From: Vermamoeba vermiformis
Lineage: Eukaryota
Direction: 5' to 3'
Length of the DNA stretch: 64,000 nt
Assembly (NCBI GenBank): GCA_045837725.1
Contig: JBEWZL010000202.1
Location: 62,001-126,000, forward strand
Shown here: one piece after another, positions 1-64,000 of the stretch
Numbering within the stretch: position 1 is the first letter of the stretch
Layout: each line of letters opens with the position of its first letter
Notes under the pieces: generated by a model
What the model saw: only the letters and a program-made list of their open reading frames with translations
Databases searched by the model: none
Told to the model about the DNA's origin: nothing
Translations under genes and position numbers: made by a program

Positions 1-1097
1 TTAACTTGGTGTTGGGTCTTAACGAACACAAAGACCATCCACTGGCGCTTGATGGCCTGGCTAGTTGTTTGTATCTCCAAGGACACATCGATGAGGCTCT
101 GTCCTACTTTGAAAAGTTAAGCGGAGAACAATGTGCCAGGGCATTAGGTACCTGATCTAGCGTTCCATTATTGCGCGCTAATTGATTCTTTTGCAGCTGA
201 AGCACGCATGACAGAGCCAGCATTGTCCTTGCTCAAACTGCTGCACGAAAGATTTCCAGACCGCAAGGCACAACTGTTCAAAGCTGAAATGTTGGTGCAC
301 GCGATGAATAGAGACTATGCAAAGGAGTTTGAGGCTGATAAGAAGTCATTGGCAGCCTCTAATGACCCGTGTGACACTGCCAAGTTACAGCTCTTGAAGT
401 ACGGACTTTGATCGTGTTGACAATACCTACTCACCGTTCATTAGCAATGATGTCGATGGTGCATTGAAAACAGTGGAGACATCATCGATAGACCAACAAA
501 CACTGCACGGAGCTTTGACTGTTGCCAGAGTGATGCTCGCAGCTGTACGTACATCATACCAACGAGAGAGTGATCGTTTGCAGTGACATGTAGTGCGTGC
601 AGGGTCGAGTTCAAGAAGCGAAAGACTTGCTTGAGCGCTATGACAGTGACAGCAGCGATGAAGTCGTTGAGTTACTGACGAGGGTTTATCTTGCACTCGA
701 CTCAGACAATAGTTTGGCCCAAGCTGAGGCCTATTGTCTCGAACACCAGCACAGGTCTGCCGCAGCACTGGCCCTCAGCGAGATTTATCGCCGCAGAGGT
801 CAGTGAATGTGCTCCATTCAGCCACAATTGTGTCATTAACAGGGCCTGTCAGGTGATTACAAACAAGCAGTGGAGAGTTGGAACAAGGCCTGGACCATCG
901 ACAACGACTCCATTGAGTTTGTACAAGCCCCTTATGCCTGTCCCGAGCGGTACTTCGTGTATCAACAACGCGCCAAGATCTTGGAGTCCATGGGCGACAT
1001 TGACGCGGCAGTTGAAGAGTACAACAACGTGTTGGCCATCAATCCACTCGATCAGTGCTCGAAAGAACGATTGGTAGCAAAACGTCTGCATAATTGA
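1..1097 (+). CDS. TPR-repeat protein, 3' part (5' end outside window), multi-exon
   Basis: TPR-like helical repeats (ALDGLASCLYLQGHIDEALSYFEK; QRAKILESMGDIDAAVEEYNNVLAINP); several short introns; stop at 1095-1097. Confidence 0.7.
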
Positions 1098-1466
1098 ATT
1101 CAAACCGTCTTTCTGTTGGTTATTCTGATTTCCAACATTATTATTATCGGCATACTGCAACTTCTAAAAGGTGAACGACGATTTAAAAAATTATAATTTA
1201 AATAATTTAGATTTTCTACCCTTTAATTAGCAAATCTTACGCGTCTTTTCGAAAAACGAAGGAATATTAAAAGTCAAGAGAGGACTGTTCTCATTTTCCT
1301 GAGGGCTAGATTTCAAGGTGGTATTTGCACGGTTCCTCGTGTTCATATTTTGCGTATTTACTAATTAATGACGACATGAGACATCGTGTGTCATATCTTT
1401 GACCAAGTTTGACCTGTCCGGATAAAAAATCAGGATTAAATCGCGGTCTCATTCAATCATATCAAA

Positions 1467-1969
1467 ATGAGCACTGCACAACAACGAGACATCAATCATA
1501 ATAGTAATCGGCCTGCACAGTGCCCTCCATCAACGGGGCTGCGAGCTTTCTCGATCTTATTGGTGCTCGTTGAACTATGCAAGATTGCCTTATTCAGCTA
1601 CTTCTCCAAAAGATTTTACATTGATCATATAATTGCAATCAACTCATTAGCTGGAGTAATCAGCTGGATCAGTTCGAATAACACAAAAACATTTGGATCT
1701 ATTTTTGGCGCGTTAGGTGCGTCTTATCAACTATAATTATAATTTATTATGCTAATGGGTTTTTAGCATTCTTGTACAGCTTTGGCAACGAATTAGTACG
1801 CATACGGTCCAATTCGTTGAAACCTGTCGGGCAGTATTCAACTCCATTATTGGCCATTGTCCCTTTGTCTCTCATGGCACTGCTTCATATTATTCAAGTA
1901 ATTTTGTTAATACGAAGAGCTGTAGTGCAAAGAAGATACCCATCCAACGGCGATATTAAACGTGATTAG
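1467..1969 (+). CDS. Small multi-pass membrane protein, unknown function (2 exons)
   Basis: ORFs 1467-1736 and 1772-1969 joined by intron 1717-1766 (gtgcgt...gctaat...ttttag); several hydrophobic segments. Confidence 0.55.
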
Positions 1970-2080
1970 AAGTAGTGCGACGACGTGTCATTCATTAACA
2001 ATAAAATACGTATTTTAAGTACGCGCTCAACAGTATGCCAGTCTTGGTTCGAGAATTGTCAAAGTATTATTAATAACAAA

Positions 2081-5000
2081 TTACATTTCCGAAGAGGTAT
2101 TATTGTTGTTATAATCATCTTCAGTAGAATTGCGCAGCCCTTGCGCTTTGTTGTTCAAAAATTGGACCCAACTGTCGCGGTCTTCACGCGTGTCAGAGAC
2201 CAAGAAAAACGTGCGTTGTGCGTTCTTGACGTGGTAAATGCCAAAGCTGTAAGGCTTTTTAGTCTCGTCGTCTGCCGGTTGTGCCACACAGTCGTCAAGC
2301 GGAATAAAGCCCTTGGGTTCCTTGTTCTACAAATGTCAAGGTGTCAGGTCAAATTATTGACAGGTACGGGTGACACGTGTCATTAAAAACTTGCCTGCCA
2401 GTTATTGTTGTCCGCAAAGTACAGCATTTTATCACCGCGCACGACGCACCATCGCTTTCGCCAGCTACGCACAACAGCTCCTTGTTTGGTCAGCCAGCCT
2501 TCTTTTTCGGCCTTGGCCTTAGCGTCTCTGACAATTTCCTAATTTGGCTATGGTTAACACATGTTCAATCTCCGTTTGTGGCACGATACTTACAGCCTTT
2601 CTAGCCTTCATAATGTCACCCCAATTACGACCAGACACCGTGCGAACAGCGACAACTTTGCCTTGCTCTGTCGACGTGTCAATAACACTGTTCAAATGCA
2701 CGACACGTGGTACTTACGCTTCTTGTTCTCTTTTCGCAGTCCGGTGATCTCTTGTTGCAATTTGCTAGCGAGACCATTGGCTAATTCGAGCTGGGCTTTG
2801 AGGCGTGCAATCTCTTCTTGGTCAGCCGCACGTGCTTGTTGATACTCGCTGCGCTGTCTGTCAAACTCAGCGCGCATGTTCTCGATGGTGGACTGCAGCT
2901 CTTCGATTCTCTTGTTGGACTGTTCAATCTGCGTGCCTTGAATCTCATTCTTGTTGTTCGCGTCCTGCAGCTCGCGCTTGTTCTTCGAGAGCTCCTCTTC
3001 AAGTGCACCCTTCTCGTGCGCAATCTTTTGGTTCTCGCTCTCGAGCTCTTCGTTCTTTTTGAGTGCTTGGGCCTTGCTCTCATTGAGCTCGTTGATCTGT
3101 GCCGTCAATTCTTCTTCACGATCTTTCATCACTTTTTGCACGGCCTTGACCTCGTTCATGAGCTCTTCAATGCGGCTCAGAGCTTCATTTGATTTTTGTT
3201 CTTGTTGTGCGAGTTTGTGTTGCTTGTCCTCGACTTCGACTTCTTTCAACTTCAACTCCGATTTGAGCTGATTAATTTGAGTTTTCAACGTGCCGTTTTC
3301 ATCGCCCAAGCTGTCGAGTGTTTGTTGCAGCTCAGTAATTCTGCGCGTGATTTCAGTGGACACTTCGTTGATGTCTTGTTTCTCCGCTTGAACTTGTTTC
3401 AGTCGCATTTCCAAGTCTTCGTTCTTCTGCTTCAGTGCTTTCAGATTGAAGTCTGATATCTCGATTTGACCGTTCTAGAAAACCAAGGTAAGAACTAACG
3501 CTCGACTACCATATTTGGAAACGACTTACCAACATGTTGACCTGGTTCTCCAAGCTCGTCTTATTATAAGTTTGAATACCGAGCTCTTCTTCTAACTTGG
3601 TCACTTTAGCATTCAATTCTTTGATTTGTTCCGCTCGTTGTTCGAGAGTGCTGGTCAGTTGTTGATTGGTCGATGTCAACTCCTCCGCTAGAGTTAAATA
3701 ATTATCAGTGCTATTGATATGGTAAATATAACAAGTAGCCGACGTACCCTTAGTCTTAGAACTCTTAGCAACCTTCTCAGCATCGTCACAACGGTGTCGC
3801 AATTCGTCCAACTCACGTGTCAACTTGGTTCGTTCTTGCAAATAGTTTTCTTTGTCTTGCTTTTCTTTGCTGACAATTGTCTCCAATTCCTTCGAGAAGT
3901 ACGTGGCTGATTGTAACGCAATCTTAGAGTTCTTTGCCTAAAGTAGAAATAAAAATTTAGATCGGATCCAAGTAACTCGGTAAACAAATTTCATACGTCA
4001 AGTGCGGCCTGTTGTAATTCGTATTCGTATTTGCTCTTAATAGTCGCTAATTCGCTCTTTTGTCTTGAGGTCTCGTCGTTCAAGCTCTCAATTAGCCGTT
4101 CTTTATCGCTCAATTCTTTCTTCAATCCTGCAATCTCTTCTTCGTGCAGGGATTTCGACTCCGTTAACTAGATATACATGATTAATATTTGCCATATATG
4201 GTAATAGTTATTCTTAGACTTACACTGGCAATCTCATCGCGCAAGTCCTGCAATTGCAGTTCAATTTTCTCTTTGACACGATCGTCTTGAAGTTGCAGTT
4301 CAGCGGTGTTGATCAACGTGTCCACCATGTTGCCTTCACCTTTGCGCGGTGAAAAAGCGGAGTTAGCTCCGAGCACGAGTGTAGGTGATATGCCTAATGC
4401 GGCGAGAGCTTGATTTCTGAATGCCGCAATGTCGAACGGTCCCTCTTTTGACTTGAGCAGCGGAGATTTCATTCTCCAAATAATTCAAATATTTCTTCAG
4501 TTGCGCCAATTCGTCAGTCAATTTGCGAATAATTTCCAGTAATTCTTCGATGCTGCGTTGTTTGTTGACAAACGGTGAGTTCTTAATGCTCTTGGCTCGC
4601 TGACCGAATTTCAACGTAGAAATGGTCTCTTCAAGGTTGTACTATTCACTTGTATTAGTATACTCCTAATAACATCATTTTCGATTGAAATTTACCAAGT
4701 GTGACGAGGCTGTGATCATCAAGGTTGTCTTACAGTTACCACCGAGTGATTCCTATTAACAAGTGTTATTTAACCTGTCTAATGTCGTGCCCGGCAACTA
4801 CTCACGCGCAGAATAAATGTCAGCTTGCTGTCACGATAAGGCACGTGCGGCCGATTGGTCTGAGTGAGCGCATTGATCACATTGCCCAACGCACTCAACG
4901 ATTGATTGATTTTCTTAGCCTATTCAATATATAGTATAGTCGTATATAACAATTAATATGCATCGTTATCTTACCTCTTCTAATGTCTCGCCTTTGGATC

Positions 5001-6572
5001 CGGTCTTGGCAACTTTTTCACTTCCAGCCAAATCGACCAAATTCAATTTACCTGTCTTGGACGAACCGTCTTTAGACTTTTGATGCACGCTCATAATAAA
5101 TAAACTGTATAATACAATATTAGCAAATAATCTAACAGTGCTGAGGTAAATATACCTGTGTGATCTTGAACTTTTCTCGTTCATATTTGTCGACGAAACA
5201 ATTCTATAATAAAGTATTAGTATTATTACTCATAATAGTATACAGATCGTTAAAAGTACCTGAATTCTTCACCGTATTTGATCAGATCCAACGCTTCAGT
5301 TTCCGAGCCAATTTCCTATTGAATTGTTACATAACGATACTTTATATAATACTATTATTATAGTAGTGTACATACCTCTTCAGAAAGATCATCGACCCAC
5401 ACACCTTTCGCTGGCGTTTCACGTACTTTGAGATTGTCGTTCTTCGGGTTCAACAAATCACGCACAATTTCTTTGTAAATTTCTAAGAAACTGCATTTAA
5501 CGACAAACTCCGTCTCAGACTTGTCATTGCGAATAAATTCGAAGATGTGCCTGTCACACATGTCAAAAAAAACGTCAAAAAATTATTGTTTTTGTATACT
5601 TACGAGGCAGCACGAGGAATGATGCCTTGGAGATCTTTGTTTTGAATGTCTGAACCGAACATTGTCCACGTCTTGCCCGAGCCTAATTTATTTTATCAGA
5701 AAAATTAAATTAACTTTTCAATTGTCCGGCGGCTAAGTTGCCGTTGATTAAGATAAAAAATTGGCTTATAGTGTTGTAGATGCTTAAAATAGGTACCTGT
5801 TTGACCGTAAGCAAAAATAGTGCCGTTGTAACCTTGCAAAACATCGCTGAAAATTTGTAAATATTAGCCCAATTATTCTTGTATATTGAGTCGACTATAG
5901 TATACTTACTCTACTGTGGCTTTAGCAGCTAAATCATAAATCTAATACAATCGTCAATATTATCTTACAAACTTTTTGGACGGTTTTGGCGCTTACTTGA
6001 GGCTGCGGAGTATTCGGGTTGGAAAAAATCTTGTCAAAGGTGAAGGACTAGTATTTAAGTATAATTATACTGTCTGATAATCGAATTAATAGCATTTAAA
6101 TTTACCATGGTCTGTGGCGGTTGTTTTCCTGGGATCACGACTTGAACCGTGTCGTCGGATGGAAAAGCCACGTAAGGCATTAAAGATGTTCCTTGCGGTG
6201 AATATAACGTTGCTGATGACGAGAAAAATCCAACTAATTGAGCAGGAAGTGGTTTCTAAAACGAAATATTATATATTTTTTCTAAAATCGTTATTAAGGC
6301 CTATAAATATTTATTATTGTTCTGTACGGCGACCTACACGTGCAATAAGAATAAAATTATTATTTATCCTGATCTAATAAAGATATGGGGATAGACATAC
6401 CAGATTTACCTTCTGTTTGGTAAGCTCATTGATTTCATGTTCGTATTCTTTTTCTCTATTATTTAGAGGTCTAAATCTACAGATTACACGGACCTACAGA
6501 ATCAAATTCGTCAGATCAGCTTCTCAAAAATAACGGTAATAACATTGGACTTCTTACGTTTGTTGCTGCCAT
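2081..6572 (-). CDS. Kinesin-1 (heavy chain)-like motor with coiled-coil stalk and C-terminal PH domain
   Basis: [55 protein letters not shown] motor motifs; long coiled coil ~2720-4170; PH signature [18 protein letters not shown]...[18 protein letters not shown]. Confidence 0.9.
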
Positions 6573-6838
6573 GATATATTGATACAACTATTTACATATA
6601 CGACATCTATTATACTAAATCAAATAAAAAAAATTGTTTCGTTCTAGAAAACTGTCAGGCAGGAAAATTCACAAGAACACGATTTTCAATCCCATATTTA
6701 CATTAATAAGCGAACTATTACTGCCTAATTGTTCCAAAGCTATCATGTTAATCACTATCCGTAATGTTTGAAATACGTGGATCGCAGCCGAACGCGTTGA
6801 TTTATTATTCACAGCGAGTTCATTTATATGAGTTAATA

Positions 6839-8690
6839 TTACAAAGCACCAGTTGGTATTCTCAAACAAGTCAGATCAAAGTTATCAGTGGCGTGTTGCA
6901 GCACAAAATTGAGGACATTTCGTTTCTTTTCAATGCCCTTGTCGCTCCACTGAATGTCGTACAAACTGCACAAATTAAATATAACTGTCTCGTGCAGCGG
7001 CACTTTGTCTGGATTGGCACTTGAAAACACGACGTCTTCGAGCTGTTGGATCGCTTTTGACACGTTCAAACCGTACATTTGGCAGATAGCCCTAATTAAC
7101 ATTAATACCAATACTATAGCATTATAAACTATATGCTTACTTGTTACTAATTGCGAGCACGTTGTTTGGTTCAATTTGCAGCACTTTTTCGAAGTATTTT
7201 GAGGCCTCTTCGACCTTGTCTTTGCTGAGCGCCAAGAACCCTCTAATAAGCATGATTAGAAATATATCCTAATATGGTAATAGTGGCCGACGCACCTGTT
7301 CATATGTACAAGTGTTGACGAGTCTGTGTTTTGTGTCAACTGTTCTACTTGATTGAAAACTACCTCCGCGGCACGGACATTGCCCATCTGCAAGAAAATT
7401 CTTCCGAGGCCCGACAAGAGATTGACGTCTTTAGGACTCTTATTGAGCACCTTATTATACAACTTGATCGCAAGAACGAAATCTTTGTCGCGTAGAAAAT
7501 GATTCACGATCACCATGATAATTCTGTCTTCGCGTGCTGACCATACAGCTAGTGAATCATCGTCTAACAATCACTCAATTAGCATAACCTATGATATTAT
7601 ATGGCTGTTTTCGTACCTGAGTCTGATTGGGCTGCGTCAGATCTGTTTTGTAATTCTTTGATTTTTGTTTGAACCCACACGAGTAACGCATTTAAATTGT
7701 CCATATTTGGGTCTTTGCCTAAATAACACGGCAATTCTGCGTGCAAAATACGCAAAGAGAACGGCACTAGCGAGCCTACAAAAATACCAGATCCGTTAGT
7801 ATTGCATGACTCTCACATGCAGTACCCGGACACGTACCTCGCTTATTGCCATATATATCGGGATATGTTTCGTATCTATATTTGGCATCGTCAAAGTTGC
7901 CAATGTCGGTGAAATCATTAAACGCTACTTGATACATGCGCAGTTTGGTCATCGCAATCAAGCGACAGAGCCTGAAGTGTAACTTGAGATGTGGCTGTTT
8001 GGCTTGAGCTATGCACCGCTCAGCTAGTTGGATAACTGACTTCCATGCTCCTTTGCTCTGTACAGTGAGTTAGTATTAAGAACACGCGGGATCCGCTTAA
8101 ACCAAAAAAATGACACAAAAATGCCTAATAATTGCATATGACCGTTAAATGTTATTAAAATCTTAATTATTATTATAATATTACGAAAATATCGCGGAAG
8201 GTTGCTTACCATAAGAGTTTTTAATCCTTCTTCGTTTTGAGGAACGCCATCTACAGCGAAAATTGATTTTTGCTTATTAAAATTGTCTATCATCGTTGCA
8301 TCGCTTGAATTCACTTCTGTTGATTTGTCCATATTCTCTGCTGCGTCCATGCCTGACATAGCCAATCTAGAAAATGACAAATTTCGATTAAAATAAATAT
8401 TTAATTGTTTACTTGCGATAATAAATTACCTTGAATCTCCTAGGCCAGCTGTATCGCAATAAAAATATTATTAATTATTTTCAAAACAAAATTGAATATT
8501 CTAAAATTCAGATCTCCATTACTGACTTACATCGACTTAAAGGAGATGCTGTAATCGGTACTGCCGAAGGTCTAGGACTCGTTTGTGTACTTAACCTTCG
8601 CGGATCGGTAGGCACACCAAGCGGCGAGTTAGCTAGACCAACAGTTGTCAGATTCGCTCCAGTTTTTGGATTTCCTCGTGGTGATGACAT
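6839..8690 (-). CDS. TRAPPC12: TRAPP complex subunit 12 (TTC15), TPR protein
   Basis: RLIAMTKLRMYQ..GNFDDAKYRYETYPDIYG..GSLVPFSLRILHAELP; C-terminal TPRs and FNLCSLYD; start assumed at MSSPRG. Confidence 0.8.
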
Positions 8691-9180
8691 TAAGGGCTGT
8701 GTTATTGCGTTATTCAAATAATTTTTACATGCGCAAACTTATGCGAAACGAAAACATGCCCATTCATAACAACATAACCGACGCAGAAATTTCTACGGTG
8801 ATTGACAGGACCCCCAAGAACGAGCGTAACAACTCCGCTCCGGTTGTGCACGAAACCACAATCAAAAATCGATATTTAATCAGCGTAATAGACCATATTA
8901 GAAGTACATTCAGCGAAGTTGATGTACTACCCGAATTTTGTAATTGATTTTTTATTTTCCCTCGCCATAATGGAAATGATCTACCGAAATCGTTATGATC
9001 GCATCTCATCCGAGGTACCAACCATTACTCAGCAAAGTATCAAAAACTGGTTTTTGCTAGGTTAATTTTTTTAATATTATTCGTTTCTCGTCAACACACA
9101 GAGGCTAATTTTAGGGCTTTCGAGTTTTTCAGTGAAAGAAGATCGTTTATTTTATTCAATACACGCGTACATATTATCGC

Positions 9181-9729
9181 TTAGATAAGGGATTTCTTAC
9201 CGCCAATAAGACGGTATAATTGAAATGAAAATGAAACTCGCAGCATTTCAGTTTCCACGCAGTATGAAATCTTTATCACGTTGTCTCCGTGATAACTTGA
9301 TCCGTAGTAAGGGAGACCACTGTCATCTACAATGGTACAAGGGCAAGCAATTCTGTCGCCAAATACTACCCGGGAGAGATCGTGATCCACAGAGAATCGA
9401 AGCGTTGTTAATTGTAACTTGTTTGTGCGGGCATTGTACCGTCGGTATGTCGAGGTGATGTTGTCTTCATCAATGTGCCTGAGGAATAAATTGGCAAAGA
9501 TCATGCCCGGCATGTGGTATGTGAATGAGGTGCTTCGCCGAGATCGGAACCTGATGCGCTTCAGGATCTGCCAAATGATATGATTTTTCACTTGTTTAAC
9601 CATGCGAGTCATGTCCCTGGTGGTGCGCAGGTCTTCACGCAGTTCTCCGATGGTGTGCATGATGTGGATCTCCTTTTCGGTGAAAGTTCGACGGCGGCGT
9701 TGGGATCTTGGGCGAAGGTTGTAAGGCAT
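9181..9729 (-). CDS. Intronless basic hypothetical protein (~180 aa)
   Basis: Uninterrupted ORF from ATG 9729 (MPYNLRPRSQRRRR); no recognised domain. Confidence 0.5.
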   Translation of the reverse strand: MPYNLRPRSQRRRRTFTEKEIHIMHTIGELREDLRTTRDMTRMVKQVKNHIIWQILKRIRFRSRRSTSFTYHMPGMIFANLFLRHIDEDNITSTYRRYNARTNKLQLTTLRFSVDHDLSRVVFGDRIACPCTIVDDSGLPYYGSSYHGDNVIKISYCVETEMLRVSFSFQLYRLIGGKKSLI

Positions 9730-10086
9730 GTTTTTCTCGTTGCTATTTGATGCTAACAATGGCCCTACGAAGCTTATTTAAATATTTCGATGAATCACAG
9801 TATCACACTTTCTGGTCCTGCAGTATTTTATCACGTGCGGCCGTTAAAGTTGTAATGTTTTGCAAGGTAACAGAAAGACGGCCTGTAAGGAAGGAACTCA
9901 CGTCTATTAACAAATATTGTTTCATTGCGGATATTGACGGGCTTTAATTTATAGATTTCAAGATGGTTTGGTTTAAATTTCGAATTATTTCGCACACGAT
10001 ATTAAAAAGCTCGTGTCAGCTTGATTTAATGCAGAACTAACACAAACCTTTGTAACACTGACAAACTTGCAAATAATTATCTAGCT

Positions 10087-10751
10087 ATGAGTACTGTTGA
10101 CACCATTCCCGCCGCTGGCACTAGCTTGCATGGCTCGTCCACAATCCAAAAGACCGTATCAGCGCGCATACGAGAAGAAACGCTTCGAAACTACGATATT
10201 TACAGCGTAAGACACTTTACCATTTAATTCAAAGAATATAGCATTTCTGACGTTTGTTACTGCAACACGGATCTAATTTCTGCTTTGTACCAGAAAACAA
10301 ACAATCTTAGTGCGATGCGTATTGCCGACTTGCACAAAGAAATGAGCGTCGATCGCATGGCAGGACTGCTTACAAGCAGCTTTGGTCTATTCTGTTTCAC
10401 TCTGACCGTATTGTCTTCCCGCTGGTGGATGCTGTTGCTTTTTGCCTCATTAGTTTCGCTTGTGCAGCAAGGTGTAACGGTAAGCTATCTGAAAAGCAAT
10501 ATATTGAATTAATTTTCCGATTGTTCCTTAGAAATGGTCGCTGCCTTACCATTTGCTTCGAATCCTCGTAAGTCGTGCAGATCCTACATTCTTCAAGTCA
10601 TTGTTGTATTAAAATTCCGCTTATTTAGGGTTTTCGAACGCACCAAGAGATATATAGCGAGATTGAAGCGCTTAGAATTGCTCGCGGTGACTTCGAAACA
10701 AAAGATCCCGCCAAACTGGCAGAGAAAAACATTCAAATGGCCGAAGCGTAA
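10087..10751 (+). CDS. DUF2892/YgaP-like membrane protein of bacterial type, intron-containing
   Basis: Spliced translation RIADLHKEMSVDR...RWWMLLL...QQGVTKWSLPYHLLRILGFRTHQEIYSEIEALRIARGDF resembles the recalled bacterial pattern RLxELDREWDIER...GWCPP..RRLGxRTxxEIxxERxALKALRGDF; 3 introns. Confidence 0.6.
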
Positions 10752-11186
10752 TATTTTATTTTACCTCGTAATGGGTTATCTTTCGATTTTGTCATTTAAT
10801 TGCAACTCAATGCTTGTAAATAATTCTAATTTTCTCGTTCCGAGCCTTTTCTTCCTTCGTATTTTTTAATAAACTCAACAATTACAAATCTTTCTGCAGT
10901 AACACCAAAACAGAGTTATTTTTCTTGTTGTAACAGCTATTTGCAGGTGTTTATCCGAGCGGCAGATGTGGTCGTGAGTTCACAGACTATTTAACAGATT
11001 CGTACGTGCGTTTTCTTCATTAATCACTTTCGTTTCGTGTTGAAGACCAGTAAAAACTCATGCTTAGGCATATTATTACGCCTTTTAGGGCTAGCCTTAC
11101 AAAAAGGGCCTTGCAACGAAAGTTGGTAGGATTTGGTAAGGTCGGGAGTTGCAAATCCATTTCAGCGCGCATAAGTTAATCACGTG

Positions 11187-11338
11187 TGTAACAAAACCAA
11201 GAGTTTGGTTAAGGGGTAAAATACGTGTTTATTGTAGTAAAATAATAAAAGAACGAATAAAACAGCGTTCGAATCGGTTTTGTGCGCTGAGTCACGTGAT
11301 TTATTGCCTACGTGGCAATAAACACGAGTTTTGTTACA
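11187..11338 (-). repeat. 3' LTR (152 bp)
   Basis: Identical to 12371-12522; adjacent to the PPT. Confidence 0.95.
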
Positions 11339-11340
11339 TA

Positions 11341-11350
11341 TCTTCCCCCT
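11341..11350 (-). other. Polypurine tract (AGGGGGAAGA)
   Basis: Purine run 2 nt upstream of the 3' LTR on the minus strand. Confidence 0.85.
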
Positions 11351-11373
11351 AATGAGAAGATGAGTCTCCTGAC

Positions 11374-12321
11374 TCATAACATTGCAGGATCTGGCGGTTC
11401 GGGAGGCTCGATCGTCGCTAGAAGGCGATGTAGAGCAGTGTCAGCAACCAGGGTCGTGTGCTGATTACAGGAGAGCAGGGAGTAGCAGGAGCGATATAAT
11501 GACTCTTTATGCGGGGTTGCGGGCGGTGGATCTGTTCCGCTTTGGATCGGAGCACCATTTCGTAAGCTGTGAGGCGACCAGACGTTGAACACCTGTTTGG
11601 TTGTTGACAAAGAATGGCTCTGGGGAGCTGGAGGCCTATTTCGCGGAGTTGTGACGAGATCGTAGTCAGCAAGAAGTGGATTTGTCGAAGATCCAAATCC
11701 GTTTCTATCTCCATGTGCAGAGCAATCGAGGGCATATACCTGCGAAGGTATGATGGGACTTGAGGAGGTCGTGGCGGTGGCGGAATGGCTGGAACCCAAG
11801 GAAAATTGAAGTGAGGTGCGGATTTGTTTTGATCCAAGATCCGGGCTGTTGTCGATGGAAGGCAACGTCGAAGGCAACAAGCAACTCTCTTCCTCCTCTA
11901 CGAGAGAAGGGGATTCTCCTGAATCCGCGTTCTTGATGGTGACGTCATCAGATGCAGGAGTGAGTTCACTTTCGTGTTCCGCTGGATCTGAGGTCCAAGT
12001 TAAGTCCAATAAATAAGCCATGGATGGTAGAGCAAGGCTAGAGCGTTTGCCAAAAGAGAGACGATAAATTTCGTTGATCCAAATAACTTCGCAGTGGATC
12101 ATGAGAATGAGGTGCTTAAAATCCTCGTACTCAAGACTCTGCAAGTTGCTTAAATCAGCGGCCAAAAAGTTTACCTCGTTGAGAGCGTTGGAGTAAACTT
12201 TTCGCCTTTTTGGATTCGCATCTCGGGCCAAAAATAAGAGATCCGTTTCCAAGAGGGAGCGGCACTGTTGAAGGGCGTTGTGCAGAATATCTAAAAGGCG
12301 CAAGTCCAAACTGTAAGCCAT
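11374..12321 (-). CDS. 315-aa intronless ORF carried by the LTR element; helical N-terminus, Ser/Pro-rich remainder, ends EPPEPPDPAML
   Basis: ATG-to-stop ORF filling most of the internal region, sense to PBS/PPT; no CCHC knuckle, protease, RT or integrase motif seen. Confidence 0.75.
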   Translation of the reverse strand: MAYSLDLRLLDILHNALQQCRSLLETDLLFLARDANPKRRKVYSNALNEVNFLAADLSNLQSLEYEDFKHLILMIHCEVIWINEIYRLSFGKRSSLALPSMAYLLDLTWTSDPAEHESELTPASDDVTIKNADSGESPSLVEEEESCLLPSTLPSIDNSPDLGSKQIRTSLQFSLGSSHSATATTSSSPIIPSQVYALDCSAHGDRNGFGSSTNPLLADYDLVTTPRNRPPAPQSHSLSTTKQVFNVWSPHSLRNGAPIQSGTDPPPATPHKESLYRSCYSLLSCNQHTTLVADTALHRLLATIEPPEPPDPAML

Positions 12322-12351
12322 TTAGTTCGAAGAGCTGCTCGTTAGCATTCG

Positions 12352-12369
12352 ATCCGGTTATCGGAACCA
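12352..12369 (-). other. Primer-binding site TGGTTCCGATAACCGGAT (18 nt)
   Basis: Begins with TGG 1 nt downstream of the 5' LTR; complementary to a tRNA 3' end ...CCGGT-TATCGGA-A-CCA, an acceptor stem resembling tRNA-Glu. Confidence 0.85.
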
Positions 12370-12370
12370 A

Positions 12371-12522
12371 TGTAACAAAACCAAGAGTTTGGTTAAGGGG
12401 TAAAATACGTGTTTATTGTAGTAAAATAATAAAAGAACGAATAAAACAGCGTTCGAATCGGTTTTGTGCGCTGAGTCACGTGATTTATTGCCTACGTGGC
12501 AATAAACACGAGTTTTGTTACA
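12371..12522 (-). repeat. 5' LTR (152 bp)
   Basis: Identical to 11187-11338; adjacent to the PBS. Confidence 0.95.
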
Positions 12523-13739
12523 ACGTGCATATACAATTGCGCGAAATAAAAATACTGGCTAATAATTAGCTCATTTAAATTATTTGGAATTTTAATATGG
12601 TTGATCTTAATTTGTTTCTAACAGACACCCCAAAAATGAATACAACGAGCAGCACCGTTACATATTCATATCGAATAGATAAATATCCCCATGCAAGTAA
12701 GGCTTTGAAGCTGTCGATATTGATTGCTGATAGATTTGCAGCTGCACCGTATTTCACTTCGGCCAAAATGGCTTTTCCTACAACTGTGACAGCCATAAAA
12801 GATTCCGTAAAGAGATCGAAAGGCACAACGAAGCGAGAGCTTACTCCTGACGATTTTCCTTACGTAGAAACGACAAACGTTCTTATTCTTCACATCAACG
12901 GCAAGCAATTGCCGTTCCCGTTGCCTAACGTAAAAGTATGGAATGGTTCCGATGCTCGCGCTCCGTTTCTAAATCGAAAGCATATCCTCGCACTATTGGG
13001 AGCGGCGTATGAGAACTTTTCTGAACCCGACCAAAAACCTCTCTATGCAGTTCAAACAATGGACCCAGACTGCTTACTTACAGAATGGAGCTACCATGCC
13101 CTAAATGACCCTGAGATAATAGCAGAATTTTTGTCGGCAGGAACAATAACTGACACGGTAGACAAGCGACAGGCCTTTATTAACGCGTTGTATAAGACTG
13201 TGTTCATGCAGCGAATTGTTATTCTTCGTGCTTCAGAGTTGGGCCCCCAAGATAATCAGCTTGAGAGTAAGTTCTGCTGTGAACTTGATCAGTTATTATA
13301 ACTTTTCTTCAGCTATTAAAACAATGATTAAAAACAAAATAATGGCCAGATTTAAGGATAAGCAGATCACACTCAAAGGCAGCAAGTCATTGAAAATCAC
13401 TACCAAGTCTCTGAATCACAAATTTGATGGTGCCTCTGTTGGTGAATGTGTCGACTTGTTTAACGCACTTGTTGACAACTTCTGCAAGCCACCAACAGAC
13501 TACCCTTTTGATGTTCCCAATATTGACAGAAGTTTGCTCATCTTTGGAATTGATGAGTGTCAAGTACGTTGCAACTTACTATGTCATCTCGGCTAACCTT
13601 TTGTTGGTAGGATTACTGTAACAAATCTGAGGGCACCCAGAAGGAAGATCTTATTTATAAGTTGCTAACATCTGCCGCTGATGCAAGACGTGACCTAAAG
13701 AACACCATCTACTTTTGGCTGGTCACGGGTACAATTGTA

Positions 13740-14598
13740 CCAAGAAGATCTTATTGTCCAACAAGCTATCGCCTGGTTACAACTCAGACTTTTCCATGAG
13801 AACCAACGCGTATTATAGAAGCAATGTTGGCTGTCCTGAAGGAGCTAAAAACGGCACGCAAGTCTATCTCGAGTCACGTGTCGTTTCACAGAACTTGTAC
13901 AGCGAAGTGTCAGTTGATATAGACTTGAACGGATATATCCAAGCTTACACTGACGGAAACTTCTCAAACCAAGCCTTGGCTTTCTATCCTGGACAGTAAG
14001 TCACTTGTTCTCCTTTCTATTTTTGTAGGAATGCTAACATTTATTGAACAGATCCGCGTACTTCTTGCTCAACGCGTACTCGTCACGAGTCAGCCTGTCA
14101 AGTGTCACGCAGTCCTCAGTGTACTACTACGGTCCTAATGTTGGTTTTCAATACTTGTTCTACGACAACAACGTGACCAGCGCTGCTCAGTCGAACAACT
14201 TTAACTGGGGCTCGTTAGGTGCGTCACAAGCCTGGTTCAGCATTGACGTCAGTGTCAGCACGCCGCAGTCCAGCGACAACACTTTGTTCAAGCTGTACCA
14301 AGGCCAGAACGCCGTCTACAACTTTGTCGCCTATGTTGACGTGCAATCAAACGGCACCAATGCCCCGACTTCGTTCAAGAAAAGAATGACGGTACAAAGC
14401 AGTGGCGCCAATCAGAACTCGCAGTTCACTGCTCAGGTGCAGATCGCTGGTCCCACACCCTCGTCGCAACAACCTGTCCAACCAGAACAAAGTCCGAACG
14501 GTGGATCTTCTGCACCTAACGGACAGATCTCAGCATCCAATGTAGTCAAGTTCACTTTTATGACCTTTGTAGTATCTTTGGTCGCTTGTTTAATGTAA
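13740..14598 (+). pseudogene. 3' part of a cell-surface/GPI-type protein gene with no evident 5' end
   Basis: Two exons (intron ~13996-14051), beta-rich S/N/Y sequence, P/Q/S linker and hydrophobic C-terminal tail (FTFMTFVVSLVACLM); no signal-peptide exon found; abuts the ATPase gene out of frame. Confidence 0.5.
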
Positions 14599-14834
14599 TT
14601 CTCGCGAGCAAACGCGTTAGATCTCAACTGACCGCAATCACTCATGAGGGACCAGTAATAAAATGAGTCAGTTCACTTTTCAGGGATTAAAAATCATTAT
14701 TTAACTAGCTAAAGACGCTTATGCAGTCAAACTGTTGTGCAAAGACGATCAGCTCTGTTGGCGCGCAAATTTGGCACGAAATTCATTTTCTCAGGCGAAC
14801 ATTGTATTTTCTATTGTTGATATATGAAACAAAC

Positions 14835-16642
14835 ATGAGTCGACAATTAGAAAAACCGCGATCAAAAGCGGCAGTAAAGCAAGTCGAATCTGAAGACGAC
14901 AGCGTCGATGAGCTTGATGCGGAGGAGGAAGAAGAGGAAGTTGTTCAGCCAAAGTCTAAAGCTAAAAATAATACAAAAGGGGCAAATAAACAACGGTCGG
15001 CACAAACTGCAGCTGCATCTAGACAAGATCCCGAAAACGAACGGGCGGAACGACGAAAATTAAGACAAAGCTATCGAAATATTATAGAAACTACTACTGG
15101 TAATTATCATACATATAATCGGCGTTATTGATCATTTTCTGATTTTTCTGAATTAAAATAATTATTAATTCAGTCGCTAATAATTCCTCGTATTTTCAAA
15201 CAGTAAATAAGCACGAATATATTCAACCCGAATCAGATAAATTAATTCAAGCATTACAAACCGCCGATGAATTATTTGCAAACGGTAAGTCCCAACATCG
15301 GAACTTTAATATTTGTCCTAGCCTTAATAATTATGGCTCCTAGTTAAAATGCCGCGAGAAGCAGCGCTCGATTCTGAATTTATGGGTCTAGCGTCTAAAC
15401 TCGGCGCGGAACAAGTCAGCAAACTTCAGACTGGCTTTCGAAGTTACAACATTTACGACTACGTGCTCAAATTAAGGGCCATGCTGGTACGTCCACGTGC
15501 TTCAATATTGCCATATATAGGCATCTAATCTATAAATAGACTGTTGCTGATCTCGGCGCCGAACAAGATGCAGCAGAAGGACAGTTAGATTGGACCAAGT
15601 TAGAAAAATCAATACGGCCCGTGTACAAAACAATTCCGTCCGCGAGTTTCATGTACGGAACATTGAGCTTAGAAATTCCGCAAAAGAAAAAGAAAGCAAG
15701 AACTGTCAGAGAAAAATTGGCGGCTAAAGTCACTCCTGAAGACGTAAGTAAAGATCAGATCTGTGGATCTTACGAGGCTAATCTGACATGATATATAGGT
15801 AGTTGATACTGAAAAAGATCGCGAAAGTGAAACATCGAAGCGAGTAGCGCACATTGGCTCGCTGTTGCAAAAGACAGGAAAAATTAATTTTTGGACATTT
15901 GTGACAGATCCAACCTCGTTTGGACGCACAGTCGAGAATATCTTTCATTTTGCATTTTTGATTAAGGATGGATATGCGAAGCTGTCTACAGACGAGAGTG
16001 GATGTCATGTTGTTGGTACGAACAAAAATAGATCTGACTGCATATTTGACACTCAATTAACTCTATTTATAGAACCGTGTCATCGACCCACACAAGATGA
16101 TTATGCTTCTGAAAGTGCGACTAGAAAGCAAGGCGTATTATCTTTGGATTATCAGACGTGGGAGGTAAGGATCCGGATCCATCGTGACCAACTGATCTCA
16201 ACGACTAACACGTTCGCCACAGAAAGTTGTAGCCAAGTATAAGATTACTAAAGCTATCATCCCGCCACCTCCAGTCAATCCATACAACAGGCCATATGCT
16301 TCAGCATTTAACAACAATAACAACGCGGCGCAAAGTTCACAGAACGGCACGCTGAGCACGCAGAACAAATCAATGGCCAATCAACAAGAATCAGACGAAG
16401 ATGTCGAAGAACTCGAAGCCGATGAGGAAGAAGAAGAGGTCGATGTCGTTGCTAATACTAAGAATAATACGAATGCGAAGACTAATAAGAATAAGAAGTC
16501 CAAGAAGCAAAAAGAATCGACGAGCAGCGCGGATGAGGACGAACGGCCAAAAACTCAAGTCTCGCGCAAAAGAAAGGCTGCTGTGATCGAAGAAGATGAC
16601 GATAGCGAAGAGGAGCAGCCTAAAAGGAAAAAACGGGGTTAA
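14835..16642 (+). CDS. NSE4: Smc5/6 complex kleisin NSE4
   Basis: ERRKLRQSYR, V.MPREAALDS, INFWTFVTDPTSFGRTVENIFHFAFLIKDG, QGVLSLDYQTW. Confidence 0.9.
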
Positions 16643-16906
16643 AATCAGGATCGCGTACCGGATTTTGATCTCGATCTTGTAACTCAATAAATCTGTTTTA
16701 TAGCAAACTAGAATAACGTCACATCTCATCGCCGAAAAATCTTCGGGCCTTGATTTGCCGATCTCCAGCACGTGGGGCCCAGTTCACATCCCAAAAAATA
16801 AACCGAAACGATTTTGCTTGGTTCTTCAAAAGTTTTCTTGTATAAATAGGAGGCCACAGGTCCAGTGTATTATAGTTATAACACGGCCTCAGAACGATCA
16901 CCAACA

Positions 16907-19032
16907 ATGGAGCCCCCTAAATCTACCGATGAGCTCCTGGAGCAAATTAAAAAATTACAGCACGCTTTGGAGGATGAAAAACATAAAAATGCGAAATTAG
17001 TTGCTGAATTAAAGGCTGCTAAGCAAGAACAAATCTCTTCGGTAATTACAAATAATAAAAATACCAAATCTGTAATAATTTATACGCCCCAACGTTAAAT
17101 TTCGCTTCATCTTTAATACTATATGCACTGTATAATAATAGCTTTATACCCAGAATTTCATAATATTTTAAGAATGACGTCTTTTCACAATAATCAGATC
17201 GCATTCGCTAATAATTTCTGTCGTTTACAGCAAGCCGCAGCAGAAGCAGAAGAAGAATATATTACTAATAAATTAATGAAAAACTTAATGGAAATCAAAA
17301 AAGAGAAAGATCAGCTCGCTTTGCAAGTCGAACAAGAGGAAGAATATTTAACCAACACTTTACAGAAGAAACTTATTCAGGTAACATTAATATATTACGC
17401 ACTAGTTACGCAGCAAATCGCTAAAGATCTTTCAGAGAATCAATGTAACCCATTTTTAGCTTTGTTTTAAATTTCCACGGCAGATCTCCATTAAAATTTC
17501 ATCAAATCGCGACCAAAGCTAACGTTTAGTACTTTAATATAGCTCAAGCAAGAAAAGGTCGATCTCGAAAATCAACTGGAACAAGAAGAAGAATATATCG
17601 TTAATAAACTCCGAAAAGAACTCGAGAAAATTCAGCATGAAAAAGAGTACGTAAAAATATATTATAATGGTTTAATATAGTTGGTATATCTATTCATGGC
17701 ACTAAATTAGCGCAAATAACAAAACAATTTAACAGCCCAAAATTATTCCGTCAATTAATTTTAATTGTTTCTGGACAGTGTCTTGGAGAAGAAATTAGAC
17801 GAAGAGAAAGAACTTCATGAAAAATACAAATTAATGCAAAAAGAACTCGAGGAGAGTCGTCAAAAGGTTAACCAATACAAAGAAGAATTCGAAAATAGTA
17901 CGTAAAAACGATGTCGTATTAAATTTATGCAACGAATAATTTTAATTTATTTACTATAATTAGCCGAGAAGAAAAATTTAACATTAAAAGAGAAATTGAA
18001 GCGACTGAAGACCGACAACTTTGTTTTGGAACAAAAAATCGCTAAAGAACACAGCAAGCTGCAAGAAATTACCACCGAAAAGATGTTGCTGGAGAGGTAC
18101 ACTAGACACTTTTTAATATGCAGCTATCGTTTGTAATAGTCGCTTATGCGTTGTTGTATGACAGGGGCGCAGAGATCGACGATGAGCGTCAGTTCACTGA
18201 ATGGTGGCACGGCAACACGCCGCCAAGTGGTTCAGCGTCCTCGCCAAGTATGCTGGCCACGAAGCCCGTCACCATTGTCACACCGCACAGCCCGAGCAAG
18301 TCTCGTTCAAACAGCACAGCGCGCATGCACCGCACACGCAGCATGTCAGCACCAAGATACACGCACACCGCTGCTGCTGTGGCTGGCACTTCACCGCGCA
18401 CGACACATCCGATGGTTCCACCAATCCCGTTGAAGCCACACGAGCACTCATTGCACTCGTCGTTGTCGCCCAAATCTAGTCCTCGCAGCATTTCTGGCAG
18501 CAACAGCGCACACAAGCGTAACAAGAGTCAGTCGGGCATTGGCGCCATGTTGGGCACCTCACCGGGCACAAAACTTCAAGCGAAAGGTACGTTAGTTTAC
18601 ACTACTAGGCAGCTATATTTAGCCCTATGAATATCACCTAACTCGCTGTTCGTAGTGCTGATGAAGGGTTGGATGAAGTATCAGTTGGACAGCGATGCAA
18701 CACGCGAGACATTGTTGTTCATGCTCAATGACAACGGACTGCTCGAGGGTTACGAGACACCAGCCATGGAGCTCGTGCCTCCTGATTTGCAGTTCCCCGT
18801 GTGCACGATCAACATGGACACTGTGGTCGAAGTGCACTGCAACAAGAACGTGTTGACTTTGATCACCCACAACCACGAGACCATCGCACATTACTTCAAG
18901 TGCGAGGCCAATCACGAAGCCGCAGCTTGGCACGATTTGTTGCTGCAAATGTTGCCGACCTCTGCAACAACTTCTTCAGCGAGCGGTACGAGCTCGTTAC
19001 GAAGCAGCGGAAAATCAGATATTTCAAAGTAG
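16907..19032 (+). CDS. CCDC6: CCDC6-like coiled-coil protein with C-terminal PH-like domain
   Basis: Repeated EQEEEYLTNTLQKKL / EQEEEYIVNKL heptads (DUF2046); last exon KGWMK...YFKCEANHEAAAWHDLL is PH-like. Confidence 0.75.
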
Positions 19033-19288
19033 ATCTGATCCAGCCTTTTTTTGTCAAAAATTTGTTTTCATTAGACAAGGATGTAAAGCAGAAAGATAAT
19101 TGCCACCGCGTACTATTTAAAATAAATAATTTATTAAAAGTAATATGCTGCTATTTTTGACAACTTGAACGTGCTTTTTGACAGGATCCACAAAAACAAA
19201 AAAGTTCTTGCTCGAATTTCTTTTATTTCTAAATAAGCAACACTACAATAGCACTAACACAATAGACACTATTTGGTCCAAAGCAATT

Positions 19289-20359
19289 ATGATGGAGTTT
19301 GTGCATATCAACAAAGAATCCTACGATACATTGTAAGTGCGCCAAAATGTATTGGCCGATCTCCTCCGTATTTTACATTTTTTAATATTAATGTAATATT
19401 CCAATCATTTTTGATGTTTATTTTTTATACTGATTCGATTTTAAGTGAAGTGATCTTTTCATGAAAAATTAAGTAATAAAATAATCGCTTAGAATTTCAT
19501 TAATTATTCGAATTAGAGCCGACGAATATCGAACGCGTCTACCAATATTCTCAGAGAATAATAAAAACGTGATCGATCGATATTACGAGCACATCCGCAA
19601 TCATTTCGGTGACAGGTCCGATCTGACCGTTCTAGACGTTGGAGTGGGTTCTGGACTTGATCTCAGGTACATCACAGATCTTGCATAGAATATTACATTG
19701 AAGATCATGCTTAACAAAATGATGATTTCGATCCGGATTCGTTCTTGAACTGATTTTTGGATAGTTACTTTGCGCAAAAGAAAATGATTACCTATGGCAT
19801 AGATGTATCAGAAGAGATGGTTAAGGTCGCTAAACAAGCCTCGCCAAGCTCTACATTCATTGTTGGAAATTTCGTTACGCATCAGTTCGAGCAGAAGTTC
19901 GACGTCATCTTCGCGCAGAGCTTTATTCACCTGTTCCGTAAACATGAAGTGCCTAATATATTCCAGAAGTTCTTTTCTCTATTGCGTAACGGTCAAGGTA
20001 AATCATCAATCATTACGCGATCTGAATCCGGGCTAATTCATTCTATACTAGGCTTTATCCACTTCTCTACCACTGTGCATGATATATCCGAAGAGCTTCT
20101 ATTAGAAAAAGAAGATTACGTGCAAAAAGTGAAGCGATTTAGAGCTCATTGGACTATGCAAGAAATGGCGCAGCTGATCCGCACTTTACTCGCAGATAAA
20201 TCGTATGAAGTCAAACTTATCGATCAATATACTGTCGATGATCCATTAGGTACGCTGGTCAATATTAATATAAAGAACGAAGTACTAATAAAGTTTTTGC
20301 TAGGCAAGCATTGGATCAACAACATTTTGTTCGTTCAACAACGTGCAGTTAATGGCTAA
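19289..20359 (+). CDS. Class I SAM-dependent methyltransferase
   Basis: VLDVGVGSGLD motif I, GIDVSEEMV, FDVIFAQSFIHL; multi-exon. Confidence 0.85.
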
Positions 20360-20437
20360 TAAGGCTTATTTAGATGTAGTTGTAGAATATTAGAGTAACA
20401 GTGTATATAAACTATTATTACAAGTTTATTCGCTAAA

Positions 20438-25658
<5,221 letters not shown>

Positions 25659-25768
25659 CTTCTATTTGGCTTTGTGGTCGTTCATTTAGAAGATCAGATT
25701 CAAACACGAAAAAGGCGCGCAACATTTTTCATTTAATTTTATTAACGAACCGTTTAACCACGAAAAAT

Positions 25769-26657
25769 ATGTATATAGTTGGACTTACAGGAGGGATATC
25801 GTCTGGCAAGTCAACGGTCGCTAAGATGTTCCGAGTAAGTCCTGCTAAGTCCTCTCGTTCCGCCTTATTTAATTTTAATAATTTTAGGAACATTATTCAG
25901 AGGCTGTTGTCATAGACCTCGATCAGATTGGCAGAGATGTACGTAAAATAAATTAATTGAAATATTCTAATTAATTTTTAGCTGGTGCAAGTCGGCAAAC
26001 CTGCTTACAAGAAGATCGTAAAGACTTGGGGCACTGATATTCTGCTAGAAGATGGAAATATCGATCGAAAGAAATTAGGCGCAGTAAGTTCAAGCTTTAT
26101 ATTGAATAAGATTCAATCCGGCTAATTTTAGAAAATTAGAAAATATTTGGATCGAAAGAAGAGCGCATGAAATTGAACGGGATTACATTTCCTTATATAA
26201 TGTGGGAGATTTGCAAAATAGTAGTGTGGAATTGGCTTCGAGGAACGCAATGTCTTATTTTAGACTCGCCGTTATTATTCGAAGCGAAATTGAACCGGAT
26301 CTGCAACCTTGTCGTGGTCGTCTATACTCCTTATGAAACCCAGTTAGAAAGGTAAATACATTATTATATCATATAGATCGTAATCTAATTGATTTTCTCA
26401 TCAGATTAATGAAGCGCAACAGCATTGAAGAACCCGCTGCAAAAGACATGATCAATGCCCAGTTATCGCTTGAGACTAAGAAGAAACTAGCCAATGTAGT
26501 CGTAGATAATTCAAACTCGCTCGAAGATACCCAAAAACAAGTCGCATCACTCATTCAAAGACTTCGCAATTGTAAATCATGGATCTCGCGAAGAAATGTA
26601 TTTTTCGGAGTTTCTTTAGTTGTAGCAGGCCTAGCCTATTTCTTCAAGAATAAATAG
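25769..26657 (+). CDS. DCAKD: Dephospho-CoA kinase domain protein with C-terminal TM anchor
   Basis: MYIVGLTGGISSGKSTV, IDRKKLG, ILDSPLLFE, hydrophobic tail. Confidence 0.9.
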
Positions 26658-26668
26658 TAGCCTTTTAT

Positions 26669-29194
26669 TTACATATTTATATTGCAGATGCCATAGAATT
26701 CTATGCGATTGTTAAGGAAGGTCCAATAACCTGGTACACGGATCTGATCTTGGATCCAGCTTCTTCCAAACACTAAAGATTTAACAGGCGTAGTATAAGG
26801 TCCTAAAGTATGAATGTGGTCGCCACTTCTGAGGTTCCAAATATAAATCTTCTTATCTTGCCCACCTAAAAGAATCAGATCAGCCGAAGCCTTCAATTAC
26901 GATGGTTAATGCGGCTATTAAGCTTTAAAAAATAATACCAAAAATAAAAAGAGAGGGGGACCAATTACGGCCTGTTGTACAATGCACGTCTGATCCGTTC
27001 GCAAGTCAAGTTCAAATTAGCTAGCCAATCTGAACTCAAACTCACGCCGCGACCCTCTAAGAATAAATTGTTCAATCATCGATGCACAGCGCGGTGGCTG
27101 GCAGGCTTAGAGATTAAACTAAGCAGAACAGATACTACACTTCGATCGGAGCCAAGGCTCGGAGAAGGTACTTCTAAGTTGTCTACTTAGGCTTCATATA
27201 GCTACGTTTGAATTGTAAGGGATAATTTACGGGACCAAAATAAATTTTTTGGTCGAGAAAGGTGTTGGAAGTTGCGGATGTACTTCTCTAAGAATTCTCA
27301 ATTTGTCGGTTATTAAAATTAGCTTACCAATAAATACAAACTCTTCGTTCGGATCAACGGAGAATTTGTTTGAGGTCATCTGGTTGGAATACTCCATCCT
27401 AGTAACAACCTTGCTAACTCTTCGATCCCAAACGTTGATCTGACAAAATTTAATCAACAAACGGCTCTATTAGCACTTCGTTGTCATATACTTACTACGC
27501 CATTTATAGAATTGGAGACCAGATAGTTATCATCCCTCAGTAGCTTCAAGCAGGTGATCGATGACTCGTGTTTCATGAGAGGCGCGTGACTTCCAAACGG
27601 CGTTCGTTGCGTGTGCTGACGAATATCGAATGTACGAACCTTGCCATCGCGTGATCCATTTAACAATATATTGCTCTTGAGAATATATTAGCTCCAAGGA
27701 AACAACTTGCATAGGTAGATCTGACGTACGTTTTCAGTGAACGCTTGCGCAAAAACATCGCTTTTTTCAGTGAAACAATTTATCACCTTCGTCGTGACAG
27801 TATCAAGGATCATGGCACCCTTGCTGATGCCCATAGAAATGTATTGTCCATTCGAAGACCATTGATGACACCACATTGAACCTTTGCGCAGCTTCGTTAC
27901 ATGTTCGCACTGAAGACGCGAATTATATAGCTTTAATTCGCCGCTACGACCTCCTCCTAGAATAGTCGAACTAAATGCAGATCCGGTCAATAAAAGTAAT
28001 TAACTTCAATAGTAGAATTACTCTACCTGTACATTGTCTTGTGCTTTGAATGAAATCCCACCGAGCTTATCTGCAATCATGTATGTTAACAATACTATTA
28101 TTATAACAGTCTTAACGTACTGAACTCGATTCTGTCGTGCATAATCCTTTGACATAAATATCTTTGTCTCGCCATTCAAGTTTATCAACCCTGTGAGTCA
28201 CAATGTCAGGTTATAAGTCCATGAAATATCTTGACGTACATGAATTGACCGTCTCTTAAACCAGTTATCAATGTCTCATTGTTCTGTACAATCATGTCAA
28301 AACATTCTGTGTCAGGAAGTGGCCAAGGAAAATTATATCGGCATTCTATCCGCTTGAATAGCGCTGCTAATGATTTGCTAAATATAGAGATATTAGTATA
28401 AGAATATTTTAAATTGATTCCACTTACGATACAAATTCTTTCGGTCGTTGAGATCTACCAGCTTCTCTTCGTATAAGAGTTGATAATGGACTCTTATATT
28501 TTTCGCTTAATATAGATATATTTACACCGCGCTCTATTCTTTCCTTTTCCTCTCGCAGTTGCCTCTCCTCTTTCTGTTTGCGATCCTTTTCCTCAGCCTT
28601 TTTCAACGCCTCTTGGTACTTCTTGTACATTACTGTGCCTGTTGGTGGCACCTTAAAGTACCTATTTATATCGGGGTCGTAGTAATAGCCTGGAAGCGGT
28701 GGCGCTGGCTCTGTTTTTGTGTCATTCGAGGATGGGCTTGACACTTTGGGTTGCTGAGGACTTTGATTCGATTGGTTACTCTTAATATTATTATTTACCA
28801 AATTGAAATGCAGGGTCCTATTATTTCCTGCGTGCTGTGTCGTGTTATCTGAAACAAGATGGATGGTGAGCTTCTTTTTGTACTCTTTTTTCTCAATATT
28901 TCTATTATGATCATCCGACTCTTTTCTTCGATATTGAGGCTGATTATAATTTTTTGGTGAATAGGCTAAATGATTATTGCGATCTGTATAATTTTTGGAC
29001 GATTTTCTATTATTTGAATAGTTCTGGCCTTGCCTATTGTGATTATTACTGTTTTGGCTTTTTTTGTCTGTAGATCTAGAATTATAGTAAGATCTTGACC
29101 GATCACCCTCGTTATCTCCTCGTCGACGCTTTTGTTCTCTATCATCCATTTCGTCTTCGCGCCTTCGTTTTTTAAAATCCTTATTAGAGCTCAT
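26669..29194 (-). CDS. DCAF4: DDB1-CUL4-associated WD40 protein (DCAF4/WDR21-like)
   Basis: LPGYYYDPDINRYFKV N-terminal motif; KSDVFAQAF, NGSRDGKVRTFDIR, VWDRR (WDxR) WD40 repeats. Confidence 0.75.
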
Positions 29195-29356
29195 AATGAA
29201 GTCGTATTGCCAACATATTGGGGTATAAAAATAAATGGATGCGGCTTGACAAAAAAGATTCCCCTTTTCAGCAACAAAATCTATATTTACAACCGGTACA
29301 AAACTTAATCTAGACCGCGAATAACAAAAGCATTAGATAAGAAAAGGTCCTTTCAA

Positions 29357-31024
29357 TTACTTCTTGTTGGCGCCTTGAAGCACTGAGAAGACGTTTTGTC
29401 CAAACGAAACGCCCTCATCTTCCTCATCGCTCTCTTCTTGCACTTTTTTCTCCGCTGCTTTGCCGTTATTGCCATTGGCCCCTGTGGTAGGATTAGCACC
29501 GCTCTCTGGCTTCTTCTTATCGCTGTTCTTCTGCGTGTTCTTGTACTTCTTATTCTTCTTGTTGTTCTTTTTCTTAGGCTGCTGTTGTTGCTTAGCTTTG
29601 CTCTCTTGTTCGTCCTTTCTAGCTTGTTTGCGTGCACGAGCAGCAATCTCTCTGAAAGCTGCCACTGACTTGTGTGCATAGGCCTCGGCAATCTAATCAC
29701 CACGAATTAGCAACGCTATCCAATTGAATGTAAGTAAGGCATTACCTCAATAGGGCTCTCCTCTTTCTCGTTACGCAAAGCAATAGTTTGAAGGCCACCG
29801 TGATCGCACAAATAGTTAGCGAAACGAACGCGACCAAAGCGAGCGCAGAAATGCATGGCAGTATTGCCAGCACCAAGATTGGCCGTGGCGTATTCAGGAT
29901 GATCTTCCAACATATCTGTGAACACTCCGTACTCGCTGTCTCTAATAGCTGCAGCAAGTGGATGAGGGTTATACTTGAACGTGTGTTTGTATCGCTCGTC
30001 ACCGACTTTGGCAGGATCGATACTGTCATCTTCATCGGCGTCAAGATCCTCCTCAGCCTCATCATCATCGTCATATTCTTCGCCTTCATCGTCATCGTCG
30101 TCATCGTAATAAGCACGCATTCTAGCTTGCCAGAATCGACGGCGAGCTTCTTCATCCATAGGACTCTCTTCCCCTTCGTCCTCGTCTTCGTCGTACTCCT
30201 CCTCGTCCTCATCATCGTGGTAGTGCGCGTGAGGTCTGTAATGGAAGAACGGATGATCGTGGAAATAATTGTGCTCGTCGTCTTCATCGTCATCTTCTTC
30301 GTCGTAATAATCGTCTTCGTCATCGTACATGTCGTCTATATTAACATAGGGCGTTAGTCTCGGTAGAATATCAGTCCATTACTTCAAACTTACGGAAATG
30401 GAACCCTCCGAAGCCACCAGGATTGATAAAGACAGGTCCTCTTTGCATGAACGGATTCATGCCAAACAAACGGGACATAATAACTTGCATAAACATTTCA
30501 TTCATGTCTGTGAAGTCAAAATCGCCCTCGTCATCTTCAAAATCGCTAAAATAAGGAATTAGTCCCGCCAAAATCAAATCCTCGAAGATCGCGCTTACGG
30601 CTTGGTTAATTTTTGATAGGCTGTAGAAATTTCTTTAAATTTCGCTGTACTCTCTTCACTATTGTTATTCTTATCAGGATGATGCTTCAAAGCAAGCTTC
30701 TTGTAGGCCCGTCTGGTTTAAATAAATAAATCATATTTGTCAAAAGATCAGAATAAGTATTTTTCAAAGAGATAATTAACATATGAGAATTATTATAATT
30801 TGTTGATAATAAAACAAATAATGATAATTGTTCGAGTTTAGGACATCCGATCTGCCGTTCAAAACTAAAGGGACTTCTTGGAATATTTGCGTGCAACTTT
30901 TGATAAATAAAATGCTTGTAATAAGATCGGCACTATATAAATACCTGATTTCATCTTCAGAAGCACCTTCTTGGATGCCAAGCACCTCGTAGCACTCAGT
31001 TCGAGAAATATACGTGCGGCTCAT
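29357..31024 (-). CDS. DnaJ-domain protein with acidic tract and ankyrin repeat
   Basis: [28 protein letters not shown]-domain; [24 protein letters not shown] ankyrin repeat. Confidence 0.85.
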
Positions 31025-31220
31025 GTTTAATCTGAGGTAGCAAACTAATTGTTGCTTTGCTTATGAGATGCTGGAAATAACTAGCGCAACCAGCGCAAAA
31101 GAATAATTTGCCAGGCACGTGCCTGCGATTGCGAAAGAAAATTTGGCCATCTTTTGATTAACAACCTTTATGCACATATAATAACAATAATACAATCCGA
31201 CTATACAAGAGGAAAATTGT

Positions 31221-32473
31221 TTAGAACTGCAAGACCTTGACGGCTCTGGGCTTGTCCTCCAAGGAGAAAGCGTCAGTAGCCTTCAAGGATCCTTGACCCA
31301 ATTGAAGCTCGTTGAAGCGAGTCGACAAGTCTTCGCCATCGATGAGGTCCAAGTCGTCGCTGAGGGGAGCGGGAGCAGGGTCGTAAGCGTGCAACTGACG
31401 GCGCCACTTGCGAACTTGACCGTCCCAGCTGCGCTTGCTGCACTTTTGGTACTTGTCAGGAGTAGAGGGCATGCCCTTGACGCGTTGGTCCTTGGGCACC
31501 TTGGCGACGTAGTTTCTGTAGCCATCGGTGTTCTTGCCGTACTCGATTTGCTTTTGACGAGCACGGAGACGAGCCTCGTCTGACTCACCACCCTCAGGAG
31601 CTTCATCCTCTTGAGGAATGGCGGGCACGGGCTTGGCGGCAACGGCGACAGGAGCAGCAGGCTTGACTGTCTTGGCAACAGCAGGCTTTTGCACTTGAGG
31701 CTTGAGAGCGGCCTTGGTGATAGCAGCAACACCCTTGGCAATGTTGATTACGGAGCTCTTAGCAGCATTGGCGTCGTTCTCCTTATCGACAGCGACAGCC
31801 TTAGAAGGAGCAGCAGTCTTGGTAACGACGGCAGCAGCAGTGGTAGCCTTAGGGGCGGCAATAGTAACGTTCTTGGGCTTCAAAGCGGAGGCAGTTGAAG
31901 TCTTGTTGGCAACGATTGGAGCCAGAGCCTTTCGTTCCTTAGCAGGTTGGGCGGGCTTCTCGGCAGCAACCTTAATCGCGGGCTTAGCGACGACAGCGAC
32001 GGCGTTCTCTTCAGCCTTGGTTGACTTTTTGGCGGGCTTTTGGATGGCAGATTGCGATTTAGCCTTGACCAAAGTCTTAGAAGCGGTCTTAGTTGAGGCC
32101 ACGTCAGAATCAGTTTGAGCGGGGCGCTTAACCTAATTGAAGAATTACAAGTTAATAAAATCAGATGCCGATGAGAAAATAAATTCAATTTACCTTGGGC
32201 TTCTTGACAGCCAAAGCCTCTCCTCTTGAGAGGACGAGTTCAAAGATGCGTTCTTTCAATTGAGAAGGAACAGAGACTTTCTAAACAAGACAGGATGTGA
32301 GCAAGAATTAAATCATGAGCTTGCGCGTTGATATTTACCTGCTCGAATTGAATCAAAAATTCACGAGTGAAAGAGTTTACGGCTTCGACCTGTAGGTTGT
32401 AAGAAGCGACGTTAGATGTGATTGCTTAGATACGATCAAATTGCAGGTGTTAATAACTTACACTAGCGGCCAT
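31221..32473 (-). CDS. SLBP: Histone mRNA stem-loop binding protein
   Basis: RLRARQKQIEYGKNTDGY...PSTPDKYQKCSKRSWDGQVRKWRRQLHAYDP; three short 5' exons starting MAAS. Confidence 0.92.
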
Positions 32474-32759
32474 TGCGACTTATCCTGCAAGAAAAAAAAG
32501 GTGGGTGGTTAGTAATCAAATTAATGATTAGTGTTCAACAACACTTGTTGCATAATAAAACTGACAAGCGCGCGTAGGCTTTTGTGCCTGTGTAACGGAC
32601 ACACGATCACGTGGGCCGACAAAAGGGCGGGAGATTTAAAAAAGTTTTGGCGGGCATCTGAACAAACCGAACAAAAAACGCGCCGTGCATAAAAAAACGA
32701 TTTTATTCTATTTACCATCGTATATTACATTATGAGGTACAAGATGTTACAAGTTATTC

Positions 32760-34017
32760 TTACATATCACGCTGTACAGTTTCGAGAAGTTGCGCTAACC
32801 AACGGGCGGTGGGTTGATCGTCCGTTAGGTAGGGCAGGAACGTGCCATCCTTAAAGGCATCAGGTAGGCAAGACCTTAGCGCCTCGCGGGCTCTGATTAA
32901 GAAGTTAGAAATTGATTGCAGTCACAGATGCGAAACAAAATAATTAATTTGAGCTGATCAGGTTGAAAAATTGGAAACATGTTAATATTCATCCTCTTCC
33001 TATCATAATGACATCATTTTAAGCTCTAATTATTTTCGAAATCGATGCTGAAAAACTTTGCGGCTAAAACTTACCTCGGATTGTCTGCGAGGCGGAGGTA
33101 GCACCGAATAATGTGCTTCAGTAGCCGCTGAGAAGGTTGAGTTACCAGCTGCTGAACCATGCCCATCAACACACTGCTAACTGCGTAGAATCGAGCAGCG
33201 GTGGCGCACACGTAGCTGAGGCCCATATCGTCAAGCAAAATTTTCTGCACTATGAACGTAGCGACTGTCTTAGAGAGCTCGCTACCGGTCTCCATGATGC
33301 GCAGACACAACGGAATGATCTCAGTAGATAAAAGAAAATTGATCACTTCCGAATCGTCCATCTTTAAGAGCAAAATTAGCTCCGGTCAATGTTACGTCAT
33401 CTGATCGTAAGCAAGTGGCTATTTACCTTCACCAAGGCACCGATAACACCCAAGCTCGTCAATCGAAGGTACTCGAAGGGTCGTGATTTAGTGCTTGTGT
33501 TCAAGAAGGGGTACAGAAACAAAGGGATGTGGGCTAGATTAAATTGATAAAAAATTAGACGATTTTTTCTTGTGGCAAAGCTGGTATATAAATTATCACA
33601 TAATGTTGTTTGTAACATATTCGAATGATTCGGTTGTAAATAAAATTACTGAAGCATAATAAATTGATTTTTACATAATGATAAAATTTTCCTCTTACCA
33701 TTTAGGAACAAGGTCCTCGTTTCGCGATGAGATGCTACACACTGAAGAAGGGCAAGTGCATTGCATACTCGATTTGATTGAGAGACTTTGAGCTTTGGTG
33801 GTGACAGCAGCGGATAGACTGCGACTATCTCTTGCAATAGCGCTGCAATAGTTCCAAAGCTGTACCATAGAATAGGTGCGAGATCAGGCACCTCTTCTCG
33901 TCGCTTGCTAAGTTCAAGCAAAGCTGCAGCTCTTGTTTCGGGGTTTGCAAGGTTAAAAACGTATCTATATATTACATCTTCCCGAATATCTTGTGTAGGT
34001 CCGGTTGCATTTTGCAT
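32760..34017 (-). CDS. CNOT9: CCR4-NOT subunit 9 (Rcd1/Caf40)
   Basis: [70 protein letters not shown]. Confidence 0.95.
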
Positions 34018-34216
34018 TTGTATAATACAAAGAGTAAAATACGATTTTGCTCTTGCACGAAGCTAATGACTAGCTTGTTGTTGTCAGCTTATTTTGATGT
34101 TTCGTTTGACCAACTTTTTTTGCTGCTGAGTTTTTGCAGGCAGCATTTTTTTGACGGATCGCGCACCATCGTCAGTTTGTTTTATTGTATTGATAATACA
34201 ACACATACTTGCAAGA

Positions 34217-37200
34217 ATGGCAGATACTCATAACCACTCCAAGCAAGTACAGAAGGTCGGGCTGAAGTACAGTCCTGAGTTTCTTCAACTCTTCACTGAC
34301 CTCGCGTCGATGGATCTTAAAACAAGAACCTCAGCTGGTACCGAACTCTTAAAGACTGTTATTGATAAACAAGCTGAGTTCGAGAAAGCTGAATCCAAAT
34401 CAGGCGATCACTGCCCTGAACTTCAATACACAGTCAAGCGTTTGTGCAAAGGGTTGGCATCATCAAGAGATGGTGCTCGCCAAGGTTTTGCTACAGTCCT
34501 TACTGAGGTAATTATTATTTTGACAAATCTCGCATCGCACTCGCTGATCGCGATTTTTTATCGGTTATAAACCCGAAAATATTTCGAAAAAACAGTTTTA
34601 ATGATATACTAAATATTCCTTGACGTATAATCTCATTACACGCTGGATGGTTTGGATCCATTTCTAATCTCAATCCAGATTTTGAAGACATTCCCTAGCG
34701 TTTCAACAAAGACCGCATTGGATACCATTATGGCGGAGAATGAAGTAAAAGGAAAGGAGATTAAGGGCAAGGCTCCCCGTGAACAGTTATTCGGTCGTAT
34801 TTTTGGATTGGCCACCCTCGCCAGATCCAAGCGGTTGGAGGTAATTTTGCTTCGCTATATTATAACTTAATTACGTTTGATTTATTTATTCAATACAATA
34901 GAGCGATGTCGCTTCCATGTCAAAATCCGAAGTTGAAACTTACATGAAAGAAGTCGCAGCCGTTATTATTGGCGAATTATTGCGCGATGCTAAAAAGAAA
35001 GAATTTTTAGGAGAACTTTGCTTTGATGTCGTTGGCAGTTCATTGAGCCAATTCAAAAAAGAACATTACGAGAAATACATTCAGCCTTTATTACTCCCCA
35101 AAATTTCAGTTCCAAGCGAAGAATTATCACCCGACGCTTTATTATTAATTATCTACATGAAGAAAACATTCAAGGTACCGAACAAAGAATTTTTAAATTT
35201 ATTTGGCTGGATCCAACTAATCTTTCGTTCAAGTTTGACGTTACTACCCTTGGAGGCCAATGGAAGTCATCTAAGTTAATCTCAAGCAAGAACTTCGCCG
35301 CACTTAAGCCTGCGTTGATGGTAAGTTAATCGTACAAACTCGTCAGTTCCAGATCCTAATGTTATTCTAATGCAGAAAGCAGCAAACGCATTCCCTAAAT
35401 TCCATTCAGTATGGCCTCACCTCTTCGAGGAATTGGCATCGCGCGACGCTCCCGGAGCATTTGTCGAGTCCATGAAAGAGATCTTCGACGAATGCTTGGG
35501 ATCTGAAGCCAGCAAATCAGCTCGTTACATGGGCTTGCACGTGATGGCTTTGTTGTTCGATAAGATCGATGGTGCTCTTGCTGCTATGGTCTTGACACCT
35601 AAGATTGTCGATTCATTGGCCAAGACAGCCACGCTCAAGAAAGAAGTCTCTTATCAAGCCGCTAAGCGAGTGGTACGTAGATCTTGCTCAAAATTTAATC
35701 TACACTTTTCTAATCGTATACAGTTGTCTTCTATCACTGCCTCTGGTGCTAAGAGCGAAGCTGCTGCCGCTGCATTGTTAGAGGCGTTGCAAGGACAAGA
35801 CAACTCGAAGAGCTTTGATGCCAAGTCACAGACTAAGTAAGCAACAAACAATAATACAAAGCGAGCCTATATTAATGCTCTTGTTAGAACTGTCTCGGCT
35901 TTGTTGGCTCACGTTAGCGCTGAAAAGGCCCACGAATATTTGAACAAGGCTATTAACGACTTCAATGAAGTTCACGTTAAAGAAGAGGACCTGTAAGTGT
36001 TCTAATATAATACTGTTATAGTACTAATATCTATCAATAGTGAGGGTGAAACAAACGTCGAACAAGGCAAGCAAAAGATTGTCGATATTAAGCGTAGCGT
36101 TGCTTTGGATCAGATCTACTTCATGCTCCGCACTCCTCTCGCCTTCAAAGACGAGGCCTTGACGATCTACGCGCTTAAGTTCTTGTTCTTCCACGCGTTC
36201 TACGTGCGCAAGGAAGGCAAGAGCAAGGGCACGCCTAAGAAGGAAGATGAAGTCCTGTCGAAGTTGTCCGTTAAATTGCAACCTGAACTAAGTGCTCGCA
36301 TGAGAAACAGCTGCAAAGAGCGTTTGTTCTCGTTGTTGGACTTCTTGTACAAGGCTGCTAAGACAAGTACGTAATAAGCCGTCCCAAAATTTTATTTGTC
36401 TGGATCTAACATCGATGTACAGGCAAAAAGTCAAGTGAAGGCAAAGAAAAGAATGGCGATGAAGGAGACGATGAACCTAGCTCTGAAGAGGAGGTCGTTA
36501 ATGGCAACAAAACTATTGACGGCGTTAACTTGATGAAGAGCGGTGAGTTCTGGGGTGATGTGCTGGTCAAGTTCCAAGCTCAATTGGACAACTCCGGTCA
36601 ACTCACTCGCAAACAAGCTATCCAAGACGACGAAGCCAAGGAGGCCTACAGTGCTGGCCTTGCTCTCTTGGAGAAGATCCGTAAAATGGTGAGTAGAAAT
36701 AGTGCAAAGTAATGCGTTGAAACAATTAGCCAATGATGATCCACTGTGACTTGATTCCTTTGAGAGTTTCACATCGTACTGAGTTTCTGAAGGCTAATTC
36801 AACTCATAACATCATTTTTTGTTCTTTACTGTTCAGTCATTCTGACTTGATCTTTTTTGCAGCGTGATCAAGCTAGCAAGGGCGACAACAACGACGTTAA
36901 AGTCCGACGACTTCGTGCATTTGAATCGTTGGTCATCTTCGTCTTGTTGGAGTTCAACAACGTGCCTGAAGAGACTGCAGATCTCGTTCCCGAAATCGAA
37001 ATGTGCTTGCAAAAGATCTTCGAGGCCTCGCCCAAGAAGGCTAAGAAGGAAAAGACTCCCAAGAAGGCCAAGAAACACGATCACGGCGACGAAGAGCACG
37101 ATCACGACGAAGAAGCTGGTCCCTTAGAAGTTCTTACTGACGTGCTTGTTGGCATGCTGGTGAAGGAGTCGCACTTGTTGCGTGAGATTGTCAGCCAAGT

Positions 37201-39169
37201 CTTCGTGTCATTCATCGCTGATTGGTCCGCTGAGTGCATTGGCATTCTCTTGTCTGCCGTTGAGGACCCTGAGAGTGTCATTGATGTTGAAGATGTCAAC
37301 GAGGATGACGATGAAGAGGACGAGGCCATGGAGTTAGACGAGTTCCAAGAGAAGTTCATGAACAAAGAGGGCGATGATGACGAAGAGGAAGATGACGACG
37401 ATGACGAGGATGATGACGAGGAAGACGAGGACGAAGAGTCCAGCGAAGAGAAAGAGGACGTCAAGATGAAGGACGACAAGAAACAAGAGGGCAAGAAGGG
37501 CAAGAAAGCCAAGGAAGATAAAGAAGATTCCGACGAAGAAATGGAAGACTTGCCTCCCGCTGACGACGATGAAATGTTCAAGATGGATGAGGCCTTGAGC
37601 AAGATGTTCGCTGAACGAAAAGAATTGAAAAAGAAGCGCAAAGGTACGACTTAATACTTCTAACTATCAACCTTATTAATATCTGCTTAGATCAAGAAAA
37701 CCAACTCACTCACTTCCGTATTCGTGTCTTGTCGTTGTTGGACGCTTACGTGAAGAAAATGATTCACAGCAACACCGTGCAATCACCACTCGTGTACAAA
37801 TTGTTGACGCCCTTGTTGACCATTGTCAAGGACGGCTTGAAGAAGAAAGAGAACTTGAAGGACTTCCTCAAGACTTGCACGAACATCTACAACCGCGTCG
37901 TCAAGGCCGCCAAGCCTGCTGAGAGCGGCAACGACATTGAAGAGTTGAAGACTATTTTGGACTCGTTGTTGAACATTGGCTTGAAGTCTAACATCCGTCA
38001 CATCATTGACTTGTCACGTGCCGGTGTTGCCTTCATTATCAAGGTGTTGACTCACATTAATAAGTCCGACAAGAAGCCCGTAAGTAGCTCACATTATCGT
38101 AGTTGCCATATATTAATATGACGTTAGCTCGGTGCTTTGGACCTCCCGTTTGCCCGACAGACCTTCACTAATGCTTTCAGTGTTCTTGCCAACAAGAAGA
38201 ACACGACATTGACCCCTGATTTCTACGGCGTAAGTTCAATACGATGAGTATCAAATGTGTTCGTGCTAATGATATTGTTATATAGCCATTCTTGTATAAT
38301 AATCCTGATCTCGGTTGGGCCTTGGCAGACATCGTTGCTGCTGCCGTGAAAAATTCGTCAGAACTCAAGTGCATGCAACCTCTCGTGCAAATGCTCAAGA
38401 ACAAATCAGTCTCTGACCACAAGGACAAGCTGAAGAGTATTGTTCCCGATTGGATTGCTGGATACAAAGCAGCTATTACTAAGAAAGAAAAGAAGCCTTC
38501 ACGCGCTGAATTTGCCGACATGAACAAGTGCACCACGAGCTTATTGAGGGCCTTTGTTGCCAACTTTGATGTTAATACTGTACGTACTACCGTTGCTCGG
38601 TATCTATACTTGCACGTACTAATAGTCAATTCCTATTAGTTGCACAAGACCCTTGGCGACTGGAAGAGTTTGGTTGCCGCCATTGACACCGCCGTAGCGA
38701 GCCCTGAATACGATCGCAAGCAAGCTGTTCTGATGACCGCTCACCAGCTGAAGAGCATGATCAGTGAAGGGTAAGTAGTGGCGTGTAGCAAAGTGACACC
38801 TGTCTAACTCGATGCTGTAGAACCATCACCGAGATGCCCAAAGAAAATAATAACAAGAAAGAAAAGAAGGATAAGAAAGAAAAGGGCGATAAGAAGGAGG
38901 GCCAACAAGTCAATAACAATAACAAGACTACCGCTGTTAATAACAAAGAAAAACCAGCCGAAAAGAAAAAGCCTGCTGGATCCACAGAAGAGGCACCTAA
39001 GGCTCAAGCCCCTACCAAGCCTCAACCTCCTAAAGAGACTGCTAAGCCTCAAGTTGCCAAGGACAATAAGAAGCCGCAACAACAGACTAATGGCGTTACT
39101 GGTGTGAAGAGAAAACAAGAGTCAAATGGCACATCTGACAAGCGACCGAACAAAAAACAGAAACAATAA
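34217..39169 (+). CDS. MYBBP1A: Myb-binding protein 1A / Pol5 family nucleolar protein
   Basis: YTVKRLCKGLASSRDGARQGFATVL, LFGRIFGL, DDEMFKMDEALSKMF, HFRIRVLSLL; acidic tract and K-rich tail. Confidence 0.88.
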
Positions 39170-39219
39170 GCGAAACTTGACAATCAATAAACATTTATTG
39201 TAGATATCAAACGGTACAT

Positions 39220-39764
39220 TTAAAGGAGAATTCTCTCGCTTTCTTTAATAGGGACGTCATTTATGCTTGCATCTCGGACTTTCATTAATCCATCTTCATT
39301 AAAATCCCAATGCTCATTACCATAGGCGCGGAACCACTGTAATAATGAAGGATTAGCAATTTATTGAATTGAAGGACACTCGAGATCAAAAAAATTCATA
39401 CGTACTTCTCCTTTCTCATTGTGCCATTCGTAATAAAAATGGACGGCAATTCTATTATCAGTAAAACAGAATAATTCCTTATGAAGCTTGTAGTCCAGCT
39501 CTTTTTTCCATTTATTTTGCAAGAATATTTTGATTTCTTCGCGGCCATTCAAAAACAGATCTCGATTTCTCCATCTATTAAATATTAATATATGATCATA
39601 ATTTATTAGTGCACTTACTTGGTGTCCGGAGTATACGCCAAAATAACTCTTTCAGGATCTCTAGTGTTCCAGAGATTTTCAGCGGCTTTGACTTTAGCTT
39701 CAGCGCTCTCTTTGGTAAAAGGAGGCTTGATCGGACTAGGAGTAGCTTGTTGTGTGGTGCTCAT
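39220..39764 (-). CDS. DUF1348 (SnoaL/NTF2-like) protein
   Basis: [61 protein letters not shown]; 2 introns. Confidence 0.9.
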
Positions 39765-40093
39765 GTTGTTATCATCGTTGAAATAATCGAATCCGCTTCT
39801 GCTCTTTTATGCTTTGGCCAGCGGCTTCCGCATATTTCCTTAATTGTCCTAATAGAGCAAAAAGGAACTTTCGAGAGCATTCGATCTGGCCAGTGAATTG
39901 AACGAGCGGCGCCAATGAAATTTCCGACTGTTGAAGCTGCTCTTCCACGACGAACCAGAAAAATTCATTGCACGAACACCAACGCTTGGGAGGCTACTAA
40001 TTGAGTACTAAGCCATTTAGCATAGTTTAATTTTTCGTGTTCAGCGATCAGACCGTTTGTGGAACTTCGCAGTTTATATTTGTTCAGGACAAC

Positions 40094-41090
40094 ATGAAGC
40101 GAAAAGGATCAAATATTGATGAGGAACGCGAAGCAAAGCGCAGCAAATTAGATCCAGATGACCTCAGTACAGACGCTCTTCGTGAGATCTTCAAGTATTT
40201 GAGCGATGTTGATATTATACGCGTTGCACGAGTAGCCAAAAATTGGAATAAAGTATCTCATAGCGAAAGAAGCCGATTTATAACGCAAGTAAGGCGATCT
40301 TAAAAAATTCAACTTAAGTATTTTCTTCCTAAATATTTCTATTGTAATCTAATTCCGGTAACTTATTATAAGTATTATTTATAAGTATTATTAATGCGAA
40401 TATTAGAGAATTGCTAGATTGAAATTGGTAAACGGCATTAAGATTGAAACGGATTCGCGCAAGTTAGACGAGATAATAAACGTAAGGACTTACATATTCT
40501 GCGGTGACTATTGATTAATTTATGGACATCGACAGAAGGAGATTACGGCGCTAAAAAAGGAATTGGATGCGCTAACCGCATTTCGCAAGGAGAACTCTAA
40601 AGCACTGCCTGTAATAGAGCGATTTGAAATATGGCGCACATCCTTGGCACCAAAAGAGCACTTCCCGTACCGACAAACTCTTGCTCCTGAAGGTAAAGTT
40701 AATCTGGGTTTTTCCGGATTCAACTCGTGCTTTTCCTAAACAATGCTTGCAGGTGAGGTTGATATTTGGGAGATGGGACAATTTGCGAAAGACTCGGAGG
40801 GCTACTACAAAGGTCGTACTTTTGAGTTAGATGAGTTGCTGGAGGTAGTAGAGGAGCATTTGGAGGTTAGAATTGAAGATCTGCGGAGTGCGGAACCAGA
40901 AACACACCAAGGGAGTGAAGGCAGTGACAAGGATGAGAAGGATGACAAGGGTGACGAAGAGGAGGGTGACGAGGATGACGAGGATGACGAGGATGAGGAC
41001 CCAGAACACCGTGAAAGACTTGCTCAGCTAGAGAAATATCTGCTGATGTTTATGCAACTTAACTTGGGTAGTGTTTGCAATGACTGGTGA
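40094..41090 (+). CDS. F-box protein
   Basis: DDLSTDALREIFKYLSDVDIIRVARVAKNW F-box; acidic stretch near C-terminus. Confidence 0.7.
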
Positions 41091-41304
41091 TTCAATGCCC
41101 CTTGTTAATTGGTGAACGGGAAAGTGAAGTAAACCAAGCTTACACGGGCTCATTTAGTTTGCGTCAAAAAATTCAACACACCAATAGACGAGCGCAAGTT
41201 TTTGACAATGTGCCGAAAGCTCGCCAATTGCTTAATGTTTCGTTCTTTTATTACGAGAACAATCGTAGCATTTGCGAACACTCGTGCTTTTAAGAACACT
41301 AGTC

Positions 41305-44300
41305 TTAATCTTGAGGTTGTTCTTGGTGAGGATACTTGGCGTAAACTTCGTCCCAAGTAATGTTGTCGTTGATCAATTGGTGCAACACCTCGGCGACTTC
41401 ATCGATCTGTATTAATAACACAACGTAAGTATAAAGCTATATAATACACGGGTCCATTAATACGTACGCTAATGCGGATCTGGTTAGTTGAGTCACGTTC
41501 ACGGAGAGTGATAGTGTTGTCCTTCAACGTGTCAAAGTCGATGGTGATACCGAAGGGAATACCAATCTCGTCAGTTCGGGCGTATCTAGTGTACCATTCA
41601 CATTAATATACTAGCCTTAAATAGGTAATATAACAACTCCTACCTTCGACCAATGTTGGTGCTAGACTCGTCGACCTTGATCGAAATACCACGAGAAGTC
41701 AAGAGCTTGGCTATATTGAAGTGATATTAGGGCTCGTCTAAATAAGGCTATTCAAGTGCAATGAACTTACAAAGCTTTTGGACGGTGGGAGTGAATTGAG
41801 CGTTTTGACTGAGGGGCAAAATGCTGCACTTGGTGGGGGCAACGATCGGCTTAATGGCCAACACTGCGCGTTGCTCGTCACCTTCACGCACGTAGTACGA
41901 GTGCTCGAGCAAACAGTAGATAATACGACCAACACCGAATGCGGGCTCGATGACGGAAGGAGTGATGTTTTGACCGGTGATCTTCTTTTGGACCTTTTGG
42001 ACCTTGACCATCGTCTTGGTGACCTTCAAACCTTCGATGGTAGGCTCACTATAAAAAATTAATACAGACCTATATCGTGCTTTGGACTTACGGCTCGGCT
42101 TCGAATTTAGCCAACAACTTGGCCAATTCTTCTTGGCTGTTTTGAATGCTCTCCAAGTAAGTCAACAACGGCTTGGCGGCACCCTTGAAAGTCGCGCCAA
42201 TGCTCTTCTTGTCGACTTCCATTTCAATGACCTCAATGGTTTTCTAATAGGACTCGATTAGCACGTGATAAAGCTTGCCTAGTGCGACAGTTATTGACTT
42301 ACAGGACCATCGGGGAATTCAACGAAAGCGACGAGAGGCTCGCCGGAGTGCTTGGTGTGCACGGTCAAGTCGTAAGCGGATCTGTCAGCAATACCGACGC
42401 ATTCAATCCAACCCTGGTTCAAAAGCGTCAGTCAATATGACACGTGTCAAACTGAGGCCTGCAAGCGACTTACGTAAGAAGTTTCAATTTCAGCGTCCCA
42501 GCAGTCGCAGGCATAGTGAGCCATTTCAGTGGACAAGTGCTGTCTGAATCGCAAGCGAGAGGGCTCAATACCGATCTTGATCAAGAACAAGTGCACGCGG
42601 GCAATGAAGTAACCGAGGGTCTCGTTGTTGACAACACCCTTGGCGACCATATCACCGATAGTACCGGGAACGGGGTCCTTATTCTCGAGCTGCAAGTCAC
42701 GAGGGAAGAATCGGATCACAGTGTCGGCCACAGAGCTGAACTTGGGGTGGTTCTTTTGATCGGGCAATACAAAGTGTTCGATTTCGGCCAAAGTAAATTC
42801 TCTAAAATAGGTGTCATCGTGTCAATATTACGTTCAAATTTTCCAAATATGGCTATATTTGCAGATTTAATGGGACGTACCTGACACGCAACAAACCAGA
42901 GCGAGGAGCAATTTCGTTTCTGAAGGCAGGACCGATTTGAGCGGCAGCGAAGGGCAATTTGCCAGCGTTGTACTCCAACAAGCGCTTAAAGTTGACGAAC
43001 ATACCTTGCGCGGTCTCAGGGCGGAGGTAGCTGCAAAAATAAAATTAATAAAATTGCAAAAAAAATTTGTTGTTGGTGACGTACCCAGGCAATTTACCAG
43101 TAGGACCGATTTGAGTAGAGAACATCAAATTGAAGGGGAAGGGCTCGCTGACGGGGTTGCCAGTATCGGGGGACTTAATCTTGAAAGATTTAATCATAGC
43201 ACCCAGATCCTCAGCGCTGAGAGTGTCGACCATGACTCGATCCTTCTCCAACTTTTCTTTGTCGGCAGGCTTAATATCCTTCTTTTCGAGTAATTTGTCA
43301 ATGTGCTCCTTGACCAAGTGATCAGCTCTGAAGCAGTCACCAGTCTTTTCATCGCGAACCATCAGATCGGTAAATTTTGCAACGTGGCCAGATGCACTAC
43401 AAAAATTGTTAAAAAAATGCGTTTAATACGCAAAAATAGTATAAATATATTTGTAAATTAGTGGAAATATTTAAACGTACACTAAGACGGGCTCAGGAGT
43501 CAAAGCGCTGCACTCGATCTCAAAAATGCTATCCTCCAAAATGAAGAATTGTCTCCACAAATTGAGGACGTTGGTCTTAACAGCACTACCTGGTGGACCA
43601 TAGTCGTACAAACCCTTAACACCTTTAACAAGATCGTCAGTCGGAATATTTAAAACCAAAATCATTTCCAAAATTAATTTAAAAATTATCCTACGGATTG
43701 CTACCCGTTTATTATCCTCGTTTATAGGGCGTTTATTCGTTAATAATTATTAAAAAATTAATAAAACGGCTGGTTACCTTTATAGATTTCAAAGGATTGA
43801 GCGATGAAGAATCTTCTTCTGAGAAGCTCATCAAACTTGACTCTATCGAAGGCCTTTTCCTTCTTTGCGACCTACAATAATATTTTGTAAATAAAGGTCA
43901 ACTGTCAAACTCTCTAACGACTATTAGACGGTTTGTATTAGATCGCGTTTGTACCTTCGCTTTCTTATCGTTTTTCTCCATTGTATTAATGAATATTATT
44001 GGTACAACGGTCCACGTAGTAAATATAAAAAAATGTCTATCCGAGTAATTTAGCAAAACTTTGTTGCTGGGCTCGATGAAATTTGACCGTCAAAAATTAA
44101 AATTTGACTGGCAAACTCTCCGCTGCAAAGACACGCAGAGAATTATGGTGCAAGCCAACGACGTTACGAGATTATTCTCGAAAATAAGACCATGTGCTTA
44201 CCGATTTTGTGGATTGTGTTCGAATAGTATTCAGATCCAGCTTGGATCGATGGAATAAAGAGGTAGTATTTACATGGGTGGTTGATTTGGCTACCGCGAA

Positions 44301-44506
44301 GTAATATTCGTTAATAATTAGTCGAAATACGAAGCAGGTGAATTAAAATCGATTTTTCATTAAAATTAGATCCGACAAGTGAGTTCAATTTACTTACATT
44401 TGTTTGTTGTTCGCAATACTGGTGTGGAAAAAAGTGTCCTATTTTTAGGTGCTTTTATGGCTACGTTTGTAACTGCCTTGCACAGCGGTGCGATCCGGCC
44501 AAACAT
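41305..44506 (-). CDS. GARS: Glycyl-tRNA synthetase (eukaryotic homodimeric type) with alternative starts at 43981 (cytosolic) and 44506 (mitochondrial)
   Basis: [67 protein letters not shown]. Confidence 0.95.
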
Positions 44507-45360
44507 TTCTAACGTGATTGACGTGTCTACAATAAAATAAATAACAATAAATAATCTATACCATTTATACAAATAAATGCGGTCGTTTAGCGCTGTTTGC
44601 GATGAACAGGCTGGAAGTTAATGAACGCACTTTTTCCATTTGATTTTCTTATCAATTAACTGAACGACAACGACAAACCAAAATCAACACCAACACGAAT
44701 AAATGTCCAACATAGCGAAGTTAATTACATAACGGTAAGAAGCCAAGCAAATGTTACATTGGCGCGAAGAAGAGCTTGCCAGTACCGGCAAGCATTCATT
44801 GAAAAAAAGAAATAATTTAAGCAGGATAAATAGTAATATGCTAGTAAATCTATTGCTGGCGTGAGTGTCAGGCCAGTTGCGGACATTTTAATTTTAATTA
44901 ATATTCGGAATATTCGTGCTCTTTAGCGTAATTAAATCCAAACCTCTGTTATTTGCTCAAACTAAGTAACTCCTTTATAAAGCCTCATTGCATTAAAAAT
45001 TAATAGAAGCGGAAATAGAAAAAGTTGTCGCCGACAAGTTGATCGTTCTAAAGGTACGCCCACACTAGAGTTAAATATGCTTTGCATCTAACAGAGCAGT
45101 ATTTTCAGACCGGTCTGATCACTGTCTTTGCTGTCGTACACGTTCCTCGTACAGCGACTTCTGTCTCTGCTGTCTCGAGAAGATCCAATATTTCGCAAAA
45201 AGAACGAGCCATAATGGCATCTTTCAATTTTATTATCAACAATCACTCAATCAACACGAACTTACAAAACCCTCAAAGATTCTCTCACGTGCTTGACGAC
45301 CCCTTTAAAGTTAAAAAAGTTTTCGTTTTATAAAATCAGCGCTTTCGTTGCAACAACACA

Positions 45361-47030
45361 ATGCACCGTGCAATTATTTTCACTCTTTTTGTTGCAGCGT
45401 TATTACACTCCGTTCAAAGTTGGAGCCCTAGTGAATATCCTCTTGGTCTTCTTGGACTTGCGAACAAAGCCTCCGTAGCACTGAGTGGAGCGACATTCGT
45501 TGGTACTCCGTAAGTTATCCTAATATTGCAAATTATTTGGCCTTGAACTGACCGAGATCAGAGAAACACAATGGGTTAACGTCAACGATACCGTGTTTTA
45601 TCCTACAGTTGGCCACGCGCCGTGGTTGCAAGAGGAAGATGGTCTGCCTTTGAGCGTCAGATTCAACGGATCTCAGTAAGCTGTCTTTTTTTCTATCCCG
45701 AATTATCGATGCATCGTATTAAAGTTTAATGAATATATTATGTTATAATAGCGATCTAACAAAGCAAATTTTAGGTGCCTAAGCAACGATCTGAATAGTT
45801 CGCGTTCTATTCCCTTAATAAGCGAGTTTGCGTTTATAGCCGTCTTCAAAGCTCCCTCGCAAGGAACTCATACCTTGTTTGCTCAGCAGTCAAGTCCAAC
45901 AGAGGGATACGCAATCGTTTTCGCTCGAGGTAACCGATCAGATCCGATCTCACCCAGGTTCAACTAATTTGCCTTGATTAGATACAATTTCCGTGCAATT
46001 AATTCTGTTCGTTAATGGCAATAAGGAAAATTCTGTTTTGGTTAGCTCTGACCTTTGGGCTGTTGATTCCAGAATGATCGCGCAAGTCCAACTCAGCCAA
46101 AGCACGGGACTTACTATGCGTCTCGAAGGTTATGGCTTTGGATCTGTCAATTCGTATCCAGTTCCAGCATTTTCAAGTTCAGGTAATTCTTAAAGTTAAC
46201 GACAACAACAATTCCGTTCTCTAACATTTGCTGCAGACAAACGAACGCTGATTGGATGCAATATTGACGGAAGTAATTACGCTACTGCTGACATGTTTGA
46301 TATTATTGTGTCTTCAAACTTTACTTCCTTTGAACAGTCATTTGTCAACGCTCTTCTAATGATAAATCACGGATTGGATAGCAACTTGAACGACCCTAGT
46401 TTCACTAACGAGGAGTTCAAAGCAAATGTGACGGGCATTTCCCGTTCTGGTGAGGGTTTTCTGTTTGACAACGGCACATGTCGCTCAGCTGAGCTCGTGC
46501 TTTCGTCGAACTCGACAACTGATTGGTCACAACAGTACACGCTTGTAGGCCACAACATTAACAGTACGCTGGAGATGATTCCATTGAACGGAAATGTCAG
46601 TCGATCAGCTCGAGTGTGGTACATTACCAAGAGAGCCCCTGTCGCAGTGGCCTTTGATCCGGAATTATACGAGCAGTCTGGCATCAATTGGAGCGACAAA
46701 GACTTCGATTTCAAGCACATTTTACTCTATTCTGAAACTAGAGACTATAACTGGACCGTGCTAGCGACTGTTGACGCAAACAACGGCAAGCCAGCTAGCT
46801 TTGAGAGAATGATGATTGCACCTGGCTACGTTACCTACGCTGTTGAATTTATATCAAATAGAACAGTTGAAGTGCCTATTGCTGCACCAGTTGCAGAATT
46901 TGTTCCTCAACAGATTTTGCCTCCTGTACCAAAAGTTGCCGTTCCCACGTCATCAATCGCCTCTACCGGATCCATTCTTGGCTCGATCTTTGGTTCGGCG
47001 ATGATTCTGGTTGTATTAATAGCTTACTGA
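45361..47030 (+). CDS. Secreted/cell-surface glycoprotein (signal peptide, possible LamG-like fold, C-terminal hydrophobic anchor)
   Basis: MHRAIIFTLFVAALLHSVQS signal; many NxS/T sites; SVRFNGSQ and LILFVNG LamG-like strands; tail ILGSIFGSAMILVVLIAY. Confidence 0.65.
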
Positions 47031-47144
47031 AGGACAATAAATGGTGCGAGAACCTCCTCATCTAATTTTCAAGAACCTTTCCAGGAGCGAAAGAAGCACG
47101 CCCATAAAAATTACCTGAATTACAGCACGACCACAGTCAATATT

Positions 47145-47883
47145 ATGGACGATGATTTTGAAGGATTTGACGGTGGCGATGAAGTCAACCAAGAGGATGT
47201 AAATGCACTTGAAGAAGAGTATGCGGATGTCGGCGATGAAACGAACGATAAACTGCGATTACAAGCAGCCACACATTATTTCATTGGAAAAATATGCGAT
47301 AATGAGGGTAATCATACGAAAATTACTTGTCTAGATGCCTTATTATTAATCATTTATTTTTTTCCTTTCGATCCTGGCGTCCGTAATATCGATTTCAGCG
47401 AGGTTCTAACCTATGTGTATTTTTAAATATATTTGATGAATTTTCTAACAATTATTACGCCTTTGCAGAAAAGAACTTGGATCTGACAGTTTCCAAGAAA
47501 GCGATCGCAGCTCTGAACGAAGTATTTCTTGATTTTGCTGGTAATCGGATTAATTTGCGTCAAATCTGTACTTAATTATGGTTTTAGGTGTTGTAGCGGA
47601 AGATCTAGAACAGTTCGCCAAACACGCGAAACGAACAACTATCAGACCCGACGAGTAAGTCTCAGAACCTTTACAATACGTTCTAATACTAGTGCCTAAC
47701 ATCTTCAAGTGTTCTACTATGCGCACGACGTAACAAGTCCTTACACAAGCAGTTGTCAGATCAGGTCGAACAAGAGCCAAAGAAGAAAGTTGCAAGGAAG
47801 AGGAAAGCTGACGAAGGACCTGATGAAGACGGAGGTGAAGAAAAGAAAAAGAAGACGACAAAGAAAGCTAAAGCTGACTCTAA
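47145..47883 (+). CDS. CENPS: CENP-S/MHF1 histone-fold protein
   Basis: LQAATHYFIGKIC, AEDLEQFAKHAKRTTIRPDDVLLCARRN. Confidence 0.88.
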
Positions 47884-48045
47884 GACTAAAAAGGACACGT
47901 TGAGCGATCTGTAACCTCGATCCAACCCGTTGTAAATTATGTACAGAACGATTATATTAAAAGCTTTTATTTAAAAACGGTTGTAGTTGTATATCGACTG
48001 AACGAATTACACATCAATTCAGAAACAGATTCAACCAGATCTTGT

Positions 48046-50089
48046 TTACTGCTCATCGGGATCAACGAAGTTCTCCTTGACCATGTGAGTCTTGATCCAC
48101 TCGGTGGTGACTGACTTAGGTCTCTCAATAGGAAGACCCAAAGCTCTGTCCCAAACCAAGCTAGACAAGACACCAATGGCTCTGGAAACACCGAACAAGA
48201 CGGTGTAGTATTCGTGTTCCTTCAAACCGAAGTATTGGAGCAAGACACCAGAGTGGGCGTCAACGTTGGGCCAAGGGTTCTTAGCCTTGCCTTGTTCTCT
48301 CAAGACGTCAGGGACGACTTCGTAGAGTCTTGAGACCAACTTGAACATAGAGTCGTGAGGCAAGTGCTTCAAAGCGAACTCACGTTGGCTGGTGTAACGA
48401 GGATCAGTCTTTCTCAAGACGGCGTGACCGTAGCCAGGGACGACTTGACCACCCTTGAGCAAGTTCCAGACTTCAGTTCTCAACTTCTCCTTAGTGGGCT
48501 CTTCAACACCGATCTTCTTTTGGAGATCGACCAAGAAACGAAGAACTTCTTGGTTGGCAAGACCGTGCAAAGGACCAGCAAGACCGTTCATACCAGCAGC
48601 GAAGGCCAAGTAAGGGTCAGACAAAGCAGAACCGACCAAGCGGACAGTGTGGGCAGAGACGTTACCACCCTCGTGGTCGCTGTGGATAACCAAGTACAAG
48701 CGCATCAAGTCGTCGAATTGAGCGTTGTTGAAGCCCAACAAGCGAGCGAAGTTAGCGCTGTAGTCCAACTTGGCGTCGTGAGCGGCGAGCTTGCCGTCCT
48801 TGTAGGTGTTTCTGTAGATGCGAGCAGCAATCTCGGGCAAAGCGGCGAGAATGTTCAAGGTGTCTTCGAAGGAAGAGTCCCAGTACTCGGTCTTCTTGGT
48901 GCCAGATTGGTAGGCCTTGGCGAATTGAGACTCGGATTGCATGGCAGTGACGGCAGCAGACAATTGAGACATGGGGTGGAGGTGCTTGGGGAAGTTGTTC
49001 AACAAATCAACAACGTGCTTGGGGAGCTTGCTGCGCTTGTGCAATTCGTGGGTAATAGCGTTGGCCTAGTAAAAGAATAACAAAAGTTAGACGCAAAAAA
49101 AAGATACGGATCGCGTGTCGGATGTGGCAGTAAACAAATAAAAAAAGAATATCACGGACTTTTAGCACCACGGTCCCATCAGAAGTAGATTGCTTCTAGT
49201 ACCGCAGTGACTCTAAAGCCGTTTGTATTGATGCTCGAGAGCATGTAGTGGCGTGCTTACTTGATCTTGAGTGGGAACCTCGCCAGTAATCATCAACCAC
49301 AACAAAGCCTCAGGGAGGGGTTCAGTACCCTTGCCCTTGGGCAACTTCTCTTGCAACTCGGGGATGGTGAATCCACGGAAACGAATACCCTGTAACAAGA
49401 TCGTGAGTTTTGACTCGTACTCCAGATGGCACCGCATTGATTTATGGGAATGTTAACGTACCTCGTTGGAGTCCAACAAAGAGGTTTCGTAAACCATAGC
49501 CTTAACGTCTCTCATACCAGCGTAGGCCTAATAAAATTACGCGTTAATTTTTGGATCGATCGCATCCCGCAACGGCTAGCTGATTGGATCTTACTTGTTC
49601 AACAGTGCAGGTACCCAAAACCTTAGCACCGAGCTTGGTTCTGATTTCCTTGACTTCCTCTCTCTTAGCAGGAATCAATTCCTTCAAACGCTTCTTCAAG
49701 CCCTATTTTTAAAAATAAAAATCAGACCTATTCCTGAGCACGAAAATAAATAATATGACATCAGCTATATTACGGTAAATAATTAGGTAAAATTATCCGG
49801 TTATTGTATCGGTCATTAAAAAGTTTTCTGGTTTTGTGGGTGTGGATGAGATTTGTTTCTTCGCCGCGTTTCGTTGCACTATATCGAATTTAAGCATACT
49901 TACAGATTCGTCTTGGTGAGTAGCATAAGAGCGAGAGGCAATGGAGCCGAAGATCGACTTGTTAGAGGTCTACAACAAACGAGGATTAGATTTCATGCCC
50001 CGCAATTATCTTCGAATAATTAATTATACCTGAACAACGTTAGATTTGCCCAAGGCCTTAACAACTGATGAACGGAGAGTAGACAACAT
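48046..50089 (-). CDS. CS: Mitochondrial citrate synthase
   Basis: Presequence [72 protein letters not shown]. Confidence 0.97.
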
Positions 50090-50693
50090 CTGAAAAAAAT
50101 AATTACGGTGAGTTCAATAGGAAGATATTTTGATTATAGAAGCCTTTAATTATTCATAGCGTTCCAATAATTTTCAGGAGCATTATTATCGCTGATACAT
50201 TGCAATATCGATTTATTTAAGTAGTACGAGACTGCATCAGGCTTCGTAAAAAAGATGCAAAACGGCCTCGGAACTTGGTAAGAGTCAAAGGTTGGGTAAT
50301 ATTCATACCTTTGTTTGGTGGTTGTGTAGTAAAAATGGCGATAAACAAATGTCCTAACAAATTTCGTGAAGGACACGGCACGGGGACAAGTTTTCTGCTA
50401 GATCTCCCGTTTTATCAATTTTACGCTCAAATAACCCGAAGCGAACTTGTCAATCAACCTTACTATGGTCCAACTTTTCGATCGTTCCTGCCAATCCGAT
50501 GTCTCTAAATATTTCTCCGGCCATTTGTTCTGCCGGATGTAACTGGAACACAACTGTCGAGACGAGCGAACAGCTGTTACTGATAGCTCCGGATATATTT
50601 AGTATTAGTAGGGCGTTTCGTTGCGCTCCCACAATAAAGGCAGCGAAATTTGTCGGCAACCAATAAAGACCTGCAATCAAGCATTTATGAAGC

Positions 50694-50856
50694 ACGGTTG
50701 TCATATGGCATGAGGGCGAGGGGTGTGGTTGCAATGATACTTAATACGATACATCATAGTGATATGATGACATTAGCATTGCGACTCATGGTTAAAGACT
50801 GAAGTTGACCAGTCCTCGCTTAGGGGGTTCGATTCCCTCCGATCGTATCTCTTTTT
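50694..50856 (+). ncRNA. Candidate tRNA-like Pol III RNA of non-canonical structure
   Basis: Perfect B-box/T-arm GGGGG-TTCGATT-CCCTC (50823-50839); 7-bp acceptor-like stem ACGGTTG/CGATCGT; T5 terminator 50852-50856; extensive internal pairing; no canonical anticodon arm. Confidence 0.55.
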
Positions 50857-50991
50857 GCCTCTGCTCCTTTGTATATTAAGGCTCTAATGCGTATTGCTTA
50901 GTCATCTAGCTATTAGTCTTTGATTTTCGTTATTTTTGGGTCTAATTTAAATTTCATAATTAATTTATTTTCTTTTGTTTTGTATTTCGCC

Positions 50992-52777
50992 ATGAAGACA
51001 ACAACGAAACTATTGTCTATTTTTGTTATATTTGTTGTGCTTGCTTCGGCATTCACTCCAGGTAAGTAACCAATCCACGTCACCAACGAGGGATCGGCTT
51101 AGCATTGATTCGTATCGGTAATTAATATCTTGATTTATACAGTTTTGTCCAAGAGATCGGCGGAGGTAATACAGCAGTAAAATAGCACTACCGAGAACAA
51201 AATTTTTTTTGGATCAACTTGTTTTCGCTTGTTTAACGAGCCATGTCCTTACAAAAATTTCTAAAAAATAGGAGGATGATGAATATGACGATGACGAGTT
51301 TGTTGGCGTCGAGGAAGTAAAACAAAAGCCCACGAAGCCATCTGCACCTGTCAAACCTGAGATCCCTATTAGTACGTGACCTGCCAGGCAAAAAGTAATG
51401 CGATATTTTTATTAATAGTATTTTATTAGATGATGTGCTCCTAAATGAGTCCAAAGGCCCATCAAATTATTACATGGAGATCGGCATCGTTGCCTTCGTC
51501 GTAGTTTACATCATGTACTCGTTTGTTGGCAAGAACCAAAACGAAGCTTATGCTCTCGCTTGGTGAGTTGATCGATATTATACGAAGGCGAGGTGTACTA
51601 ATATCAATAACATTGCAGGGCTAAGACTTATCGTGCCACCCTCGAAGAACAATTCAGCAAAGTTGGCGAGGCCGCGAACACTTTGTTGGTCAAAGAAAGT
51701 CAAGCACGCTTTGTCGCTCACTGCACTGGTCGAGCTAACTGCATTGGTGCTCAATTCACCCTCAAGGTATGTCTAATAATGAAGCTTTATGGCACGTGAT
51801 TGACCACCTTGCCTAGATGCACAAACGTCACGACTTGTTGAGTGGCTTGTACAGCATTGTCAGCAGATCTCAAGACGAGGTTATTATTGACATTCCTATG
51901 AACGACGATGCCATGGAGCCCTTCGTCTTTGCGCTCGTGCCCAAGAACGAGAAGCGTCAATACCAAAAGGAGTACCCTGACTTGGTACGGTCCCTCGCAC
52001 CTACATTCTGTCCTATGTCTCACCATTTGTATTGTAGGAATCCTTGGCCACTACCGTTAATCACGAAGCAGTCCCTAAGGGCAAAGTCTTGTTGTCTGAC
52101 TGCAGTGAAATGGTCTCGACTATTTTGACCGGAGACGTCGCCAAGACCCTCCAATCATTCGACAAGGACATCGTCTTCGTGCACTTCACTGACCAGTTCG
52201 CCGTGGACCCCAAGTAGTAAGTAGCCCTTGTTTACATGATTATGATTTAGATGCTCAACGAGCCAATTTCAGCCCGAAGATTTTGCGATTTGTGTTGCGA
52301 ATGCCGCCATTGAGCGATATGGGCCGACACGTCACTATCTTCAAGATGATTTTCTTCTTGGTAGATTTGATTGGCAGAACCAAGTTGTCCGATAGAGTAA
52401 GTCTGCCGTGTCTATGTCAGATCCATGGATGTGCTCATGTTCGACTTAGGCTAAACAAGCTGCCACGCAAAAGAGACAGAAGATCGTCCAAAAGAGCTTG
52501 AAAGAGACTCGCCAACAACGCGAGGAGGTAGGACAAGCCAGTATAATTGTTCTCTGATCCGACTTTTTGACACCGGAACTAGGCTGCTCAACAACGAAGA
52601 CTTGAGAAAGAACGTGCTGAAAAAGAAAAGTTAGAGAAGCGCATGGAGAACATGACTCCCGAGCAACAAAGAAAACTCGAGGCCAAGTTGAAGCGAAGAG
52701 AGGTTAAGAAGGTAACGTTACTCTAATGATATTGATTCTACGCTGGTGCTAACACGTACTTGTAGAACAAAATCTAA
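50992..52777 (+). CDS. CCDC47: PAT complex subunit CCDC47 (DUF1682)
   Basis: Signal peptide, acidic DDEFVG, TM followed by GKNQN..A.AW, CTGRANC, KRHDLL, VHFTDQ, C-terminal MTPEQQRKLEAK. Confidence 0.85.
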
Positions 52778-52929
52778 TAGGACTAGTATTCATTTGCAAA
52801 TAATAAACGAACGTTTAGAAGACACTTGTCCGTTACGCTGCGGATCTACTAACAGGTAAACCCTCGTGGAACTTCGATCCTAGAAATCGATCTGGAGATC
52901 GAGTACTATATATCCTTTCGACAATTCAT

Positions 52930-54429
52930 TTATTTGTATTTGTCAAATATTTTGCGCGCAATAGATTCAAATGACCTTAAGCCAGGATAACGCAAGTACT
53001 TAAACACATTGATCCAGATCTCAGGTGGGATCAACGCTTTCATCGACGAATCTCGTGCAAGACTATGTATCACAACCACATTATTCTCGTACATTTCTTG
53101 CTGAAAGATTCTATTCCGCATTAAGTATTTTTCAACAGGAGCGCCGAAAAAGCCCAAATGGATCAAGGAATAATTGACTTCAAACAAGGATATAAATTGT
53201 TCTTCACGGTATATAATCAGGGGCATATCATCGGTTATGCTTACTTCAAGGGATTTTAACGTGTTATTTTCTTTGAGTGCATCCACGAACCTGTCGATAT
53301 TGTCGTTGTACTGGCCAATCACTGCAATCCATTCCAATTTAGTATTTTTCTTAATAATATCAACCATTGTTCCAATTATAGAGCCTTGACAGGCATAGTC
53401 GCCAGTCATAAGATTTTCTATACTCGGATGTGTCTCCAAAACTGAACCATAATACCGAATAGATGCGTCATCCACATTATGCAATAACAATATTAGTTGA
53501 TGTAGCGTATCATTTCCTTTCAGTCCGTCCGCTAGTGCTCTGCATCCGTCGTTCGATGAGACTTGCAAAGATAGCCTTTTTAGGCTTTTATTGCATCGTA
53601 GAGCCTCGCTGAATTCTTTTGTAAATCCCTCTGAGATAGGGTGCTCTGGTTCTCCTAACATTAGGTCCGTTAACGAGCTGATCTTGAAAATTGTAGCAGG
53701 AACGGATGTGTATTCATTGCCCGATAGGTTCAATGTCCGAACAGTCTTATTGTCTTTCAATGCATCGCATAGTATTTCTAATGCTTCATTATTGATCTTG
53801 GCTACGAGGTGCAAGCTAGTTATTGAATTGTTGGATCTGAGACCTTCCGCCAAACTAGTTATAGCTGTCCGATTGAATGGATAATCGGAGTCTATATGCA
53901 ACTCTTTCAATGTCTTAGTATATTTTAATCCATCAAGGAAATTGTCTATCGTGGAAATTCCGGGTGAATGTTCGGACAATGATAGCATTTCTATCGATTT
54001 GTTTTCTTCGAAAAGATCGTTCAATATGCACCATAATTCAGCACAGTCATATATCATAAGCTTTTGAATAGATTTGTTTGTTTTCAAGCCATCAGATAAA
54101 TACTGAACTTCATCCGGATGTACCTTCACCCGAGCAAAATGCAGCAATTGCAAATTATTGAGTGATCCGATAGCTTCACCAAACATTTGACCGGCACCTT
54201 TTACTACTGTCATGTCACATATCGATAGTTTTGTCAAATTGTTGCAAGATCTCAATCCAGCTGAGAAAATGTTCGTCAGTTGTGGATCATCCGTTGAAGA
54301 TTGCCACGTTAGTGCCAGGTCATTTAATATTCTATTATTTTCTAAGAATTGTCCTAGCCATTTAACAATCGAATCATCTTCAGCGTAAAATGCCTTCACG
54401 TCCAACGACTTTACTGACGAATTCTTCAT
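52930..54429 (-). CDS. RNI-like (NLRC3-type) leucine-rich repeat protein; upstream exons near 54478-54845 unresolved
   Basis: Repeated LxxGLKxNxSLxxLxL units in a 499-aa ORF; C-terminal IPPEIWINVFKYL. Confidence 0.8.
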   Translation of the reverse strand: MKNSSVKSLDVKAFYAEDDSIVKWLGQFLENNRILNDLALTWQSSTDDPQLTNIFSAGLRSCNNLTKLSICDMTVVKGAGQMFGEAIGSLNNLQLLHFARVKVHPDEVQYLSDGLKTNKSIQKLMIYDCAELWCILNDLFEENKSIEMLSLSEHSPGISTIDNFLDGLKYTKTLKELHIDSDYPFNRTAITSLAEGLRSNNSITSLHLVAKINNEALEILCDALKDNKTVRTLNLSGNEYTSVPATIFKISSLTDLMLGEPEHPISEGFTKEFSEALRCNKSLKRLSLQVSSNDGCRALADGLKGNDTLHQLILLLHNVDDASIRYYGSVLETHPSIENLMTGDYACQGSIIGTMVDIIKKNTKLEWIAVIGQYNDNIDRFVDALKENNTLKSLEVSITDDMPLIIYREEQFISLFEVNYSLIHLGFFGAPVEKYLMRNRIFQQEMYENNVVVIHSLARDSSMKALIPPEIWINVFKYLRYPGLRSFESIARKIFDKYK

Positions 54430-56009
54430 GGCTGTATTATTTAAATGTTCGAATAATAGGAAATTTGATAATACTGACCTCGTTGCATATGGGACAATAA
54501 TAATAGTCCTGCTTTTTGGGTGCTACAGACTTGCAATCAGGACACGGACTCAGATCCGCGTTGCTTATTGAGAGGGCGGCAATATTATTTACCGCGTTCT
54601 TATAATTGGATTCGATGATGTTTCTATCGTCAGACGACGCCAGAGTGCCTATTGTCGAATTAAATTTAATTTGAAATTAAAAAATAAAATTCATCAGATG
54701 AATTTATATCCTCAATTTTAATCTCAAAATGATGATAAGGCTACGAGCCTTTATAAATAATTACGTAATTTACTTAAAGCGATTTTTGGCCGTAAACATC
54801 TGCACCAACTGAAGTTCTCTTACCGTTGCTCATCTTCGACATAAGAAATCGACCTTATAGGATATCATTACTGCTTCGATGCACGCTGAGGGTTTCGATT
54901 TAAATTTAATCTTAGGTAACGAAACAACAAAACGTTTACATTTGGTCAAACTTTCGTCAAACACGCATTTTGAACTATTTTGTGACTTTGTGCAGTTGGT
55001 TATTAAACTGATTTTGAACTATCTTGTGACTTTTTTCCAACTCGAGCAAAATCAATTTTTACTAACACACAGATGTGTTTGATTCCCCTTACTCTTGTTC
55101 GTCACAGTTCAGCCATTTCTTCATTGACTGTTTGTCCGAGGACTTGGACAACGATCAAACCAAGCCAACAACAAAACGATTTGACGTATGAGGTGCACAT
55201 TTGTGTACGTTTGTTCATTGTCAAGAACTACGAAAGAAGACAAGGCATACCTACGATTTTTCTTTGTTACTCAATCTTGCCAGGTACGCTGAATAGTATT
55301 TTTTACCATGAATAGAAAAGAACGTACACCATAGGGCTGTAAGTAGGATCAATACTTCAGCCTGAGGGACGAGGTGGTGTTTGACGGATCAAAACAGATC
55401 GCGTTCCGTTTACGTTTAGAAGCGCATATTCGAGAACCTGCTACACAAACAATTAGAGTCTCAGTCGTAAAAAGCGCTGGTGGTAAGCTTTAATAATTAT
55501 TATTCTTTATTCTACTATTCTAGTTAAAATCGGCGCTTAATATAATATTTATCCATTATAAATATTAATATTGATATCGATGCCATGTTATTGAGGCTAC
55601 AAACGAAGGAAGGACGCCGATCAGCATTGCATAATTATTAATTAAATTTGGAATAATTCAAATCTCGGCGCATTATCGCCATCAAATTACCGCTGATAAT
55701 TTTATTCACGTTAAAAATAACGATAATTACCGTTTTTATTGCCACATCTCGTGTGATCTCGATTTTCGGGTCCATCTGACTTTAAATCATAATCTACATT
55801 TGACGAACGTGACCTGCTTTACGCCATATGCGAATTAATACTGCCTTGTTGTCCTGACGTCGAATTGTTCAGCTAAATAAAAACGCGGCATTATTTGCAC
55901 ACTCGTTGCAACGGACGAGCACCATAGTTAAGATAGCTATTCATCTCATCACTACGCACAATAATTTAACCTACTCGCTTTTTTTTTATTGGTAGCATTG
56001 TCTACTATA

Positions 56010-58210
56010 ATGGACGGTAAATAGCGAAGATTTTGTTTTGGTTGCGCAACAAATTAATTTGAAAAATAATTGTAGGGCCAGCAGACTTCCGTAAACAATG
56101 GCTAACGAGTAAGTATAATTCGGATATTAATTAATATTTAATTAACTCGAATTTAGTAACCGATATTGAGGCTTTTCCAATGCAACAATTCGTTCAATGG
56201 GTCTGCTGGCAATTAGGACGCCCAGAAGCCACTTACGCACGTCACAATGACTACTTTATTAAGACGTATTAACGCTGATTAAAGAGAAGCGTTGACCTAA
56301 GCCAATATAATAACGCAAAAGAATTGTTCGCAGCAAATCCACCACGCCTGGATCTCGTACTCGACTCATTTCGCACGTGTTTGCATTCGTACCAGCCAGT
56401 CAGCGACGTTTTTGAAGAGCTATTGAAACTCGATCTATTGCAGTGGCCTTATGTGCCACGTTTTTCACTCGAGTTTAAGGACTGGGAACGCAAAAGTAAG
56501 CCAATTCATTTCACCAATAGCTATTTTTTGCACTTTTTTTTAATGTCATTGGCTTATTAATATTCAGATATCAAACCAAGCATGCCACTTCATCCTTCAC
56601 AAACGGTTCTCAGTTGGTTTATTGGCGCTATTTCAGTCTGTGACATTGAAGAGCCCAAACTATACTCCATACACAACAGTGATCTGATCACTCGCCCTTT
56701 GCCTGGCACATCTCCAACAGAGATCAATTTGACACTGCTGAAAGGTGATTTAGGCAATGACAATGCTGAGTCACAGATTGTCAAAGACGTTCTGCAAGGC
56801 TGTAACTCACATTGGCCAGCTTTGCACTATCTGATTGGTACTTCTGGCACTGGCAAAACAAAGGCTTTGTTTGATATTGGCAGGAAACATGTGTCAGTCT
56901 ATTTTGACTTCAAAAAAGGTCAGTTTGAGTAACACTACTGTTGGTAAAATTAACTAATTTCTTATGTAGGTGAACTTGAAGGCTTATTTCTTAGAAATAT
57001 TAAAGAGCTTGAGAGTGCAAAAGGCCCTTTTGATGTTTGTTCAGCTGAGTATGAGATCAGTTTGCTACTTGCCACCAAATTAGTGCTGCTAATGATCATG
57101 AAGATGAAGAATCCAGCACTTACAAATGAACAATTGCTTTTGTCTCAAGTTCAGTACAATCAGAAACAACTGAACATGTGCAGAACAATTCAAGCAATAC
57201 TAAAGAACGTTTTCAAAACTGTCAATGACCTTCAAACAGTTATTGACACAACCAGTGTGTTCCTTGATTTCAATAGGACAACTCTATTTTTGCTGTGTGA
57301 TGAAGCTCAAGAACTGCTGCACATTGCCGAGGGAAAATTTGAGTTGCAAAGTTTGTACCAGAGGCTTGTATCAGAATTTGTTAGCTATGGAAACTGCATT
57401 GTTGCTGGAACTTCACTGGACATAATCTACTTTGACCAGTTGGATGGGTCCAACATTGCAAAGCCAAACAGTGAAACAAAGTGTAGAGAAAAACATGCTA
57501 ACTTTAGACACATAACCAAGAAAGAGGATTGTTGTGCACTTGTTGAGCACCTGTTTGATGTCAAGTTATCTGACACTCATATCCAGCACATCTTGAACAA
57601 GTTACAAGGTACACATTAGGCTCTTGTATTCCAATCCATGCTCATTGTGTTCAACAGGTCGAGTTGGATTCATGGTTAGCTTGGCCACTGTTGCACAGCT
57701 TGAGCAGTACAAAAAGTCAACTAATCCTGGCAAATCCAATGAAGAAATTCTAATGAAAGTGGTTGATGACCTGTACTGTCATTTAACTCAATGCAATAGT
57801 CTGACCTTAGACCAAGCCATTAGTACACAATGCACTCCTGCTACAAAAATCAATGCCACCTTTGATGAACTGAAGCATGCCTATGCTAACTTAGTTAAGA
57901 GCTACTATGTTGAAACAATGGAAGAAATTATAGAAGGCAGTACAATGTTTGCAGATGGCTTGGTTGGAGTTACTTTCAATACCAATGCACTTGATCATAA
58001 GTACAGCAGGACATATCACTATGTAATATCAGAGGTAAGACTTGTGAATACATGACTTATTGTGTATCTTACTAATATCTGATGTAGCCATTGATTGTGG
58101 ATGCAGTTTGCAATGTGTTCAAGCGAAAGGGTATCAGGCTCAGAGAAGAGGATAGTACAGACCCTGATGAGCCTGCCACAAAGAAAAGAAGAACACAAAT
58201 CAAAGTCTAG
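56010..58210 (+). CDS. Crinkler (CR)-type P-loop NTPase protein, multi-exon
   Basis: Walker A LIGTSGTGKTKALFD, Walker B LFLLCDEAQEL, CIVAGTSL, LQGRVGF, ISEPLIV; exons join in frame from MDGPADF. Confidence 0.7.
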
Positions 58211-58287
58211 AAAAAAGTAAAAAGGACAGGAGTTGACTTTTGATAAGAGTCTAAGTTTACTAAAATTTTCCAATTTGAACGTACACC

Positions 58288-60950
58288 CTATTTCTTCTTC
58301 TCCCAGTCACCCCAATCGTCCCAGTTCTCTTCCCAGCCTTGTTGTTTGACAGCTGCTTTGCCAGTCTGAGTGCCGTTTTGAACTGACGCTGAGGTCTCTT
58401 TGCGTTGCTCTTTCGGTGTTGTTTCGGTTGAAGAAAAGTCCCAAAGATCTTCTTGAGGCTTAGCATTCGAGGCTTTAGTGCCATTGCTGCTCTTGCTATT
58501 ATCAGCCATTGTAACTTTCTTATCGAACTCGTCCCAGAACGCATCTTCTTCCTTGTTAACGGATTCGGTTTTAGGTGGTTGCCTTTCTTCGACGTCAAAG
58601 CCCATAAAATTAGAGTCATCGACTACGCGAGTGACCGTAGTATTTTTCTTAGTATTTTGTTGTCTGTGGCCGCTATCGTTAGCGAAAAAGTTTTCTAAAT
58701 CTTCTTGATCTCTTTCGGGATCAGATCTAGCGTGACCATTGTTAGACATCTGTTGTTGTGCACCTTGGCTGCTCCAATTATCCCAAATATCGTCTTGTCT
58801 GCTATTGCTTTGATAAGTTCGTTGGTTCTGTCGTGGATCTTCATTGTGATGTAAGTGCGAATCCTGATCCAACAGCGAACTGTCTTCTTCGCGGTAGTGA
58901 TATTGTCTGTCTGTATCATGGCCATGACGGCTATGAGGACTTTGATGTGGTGACCCTGGGACAGGCGCGTCCTTGTTGAAAGTAGAGTTGATGAGACTCA
59001 TGCCCTTGTGCTTCAATTCCTGCGACACGGTAAATTAATACAGACTTTCCAAATATGGTAATACAGTGTGGGTCTCGGTCTTAAACTAAAACTGATAAAA
59101 TTGTTTTCAGGAGGTTTATGATATGACCACTGACAGTCATAAATTAAGCCTCCTAATTTCATCATTAAACAATTTTATCTTCAATGTGGCACCGTAGATT
59201 TCATTATATTTAACTATAATAAGCATACATTAACTGAACATACCTCGAATTTATCGTCGATTTGAAGCTCGTGAACTTTTTGTTTGGCAGTTTGCGCGAG
59301 TTTTTCCACGCCCGAAGACAACTTGCTCCAGCCAGTGAACAACGCATTCATGCTGTTTTCGAGGAAATCTGATTGGCCACTAACAGAAATAACATCGGTC
59401 AAACAAAGAACGAACAACTAACGAAGTGACGGGCAGTACAATTTGACACGTGTCACTTCAAAACACGGTCTTTGACACGTGCCAGAAAAGCGTTAGATCG
59501 GTATCGACTTACGTATTTCTCTTAGGCTGCGGAGAGTTGCCAAAATAGGCATCACTGGACACGCTCACTTTGTACTTGTCATTGGTCGTGGGCTGCAAAC
59601 CTCGTCGCTCGCCAGGAGGCGCGTTGCCGGCACTAGAATTGCCACCAGTGTTGTACCCTCCGCTGCTATTGTAGCCTGAACTGTTGTAGCCGCCACTCTG
59701 ACTCGAGCCATTGTAACCGCCGTTGTTGTAGCTGCTGTTGTTGTAACCGCCGCCATTGTTGTAGCCGCCATTACCATAGCCACCACTGCTAGACATGGTG
59801 CGGCCACTAAGACCATCATGAATATTAATATCAATAGTATAATACTATGCTGCATATAATAAAAATGGTTCGCGAAGTTGCTGGTCGGCAAAAAATTTGA
59901 CACGTGCACGTGCCATTGCGCTTCGTTATAATGATAAAAATTATTTCTAAATATGGTAACGTACCCATAGTCACTAGAACCAGTATTAGCAGTGCGTCGT
60001 GTAGGTGGGGTCACATCCGACGTGAGTTTGTAATCGTTGGACGAAGATGTCCTCAACGACGAGCTTTGATTGCCGCTCATTAATTTTTTAACTTGTTCCG
60101 GTGAAGGCTCGGACCATTCTTTGCCCTAAAAGGAAATTTAGGTTTGTAATCAAAGCATTGAAATTCGACTAGGCAGATCAGCTTTCCTTTTCGTCTCATA
60201 TATTCGAAAAATCGTATTAATAATTACCTGACTAATAGTCTTTAATTTTTCGCGATAAATAATGGCCGCTGGTAAATTGTATTTTGAGGTTAGATCCATT
60301 GAGCTGCTGACGCCTTGAGAAGTCATAAATGCTTTGTAATTCTTGTTTCCTCCGTACTAAATAATATACTTTAATATACAGTATTTATTAAATCGTCGGT
60401 TTGATTTTAATGAATTTTTTCGAGTTTTCCGATCTAGATCTGTCGTTGATATTTTTGAATAAATCATGAATTAACTTACTTCCATCAAAGCTAATTGAGT
60501 GTCGGTCCAACTATCCATATTAAGACTTCTTACGGTACTAAAAGAAGTTTTTCAATTAAATCTGAAAAAATACGAAAAACGAAATGGATCAACTGCCAAT
60601 AATTACCTCAAATGAGTTCCCAAGCTTCTGTGTTTTCCAGAGCAATTTAAGCAAATATAAATACCATAGGTAGCTATAATTATTCAATATTACCGTTAGA
60701 ATTGCATTACGAATTGTTATTATTTGAAAAATAATTACTTGACGCCCATTGAGGATTGCTAGCTCCACATTCAGCACAATACTATAAATTAATACCGTAT
60801 TAATATTATTGTATATTTTTTAGACAGATCTGGTGGAATAATAAGAAATTTTCGGATGTCGCTTACGTTGTTTTCAGGGTCTTTTTTCAACCGACGAAAC
60901 ACCTCATCAGGGTCTCTAGTCGATGCCTTGAATGAGCTCAAGTGCGACAT
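58288..60950 (-). CDS. ARFGAP1: ARF GTPase-activating protein (ArfGAP1/Gcs1-like)
   Basis: [47 protein letters not shown]; W/acidic motifs (WDDWGDW) in the tail. Confidence 0.88.
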
Positions 60951-61433
60951 TTAATTGTGTTGTTTAGATGCGTTAAAATGGTAAAAACACCGACGCTCAA
61001 CGACACGAAGCATTAACGCTTAGTCTTAGTATAATAATAATTTGCTATTAAATAAGGACACGAAGACTTAAGGCCACGCACGTTAGTGTTTAAACTTCGC
61101 AGATGACGTAAGATCTGCGATAATAATCGGGGTTTGGCTATTAATTGGTACAAAAACTATAAATATACACGCAATTAGTAATACGTTGAAACTATCCACT
61201 TTGAAGCCATTCCTGCGACTACGGAGAAACGGGACCAGATCAAGTCAAGTCTCAAATTAGTTAGCCCTACTGCCAATGAATTGGCAAGCTATTAAGCGTG
61301 CCACCGTTATCCGTATTAACTTGAAGTCTATTGTTGTATTAATACTGGCGACTTGCGATAATAAATTCATTTTTGATTTTCCAACGAACACAAACACGTA
61401 ACTGCAGATGCGAGGGAATTGATTGCAGATTTA

Positions 61434-63607
61434 ATGGAATATAGACGCATCAAGGAACATTATATATTAGGAAAAGAGTTGGGCAAGTAAGTAACAATTG
61501 TGGATTTTTGCCTCTGTATTCAGCAATAGAATTAATTGAGAATCTTGAACGTTAAATTTACAATTAATTTTATCTTCTCAAATAATATATAACCACAGTA
61601 ATAATAAATACAATAATGCGATCAAATTCCTATTAAAAAGATGATAATTTCAATTTAATTTGATTTCTTTTGTGGGACACATATTTTGTCGCGAGATTAC
61701 ATAAAATTACTTTAATATACACGACAAGATTATATTCGTATTTGACGAGATTATTTGATTCGCTAGATTATTTCACTGAATAATATCTATCAGCTTACCT
61801 GTCAATTCATTCAACTTTGGCCGTTTTTACGATTAATTTTATATTTAATACGATGCTATATATAACCCGCACTTATCAACATTAATTCGTTCAAATTTTT
61901 TCTGTCAGATCGCGCAGCTCAAATTTACTCATTTTTTTTATAATTATAGGGGCTCATTCTCGGTGGTCGTTCATGGCACTCGTCTTCAAGATGGTCTCAA
62001 CGTAGCAGTTAAAATCATTAAGAAAGTTCCAGGCAAAGATCTGTCCTTGTTACATAGAGAAATCCATATCATGCGCCAATTGGTGCATCCGGCGATAGTC
62101 TCGTTGATAGACGTATTCGAAGACGAGGAACATATATATATGGTCATAGAACTGGTCACTGGTGGCATGTTGTTCGATCATATCGTTGCGAAAGGATCTT
62201 ACAGCGAACAAGATGCGGCCAACATTGTGCGACAGATAGTCTTAGCAGTTAATTATATGCACGACAATGGTATTGCTCATAGAGACTTGAAGCCCGAGAA
62301 CTTATTGTGCTCCGGAGACAACCCGAATATCATCAAAGTAACAGATTTCGGATTAGCGAAAAATTTTGGCGAAGCGACGATGGTGACTAAATGCGGCACT
62401 CCAGATTATGTTTGTAAGTAATATAGCAATAGCATATGATAGAAAACCGCCTATTAAGTATCAAATATTTGAATTTAAAGAATCATCTGGATGACGGTCC
62501 CATATTATAATTTATTTGTGGATAATAATCGCTTAAAAATTAATTTTTTATCATAATATAGCACCGGAAGTCCTTACCGGCACAAAAAGTGCCTATAGCC
62601 CTGCAGTGGATGTTTGGAGCATTGGTGTAGTAACCTACATTTTGTAAGTCATAATCTCAATTCAAAATCAATTATAATATGATATATATCGTGCTATACA
62701 TTAGATTAATCGATGCCGATAATAACAACAACCACCGACAATATAAAACCGAATTGTTTTTAATTTTTCCTTTTTTGGAAATCTCGTTACACATTGTCGG
62801 AGCCCACGCGACCAAGATACTAACGTCTATTTGTTATATTAGGTTGTGCGGTAGTCCTCCTTTCTTCGCGCCTAACCGACCTCAGTTGTTTGAGCGGATC
62901 AGAAGCATTGATTATTGTTTCCATTCACCTGGTAAGTCGTCGACCCTGGAGCTGTTACATCCATCCACAACAGCATCGCATTCTTTAAATCTCGTTTTAT
63001 TAAGCACGATAAGAATTGATCGCTTGTTGTGGTGGCAAGGTTATAAACTTCGTGTACAAATTTTTTTTAATCAGATCTAGCTTTTTATAGAGGAATTTAA
63101 TACTAATATTGTCGTTTTTATTATAGAGTGGGATATTATTTCCGTAGATGGTAAGTCTTGTTTGATAATAGGCGAACCAAGCTCGCATCTGGTTAGCCGA
63201 TCTAGATCCAGCTTAGTTCGTTAAAAATTGCTAGATTTTTAAGCTATTTTCGTTATTACGGCTCATTCATTATAAATTATGATAATAATATCGCTAAAGA
63301 ACGCTAGGTAGTCTCATGTACCGGCCAACGAATTGCTTCTTAAAATCCAATTAGATTTTATAAAATAGTTATTTTAATTAGTGTTAGATGGTATATATGC
63401 CTATACCTACTAATTATATTCTTATTAATAGCTAAGGACTTCATTCGCCGAATTTTGGTAGCAGATCCAACTCTGCGGCTGACGACGAAGCAGTGCTTAG
63501 AGCATCCTTGGCTGACGAACAATAACAACGCAGAGCGCACCATCCCACGCATCGATTCGGGCAAGATGAAGATGTACTTGGAAGACAGACGCGGCAACAC
63601 AGTGTAA
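61434..63607 (+). CDS. mlkA: CAMK-group Ser/Thr kinase, myosin light chain kinase A-like
   Basis: ELGKGSFSVV, ELVTGGMLFDHIVAKGSYSEQDAA, HRDLKPENLL, DFGLAK, CGTPDYVAPE; tail IDSGKMKMYL resembles Dictyostelium MLCK-A (recalled). Confidence 0.85.
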
Positions 63608-63891
63608 TATATAACCTCAATTATATCGAAGCAACTGAAGGGTTGTTTTTGTGCAGTGTTAATTCTTATTTAAATAATCTATTATTACCCTCATAATTTC
63701 ATATTTTGAGTATTTGTCTTTTCCAAATTCCTTTACTTGATCCGAAACCTTTTAATTTTAATAGCAATATCGTTTAAATTGCGATAATTAATTTATGTCT
63801 ATTATGGCGAGTCTATTAGGAGTAACGGCGTTTTTATCAAAGCTAATGTACAAAAGATTTGTAACGGGGTAACCTCGATCCCGTAATCTGC

Positions 63892-64000
63892 TCAATTATG
63901 TCGATCTTGTCGCCTTGATTTGCTCCAGTCTTTCTCGTTTTGTTTTCTCAGTCGCTTTTTCTCCTTGTTAAGCTCTACTTCTCGTTCTTTTTCTTCAGCG
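63892..64000 (-). CDS. 3' end of a charged coiled-coil protein running off the window
   Basis: Open frame AEEKEREVELNKEKKRLRKQNEKDWSKSRRQDRHN*. Confidence 0.4.
   Translation of the reverse strand, partial: AEEKEREVELNKEKKRLRKQNEKDWSKSRRQDRHN

Follow-up and report, generated by a model that had tools for sequence, protein, structure and literature searches.

A minus-strand LTR retrotransposon of 1,336 bp occupies positions 11187-12522 of the window (the whole 64-kb stretch of Vermamoeba vermiformis DNA that was analyzed). It is a low-copy element of a very small family and has moved recently, and it is almost certainly a recently mobile, non-autonomous LTR retrotransposon. Its single ORF, of 315 aa, is likeliest a diverged gag-derived sequence, as in the TR-GAG elements of plants. 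We give an even chance to the whole reading taken together, namely a minus-strand, 1,336-bp non-autonomous LTR retrotransposon from a recent small family, with an ORF of retroelement origin. The parts described in an earlier note on this DNA (LTRs, inverted termini, ACGTG duplication, PBS-like 18-mer, polypurine tract and ORF) are all present where it put them; the minus-strand orientation of the ORF and the element was absent from that note. The features, by position in the window, are these:

11182 to 11186, no strand: left target-site duplication, ACGTG, found as a single ACGTG in the empty-site contig of public run X6
11187 to 11338, minus strand: 3´ LTR in the sense of the element, 152 bp, 100% identical to 12371-12522
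11341 to 11350, minus strand: polypurine tract AGGGGGAAGA, by direct reading, 2 nt upstream of the 3´ LTR
11374 to 12321, minus strand: ORF of 315 aa, ATG to TGA, with no detectable family (ORF call, homology searches, AF2, composition, shuffles)
12322 to 12348, minus strand: leader upstream ORF of 8 codons, its TAA directly abutting the main ATG, by direct reading
12352 to 12369, minus strand: PBS-like 18-mer TGGTTCCGATAACCGGAT, by direct reading, 1 nt after the 5´ LTR
12371 to 12522, minus strand: 5´ LTR in the sense of the element, from its identity to 11187-11338
12523 to 12527, no strand: right target-site duplication, ACGTG, from the sequence and public-run contigs

The LTRs are identical at 152 of 152 positions and form the sole long direct repeat within the window. 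Both start with TG and end with CA, and their 11 terminal nt form a perfect inverted repeat, TGTAACAAAAC; they thus combine the direct repeats, TG..CA ends and inverted ends of LTR-type termini; the 5-bp target-site duplication falls within the 4-6 bp range of the LTR order. Read along the minus strand, the PBS-like 18-mer (12369..12352) begins with TGG and its complement ends in ACCA, resembling the 3´ end of a tRNA; the number of tRNA genes in the window is 0. The polypurine tract (11350..11341) is a run of 10 purines on the same strand. The plus-strand orientation offers neither a TGG-initiated site after the LTR nor a purine run before the other LTR. By direct reading, AATAAA occurs twice in LTR sense numbering, at 34-39 and at 106-111, and a box rich in T and A spans roughly positions 91-102; the LTR also holds CACGTG and a 23-nt near-palindrome. 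An Rfam scan of 11000-12700 (E<=10) returned no ribozyme, and so no hammerhead in the LTRs; its only rows were two for mir-375, sub-threshold at 16.3 bits against a gathering score of 46.7. The interior measures 1032 bp, of which the ORF occupies 948 (92%), starting 49 nt after the 5´ LTR and ending 35 nt before the 3´ LTR. Autonomous LTR elements begin gag near the 5´ LTR and end pol near the 3´ LTR, at matching places.

We take the insertion to be recent because there is an empty site in run X6, an empty path in run X1 and a second locus with its own 5-bp duplication, all of which bear out the recent insertion proposed in the earlier note. Identical LTRs are not the strongest evidence, 0 differences in 152 positions bounding divergence only below about 2%. 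The contig comparison covers 4 of the 24 public runs listed as sharing words with the stretch; runs X9-X20 hold only small shares of the element's words. Record 13 of X6 joins 11168 to 12523 with a single ACGTG, which makes it an empty site; the 14 letters between 11168 and 12523 at this joint match 11168-11181 except for one change. The flanks in the empty-site contig are 5.4% diverged from the window, whereas the element in X6 is 0.19% diverged. Record 1 of X1, the best DNA run, stops exactly at 11186, and record 8 overlaps by 30 nt (k-1) across the empty junction. X1 thus appears to contain the filled allele as well as the empty one, the short side of the empty joint being only 25+5 letters.

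The five letters TGACC end the X6 loose end before 11187 and also begin the X1 loose end after the LTR, and their presence at both loose ends points to a second insertion elsewhere with its own 5-bp duplication. The X1 loose end had been considered as the polypurine tract of a partner element, a candidate that was dropped because it opens with the five letters that close the left flank in X6, and so is flank of the second insertion. Independent runs contain LTR-interior junctions, and the ORF and LTRs moved as a single unit. The contigs of run X5 begin at 12400 and stop at the equivalent of 11216, which is LTR sense position 123. Word depth in X1 rises from 463 and 419 in the two flanks to 725 over the interior and 1754 over the LTR, and a bubble at 12282-12357 splits 499.6 to 262; word depth is not a copy number, and it suggests that the interior is present at about three haploid doses. 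Raw RNA from run X21 gave 0 reads over the whole 2.1-kb stretch, flanks included, and is hence uninformative on the element.

The element carries no enzymes of its own. Pfam returned 0 families for the 315-aa ORF at E<=10, and thus no gag, protease (PR), reverse transcriptase (RT) or integrase (IN); the 1032-bp interior is too short for the protease, RT/RNase H and integrase of an autonomous element. Among the 144 open frames of at least 90 aa in the window, none matches RT, RNase H, integrase, retropepsin or gag, and 25 match host-type domains. The genes of the window are compact, intron-bearing and eukaryotic, with DNA_pol_phi, SNF2 and Rcd1 each spread over several frames. The earlier description of a miniature LTR retroelement without gag, PR, RT or IN signature therefore holds. 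Since neither RT, integrase nor protease is encoded, the element must be mobilized in trans, and its proposed life as a parasite of an autonomous element follows by necessity; the search for that partner or parent found none in the window or in the protein collections. Metagenome data at JGI gave 0 matches to a 22-nt LTR-end pattern among contigs, and 85 pattern matches in a protein scan, with 0 confirmed.

The single ORF, which runs on the minus strand from 12321 down to 11374, is in our reading a real coding sequence and not a product of chance. Of 2000 mononucleotide shuffles of the interior, 0 contained an open frame as long as 315 codons in any of the six frames (the longest had 264, and the mean was 102), and the probability of meeting no stop in 315 codons is ~1.4e-6 per frame. 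Host codon usage scores the ORF frame best of the three (0.007 versus -0.235 and -0.322), a weak signal. GC content is 0.495 for the ORF, 0.467 for host coding sequence and 0.355 for the LTR. The sole match among 1,835,955,588 representatives is P0001, a 315-aa protein that is a copy of the element's ORF at 311/315 identity; it carries an NCBI source in a collection of 5.8 billion proteins, where there is no other match. A tblastn search of the ORF against the window found itself only, ESM Atlas gave no usable match to either the full-length protein or its residues 1-115, and a PDB sequence search gave 3 rows at E<=10, none meaningful (best E 0.43). None of 6724 longer candidate proteins matches any part of the ORF, which leaves without support the possibility, raised in the earlier note, that it is the 5´ fragment of an ordinary gag.

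The protein has the shape first proposed for it, with AF2 helices as far as residue 109, a body that is disordered, acidic and rich in Ser, Thr and Pro (58 of the 153 residues in 116-268), and the end ...EPPEPPDPAML. Helices are predicted at residues 7-31, 37-58, 65-90 and 98-109, giving a helical head of about 7-109, in a model that is poor (mean pLDDT 44; <50 over residues 93-308). Foldseek found 0 matches in the PDB at E<=0.001, its top rows being She2p, ferritin-like proteins and designed bundles. The best VIA-align Z, 11.2, was to unrelated generic helical bundles and lies below the ~13 to which the mere arrangement of helices can bring such models; the best 50 matches listed include neither a capsid nor a Gag chain. 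The predicted fold is thus only generic, a helical bundle followed by disorder. Overall, the protein is acidic (37 D+E, 22 K+R), and its 6 Cys and 11 His are scattered, with no CCHC knuckle. As a curiosity, the heptapeptide MAYSLDL/MAYLLDL recurs at residues 1 and 101 (E 0.33), the sole internal repeat.

Copies of the ORF differ at six positions, with 5 nonsynonymous and 1 synonymous change. Neutrality predicts 76% nonsynonymous, and an outcome of at least 5 in 6 has a probability of 0.004 if omega is 0.1 and of 0.04 if it is 0.2. This 5:1 pattern agrees with neutrality and would be improbable if constraint were strong. No constraint is visible, and the earlier claim that the element maintains its own protein is not supported. 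The ORF is intact in the window, in P0001 and in the X5 and X6 pieces (no gaps). The earlier note had asked whether other copies show frameshifts and neutral evolution: no copy has a frameshift, and the substitutions are compatible with neutral evolution.

We propose that the element would be transcribed from the 5´ LTR, with a predicted transcript start at about 12400 and polyadenylation at about 11216, and reverse transcribed from a tRNA annealed at the PBS, the plus strand being primed at the polypurine tract. Integration would follow with a 5-bp duplication, and another LTR element would supply protease, RT and integrase. The ORF would most likely be a fast-evolving gag-derived head, possibly fused in frame to the 3´ tail of the parent polyprotein, and the element would then behave as the TR-GAG, or "semi-autonomous", elements of plants do. 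We lean toward the coding region of a parent element as the source of the ORF; a captured gene is unlikely but deserves consideration, and an origin that is neither of these, by other means or de novo, is somewhat less likely again. It is possible, if rather doubtful, that the ORF still serves the packaging of the element itself. The shared orientation of the cis sites and the ORF speaks for a retroelement origin, as does the position of the ORF, whose two ends fall where gag would begin and pol would finish in an autonomous element. Against a gag-derived ORF stand the lack of a gag signature in Pfam, Foldseek or VIA-align, an acidic composition without a CCHC knuckle that is unlike nucleocapsid, and the 5 nonsynonymous versus 1 synonymous changes, which give no sign that the protein is needed. 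Capsid-domain helices are shorter, and the long predicted helices here (22-26 residues) are unlike them. Gag diverges fast.

Two other accounts of the ORF bear weighing. The protein could be a non-gag accessory protein, such as a packaging adaptor or an anti-silencing factor, carried by a miniature element and kept by selection, in line with the cargo ORF of the earlier note. This would suit an acidic, largely disordered orphan among 1.84 billion representatives in which Pfam, Foldseek and VIA-align detect no gag, capsid or nucleocapsid features, and which fills the interior almost exactly and is intact in the window, P0001 and the X5 and X6 pieces. However, an intact ORF is uninformative at <=0.5% divergence, 5 of the 6 copy differences alter the protein (with the low probabilities under constraint given above), codon usage gives only a weak signal, no domain suggestive of a function turned up, and a family present at few doses leaves little scope for element-level selection. 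We regard this account as unlikely. Also unlikely is an inert relic, i.e., an in-frame internal-deletion derivative whose ORF has no present role and whose spread needs only LTRs, PBS, polypurine tract and packaging signals. The near-neutral 5:1 substitutions and the gag-like start and pol-like stop are what such a relic would show, and domain remnants are common in non-autonomous LTR families (PMC13570524). Yet a recent deletion derivative should resemble its parent polyprotein, and no longer protein matches the ORF; nor did Pfam find any Pol remnant at E<=10.

A bolder form of the accessory-protein account, which we consider quite improbable, has a miniature element spreading a non-gag, lineage-specific protein (predicted helical head, acidic disordered tail) faster than host lineages diverge. 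This "coding TRIM" would recently have introgressed or been transferred horizontally, and its protein may act in packaging or in countering host control. Capture of host sequence, in which a host mRNA, already free of introns, would have been copied in between the LTRs by a template switch during reverse transcription, is very improbable: the ORF is indeed intronless among multi-exon host genes, and its GC content lies nearer that of host coding sequence than that of the LTR, but neither the 1.84 billion representatives nor the 5.8-billion-protein collection holds a parental gene, P0001 itself being a copy of the element's ORF, and tblastn returned the ORF alone from the window. That nothing moved, and a chance or assembly-made direct repeat surrounds an ordinary gene, would agree with the single copy in the window but has next to no probability, since an independent run shows the site empty with only one ACGTG, the LTR-interior unit recurs at a second place flanked by a TGACC duplication, and independent runs contain LTR-interior junctions.

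What the element means depends on the nature of its ORF. With an ORF that is merely gag, whether diverged or in decay, the element adds one family to the small non-autonomous LTR elements already known, and it would serve to mark insertion polymorphism cleanly and to signal that an autonomous element is active in this genome. A functional, non-gag ORF would mean that even LTR elements of the smallest size can transport and propagate an accessory gene of their own. The element, 1.3 kb long, in 2-3 copies and with filled and empty alleles side by side in one material, would then be a very compact natural model for the question of what a non-autonomous retroelement must itself encode. The mismatch between element and flank divergence could reflect recent spread between diverged lineages.

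Among known non-autonomous LTR elements, the LTR length range of TRIMs includes 152 bp. TRIMs include Cassandra of plants and, in Echinococcus, ta-TRIM (PMC4558846; PMC13570524), and the latter source, where it defines them, sets a strict limit of <1 kb and an extended one of <1.5 kb (PMC13570524), so that the Vermamoeba element, at 1,336 bp, is above the first and below the second. On those accounts it shares with TRIMs the target-site duplication, a putative PBS, the polypurine tract, dependence on trans factors and position close to genes. TRIMs as described there are, however, non-coding with a short interior, whereas the interior here is 1032 bp and 92% one ORF. LARDs are non-coding and >4 kb, and the remnant-bearing families covered show recognizable GAG, PROT, RT or INT fragments (PMC13570524). 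The likeness to LARDs and deletion derivatives, as that source presents them, lies in being non-autonomous and of autonomous ancestry, with coding pieces that may persist; by the same description, 1,336 bp of coding sequence and LTRs without domain fragments is not a LARD. Retrozymes have a hammerhead in their LTRs, unlike this element (Rfam, 11000-12700). Gene-capturing LTR retrotransposons hold a host-like ORF between their LTRs that moves with them. They differ from the Vermamoeba element, whose ORF has no detectable parental gene.

The closest relatives in kind are the plant TR-GAGs, terminal-repeat retrotransposons with a GAG domain that have been described as single-ORF, non-autonomous LTR elements (PMC4350172; PMC13570524). 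These descriptions make the earlier suggestion of an undescribed coding TRIM family an overstatement. As far as they go, TR-GAGs and the Vermamoeba element are alike in being short and non-autonomous, with LTRs, a PBS (putative in the latter) and polypurine tract, exactly one ORF, no PR, RT or IN, and enzymes presumably borrowed in trans. The differences, on the same accounts, are that the TR-GAG ORF is a recognizable GAG while the one here lacks a detectable gag signature, though its AF2 model is poor, and that TR-GAGs are <4 kb, whereas the Vermamoeba element is much smaller, at 1.3 kb; its family is also present at few doses only. The Vermamoeba element is thus a new family within the already described class of single-ORF, non-autonomous LTR elements.

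The 1,336-bp element (window 11187-12522) is, we are nearly certain, a young, low-copy, non-autonomous LTR retrotransposon. The LTRs, inverted termini, ACGTG duplication, primer-binding-site (PBS)-like site, polypurine tract and reading frame that an earlier note had read from the sequence were all found, confirming its structural observation with one correction, to the orientation, which is that of the minus strand.

11182-11186 and 12523-12527: target-site duplication ACGTG, on both sides of the LTR pair
11187-11338 and 12371-12522, minus strand: LTR pair, 152 nt each, identical
12369..12352, minus strand: TGG-initiated PBS-like 18-mer, 1 nt past the minus-sense 5´ LTR
12322-12348, minus strand: upstream ORF of 8 codons, within a 49-nt leader
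12321 down to 11374, minus strand: ORF of 315 aa, in the same orientation as the cis signals
11350..11341, minus strand: ten-purine run (polypurine tract), 2 nt ahead of the 3´ LTR

The LTR pair is the sole long direct repeat within the 64-kb window, and both LTRs start with TG, end with CA and have a perfect 11-nt inverted terminus. In the opposite (plus) orientation, neither a PBS-like 18-mer nor a purine run is found at the LTR edges. The TAA of the upstream ORF adjoins the main ATG (TAAATG), which, judged by sequence, would be a layout of the termination-reinitiation type, and 35 nt separate the ORF stop from the 3´ LTR. The LTR also carries TCACGTGA at sense positions 41-46 and a 23-nt near-palindrome at 11300-11322. 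The insertion target can be rebuilt as ...TCACGTGCAT..., containing the palindrome CACGTG (window 11180-11186 / 12523-12530). A 234-aa ORF (12597-13301, plus strand) has its ATG 70 bp downstream of the element; the true start of this ORF is uncertain because the ATG is altered (12597 A>T) in the relative found in X6, a public sequencing run labelled as an aquifer metagenome.

A word search of public runs with 11000-12700 covered 24 runs from 15 studies, with at least part present in 20 and at least half of the words in 7; four runs were compared in detail across 10800-12900. One X6 contig (record 13) passes from 10983-11168 through 14 letters, which are 11168-11181 with one change, into 12523-12672, with a single ACGTG; this is an empty site for the element. 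The element is also present in X6 (records 14-16), joined to another left flank ending in TGACC, and a contig of X1, the best DNA run, exits the LTR into sequence starting with TGACC; the two observations point to insertion at a second locus, flanked by a different 5-bp duplication. The X1 flanks equal those of the window without differences. Its left-flank contig stops exactly at 11186 and its right-flank contig overlaps by 30 nt (k-1) across the empty junction, which we read as filled and empty alleles together, a weaker case than the X6 contig, the short side of the joint being 25+5 letters. The empty site and second locus uphold the recent insertion proposed earlier. Identical LTRs, from which the note derived it, are weak alone, since 0 differences in 152 nt bound LTR-LTR divergence only to below about 2%.

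Word depth in X1 was 463 and 419 in the flanks, 725 in the interior and 1754 in the LTR, values that the tool warns are not copy numbers. Taking the flank as two haploid doses, a rough inference gives about 3 for the interior and about 8 for the LTR, which would fit a copy here in the heterozygous state, another at the TGACC locus and roughly one solo LTR, a family of roughly "a few" copies. Depth divides 499.6 vs 262 in a 76-nt bubble (12282-12357), a third LTR context precedes 12370, and an LTR variant with a 1-nt deletion (12397) takes 315 of 1987 in depth. Several further X1 contigs overlap the LTR for 27-40 nt only (12394-12433) and then diverge; these contigs and the deletion variant represent LTR copies, older or related, from other places in the X1 genome.

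The earlier description of an ORF lacking recognisable gag, protease, reverse transcriptase (RT) or integrase was borne out (0 Pfam families at E<=10). Across the whole window, RT, RNase H, integrase, retropepsin and gag were found in none of 144 stop-to-stop frames of at least 90 aa; 25 of the 144 matched Pfam at E<=1e-5, all with host-type domains, among them citrate synthase, SNF2/chromo/DUF1087 (CHD helicase), DNA_pol_phi, Rcd1, SLBP, Nse4 and protein kinase. Because RT, integrase and protease domains are absent from both the ORF and these frames, the enzymes that the element uses must be supplied in trans. An Rfam scan of the LTRs and their surroundings was negative for ribozymes and tRNA-like elements, and JGI metagenome contigs held neither the LTR end nor relatives of the ORF protein.

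The ORF is a genuine coding sequence and not a chance frame. No shuffle of the interior reached 315 codons (0/2000), and a codon-usage score referenced to eleven host exons was best, weakly, in its frame (0.007 vs -0.235 and -0.322), with an RSCU-like correlation to host usage of 0.54. By sequence comparison it is an orphan: a word-indexed protein search gave one match, the protein-collection entry P0001 (311/315 identical), again the sole match in exhaustive HMMER over 1,835,955,588 representatives. None of 6724 longer candidate proteins scored against it, and ESM Atlas and PDB sequences gave no relatives. The predicted structure is uninformative: AF2 without an alignment gave a poor model (mean pLDDT 44), in which residues 7-109 form four long helices (block means 57-78) and residues 93-308 have pLDDT <50. 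Foldseek returned 0 matches at E<=0.001, and the best VIA-align Z (11.2, against unrelated helical bundles) is below the level that, per the tool, helical models attain through arrangement alone. The heptapeptide MAYSLDL (residues 1-7, window 12301-12321, minus strand) recurs as MAYLLDL (residues 101-107, 12001-12021) at a second in-frame ATG exactly 100 residues on (small BLASTP self-comparison, E 0.33); this may be chance, or could mark the junction of helical head and disordered body.

P0001 departs from the window at four positions, which coincide with the X1 interior contig's variants at 11754, 11768, 11910 and 12206. Each of these is nonsynonymous, as is a minor X1 variant at 12312, and an X6-specific change at 11644 is synonymous. 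Thus, 5 of 6 ORF differences among copies are nonsynonymous, where neutrality would predict 76%; at least 5 of 6 would arise with a probability of 0.004 for omega 0.1, 0.04 for omega 0.2 and 0.57 for omega 1. Strong purifying selection is therefore unlikely on these sequence differences, with moderate constraint, neutrality and positive selection each possible. No frameshifts occur among the versions of the ORF, which carries no weight at <=0.5% divergence.

We slightly favour a diverged, gag-derived origin for the ORF over a true non-gag cargo. With 37 D+E against 22 K+R, the ORF protein is acidic, and it lacks a zinc knuckle; such a composition does not suggest a nucleocapsid. The earlier proposal of a non-gag cargo by which the element "maintains its own protein" finds no visible constraint in the 5 of 6 differences, and we consider it improbable. 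Constraint in population data, together with a whole genome devoid of a gag-like parent, would make the element more interesting.

Compared with the window, the X6 host flanks carry 28 changes in 519 bases (5.4%; 10829-11168 and 12523-12672), and the element 2 in 1051 (0.19%; 11187-12262; Fisher's P 4e-12). Given the 5 of 6 nonsynonymous differences, constraint is ruled out as the cause; recent spread between diverged lineages, through sex, introgression or transfer, is possible, as is a strain mix in the metagenome.

Expression of the element is suggested by X5, a run labelled as a different organism whose RNA nature is only guessed by the tool. It holds 11216-12400 with 0 differences and no flanks, and its contigs start and stop at one LTR position, sense 123, about 25 nt past a T/A-rich box and 12 nt past AATAAA. 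Such ends are those expected of a transcript whose R region is very short. The 5´ contig also enters the LTR for exactly k-1 = 30 nt, as expected of a graph branch in DNA. X21, a raw RNA run carrying the same species label, had 0 reads on the element and on the flanks alike and so has no bearing on expression.

The surroundings are gene-dense and eukaryotic, with short introns, and no further transposon-type domains were found across the 64 kb.

21181-23935, minus strand: CHD-type chromo/SNF2/DUF1087 helicase
31224-32132, minus strand: SLBP
33074-34062, minus strand: Rcd1/CNOT9
34130-37651, plus strand: DNA_pol_phi
48049-49065, minus strand: citrate synthase
61849-62418, plus strand: protein kinase

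A U2 spliceosomal snRNA gene (26951-27169, minus strand; RF00004, 56.8 bits, E 1.4e-08) is the only Rfam family over gathering score in the window. GAN-rich repeats of 9-nt periodicity (37280-37459, 40905-41018, 14880-14942 and 16385-16447), the first within the DNA_pol_phi frame (36851-37651), look like Asp/Glu-rich coding tracts, not mobile repeats.

In its LTRs, target-site duplication and polypurine tract the element has the structure that defines an LTR retrotransposon, with the PBS-like 18-mer as a putative primer site, and it lacks what defines an autonomous one. It is far below the length of a LARD and carries no retrozyme ribozyme. The possible "undescribed coding TRIM family" of the earlier note overstates the case: the element departs from the TRIM definition in its coding interior and in a length above the strict 1-kb limit, though below the extended one of 1.5 kb (TRIM and LARD as defined in PMC13570524). 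TRIMs outside plants are documented in PMC4558846 and PMC10886601. Among the kinds compared, the closest is the TR-GAG of plants, as portrayed in PMC4350172 and PMC13570524: short, with LTRs and a single ORF, and without enzymes. Its one further defining feature is that the ORF encodes GAG; the ORF here is at most a candidate for this, with no gag signature detected. The element family is new; its kind is already described.

Follow-up and report, generated by a model that had tools for sequence, protein, structure and literature searches.

What kind of gene has ends that fold like the top half of a tRNA and a large branched domain in the place of the anticodon arm? The question is raised by a locus of Vermamoeba vermiformis, examined here within a 64,000-nt stretch of forward-strand DNA (contig JBEWZL010000202.1 of assembly GCA_045837725.1, positions 62,001 to 126,000), to which we refer as the window and whose first base is position 1 of all coordinates. 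The window has the character of nuclear eukaryotic DNA with short spliceosomal introns. The answer that we favour, with moderate confidence, is a stand-alone, non-decoding tRNA-mimic RNA of ~155-160 nt that works in a ribonucleoprotein (RNP). The features of the locus and of its surroundings are:

50694-50856, plus strand: tRNA-shaped RNA gene, in the short spacer between the citrate synthase gene (minus strand) and the CCDC47 gene (plus strand)
48046-49065, minus strand: citrate synthase exon (PF00285 match; 45-69% identity to many eukaryotes)
start codon at 50992, plus strand: CCDC47 gene, three exons of which match PF07946
26951-27169, minus strand: U2 snRNA gene (Rfam score of 56.8 bits against a gathering score of 46)

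Fold of the element

The initial annotation had folded the element by hand, and each of the helices that it named recurs, at the same position, in the minimum-free-energy (MFE) fold (-47.6 kcal/mol). The energy of the window element is unremarkable (z = -1.81; 9 of 200 shuffles fold equally well) and both MFE z-scores obtained, -1.81 and -1.87, are weak; it is sequence comparison, not energy, that takes the fold beyond chance. The parts of the element are listed below, where L002 is a metagenome ortholog and X3 and X18 are sequencing runs, all described in the following sections.

50694-50700, plus strand: 5' strand of the acceptor-like stem, ACGGTTG, pairing with 50840-50846; the RNA is predicted to begin at 50694
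50701-50713, plus strand: mini D arm, TCAT / loop ATGGC / ATGA, with an invariant stem
50714-50722, plus strand: 5' strand of a 9-bp helix in place of the anticodon stem, pairing with 50813-50821
50723-50726, plus strand: junction GUGU, invariant between the window and L002
50727-50786, plus strand: long hairpin, with lower stem 50727-50736 / 50777-50786
50737-50776, plus strand: conserved 40-nt core within the long hairpin, made of the internal loop ATACTTAATACGATA, the 5-bp helix TTAAT/ATTAG and the tip stem
50752-50758 / 50763-50769, plus strand: tip stem of the long hairpin, within the 40-nt core
50759-50762, plus strand: tip loop of the long hairpin, variable (it differs in the window, L002, X3 and X18)
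50789-50811, plus strand: hairpin 2, TGGTTAA / loop AGACTGAAG / TTGACCA (MFE fold)
50813-50821, plus strand: 3' strand of the 9-bp helix (MFE fold and RNAalifold)
50823-50839, plus strand: T arm, GGGGG-TTCGATT-CCCTC, with an exact B box at 50826-50836
50840-50846, plus strand: 3' strand of the acceptor-like stem, CGATCGT, followed by the unpaired A50847 in the discriminator position
50848-50856, plus strand: trailer TCTC and T5 terminator (the T5 run is 50852-50856)

The features of a tRNA top half are present: a 7-bp acceptor stem, a 5-bp T stem, a T loop of the form TTCRANN with G53-C61, and a D-loop GG. Both the acceptor and the T stem are held by one- and two-sided changes between the window and L002. 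In a tRNA, the elbow contact with the T loop needs the D-loop GG, and GG is the only constant part of the loop when its three versions are compared: AUGGC in the window, AAGGU in L002, and AUGG, the result of a one-base deletion, in the X18 reads.

The four arms meet in a junction that is tighter than a tRNA's, with connectors of 0 nt between acceptor stem and D arm, 0 between D arm and 9-bp helix, 1 between 9-bp helix and T arm (A50822) and 0 between T arm and acceptor stem. Three G-U pairs are found in the 9-bp helix, which RNAalifold lengthens by G-U, U-A and G-C pairs that reach 50787-50789.

Hairpin 2 is present but weaker than the initial annotation had claimed. L002 has an A.A mismatch at its fourth pair, besides one change from U-G to C-G; the consensus of X18 loose ends has a T-to-A change at 50792 that matches the hairpin 2 change of L002; and RNAalifold, which supports all of the other helices, prefers a 3-bp CUG/CAG hairpin there. 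The CTGAAG of the hairpin 2 loop is invariant between the window and L002. In the MFE fold of L002 itself, the insert is folded differently.

Orthologs, conservation and covariation

Three metagenome loci (L001-L003) were found with a CCDC47 exon as query; L001 and L003 stop short of the element. L002 (contig Ga0209960_1004531), with 90% protein identity to the query exon, carries the same element at L002:201-359, in the same place upstream of CCDC47 and at the same distance from its start codon (about 134-136 nt). The two copies of the element are 84% identical, and the trailer and T5 run agree in all 12 bases (50848-50859). For comparison, the flanks are 54% identical over 200 nt upstream and 61% over 100 nt upstream, the spacer down to the CCDC47 ATG 58%, and two CCDC47 exons 79% and 86%. 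By these figures the whole element, most unpaired stretches included, is conserved to the degree of the adjacent coding exons; the 5' half of the 40-nt core (20 nt) is identical in L002.

Covariation, which the initial annotation had proposed to seek upstream of CCDC47, is found in this ortholog. Pairs were counted on the hand-folded structure (54 pairs) in two full-length sequences only, the window and L002. Standard pairs fill 104 of 106 pair cells; two cells are unpaired, and one unpaired cell of L002 is in the lower stem of the long hairpin. Five pairs have changed on both sides (four in the lower stem of the long hairpin and one in the T stem) and five on one side (three adjacent pairs of the acceptor stem, one of the T stem and one of hairpin 2); pairing is intact in all three of the acceptor-stem changes of L002. 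Sliding the 3' partners by 1-3 columns leaves 32-52% paired, with 0-1 compensatory pairs, and 17 of 500 shuffles reach the observed values, a control that is weak with two sequences. Between the window and L002 there is no variation in four helices (the 9-bp helix, the D stem, TTAAT/ATTAG and the tip stem); these are backed by energy alone, and the comparison speaks neither for nor against them.

A closer relative was found in run X3, as a 4831-nt contig with ~95% identity to the window. Among the changes listed, the element has three substitutions and two one-base indels, all at 50758-50775 in the hairpin tip; the flank has five substitutions in the 74 nt upstream, and the 135 nt downstream have seven substitutions and six indel events. 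As 23 of the 24 X3 substitutions in 50620-51350 are among those listed, at most one is hidden. The A>C change at 50775 would break one TTAAT/ATTAG pair. A contig from a water metagenome (X5) has a change pattern similar to that of X3.

Judged from the aligned copies, the acceptor stem, T arm and long hairpin are maintained by compensatory change, and what is under selection is both an RNA fold whose top half is tRNA-like and the sequence of the unpaired stretches in the inserted domain.

Wider searches were also run. The 21-mer 50737-50757 had no match among metagenome contigs, and missed L002 because its last base differs there; three patterns gave no match in viral contigs and one pattern none in contigs of prokaryote genomes. 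No second copy was found in the 64-kb window, and a covariance model built from the window and L002 copies found only these two training copies when run on the window and L001-L003.

Candidate promoter and terminator signals

The B-box sequence GGTTCGANTCC is an exact one and has a single occurrence in the 64 kb, where 0.03 would be expected; 3 of 100 shuffles have one. The initial annotation had called the B box perfect, as it is, and had read it together with the T5 run as a Pol III signature, which is plausible but overlooked a conserved block further upstream. The box-A-like TGGCATGAGGG agrees with 6 of the 9 specified positions of the consensus and reads AGGTATGAGGG in L002; this box A is poor and not conserved. 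The upstream signals are:

50626-50642, plus strand: upstream block CTCCCACAATAAAGGCA, 17 nt, identical to L002 at 17 of 17 positions amid flanking sequence of 54-61% identity
50627-50634, plus strand: DUSE-like TCCCACAA, inside the 17-nt block, at -67 to -60 from the predicted RNA start
50665-50671, plus strand: AAAGACC at about -29 to -23, conserved in L002; possible -30 (TATA-like) element

In L002, TCCCACAA is at 134-141 and the RNA start at 201, an offset equal to that of the window. As an 8-mer, TCCCACAA is not enriched in the window (13 occurrences against 11 expected). In an excerpt of PMC3188802, the DUSE is given the consensus [AT]CCCA[AT]AA, ~63 bp upstream of dictyostelid ncRNA genes, and in an excerpt of PMC7919456 its distance from the start of dictyostelid ncRNA genes, those of Pol II as well as those of Pol III, is ~60 nt. 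TCCCACAA has one mismatch to the consensus of PMC3188802.

The U2 gene of the window has TCCCTTACAAT at -53 to -43, and the pattern TCCC(N0-2)ACAAT occurs at only two places in the window, upstream of the element and upstream of U2; as the pattern was built after both sites had been seen, this is suggestive only. Of the three occurrences of TCTCTTTTT in the window, one forms the 3' end of the present gene and another that of the U2 gene.

On this evidence the B box probably matters no more than the conserved, promoter-like upstream block, which, if confirmed, would suggest that an upstream element like that of dictyostelid ncRNA genes is in use beyond the known cases. The gene is probably transcribed by Pol III; its upstream block, possibly together with the B box, and its T5 end would make it a Pol III gene with a promoter of mixed tRNA-Sec/vault-like type. 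Transcription would start at or next to A50694, with no 5' leader, from a promoter made of the DUSE-like box at about -63 and the -30 element, possibly together with the B box, and would terminate at the T5 run.

Signals of this kind could also act at the level of DNA, the element being a TFIIIC-bound B box or tDNA relic that serves as a boundary or promoter element of CCDC47, with any RNA a by-product. The distance of 136 nt to the CCDC47 start codon, equal in both genomes, and the exactness of the B box fit such a role. Two-sided, pairing-preserving changes in three helices, however, point to selection on an RNA fold and not on a protein-binding DNA site, and the conservation spans 160 nt, not 11; we hold a role of the DNA itself to be very unlikely.

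RNA reads and a second locus

RNA of this element's family is present in an RNA-seq run, X18, which consists of raw reads with the same species label from a divergent strain. Within the surroundings of the element, depth is found only in four bins spanning 50694-50841, the first of which begins at 50694; it is zero at 50361-50693 and at 50842-50915, and resumes in the CCDC47 exon from ~51250. None of 60 X18 reads is at least 99% identical to the window. The reads come from the divergent strain's copy and from paralogs, and it is from these that we infer expression of the window locus.

A second locus with the same core (50737-50776) is seen in the loose ends of eight X18 RNA reads and in one X5 contig. 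In this locus the stem that carries the core is another one, whose two strands are complementary to each other. On the 5' side of the core, the flank can be aligned to the D arm and the 9-bp helix of the present gene; on the 3' side, it again begins with TCATG. This paralog, known from 30-nt read flanks only, has three differences between X18 and X5 in 30 nt of flank. Since a second locus with the same core is found in RNA, the gene belongs to a small family with at least two expressed members.

The look of the element, which is tRNA-derived, and the related copies elsewhere in the genome would also be expected of a decaying tRNA pseudogene or of a tRNA-derived SINE copy with a chance insertion. 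Such a copy should not, however, have a positional ortholog that is 84% identical between flanks of 54-61%, keep its pairing in all but two of 106 cells, or have a paralog that is itself conserved between X18 and X5; and there is one copy in the window and L001-L003. This reading is already largely refuted, and we rate it as highly improbable.

Two further observations were made on the X18 reads. Four of them end within the tip helix and continue with at least 22 A, resembling polyadenylated truncated forms. Six others, with two start sites, have a copy of 50782-50800 placed directly before 50694. This 50800-to-50694 joint could be a circular or religated 5' fragment cut in the CTGAAG loop, a template switch at the true 5' end, or a rearrangement of the strain. 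No skipping joint was seen in the X18 RNA reads (depth ~2-20).

Comparison with known RNA classes

The window was searched with ARAGORN, including its intron, relaxed and mitochondrial modes, and with Rfam 15. ARAGORN predicted no tRNA gene in the window, and at gathering scores Rfam matched U2 only. With the limit set at E <= 10, the 701 nt around the element gave nothing relevant and no tRNA match. The element alone, at the same limit, gave matches the size of the T arm and weak box C/D scores of 13-17 bits; the tmRNA model (9 bits against a gathering score of 47) and the mascRNA model (11.6 bits against 42.5) both matched the T arm only. When the L002 element was searched, only the T-arm match recurred. 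The element is thus, as the initial annotation had left it to these programs to decide, neither a standard tRNA nor a match to an Rfam family. A text search of the literature found no description of such an RNA, and none for 18 bases of the core searched as text.

The initial annotation had allowed for a very atypical tRNA with an intron. In this reading the gene would be one for tRNA-Phe(GAA) or tRNA-His(GUG) with a very long, conserved and non-canonical intron, yielding a decoding product of 70-77 nt. Each single internal stretch of the element was deleted in silico and ARAGORN was run on each variant: at the default threshold none of the 6402 variants of the window or of the 5952 of L002 (12,354 in total) passed, nor did any of a further set of 7050 deletion variants. 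When the threshold was lowered, the first tRNA models to appear, in both copies, were Phe(GAA), at 96-97% of the threshold in the window and L002, and His(GTG), at 93% and 97%. These sub-threshold models, the invariant CTGAAG in the hairpin 2 loop, the GTG after the 9-bp helix, and the six reads (two start sites) that join 50782-50800-like sequence to 50694, for which a cut inside the CTGAAG loop is possible, speak for an intron.

The models themselves are poor, however, with D arms of only 2-3 bp. In the Phe model, one position of the anticodon stem is a G.A mismatch; its intron, placed between positions 31 and 32, would cut the invariant 9-bp helix and has no bulge-helix-bulge. The anticodon stems of the His models differ between the window and L002. 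A four-way junction with connectors of 0-1 nt and no variable loop, the missing skipping joint in the RNA reads (depth ~2-20), and an insert whose unpaired sequences are invariant and common to a paralog with a different hairpin 2 region also argue against it. We consider a decoding tRNA with an intron to be quite unlikely. An excised intron might persist as a stable or circular RNA.

A permuted tRNA was rejected, as circular permutations of 50694-50800 and of 50694-50847 gave no tRNA at the default ARAGORN threshold; at the relaxed threshold, one junk 'Stop' model appeared. Several other candidates were also set aside. Against a coding sequence, the frame that runs open as far as the TGA at 50800-50802 of the window is stopped earlier in L002. 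The U6-like words of the core gave only a 10.6-bit antisense match to snoU6-53, on the minus strand, and no U6 match. A spliceosomal intron inside the gene with GT..AG boundaries would leave a loop-less helix, and no telomerase template of the CCCTAA type was found by eye in the window or L002 copy.

A box C/D snoRNA within a tRNA scaffold, akin to the archaeal pre-tRNA-Trp intron, had been suggested on the strength of two C/D-box-like words, ATGATGA and CTGA, and the Rfam matches of the window element do include weak C/D models, all far under their gathering scores (snoZ169 with 16.8 bits against 55, SNORD63 with 14.5 and SNORD2 with 13.2). However, the C-box-like ATGATGA (50764-50770) is TTGATGC in L002, which has no C/D match. 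The word is part of the tip helix, on its 3' side; both boxes are inside helices, 28 nt apart, with no terminal stem joining them. Because ATGATGA is not conserved, the snoRNA hybrid fails, and we regard it as extremely unlikely. The rival readings other than an intron-containing tRNA and a vault or Y RNA, even when summed, amount to a small probability.

Comparison with vault and Y RNAs

The element could instead be the vault or Y RNA of this lineage, a small RNA made by Pol III that belongs to a vault (MVP/TEP1) particle or to one of Ro type. Vault and Y RNAs are not known to have more in common with tRNA than promoter boxes, if even those. A possible likeness between the arms of hairpin 2 and the Ro-binding helix of Y RNAs speaks for this reading. 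A Y-type helix, however, needs the RNA ends and a bulged C, while hairpin 2 is an internal hairpin without a bulge; the terminal helix of the element is a 7-bp acceptor-like stem, likewise without a bulge, and is thus not the Y RNA end-helix with its bulged C.

As described in an excerpt of PMC7058938, a vault RNA gene combines a B box inside the gene with elements upstream of it, a T-run, and a terminal stem between the 5' and 3' ends; the RNAs measure 90-150 nt, paralogs come in small families, and outside the promoter boxes little is conserved between species. The present gene has the same layout of B box, upstream elements, terminal stem and T-run, and a paralog exists. It differs in that its central domain is highly conserved, and indeed the best conserved part, the reverse of the variable domain of vault RNAs; its box A is not conserved; and it has a true T arm, elbow and acceptor geometry and no Rfam match. 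When the element alone was searched at E <= 10, in the window copy and in that of L002, Rfam matched neither Vault nor Y_RNA.

The gene layout resembles that of a vault RNA gene, in line with the 'vault/Y-like' label of the initial annotation, but box A is not conserved and a Ro-type bulged helix is absent; as a class assignment we judge it unlikely, if worth serious thought. The vault/Y reading overlaps our preferred one, but with a named partner.

Proposed mechanism and comparison with other tRNA-like RNAs

The non-decoding tRNA-mimic RNP RNA that we prefer is close to the 'undescribed tRNA-mimic ncRNA' that headed the possibilities of the initial annotation, and this description has held: the element is conserved, with compensatory changes and RNA reads, matches no Rfam family and has no recoverable anticodon arm. 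In such an RNA, the minihelix of acceptor stem and T arm and an elbow between the T loop and the invariant D-loop GG would form a tRNA-like top half, open to the tRNA machinery as in mascRNA and other tRNA look-alikes. The predicted handlers are La, bound to the U tail; RNase Z, cutting after A50847; the enzymes that add CCA and that modify the T loop; and the tRNA export route. The 9-bp helix would display a three-way junction, with the invariant unpaired sequences ATACTTAATACGATA, CATTAG, CTCATGG and CTGAAG as the putative working part and, most likely, the predicted binding site of a protein or RNA partner. Overall, the tRNA body would serve as the base of a small RNP scaffold or adaptor, and the RNA would have no part in decoding as an amino-acid adaptor.

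Each of four other known systems shares part of this design. In the tRNA-like domain of tmRNA, found in bacteria and some organelles, an acceptor stem made of the two RNA ends stacks on a canonical T arm, there is a reduced D arm, and the place of the anticodon arm is taken by a long helix enclosing the remaining RNA; the element has the same topology. The element differs in being a nuclear eukaryotic gene of 155 nt, against 260-400 nt for tmRNA, with no pseudoknot ring. Membership in the tmRNA class was rejected, as there is no conserved tag frame and position 3:70 is G3-C70 and not G-U in both the window and L002, so that the absence of G3:U70 noted in the initial annotation extends to both copies.

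In YrlA-type Y RNAs of bacteria and phages, too, a tRNA body has had its decoding part swapped for another folded module. The RNA ends of YrlA lie in the Ro-binding stem, and its acceptor end is closed by a loop. These RNAs are bacterial or phage RNAs, and no sequence relation to the element was found.

Genes for tRNA-Sec have upstream promoter elements and an internal B box and are transcribed from the first mature base. The element resembles them in its tRNA-shaped product, apparent upstream snRNA-type element and predicted lack of a 5' leader; it differs in that a UCA anticodon loop, a 6-bp D stem, a long variable arm and an acceptor/T geometry of 9/4 or 8/5 are all absent.

The mascRNA and MEN-beta tRNA-like RNAs are, like the element, eukaryotic non-decoding tRNA look-alikes that use tRNA processing enzymes. 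These RNAs of ~60 nt, with a small anticodon-like arm, are cut by RNase P and RNase Z from long Pol II transcripts, whereas the element has its own predicted promoter and terminator and a branched arm of 100 nt.

A more specific form of our preferred reading would make the RNA a nuclear eukaryotic counterpart of tmRNA or YrlA, which acquires a CCA end and perhaps an amino acid on its tRNA-like half, and which carries its conserved module to a tRNA-binding machine. Such a machine would be the ribosome, a tRNA modification or surveillance complex, or a vault- or Ro-type particle. In this form the RNA might also be cut in the anticodon-like CUGAAG loop and its 107-nt 5' part religated into a circle, as the six reads with the 50800-to-50694 joint hint. 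We consider this form unlikely.

To our knowledge, most known cases of a tRNA body whose decoding arm has been replaced are bacterial or phage RNAs (tmRNA and YrlA), and stand-alone eukaryotic genes for non-decoding tRNA look-alikes are rare; as a family of stand-alone nuclear genes in a eukaryote, this design appears to be new. Genes of this kind are overlooked by tRNA finders and by Rfam. In this one the full acceptor, T-arm and elbow geometry is under selection and the decoding arm is replaced by a conserved branched domain. If confirmed, it would represent a new small RNA family with at least two paralogs, and the invariant 40-nt core would offer a handle for a partner search. If the more specific reading as a tmRNA or YrlA counterpart were also true, a family with at least two expressed paralogs would constitute a new class of eukaryotic small RNP RNAs.

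Paralog and RNA Reads of the tRNA-Like Gene

The tRNA-like gene (window 50694-50856, +) has a paralog elsewhere in the genome, known from loose ends alone: RNA reads of X18, a divergent strain with the same species label, and one contig of the water metagenome X5. In these loose ends the conserved core (50737-50776) is the same as in the tRNA-like gene, the lower stem of its hairpin is different in sequence and complementary, and both the 5' strand of the 9-bp helix and the sequence 3' of TCATG are unlike those of the tRNA-like gene. The X18 and X5 versions of the paralog 5' flank differ at 3 of 30 positions.

Two kinds of composite RNA reads were found in X18. In six reads, with two start sites, a 50782-50800 copy that has T>A at 50792 stands immediately before 50694 and onwards; this joint is backward, with no extra letters between 50800 and 50694, and could reflect a circular RNA, template switching or a rearrangement. 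Another four reads, from a member of the family, stop within its tip helix, at about 50758-50767, and continue into at least 22 A; they resemble truncated forms that have been polyadenylated, which may explain the presence of a small structured RNA in a cDNA library.

Short Resemblances and Other Features of the Window

An X18 RNA-read island of 33 nt lies at 50309-50341, with both read flanks lacking a match to the window; the island probably reflects a short word in common with a transcript of another locus. The U6-53 snoRNA model matches 50751-50797 on the minus strand (10.6 bits) through its U6-antisense guide, and the plus strand therefore holds a short U6-like word, ATTAGCAT, adjoining the core; no U6 hit was obtained, and the word is probably there by chance. 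Further features are:

10555-10565, +, B-box-like word GCTTCGAATCC, one mismatch; not beyond chance expectation in the window
11187-11338 and 12371-12522, two direct repeats of 152 nt each, 100% identical, 1184 nt apart
52930-54522, -, intronless leucine-rich-repeat open frame of 530 aa (PF25019, 30.3 bits), directly adjoining CCDC47 on its downstream side, in convergent orientation

Flanks of the U2 and tRNA-Like Genes

26951-27169 (with flanks, 26946-27222), -, U2 snRNA gene, 56.8 bits

Upstream of the U2 gene are the words TCCCTTACAAT (-53 to -43) and TATATGAAGC (-31 to -22), and its 3' end is TCTCTTTTT. Because flanking words of the same kinds are present at the tRNA-like gene in the window, the sequence suggests a common ncRNA gene architecture in V. 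vermiformis.
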